A DNA stretch of 7,302 bases. Origin: a virus (lineage: Duplodnaviria > Heunggongvirae > Uroviricota > Caudoviricetes). Where the stretch lies: IMG/VR virus record IMGVR_UViG_2585427776_000005; one strand, 5' to 3'. This document shows, in pieces, positions 1 through 7,302 of the stretch (its first letter is position 1; each line of letters starts with the position of its first letter). Both the position numbers and the translations under genes were made by a program. Under the pieces are notes generated by a model, which was given only the letters and a program-made list of their open reading frames with translations, ran no database searches and was not told the DNA's origin.

Positions 1-1923
1 AAATGGCCCGAAATTCAGGCAGAGATGCGCATCTGGAAAAAACGTCGCGAAGGTGAACGCAAGGAAACCGGAAAATACACGTCTGTTGTTGATCTCGCCC
101 GCGCCAGAGCCAATCAACAGTACACTGAAAATTCAACAGGAAAAATCAGCCCGGTCATTGCTGCCATTCATCGCGAATACAAGCAGACATGGAAAACACT
201 GGATGACGAACTGGCCTACGCTCTCTGGCCTGGTGATGTGGATGCCGGAAACATTGACGGCAGCATCCATCGCTGGGCAAAAAAAGAAGTTATCGACAAC
301 GACCGCGAAGACTGGAAGCGTATCTCGGCATCAATGCGCAAACAGCCTGATGCCCTTCGCTACGACCGCCAAACTATTTTTGGCCTTGTCCGTGAGCGTC
401 CGATCGACATTCACAAAGATCCCGTAGCACTGAACAAATATATCTGCGAATACCTGACGACAAAGGGCGTGTTTGAGAATGAAGAAACAGACCTGGGCAC
501 TGTTGATGTTCTCCAGTCATCAGAAACACAAACTGATGCAGTGGAAACTGAGGTATCTGATATCCCAAAAAATGAAACCGCGCCGGAAGCTGAACCATCT
601 GTAGAGCGTGAGGGGCCGTTCTATTTCCTCTTCGCAGATAAGGACGGAGAAAAATACGGTCGCGCAAACAAACTCTCTGGTCTGGATAAGGCACTGGCTG
701 CTGGCGCCACTGAAATCACAAAAGAAGAATATTTTGCCCGAAAAAATGGCACATACACGGGCTTACCGCAAAATGTAGATACCGCTGAAGATTCAGAACA
801 ACCAGAGCCGATAAAAGTTACCGCTGACGAAGTAAACAAAATTATGCAGGCAGCCAATATCAGCCAGCCTGACGCCGATAAGTTGCTTGCTGCATCACGT
901 GGTGAATTTGTTGAAGGGATTAGTGACCCGAATGATCCGAAATGGGTTAAGGGGCTCCAGACCCGCGATTCTGTGAACCAGAACCAGCATGAATCGGAAC
1001 GGAACTACCAAAAAGCGGAACAAAACAGTCCAAATGCGTTACAAAACGAGCCAGAAACGAAACAGCCTGAACCAGTAGCGCAACAGGAAGTGGAAAAAGT
1101 CTGCACCGCCTGCGGTCAGACCGGCGGCGGCAACTGCCCTGATTGTGGCGCGGTGATGGGCGACGCAACATACCAAGAAACATTCGATGAAGAGTATCAG
1201 GTTGAAGTTCAGGAAGATGATCCGGAGGAAATGGAAGGCGCTGAACATCCACACAAGGAGAACACTGGCGGCAATCAGCATCACAATAGCGATAATGAAA
1301 CTGGCGAGACGGCAGATCACCCAATTAAGGTGAACGGTCATCACGAAATCACATCCACCAGCAGGACGTGTGACCATCTAATGATCGACCTTGAAACCAT
1401 GGGAAAAAATCCTGATGCCCCGATCATCTCAATAGGTGCAATATTTTTCGATCCGCAAACCGGAGATATGGGACCGGAATTTAGTAAGACTATCGATCTG
1501 GAAACTGCTGGCGGAGTCATTGATCGGGACACCATTAAATGGTGGCTTAAGCAATCACGCGAAGCGCAATCTGCCATTATGACCGATGAAATCCCGTTAG
1601 ATGATGCACTGTTACAATTGCGAGAATTTATCGACGAAAACTCCGGTGAATTTTTTGTTCAGGTTTGGGGAAATGGAGCCAACTTCGACAACACGATTTT
1701 GCGCCGTTCATACGAACGGCAGGGGATCCCCTGCCCGTGGCGTTACTACAACGATCGCGATGTACGCACAATCGTTGAGCTGGGGAAAGCCATAGACTTC
1801 GATGCCAGAACGGCTATTCCATTCGAAGGTGAGCGCCATAATGCACTTGATGACGCCCGTTACCAGGCAAAATACGTTTCAGTTATCTGGCAAAAACTGA
1901 TCCCGAGTCAGGCTGATTCTTAA
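1..1923 (+). CDS. Prophage RecE-family exonuclease (exodeoxyribonuclease VIII-like), 5'-partial, with central C4 zinc ribbon and C-terminal DEDDh (DnaQ-like) 3'-5' exonuclease domain
   Basis: Reading frame is open from base 1 (no stop upstream of the ATG at 25), so the true start is probably outside the window; stop TAA at 1921-1923. Residues encoded at 877-969 (DKLLAASRGEFVEGISDPNDPKWVKGLQTRD) match a segment I recall from Rac RecE. Residues from 1381 onward carry DEDDh motifs: D-L-E-T (exo I), GNGANFD (exo II), H-N-A-L-D-D (exo III). CxxC-x9-CxxC at 1102-1146. Confidence 0.8.
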   Translation, partial: KWPEIQAEMRIWKKRREGERKETGKYTSVVDLARARANQQYTENSTGKISPVIAAIHREYKQTWKTLDDELAYALWPGDVDAGNIDGSIHRWAKKEVIDNDREDWKRISASMRKQPDALRYDRQTIFGLVRERPIDIHKDPVALNKYICEYLTTKGVFENEETDLGTVDVLQSSETQTDAVETEVSDIPKNETAPEAEPSVEREGPFYFLFADKDGEKYGRANKLSGLDKALAAGATEITKEEYFARKNGTYTGLPQNVDTAEDSEQPEPIKVTADEVNKIMQAANISQPDADKLLAASRGEFVEGISDPNDPKWVKGLQTRDSVNQNQHESERNYQKAEQNSPNALQNEPETKQPEPVAQQEVEKVCTACGQTGGGNCPDCGAVMGDATYQETFDEEYQVEVQEDDPEEMEGAEHPHKENTGGNQHHNSDNETGETADHPIKVNGHHEITSTSRTCDHLMIDLETMGKNPDAPIISIGAIFFDPQTGDMGPEFSKTIDLETAGGVIDRDTIKWWLKQSREAQSAIMTDEIPLDDALLQLREFIDENSGEFFVQVWGNGANFDNTILRRSYERQGIPCPWRYYNDRDVRTIVELGKAIDFDARTAIPFEGERHNALDDARYQAKYVSVIWQKLIPSQADS

Positions 1924-1934
1924 TGTTCAACTGT

Positions 1935-1966
1935 CGCCGGTTGTGACTGGTATTCTGCAACCGGCG
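1935..1966 (+). repeat. Perfect inverted repeat (9-bp arms CGCCGGTTG / CAACCGGCG, 14-nt spacer) in the exonuclease-xis intergenic region; possible hairpin or protein-binding palindrome
   Basis: Arms at 1935-1943 and 1958-1966 are exact reverse complements. No T-tract follows, so it is not a canonical intrinsic terminator. Confidence 0.35.
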
Positions 1967-1995
1967 CTCGTCTGATGTAAGAGATAAAGAAATCG

Positions 1996-2247
1996 ATGAG
2001 CGAAGTAATCATGATTGTCTCTCCCGGCAAATGGGTATCCGAAGAGCAGTTAATTGCGCTGAAAGGAATAAAAAAAGGTACGTTAAAAAAGGCCCGGGAA
2101 AAATCGTTTATGGAAGGAAGGGAATATAAGCATGTCGCTCATGACGGTATGCCATGGGATAACAGTCCATGCTTTTACAACCTGGAAGAAATTGATCGCT
2201 GGATTGAGCGCCAGGCATCAGCGAGACCAAGACGTCATCTTACTTGA
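1996..2247 (+). CDS. xis: Excisionase-like small DNA-binding protein (Xis-like), 83 aa
   Basis: Small basic ORF immediately upstream of and co-oriented with the integrase; contains a GREY motif like the DGREY of lambda Xis. Purine-rich stretch AAGAGATAAAGAAA precedes the ATG at 1996; an alternative in-frame ATG lies at 2011. Stop TGA at 2245-2247. Confidence 0.55.
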   Translation: MSEVIMIVSPGKWVSEEQLIALKGIKKGTLKKAREKSFMEGREYKHVAHDGMPWDNSPCFYNLEEIDRWIERQASARPRRHLT

Positions 2248-2281
2248 CTAAAAGCCACACTAACTAATGAGAGAAGTTGAA

Positions 2282-3562
2282 ATGAAATATCCGACAGGCG
2301 TGGAAAACCATGGAGGGAAATTACGTATCTGGTTTGTTTATAAAGACGTAAGAGTCAGGGAAAATCTGGGGGTTCCTGACACAGCAAAAAACAGGCGCGT
2401 TGCAGGTGAACTACGCTCCTCTGTTTGTTACGCAATAAAAACTGGTGTTTTCGACTATGCAAAACAGTTTCCCTCCTCACGCAATCTGGAAAAATTTGGT
2501 GAGGCCCGACAAGATTTAACCATAAAAGAACTGGCTGAAAAATTTCTGGCACTGAAAGAAACTGAAGTCGCCAAAACATCACTCAACACATACCGTGCCG
2601 TCATCAAAAATATCCTGAGCATAATCGGTGAAAAAAATCTTGCCTCATCGATTAATAAAGAAAAATTACTGGAGGTTCGTAAAGAGTTACTGACTGGATA
2701 CCAGATCCCCAAAAGTAACTATATTGTTACACAACCAGGGAGATCGGCTGTAACTGTAAATAATTACATGACAAATCTTAACGCCGTGTTCCAGTTTGGT
2801 GTTGATAACGGTTACCTGGCAGATAATCCGTTTAAGGGGATCTCGCCATTAAAGGAATCAAGAACCATTCCGGATCCTCTTTCGCGGGAAGAATTTATCC
2901 GTCTTATCGATGCGTGCAGAAATCAGCAAGCAAAAAATTTATGGTGTGTTTCTGTTTATACTGGAGTTCGCCCTGGTGAGCTGTGTGCACTTGGATGGGA
3001 GGACATAGATCTGAAAAATGGAACAATGATGATCAGGAGAAATTTAGCAAAAGACCGTTTCACGGTACCAAAAACACAGGCGGGAACCAATCGGGGCATT
3101 CATCTTATTAAGCCAGCAATCGACGCTCTCCGGAGTCAGATGACATTAACGAGACTGAGCAAAGAGCATATCATTGATGTTCACCTCAGAGAGTATGGCA
3201 GAACAGAAAAACAAAAATGCACCTTTGTTTTTCAACCTGAAGTGTCAGCGAGAGTAAAAAATTATGGTGACCATTTTACCGTTGACTCAATAAGGCAGAT
3301 GTGGGACGCAGCGATAAAACGTGCCGGACTCCGCCATCGAAAATCATATCAGTCGAGACATACTTATGCCTGCTGGTCGCTGACAGCTGGTGCTAACCCG
3401 GCATTTATAGCAAACCAGATGGGCCATGCAGATGCGCAAATGGTATTTCAGGTATACGGAAAATGGATGTCTGAAAACAATAATGCACAGGTAGCTTTGT
3501 TAAATACACAGTTAAGCGAGTTTGCCCCAACCATGCCCCATAACGAAGCAATGAAAAATTAA
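2282..3562 (+). CDS. int: Phage integrase, tyrosine recombinase (lambda Int family; positional counterpart of E. coli K-12 Qin intQ, here apparently intact)
   Basis: 426-aa ORF. C-terminal catalytic region has TGVRPGELCALGWEDIDL (box I Arg), SRHTYACW (box II) and GHADAQMVFQVY, which has the same His-to-Tyr spacing as lambda Int (GH + 9 residues + Y). Start placed at the ATG at 2282 (MKYPTGVE..., preceded by GAGAGAAG) rather than the track's ATG at 2267; both are possible. Stop TAA at 3560-3562. Confidence 0.9.
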   Translation: MKYPTGVENHGGKLRIWFVYKDVRVRENLGVPDTAKNRRVAGELRSSVCYAIKTGVFDYAKQFPSSRNLEKFGEARQDLTIKELAEKFLALKETEVAKTSLNTYRAVIKNILSIIGEKNLASSINKEKLLEVRKELLTGYQIPKSNYIVTQPGRSAVTVNNYMTNLNAVFQFGVDNGYLADNPFKGISPLKESRTIPDPLSREEFIRLIDACRNQQAKNLWCVSVYTGVRPGELCALGWEDIDLKNGTMMIRRNLAKDRFTVPKTQAGTNRGIHLIKPAIDALRSQMTLTRLSKEHIIDVHLREYGRTEKQKCTFVFQPEVSARVKNYGDHFTVDSIRQMWDAAIKRAGLRHRKSYQSRHTYACWSLTAGANPAFIANQMGHADAQMVFQVYGKWMSENNNAQVALLNTQLSEFAPTMPHNEAMKN

Positions 3563-3749
3563 TTTAATATTTATCAAATAGTTAACACGCATGACTCTTG
3601 AAATCCATAAATTCAAGCGCAGTGCCCAGCCATCCCGATACTGCTGCTTTCACCAAATCCTTAGTGCTTCTTTCGTGTTTTTCTATTGTCATAATGGTTA
3701 TCTCTAAAAAAGAGGTAAGATGCGTACTACTTACTCGCCGTTATTGGTA
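3563..3749. other. Prophage/chromosome junction region; candidate attachment-site (attL or attR) location
   Basis: AT-rich non-coding stretch between the integrase stop and the 3' end of the core gene rspB. Lambdoid integrases normally sit next to att. The core sequence cannot be defined without the other prophage end. Confidence 0.35.
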
Positions 3750-4769
3750 TTATTCAGAAAAAGTGAGTAAGACTTTGCAGCAATGTTTTTGATCCTGTTC
3801 AAATAAACTAATGGCATCAGCAACATGCTGGAAATCAAACGTATGGGTAATTAATTTTTCTGGTTTAATTAACCCTTTACTTAACCAGTCGATAACGATC
3901 GGGAATTTATTTGCATTTAAGCGTGAAGAGAAAATAGAGAGTTCTTTTCCGGTAATTCCTTGCTGAATCACTTCAGACGGTTCACTGGAGAACCCCATCA
4001 ATACAATACGTGCCGCTGGAGAAGCCAGCGTTACGGCCTCTTTCAGGATAGAAGGATGACAAGCCGCATCGATAATTAATGTCGGCTTGATGCCTTTTTC
4101 AGTGAAAATCTCGCCAAGCGGTGTCTGGCTGTTATTAATCGCCCAGTCAGCCCCGCTCTCTTTCGCTTTTTCCAGTCGTTCATCAATGCGATCGGCAACA
4201 ATCACATTTTTAACGTTATAGACGCCTTTTAATACCTGAACGATCGTCAGGCCGATTGGACCGGCACCATAAACCAGAACGGTATCATTTTCAGTCGGTT
4301 GACCATGTCCGGTTACGTTAGCCGCAATGGTAAAAGGTTCGATCATTACCGCATATTGATCGGCCACTGCTTCAGGAATTTTCCACGCATTTTTTGCCGG
4401 AACCACGGCATATTCACTGAAACCACCGTCAGCGTGCACACCTAATACAGCCAGTGTCGTACAAACGTTCGGTTTACCTATAGAGCACGGATAGCAATGC
4501 CCACAGCTGACCACCGGATCGACAGCAACACGTTCACCGACTCTGGCGCTTTCCACGCCTTCACCCACTGCATCAATGACGCCAAAGAATTCATGACCAA
4601 TGACGCGCGGATATTTCGCAAAAGGATTATGCCCACGATAAATATGGCTATCTGAACCACAAATTCCGGCAAGTTTCACTTTTACTCGTACTTCACCCGC
4701 TGACGGGGTGGGTATTTCACGTTCGACAATCGCCAGTTGATTCGGTTTTTCAATTAATATGCTTTTCAT
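3750..4769 (-). CDS. rspB: Starvation-sensing protein RspB, zinc-dependent medium-chain alcohol dehydrogenase family
   Basis: Translation MKSILIEKPNQLAIVEREIPTPSAGEVRVKVKLAGICGSDSHIYRGH...KVLLTFSE is recognised as E. coli RspB (339 aa). It has a GHE zinc-ligand motif, a CGHCYPC structural-zinc motif and a GAGPIG NAD(P)-binding motif. Start ATG at 4767-4769 is preceded by GGAG; the track's upstream GTG extension is not needed. Confidence 0.95.
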   Translation of the reverse strand: MKSILIEKPNQLAIVEREIPTPSAGEVRVKVKLAGICGSDSHIYRGHNPFAKYPRVIGHEFFGVIDAVGEGVESARVGERVAVDPVVSCGHCYPCSIGKPNVCTTLAVLGVHADGGFSEYAVVPAKNAWKIPEAVADQYAVMIEPFTIAANVTGHGQPTENDTVLVYGAGPIGLTIVQVLKGVYNVKNVIVADRIDERLEKAKESGADWAINNSQTPLGEIFTEKGIKPTLIIDAACHPSILKEAVTLASPAARIVLMGFSSEPSEVIQQGITGKELSIFSSRLNANKFPIVIDWLSKGLIKPEKLITHTFDFQHVADAISLFEQDQKHCCKVLLTFSE

Positions 4770-4780
4770 TATCTTACTCC

Positions 4781-5995
4781 TTACCAGTTCCACAGCGTGC
4801 CATCTTCCAGACGTGCGACTGGTAGATAAGCAGGTTCATAGGGATATTTCGCCGCCAGCTTTTCATCGAATTCGATACCAAGACCCGGTTTGTCTCCCGG
4901 ATGCATATAGCCGTTATCGAAAGTCCAGTTGTGCGGGAAGACTTCGAGCATTTGTTCGGAATAACCCATGTATTCCTGGACACCGAAATTGGGGACCCAC
5001 AGATCAAAGTGCAGCGCCGCAGCCATGCAGACTGGTGACAAATCGGAAGGACCGTGTGAGCCAGTACGTACCTGATACAGCGAAGCAAAATCGGCAATCC
5101 GGCGCATACCGGTAATTCCGCCTGCATGGGTCAGCGTGGTGCGGATATAATCGATGAGTTGCTCTTCAATCAGTTGTTTGCAGTCCCAGATGCTGTTGAA
5201 GACTTCACCCACTGCGATGGGTGTGACGGTATGTTGGCGAATGAGACGGAAGCATTCCTGGTTTTCCGCAGGCGTCGGGTCTTCCATCCAGAACATGCGA
5301 TAATCTTCAATGCTTTTACCAAAGCGCGCCGCTTCAATAGGCGTTAAGCGATGGTGCATGTCATGCAGCAAATGTTCATTAAAACCAAACTTGTTACGTA
5401 CCGCGTCAAACAATTTCGGCATGAAATCGAGGTATTTCTCCGTCGACCACAGCTGCTCTTCCGGCCACTGTCCTTTGGTTGCGGGTTCATAAGCCAGACC
5501 TTTACCTTTCGACATGCCGTAGGTGGTTTTCATACCAGGGATTCCGCACTGCACGCGGATGGCTTTGAATCCAAGCTCTTGATGACGGGCATAATCATCC
5601 AGAGCTTCATCAATACTGTGACCGGTGGTATGGCAATAAACCATCACCCCTTCACGAGACGCGCCGCCGAGTAACTGGTAAAGCGGCATGTTGGCAGCTT
5701 TGGCTTTAATATCCCACAGCGCCATATCAACCGCTGAAATGGCCGACATCGTAACCGGACCGCGACGCCAGTAAGCACCTTTATAGAAAAACTGCCAGAT
5801 ATCTTCGATACGGTGCGCATCGCGACCAATAAGCTGCGGACAAAGGTGATCCTGCAAATAAGAGGCCACGGAAAGCTCACGTCCATTGAGGGTGGCATCC
5901 CCAAGGCCCGTAATACCGTCCTCAGTGGTGATTTTTAATGTGACGAAATTACGCCCCGGACAGGTAACAAAAACTTCAGCCTTTACGATCTTCAT
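4781..5995 (-). CDS. rspA: Starvation-sensing protein RspA, enolase-superfamily mannonate dehydratase-like enzyme
   Basis: Translation [40 protein letters not shown]...[11 protein letters not shown] is recognised as E. coli RspA (404 aa). Start ATG at 5993-5995 is preceded by AAGGA at about 7 nt. Stop TAA at 4781-4783 lies 11 nt upstream of the rspB start, so the two genes form an operon. Confidence 0.95.
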
Positions 5996-6200
5996 GTTCG
6001 ATTCCTTGCATCGCTTGTCGTGATGCATGAAATCTACGCAACTGAGCTACTACCATACAAGTATAAAGATCGAAAAAAGCCGGAGTGATCACAAAAAAAG
6101 GCGTATATTTGCGCTGTGAATGGTTGACAAAAGATGAAATAGAATACCTTTTGTCAGCTGACACTTCCTCTTATCTTATTGATAAAATGGATTTATGTTC
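5996..6200 (-). promoter_or_regulatory. rspA 5' UTR and promoter region (ynfA-rspA intergenic)
   Basis: Non-coding interval upstream of rspA on the - strand. Candidate sigma70-like elements on the - strand: -35 TTGTCA (complement of 6125-6130), 17-bp spacer, -10 TATACG (complement of 6102-6107); also a TATACT hexamer (complement of 6060-6065). Compressed palindrome GTGATCAC at 6085-6092. The transcription start site cannot be determined from sequence. Confidence 0.4.
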
Positions 6201-6512
6201 CTACGTGCGCCCCCAGCCCGCAACAATGATCAACATGCCGCAAAGCGCAATCAACGCACCCGTCCAGTCATAAAGAGTCAGTTTCACGCCATCCACAACG
6301 CGCAGCCACATCAACGCCGTGCAGACATAAACGCCACCATAAGCCGCGTAAACACGCCCACTCGCCGCTGGATGCAACGTTAACAACCAGACAAACAGCG
6401 CCAGTGAAATCCCCGCCGGAAGCAACAGCCAGATACTGGCGTTTCGTTTTAACCACAACCAGGGCAGAAAGCATCCAATAATTTCACACAGCGCAGTAGC
6501 AAAAAATAGTAA
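6201..6512 (-). pseudogene. ynfA: ynfA (UPF0060 family small inner-membrane protein), 5'-truncated: codons 6-108 retained, first 5 codons separated by an IS insertion
   Basis: Translation [44 protein letters not shown]...IIVAGWGRT matches E. coli YnfA from residue 6. Homology ends exactly at the IS left terminus (6512/6513). Stop TAG at 6201-6203 (complement). The track ORF only extends further through a TTG start inside the IS end. Confidence 0.8.
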
Positions 6513-6566
6513 TGAACCGCCCCGGGAATCCTGGAGACTAAACTTCCTGAGAAAGAGGTAAACAGG

Positions 6567-6893
6567 ATGACTAAAAATACTCGTTTTTCCCCCGAAGTCC
6601 GTCAACGGGCAGTCCGTATGGTTCTGGAAAGTCAGAGCGAATATGACTCACAATGGGCGACAATTTGTTCCATTGCTCCAAAGATTGGCTGTACGCCGGA
6701 GACTCTGCGTGTCTGGGTTCGCCAGCATGAGCGGGATACCGGGGGCGGTGATGGAGGGCTCACCACCGCTGAACGTCAGCGTCTGAAAGAGCTGGAACGT
6801 GAAAATCGTGAACTGCGCCGCAGTAACGATATCCTTCGCCAGGCTTCCGCTTATTTTGCGAAGGCGGAGTTCGACCGCCTCTGGAAAAAATGA
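6567..6893 (+). CDS. IS629 OrfA (IS3-family transposase N-terminal HTH/leucine-zipper subunit), 108 aa
   Basis: Translation [61 protein letters not shown]...[36 protein letters not shown] matches IS629/IS1203 OrfA. ATG at 6567 is preceded by GAGAAAGAGG; stop TGA at 6891-6893. Confidence 0.9.
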
Positions 6894-7302
6894 TGCCACT
6901 GCTGGATAAGCTGCGTGAGTAGTACGGGGTCGGACCGCTATGCAGCGAACTGCATATTGCCCCGTCAACGTATTACCACTGTCAGCAACAGCGACATCAT
7001 CCGGATAAACGCAGTGCCCGTGCGCAGCGCGATGACTGGCTGAAGAAAGAGATACAGCGCGTATACGATGAAAATCACAAGGTATACGGTGTGCGTAAAG
7101 TCTGGCGTCAGTTGTTACGGGAAGGTATCAGAGTGGCCAGATGCACTGTGGCACGTCTCATGGCGGTTATGGGACTTGCCGGTGTTCTCCGGGGTAAAAA
7201 GGTCCGTACGACCATCAGCCGGAAAGCCGTTGTCGCAGGCGACCGCGTAAACCGTCAGTTCGTGGCAGAACGACCTGACCAGCTGTGGGTGGCTGATTTT
7301 AC
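6890..7302 (+). pseudogene. IS629 orfB (DDE transposase catalytic subunit), 3'-partial, interrupted by an in-frame TAG at 6920-6922
   Basis: The -1 frame relative to orfA reads ATG ATG CCA CTG CTG GAT AAG CTG CGT GAG TAG ([10 protein letters not shown]), then continues without further stops as YGVGPLCSELHIAPSTYYHCQQQRHHPDKRSARAQRDDWLKKEIQRVYDENHKVYGVRKVWRQLL...DQLWVADF. That is IS629 OrfB-like sequence, in which I recall Gln (CAG) at the stop position. Confidence 0.65.

Follow-up and report, generated by a model that had tools for sequence, protein, structure and literature searches.

The 7,302-nt window analysed in this study is a whole draft contig that stops 790 nt into an IS629-type insertion sequence (IS), which abuts ynfA exactly between codons 5 and 6. 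Ordinary disruption by this element is the preferred explanation, with a probability of about 0.8: a recent event would have left ynfA null or strongly hypomorphic, and the reading frame that runs from the IS into the gene would be incidental. The site is a new one for a well-known element, real but routine, and adds one more IS629-type inactivation of a backbone gene, here a minor SMR-like efflux gene, with little import beyond strain-level annotation. Feature coordinates are collected in Table 1.

Table 1. Features of the 7,302-nt window, with positions counted from its first nucleotide.
Feature	Position	Strand	Basis or remark
recE-like exonuclease	to 1923	+	Lambdoid (Rac/Qin-like) prophage end
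Excisionase	1996-2247	+	Prophage end
Integrase	2282-3562	+	Prophage end
rspB	3750-4769	-	
rspA	4781-5995	-	
ynfA remnant, codons 6-108 and stop codon	6201-6512	-	Alignment to strain 582 ynfA; NF002586
ORF of 134 codons, TTG start at 6603-6605	6201-6605	-	ORF list; translation as quoted in the initial annotation
Promoter-like TTCACA-16-AATAGT within the ynfA flank, directed at the IS left end/orfA; status uncertain	6483-6510	+	Consensus scan
IS629-type (IS3 family) element, left 790 nt of 1310 bp	6513-7302	+	788/790 identity; contig ends inside the element
IS left end: terminal inverted repeat TGAACCGCCCCGGGAATCCTGGAG... and orfA leader with GAGG Shine-Dalgarno	6513-6566	+	Invariant in 6 copies
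IS-derived 31 codons (TTG + 30), fused in frame to ynfA codon 6	6513-6605	-	ORF list, frame analysis
IS orfA, 108 aa, HTH DNA-binding part of the transposase	6567-6893	+	ORF list; NCBIfam transpos_IS3 positions 1-86
ATT 6578 with SD-like GGGGGA	6578-6598	-	Hybrid frame, 125-aa product
ALIL pseudoknot, stimulator of the programmed -1 frameshift orfA/orfB	6848-6964	+	Rfam RF01497, 120.1 bits
Nonsense codon TAG, orfB/OrfAB frame; other copies have CAG	6920-6922	+	C>T at 6920

Break point and hybrid reading frame

Residues 6-108 of YnfA are encoded by the remnant with zero amino-acid changes, the 108-aa protein being identical in 13 of 13 intact copies from the fetched loci, where copies were detected by a start-region motif. 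At the DNA level, the window is identical to the ynfA of strain 582 up to 6512, except for one synonymous difference, and unrelated to it from 6513 onwards. DNA alignment and residue identity thus agree with the initial annotation, which had ynfA homology running exactly from residue 6 and ending at 6512/6513. The comparison with strains carrying an uninterrupted ynfA, which had been proposed as a check, confirmed both the homology break and the native start codons: the intact gene of strain 582 begins ATG ATT AAA ACA ACG TTA CTA TTT TTT (MIKTTLLFF), and the N-terminus MIKTT, given in the initial annotation, was right. The junction reads GCAAAAAATAGTAA followed directly by TGAACCGCCCC. The earlier statement that the native expression signals of ynfA had been displaced holds to the extent that ATG-ATT-AAA-ACA-ACG, the ribosome-binding site and the promoter are all absent from the gene-proximal side of the remnant.

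On the other side of the break, the left inverted repeat TGAACCGCCCCGGG... begins at 6513 and is the same terminal repeat as that of IS629-type elements, the criterion being a repeat that begins TG...(CA). The first base of the IS is fixed at 6513 by five other copies in other genomes, which have TGAACCGCCCCGGGAATCC... from this position and unrelated flanks upstream of it; the terminus TGAACCGCCCC is common to 6 copies with unrelated flanks, in keeping with the claim that an IS629-type element had come to lie immediately after codon 5. An IS end to the left of 6513 was considered, as BLAST matches began 8-13 nt earlier, and was rejected: alignment resolved these extensions into partial chance matches, which arise because the flanks are A-rich (6470-6512 and the flanks of other copies). 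Several insertion sites of the IS are A-rich just before the left end (AAAAAATAGTAA, ACAAAATGTAC, AAAAAGAATCAGAAG), which hints at a loose regional insertion preference.

The minus-strand frame of the remnant stays open across the break for 31 more codons, up to the TTG at 6603-6605, as both the ORF list and the frame analysis indicate, and the IS-ynfA hybrid frame described at the outset is therefore present, with 134 codons in all. Its residues 32-134 correspond to native YnfA residues 6-108. In antisense, the IS-derived codons overlap the left end of the element and orfA codons 1-13; the TTG is the sole ATG, GTG or TTG within this part of the frame, and the in-frame stop upstream of it is TGA at 6648-6650. 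The ORF matches the NCBIfam model NF002586 ('YnfA family protein') with 156 bits, above the curated cutoff of 114. The match covers only profile positions 8-107 of 109, the N-terminal positions being replaced by IS-derived residues. Gene callers chose an 85-aa internal start and not the 134-aa frame, and this internal-TTG call is deposited as 'hypothetical protein' from E. coli 5-172-05_S4_C3, 3-105-05_S1_C1 and others; no contig carrying it is longer than 7302 bp, the length of the window. Both this deposited call and the 134-codon ORF are to be read as remnants of one disrupted gene, which should be flagged as a pseudogene.

The IS629-type element

The segment 6513-7302 is identical at 788 of 790 positions to the 1310-bp copies of strains 582, E100341 and VR50, and at 767 of 790 to the PK5 subtype. 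Near-identical full copies measure 1310 bp and end in ...CCCGGGGCGGTTCA, a right end that lies beyond the window. Full-length copies are annotated as IS3 family transposase, identical copies are labelled 'programmed frameshift', and a further near-identical copy bears the annotation 'IS3-like element IS629 family transposase'; the assignment to IS629 denotes identity to these annotated genome copies, not to an ISfinder reference sequence.

The window displays the two-ORF, -1 frameshift layout of the IS3 family and holds the first ~130 codons of orfB, interrupted by the TAG at 6920-6922 and with no DDE domain seen among them. The orfA protein occurs with its exact sequence in more than 1000 contigs and has a Shine-Dalgarno (SD) pairing of -7.1 kcal/mol, and the match of the frameshift-stimulating pseudoknot to RF01497 is full-length (1-117; gathering score 50). 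The transposase genes point away from ynfA, and the end that faces ynfA is the left end (IRL).

Two differences are private to this copy, namely 7233 C>T (Ala>Val) and 6920 C>T, the latter relative to all 6 other copies compared and turning CAG into TAG. The nonsense codon falls just past the frameshift site, inside the pseudoknot, and truncates the transposase. Among 14,560 IS places in 2,318 complete E. coli genomes, a full-length perfect match carrying T6920 was never a record's best place. Provided that T6920 is not a sequencing error, the copy is probably transposase-dead and would move again only with transposase supplied by other copies.

Distribution and age of the junction

The IS-ynfA junction was present in 0 of 5,426 complete E. 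coli genomes, 5,376 of which have an uninterrupted ynfA start region, and just two of the complete genomes (582 and PK5) have an IS629-type copy beside ynfA, at other positions. An exact-pattern search for the near junction gave no match in the species-representative genome collection or in the JGI metagenomes. Positions 1-6512 of the window are 99.98% identical, with one mismatch, to two draft E. coli loci (L013, L014) and 100% identical, over the parts covered, to two others (L011, L018); all four have an intact ynfA followed by ynfB and speG. The rarity of the junction, taken together with near-identical sisters in which ynfA is intact, therefore points to a recent, rare and lineage-specific event. 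The insertion appears to be confined to a small lineage of draft isolates from diarrhoeal studies and, being absent from the 5,426 complete genomes, offers a possible lineage marker for the 5-172-05 and 3-105-05 isolates.

Two other readings of the locus were tried and rejected. A Shigella origin, considered in view of the IS decay of the speG region, disagrees with the deposition of the exact proteins from E. coli and with the 99.98-100% identity of E. coli drafts across the flank. A 74-aa ynfA call, taken as a candidate sign of other 5' disruptions, came from loci without an IS at ynfA and is unrelated to this event.

Origin of the junction and the far side of the IS

The junction most likely arose by simple insertion, the commonest primary event. 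This cannot be assumed, since a target duplication is present in 3 of the 6 IS copies inspected (CTTC, GAAG and TAT), the other three joining unrelated sequences, and since a 3-4 bp duplication was found at only 21 of 47 IS629 sites in four O157:H7 genomes (PMC3271280). These same counts speak for a different origin, in which the junction is one end of an IS-mediated rearrangement, either a deletion beside the element or a recombination of two of its copies, and the first 15 nt of ynfA with the promoter, possibly together with ynfB-speG and more, do not lie at the far IS end. One of the three copies with unrelated sides and no duplication, that of PK5, is joined to hokD/Qin; adjacent deletions associated with IEE/IS629 are documented (PMC9330008); and the contig is also broken on its left, inside the prophage exonuclease gene. 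Against this, the flanking 6.5 kb are essentially identical to sisters with a normal ynfA-ynfB-speG arrangement, which fits a very recent single event, and a rearrangement is considered possible but rather doubtful. That the far IS end holds the 5' end of ynfA is somewhat favoured.

If the insertion was simple, the far end is predicted to show TAA or GTAA and then CGTTGTTTTAATCAT. Together with the IS terminus it would read ...CCCGGGGCGGTTCA-(G)TAA-CGTTGTTTTAATCATC, also written ...GGTTCA-(G)TAA-CGTTGTTTTAATCAT, and it would precede CGTTGTTTTAATCATCTTTGTC. With a 3-bp duplication (TAA, plus strand), the displaced ynfA start would read ATG ATT AAA ACA ACG TTA TGA, a putative six-codon mini-ORF ending at the IS terminus. 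A pattern search for this predicted junction with a gap of 0-8 nt yielded no match in the species-representative genome collection or the JGI metagenomes, and look-ups of the exonuclease and the integrase returned only relatives with an intact ynfA. The corresponding look-up of the 85-aa ynfA call returned one unrelated Logan contig (L003, SRR32315696), in which, at positions 1-40, the 3' end of the integrase gene (plus strand) is joined to ynfA at about codon 47 (minus strand) via a short shared TGCCC. This junction looks inversion-type or artefactual, and unrelated to the IS event.

Expression of the ynfA remnant

In the proposed mechanism, a 1310-bp IS629-type element adjoins ynfA between codons 5 and 6 with its transposase genes directed away; codons 6-108 have lost start codon, ribosome-binding site and promoter and face the IS left end in antisense orientation. 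Any transcript that originates inside the element or past it would include as much as 1.3 kb of antisense IS RNA, most of it untranslated, ahead of ynfA, and Rho-dependent polarity would be expected on the way. The loss of expression signals and the polarity together would thus make the allele of this SMR-like efflux gene null or severely hypomorphic. Beyond the 790 nt of IS seen here, the displaced ynfA promoter, or a different one upstream, may still allow read-through.

A consensus scan at 9/12 found no sigma-70-like promoter on the minus strand of 6100-7302, and none pointing outward on the minus strand of 6513-7302 even at a lenient 8/12, in a type of scan that misses weak or non-sigma-70 promoters and with 520 nt of the IS lying outside the window. 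The plus-strand site at 6483-6510 was the only consensus match in 6100-7302, where 0.9 would be expected by chance. In IS911, the best-described member of the IS3 family, the outward -35 is located in the right inverted repeat, and the -10 in IRL belongs to the junction promoter from which the transposase is expressed (PMC9330008). Literature searches gave nothing specific on an IS629 outward promoter, IS629 antisense RNA or IS insertions in ynfA.

The length of the hybrid frame is accounted for by the phase of the insertion. Read outward on the minus strand, the IS left end gives open stretches of 45, 8 and 29 codons in its three phases, so at least 29 antisense codons are open in two of three phases, with a canonical start codon in phase 0 only. 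A long IS-gene fusion frame is therefore expected in roughly two insertions of three, and on these counts the open hybrid frame is not beyond chance and is best regarded as a mechanical by-product of insertion phase, not a gene.

The initial annotation had left a choice between a silenced ynfA and an N-terminally extended membrane protein made from the hybrid frame. The evidence favours the former, ynfA being most likely silenced, and gives the hybrid neither promoter nor ribosome-binding support. For the extended protein to be made (134 aa, or 125 aa from the ATT at 6578), an outward transcript across the IS left end would be needed, with translation initiating within the element; a variant carrying a cytoplasmic extension of 30 residues would then take the place of the transporter. 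An open frame and its TTG are there, but the SD pairing of TTG 6605 (-3.2 kcal/mol) lies within the background of the same strand (-2.15 +/- 2.4). That of the native ynfA ATG is also weak (-2.9 kcal/mol), and a weak SD alone is therefore no bar to translation. The in-frame ATT has a strong SD-like GGGGGA 9 nt upstream (-8.6 kcal/mol), far stronger than the ribosome-binding site of the TTG, yet ATT is a very inefficient start codon.

As regards the product, all four hydrophobic segments of YnfA are kept, the extension is too little hydrophobic to form another helix, and TM1 is intact, with a glutamate aligning to the essential Glu14 of EmrE. The hybrid, if made, might be insertable in the membrane. 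On the N-terminal side, K3 of the native protein is lost and K7, R20, K21 and R28 are gained. A dual topology of YnfA has been discussed (PMC9295541). For a protein of that kind, the altered charges would, by the positive-inside rule, be expected to bias the orientation, and such a bias could disable an antiparallel dimer. Further against an extended YnfA, the 790 nt of IS contain no outward promoter-like site, transcripts from farther upstream would have to traverse the antisense IS RNA, and the 134-aa product was absent among about 15 billion deposited or predicted proteins. Its production is very unlikely. A reading in which the antisense transcript and the start (TTG 6605 or ATT 6578) both come from the IS left end, giving a YnfA with a positive extension of 25-30 residues that is locked in one orientation, is highly improbable; if true, a transposable element would here have carried out topology engineering as a natural experiment.

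It is scarcely credible that the junction arose in assembly, as a chimeric contig end joining ynfA reads to a collapsed IS repeat. The contig does terminate in a repeat that is multi-copy, in a draft assembled from short reads, and no complete genome has the variants T6920 and T7233 (T6920 as judged by the best place per record). Against this, the first base of the IS inverted repeat coincides exactly with the break, as at a real transposition end, the same truncated-ynfA call has four GenBank accessions, which name three isolates (5-172-05_S4_C3, 3-105-05_S1_C1 and, from the run of accession numbers, 5-172-05_S4_C1), and the contig runs 69 nt past the last private SNP (7233), as would fit an assembler following a real, distinguishable repeat copy while reads allow.

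Comparison with known IS insertions and with YnfA

Disruption of ynfA by an IS629-type insertion, the preferred reading, has close precedents. Gene-disrupting insertions of IS629 are known from the O157:H7 IS629 sites and from O-rough gne::IS629 strains (PMC3271280). The present case shares with IS629/IS1203 insertions in E. coli and Shigella the element itself (99.7% identity over 790 nt), its terminal repeat, the orfA/orfB -1 frameshift and the ALIL pseudoknot, as well as the inactivation of backbone genes with no strict sequence specificity. It differs from them in the private TAG in orfB and in its site, the codon 5/6 position of ynfA having been found neither in any of the 5,426 complete genomes nor in the papers searched.

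The two complete genomes with an IS629-type copy beside ynfA share with this case the IS family and the 0.5-kb neighbourhood; the positions differ and the events are independent. Strain 582 has the IS in the interval from rspA to ynfA (L001 6269-7578) with the 4-bp duplication CTTC and, unlike here, an intact ynfA. In PK5, it lies inside the 3' end of ynfA (L002 6001-7579) and creates a 102-aa YnfA-IS hybrid, annotated as YnfA family protein, in which ten residues are IS-encoded, a by-product like the one described here but at the other end of the gene. With its C-terminus truncated but its native promoter and start retained, the PK5 hybrid is probably expressed, whereas here the N-terminus and the expression signals are lost. 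The other side of the PK5 IS is joined to hokD/Qin, which implies deletion of int-rspB-rspA.

Activation of genes by IS elements is also known, through fusion promoters formed with the IRR -35 of IS3-family elements, through IS10 pOUT and through IS1, IS2 and IS5 (PMC9330008). The present arrangement resembles such cases in that an IS end lies directly upstream of a coding sequence. It differs in that IRL faces ynfA, whereas the outward -35 of IS911 sits in IRR, in that no outward promoter-like site is found, and in that the ynfA start codon, normally kept in activation cases, is lost.

YnfA (UPF0060) is an SMR-like four-helix efflux protein that has been characterised in Shigella flexneri, where ynfA knockouts are viable and more susceptible to several antimicrobials (PMC9295541). 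Compared with the common E. coli YnfA, residues 6-108, including TM1-TM4, are the same here, and the first five residues and the expression signals are missing. From the S. flexneri knockouts, a mild or modest susceptibility phenotype is therefore predicted.

Prophage end on the left of the window

The contig starts inside the recE-like exonuclease gene (1-1923), whose product has 823 aa in relatives; the deposited 632-aa exonuclease begins at the first ATG of the contig. In E. coli 5-172-05_S4_C1, the exonuclease call KEL35117.1 stands five accession numbers before the ynfA call KEL35122.1. Three related loci (L015-L017) show homology to the window from position 317 only, beside an IS3-type orfA-like gene. 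In a further relative (L006), divergence sets in some 30 nt upstream of position 1 of the window, and another (L004) carries TAG at window positions 4-6.

Follow-up and report, generated by a model that had tools for sequence, protein, structure and literature searches.

An IS629 copy in ynfA with an early amber codon in its transposase frame

Can an IS629 copy still make its transposase when the reading frame is closed after ten codons, and is such a stop anything other than decay? Both questions are raised by the right-hand end of the window, by which we mean the whole 7,302-bp stretch of DNA that was analysed, very probably a complete draft contig whose end lies within a multicopy repeat. 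Reading and translating this end directly, we recover the feature reported in a first-pass annotation, an in-frame amber codon ten codons into orfB. On the plus strand TAG stands at 6920-6922 in place of the CAG that encodes Gln11 of OrfB, owing to a C-to-T difference at 6920, as translation, alignment of copies and allele counts all indicate.

The IS629 copy and the gene it interrupts

By its sequence identity, ends, orfA, frameshift signals and orfB homology, the element is a canonical IS629 of the IS3 family. Its left 790 bp (IS positions 1-790 of 1310) fill 6513-7302 on the plus strand, where the contig stops within the element, and match intact 1310-bp copies at 788 of 790 bases (99.75% identity, two mismatches, no gaps). 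Intact copies of IS629 (isoforms IS1203 and IS3411), for example L001 and L008-L017, share every one of these bases save at two positions, at which the window has TAG for CAG at OrfB codon 11 and Val for Ala at 7233. Beyond the window lie the right 520 bp, with two of the three DDE residues and IRR.

The left end, TGAACCGCCCCGGGAATCC..., a terminal inverted repeat, begins at 6513, exactly where homology to uninterrupted ynfA stops. This repeat (IRL, TGAACCGCCCCGGGAATCCTGGAGA, 6513-6537, plus strand), which we take to be 25 bp long as in the description of IS629, is the same as the left ends of ten intact copies with different flanks, and is the reverse complement of the right end of intact copies, ...CCAGGAAACCCGGGGCGGTTCA. 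Intact relatives are flanked by target-site duplications of 3 bp (CCT, TGC, GGC), while the window itself lacks the right junction.

On the other side of the junction, positions 1-6512 are colinear, at 99.6-99.9% identity, with three public contigs in which rspB-rspA-ynfA is uninterrupted. The end of the element, TGAACCGCCCCGGG..., starts right after 6512, that is, past codon 5 of ynfA (MIKTT/LLFF...), and the insertion parts codons 1-5 and the promoter from the remainder. Aligned to loci with an intact gene (MIKTT/LLFFATAL...), the truncated ynfA occupies 6201-6512 on the minus strand. The remnant is annotated as an 85-aa product whose start is an internal TTG at 6458.

The ynfA::IS629 junction was absent from the complete E. 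coli genomes searched, and an exact scan of the GTDB representative genomes gave no match to it. Strain 582, the best match among complete E. coli genomes, was set aside as an instance of the same junction, its IS629 lying between rspA and ynfA and representing a different event. Database entries exist for the 85-aa truncated YnfA protein (KDT28036.1 and others), and through this product another contig, L007, came up as a candidate sibling; it was rejected, as its ynfA is disrupted differently. At positions 1-40 of that contig (Logan SRR32315696), unrelated sequence breaks ynfA near the equivalent of window position 6467 and yet leads to the same 85-aa gene call. Because a different break gives the same call, the truncated-YnfA accession is not specific to the IS629 insertion.

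Further upstream, positions 25-3562 hold a prophage remnant adjoining rspB. It encodes a tyrosine integrase (from 2267 or 2282 to 3562), a DUF1233 protein (1996-2247) and a protein of 632 aa whose C-terminal part is an Rv2179c-like exonuclease domain. In related contigs the corresponding region forms one end of a lambdoid (Qin-like) prophage with dicB, ydfE and relBE-type genes. Contigs carrying the 632-aa protein were also considered as siblings of the window and rejected, every one of them having an intact ynfA.

Frameshift signals and predicted products

As the first-pass annotation held, OrfA remains encoded. The ORF list gives an intact orfA of 108 aa (HTH_Tnp_1) at 6567-6893 on the plus strand, which matches Pfam PF01527 (E = 7e-13) and positions 1-86 of NCBIfam transpos_IS3 and is an orfA of the HTH DNA-binding kind; exactly this OrfA protein is very common in public assemblies. 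Its 3' end reads ...TGG AAA AAA TGA, with TGA at 6891-6893. In the -1 frame, orfB starts with ATG ATG at 6890-6895 and reads ATG ATG CCA CTG CTG GAT AAG CTG CGT GAG TAG, so that translation gives the first ten codons at 6890-6919 (plus strand) and then the amber codon. Directly past TAG the conserved OrfB sequence YGVGPLCSELHIAPSTYYHCQQQ... resumes and runs to the end of the window. Domain searches assign this remainder (6923-7302, plus strand) to OrfB residues 12-137, comprising HTH_21 (Pfam, E = 7e-19) and the first part of the rve/DDE core (WVADFT), and it matches positions 101-223 of NCBIfam transpos_IS3. In intact OrfB the Pfam domains are HTH_21 at residues 47-104 and rve at residues 127-223. 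An uninterrupted DDE (rve) orfB frame is lacking in the window, where TAG stands at codon 11 and the contig ends at the first rve residues.

Two candidate -1 shift motifs lie on the plus strand upstream of the stop. One, U_UUU_G (6854-6858), is read in the orfA frame as UAU UUU GCG and lies 5 nt upstream of a stem-loop. The other is a run of six A residues followed by U (AAAAAAU, 6885-6891), which shares bases with the orfA stop and with the orfB ATG (ATGA). Around both extends a full-length cmscan match to the ALIL frameshift-stimulating pseudoknot region (Rfam RF01497, 6848-6964, plus strand), scoring 120.1 bits where the gathering score is 50 (E = 1.3e-31), so that the region belongs to this family by the covariance model. 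In the IS3411-type ALIL a stem-loop stands near the 3' side of the shift site and its apical loop pairs with a downstream internal loop (PMC5009743), which belongs to a second stem-loop 44-104 nt downstream (PMC5009743). The same parts can be placed in the window. Stem-loop I (SLI, GGCGG/CCGCC, 6863-6879, plus strand) appears both in the Rfam structure line and in the minimum free energy (MFE) fold, and stem-loop II (SLII, 6925-6964, plus strand), with its internal loop at 6930-6935, follows from the Rfam structure line after a linker of 45 nt and begins 3 nt past TAG. As read from the sequence, the SLI apical loop GUUCGA (6869-6874) can form 6 bp with the SLII internal loop UCGGAC (6930-6935).

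The earlier annotation had taken the A-run as the shift site. The motif is there, although its 10-mer, GGAAAAAATG, is located at 6883-6892 and not at 6884-6892, but it is probably neither the only nor the main site. Because SLI sits 5 nt 3' of U_UUU_G, matching the ALIL architecture, we regard U_UUU_G as probably the better-supported shift site and the A-run as at best a second one. Chen and Hu reportedly described, in 2006, two IS629 frameshift products, with both shift sites in use.

Could the change at 6920 act through the RNA rather than through the codon? Disruption of the pseudoknot was considered and rejected, since the base belongs to the unpaired linker and the fold is predicted not to change: the TAG occupies a poorly conserved linker column of ALIL, 3 nt before SLII, and whichever of C or U stands at 6920, the MFE structure comes out the same, with SLI and SLII both kept. 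Compared with the ALIL of IS3411 (RF01497) the window has no structural difference, and the mutation alters only what a shifted ribosome decodes. The programmed -1 frameshift signal (U_UUU_G, A6U and ALIL) is in place and, going by the predicted structure, should still work.

What such a ribosome would make is constrained by the stops of the -1 frame, which lie at 6824-6826 and next at 6920-6922 and leave the frame open only over 6827-6919. A shift at 6857 would give 97 + 21 residues and a shift at 6890 would give 108 + 10, so that both predicted fusions end at 118 aa. Because both shift motifs are upstream of TAG, where the -1 frame is closed, any OrfAB fusion would end at about 118 aa, which upholds the original claim that such a fusion would terminate before the DDE domain. 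The fusion would keep the OrfA HTH and leucine zipper without the HTH_21 and DDE (rve) domains and, because these lie beyond the stop, everything that catalysis needs would be missing from it. Initiation at the orfB ATG alone would yield merely a 10-aa peptide.

The window copy is, then, IS629 by descent but defective, and the one respect in which it fails as an IS629 is the uninterrupted transposase frame. From the reading frames we infer that it supplies no transposase and is non-autonomous. At most it would contribute OrfA-like DNA-binding proteins, which lower transposition in IS3-family elements. Given OrfAB from another IS629 copy it could move if its right end is intact, and mobilisation in trans is plausible. 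The other route to movement would be a host with a glutamine-inserting amber suppressor (supE/glnV44); such a suppressor places glutamine at the amber codon and restores the exact wild-type transposase residue.

Origin of the amber codon

Ten complete IS629 copies (L008-L017), from ten unrelated loci in two genomes, differ from the window only at 6920 and 7233, and all ten have C at both positions (CAG, glutamine, at the first and GCC at the second). The first-pass annotation had allowed that reference IS629 might itself carry TAG here; when the comparison with reference IS629 was run, intact copies were found to carry CAG. Allele counts were obtained over 5,426 complete E. coli genomes with a 55-mer centred on 6920, so that no 28-base megablast seed word can leave this base out. 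The CAG form is present at 20,026 places in 3,294 of these genomes, against 6 places for the TAG form, which fall on three plasmid records of one plasmid family, also present in PLSDB. Together with the C at 6920 in intact copies, these counts bear out the proposal that TAG arose from CAG by a single C-to-T change. A TAG 32-mer had no match in GTDB representatives, in IMG/VR viral contigs or in the phage collection, and one match among metagenome contigs.

We put the probability at roughly 0.8 that this is an IS629 in ynfA in which one C-to-T change turned OrfB codon 11 from CAG into TAG and left a non-autonomous copy, by ordinary mutational decay. Nonsense-inactivated, point-mutated and non-autonomous IS copies are routine.

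The second difference from intact copies found by alignment, at 7233 on the plus strand, is again C-to-T and turns an Ala codon of orfB (GCC) into a Val codon (GTC). T7233 is a known minor allele, seen at 626 places in 543 genomes; it is common on plasmids (543 of the 626 places). The three T7233 copies sampled (L019-L021) belong to a different haplotype, which is set apart by 14 markers within the first 243 bp and by further ones at 7273 and 7283. None of these markers is present in the window, which pairs T7233 with A7273, 40 nt away, and with C7283; its T7233 appears to be independent of the plasmid haplotype.

That both differences are C-to-T on the same strand could reflect real decay, or it could reflect DNA damage or consensus error, and this brings up the reading in which T6920 is a consensus error or the product of collapsed multi-copy reads at a contig end, the real copy having CAG and being functional. 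The place is one at which such an error might be looked for, as the sequence is a short draft contig that stops within the IS, at IS position 790 (contig position 7302), 5 nt before the site 795/796 (...TTACG/TCAGC...) at which three intron-interrupted IS629 copies (L005, L014 and L015) carry a group II intron. This intron is about 2.26 kb long, starts with GTGTG and has an RT/maturase ORF (3741-6003 in L014 and L015, 6415-8677 in L005). Specific positions in IS629 and in related transposase genes are homing targets of intron E.c.I4 (PMC3522654), and the intron at 795/796 is probably E.c.I4. A contig that breaks 5 nt from the intron site points to a fork in the assembly, with some IS629 copies of the source genome carrying the intron and others free of it, and the copy in ynfA might be among the interrupted ones. 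Furthermore, no second assembly with the same ynfA::IS629 junction was found to confirm the base. Against this, consensus errors are rare at normal Illumina depth, and the same CAG-to-TAG change is present in finished plasmid sequences and in one metagenome contig, so it occurs naturally. Nor does a simple mixture of two known haplotypes reproduce T7233 with A7273 and C7283, a pairing that does not occur in the T7233 haplotype sampled; we take the combination of T7233 and A7273 to argue against a simple chimera of several copies. An error at 6920 is, on balance, unlikely.

The other TAG copies allow a further reading of where the base came from. On plasmids, PGAP calls these copies pseudogenes with an internal stop. 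Those of the pDLI.5a-type IncFII plasmids (NZ_CP103973.1, NZ_CP069095.1 and NZ_AP043640.1; CP056265.1 and CP056448.1) have the same amber codon at the same position as the window but, unlike it, have 17 SNPs in the first 243 bp, a Pro3Leu change and, between IS positions 795 and 796, a group II intron. That each plasmid shows two places is due to one segmental duplication, in which the copy is part of a larger segment. With the metagenome contig L006 the plasmid copies share a rare haplotype, distinguished by these 17 SNPs, which in complete genomes is seen essentially only with TAG. It was located at 1-1171 of L006 (QZLY01015118.1), at 5621-6415 of L005 and at 13661-14455 of L018. The haplotype occupies two insertion sites, one with an IS256 fragment as its neighbour (pDLI.5a-type plasmids) and one inside an IS66-family element (L006), which hints either at a dead copy mobilised in trans or at recurrent mutation.

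Could the window have received its TAG by gene conversion from such a copy, a member of a low-frequency non-autonomous lineage that uses the transposase of intact copies? The presence of the same codon on the rare haplotype at both of its insertion sites is in keeping with this, as is the match between the TAG copies and the window over IS positions 244-790, save for private SNPs. However, all 17 upstream marker sites in the window are of the other haplotype, no donor carrying both T6920 and T7233 was found, and a recurrent C-to-T change among more than 20,000 copies is simpler; we consider gene conversion very improbable, and either origin has the same functional outcome. A single conversion tract spanning T6920 and T7233 was rejected separately, for want of a donor with both bases. 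The most economical reading is of two independent C-to-T events in the window copy and of a separate small TAG lineage elsewhere, which may have moved in trans.

The stop as a functional feature, and the status of the copy

UAG followed by U is an efficient terminator in E. coli, and this is the context of the amber codon in the window. [quoted passage not shown] Just as little weight attaches to the notion that IS629 with an amber at codon 11 forms a small non-autonomous lineage, mobilised in trans and kept for an OrfA and a 118-aa fusion that damp IS629. Were such a damping lineage real, the same stop on two haplotypes and in three insertion contexts would amount to recurrent selection.

Returning to ordinary decay by point mutation, the finding bears mainly on annotation: the IS629 copy in the window is best entered as a pseudogene, or as non-autonomous (internal stop), and ynfA as disrupted, and otherwise the copy is of little importance. 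Where active IS629 copies are counted, as in work on IS629-driven genome change and IEE-mediated excision, it would enter as a possible substrate and not as a source of transposase.
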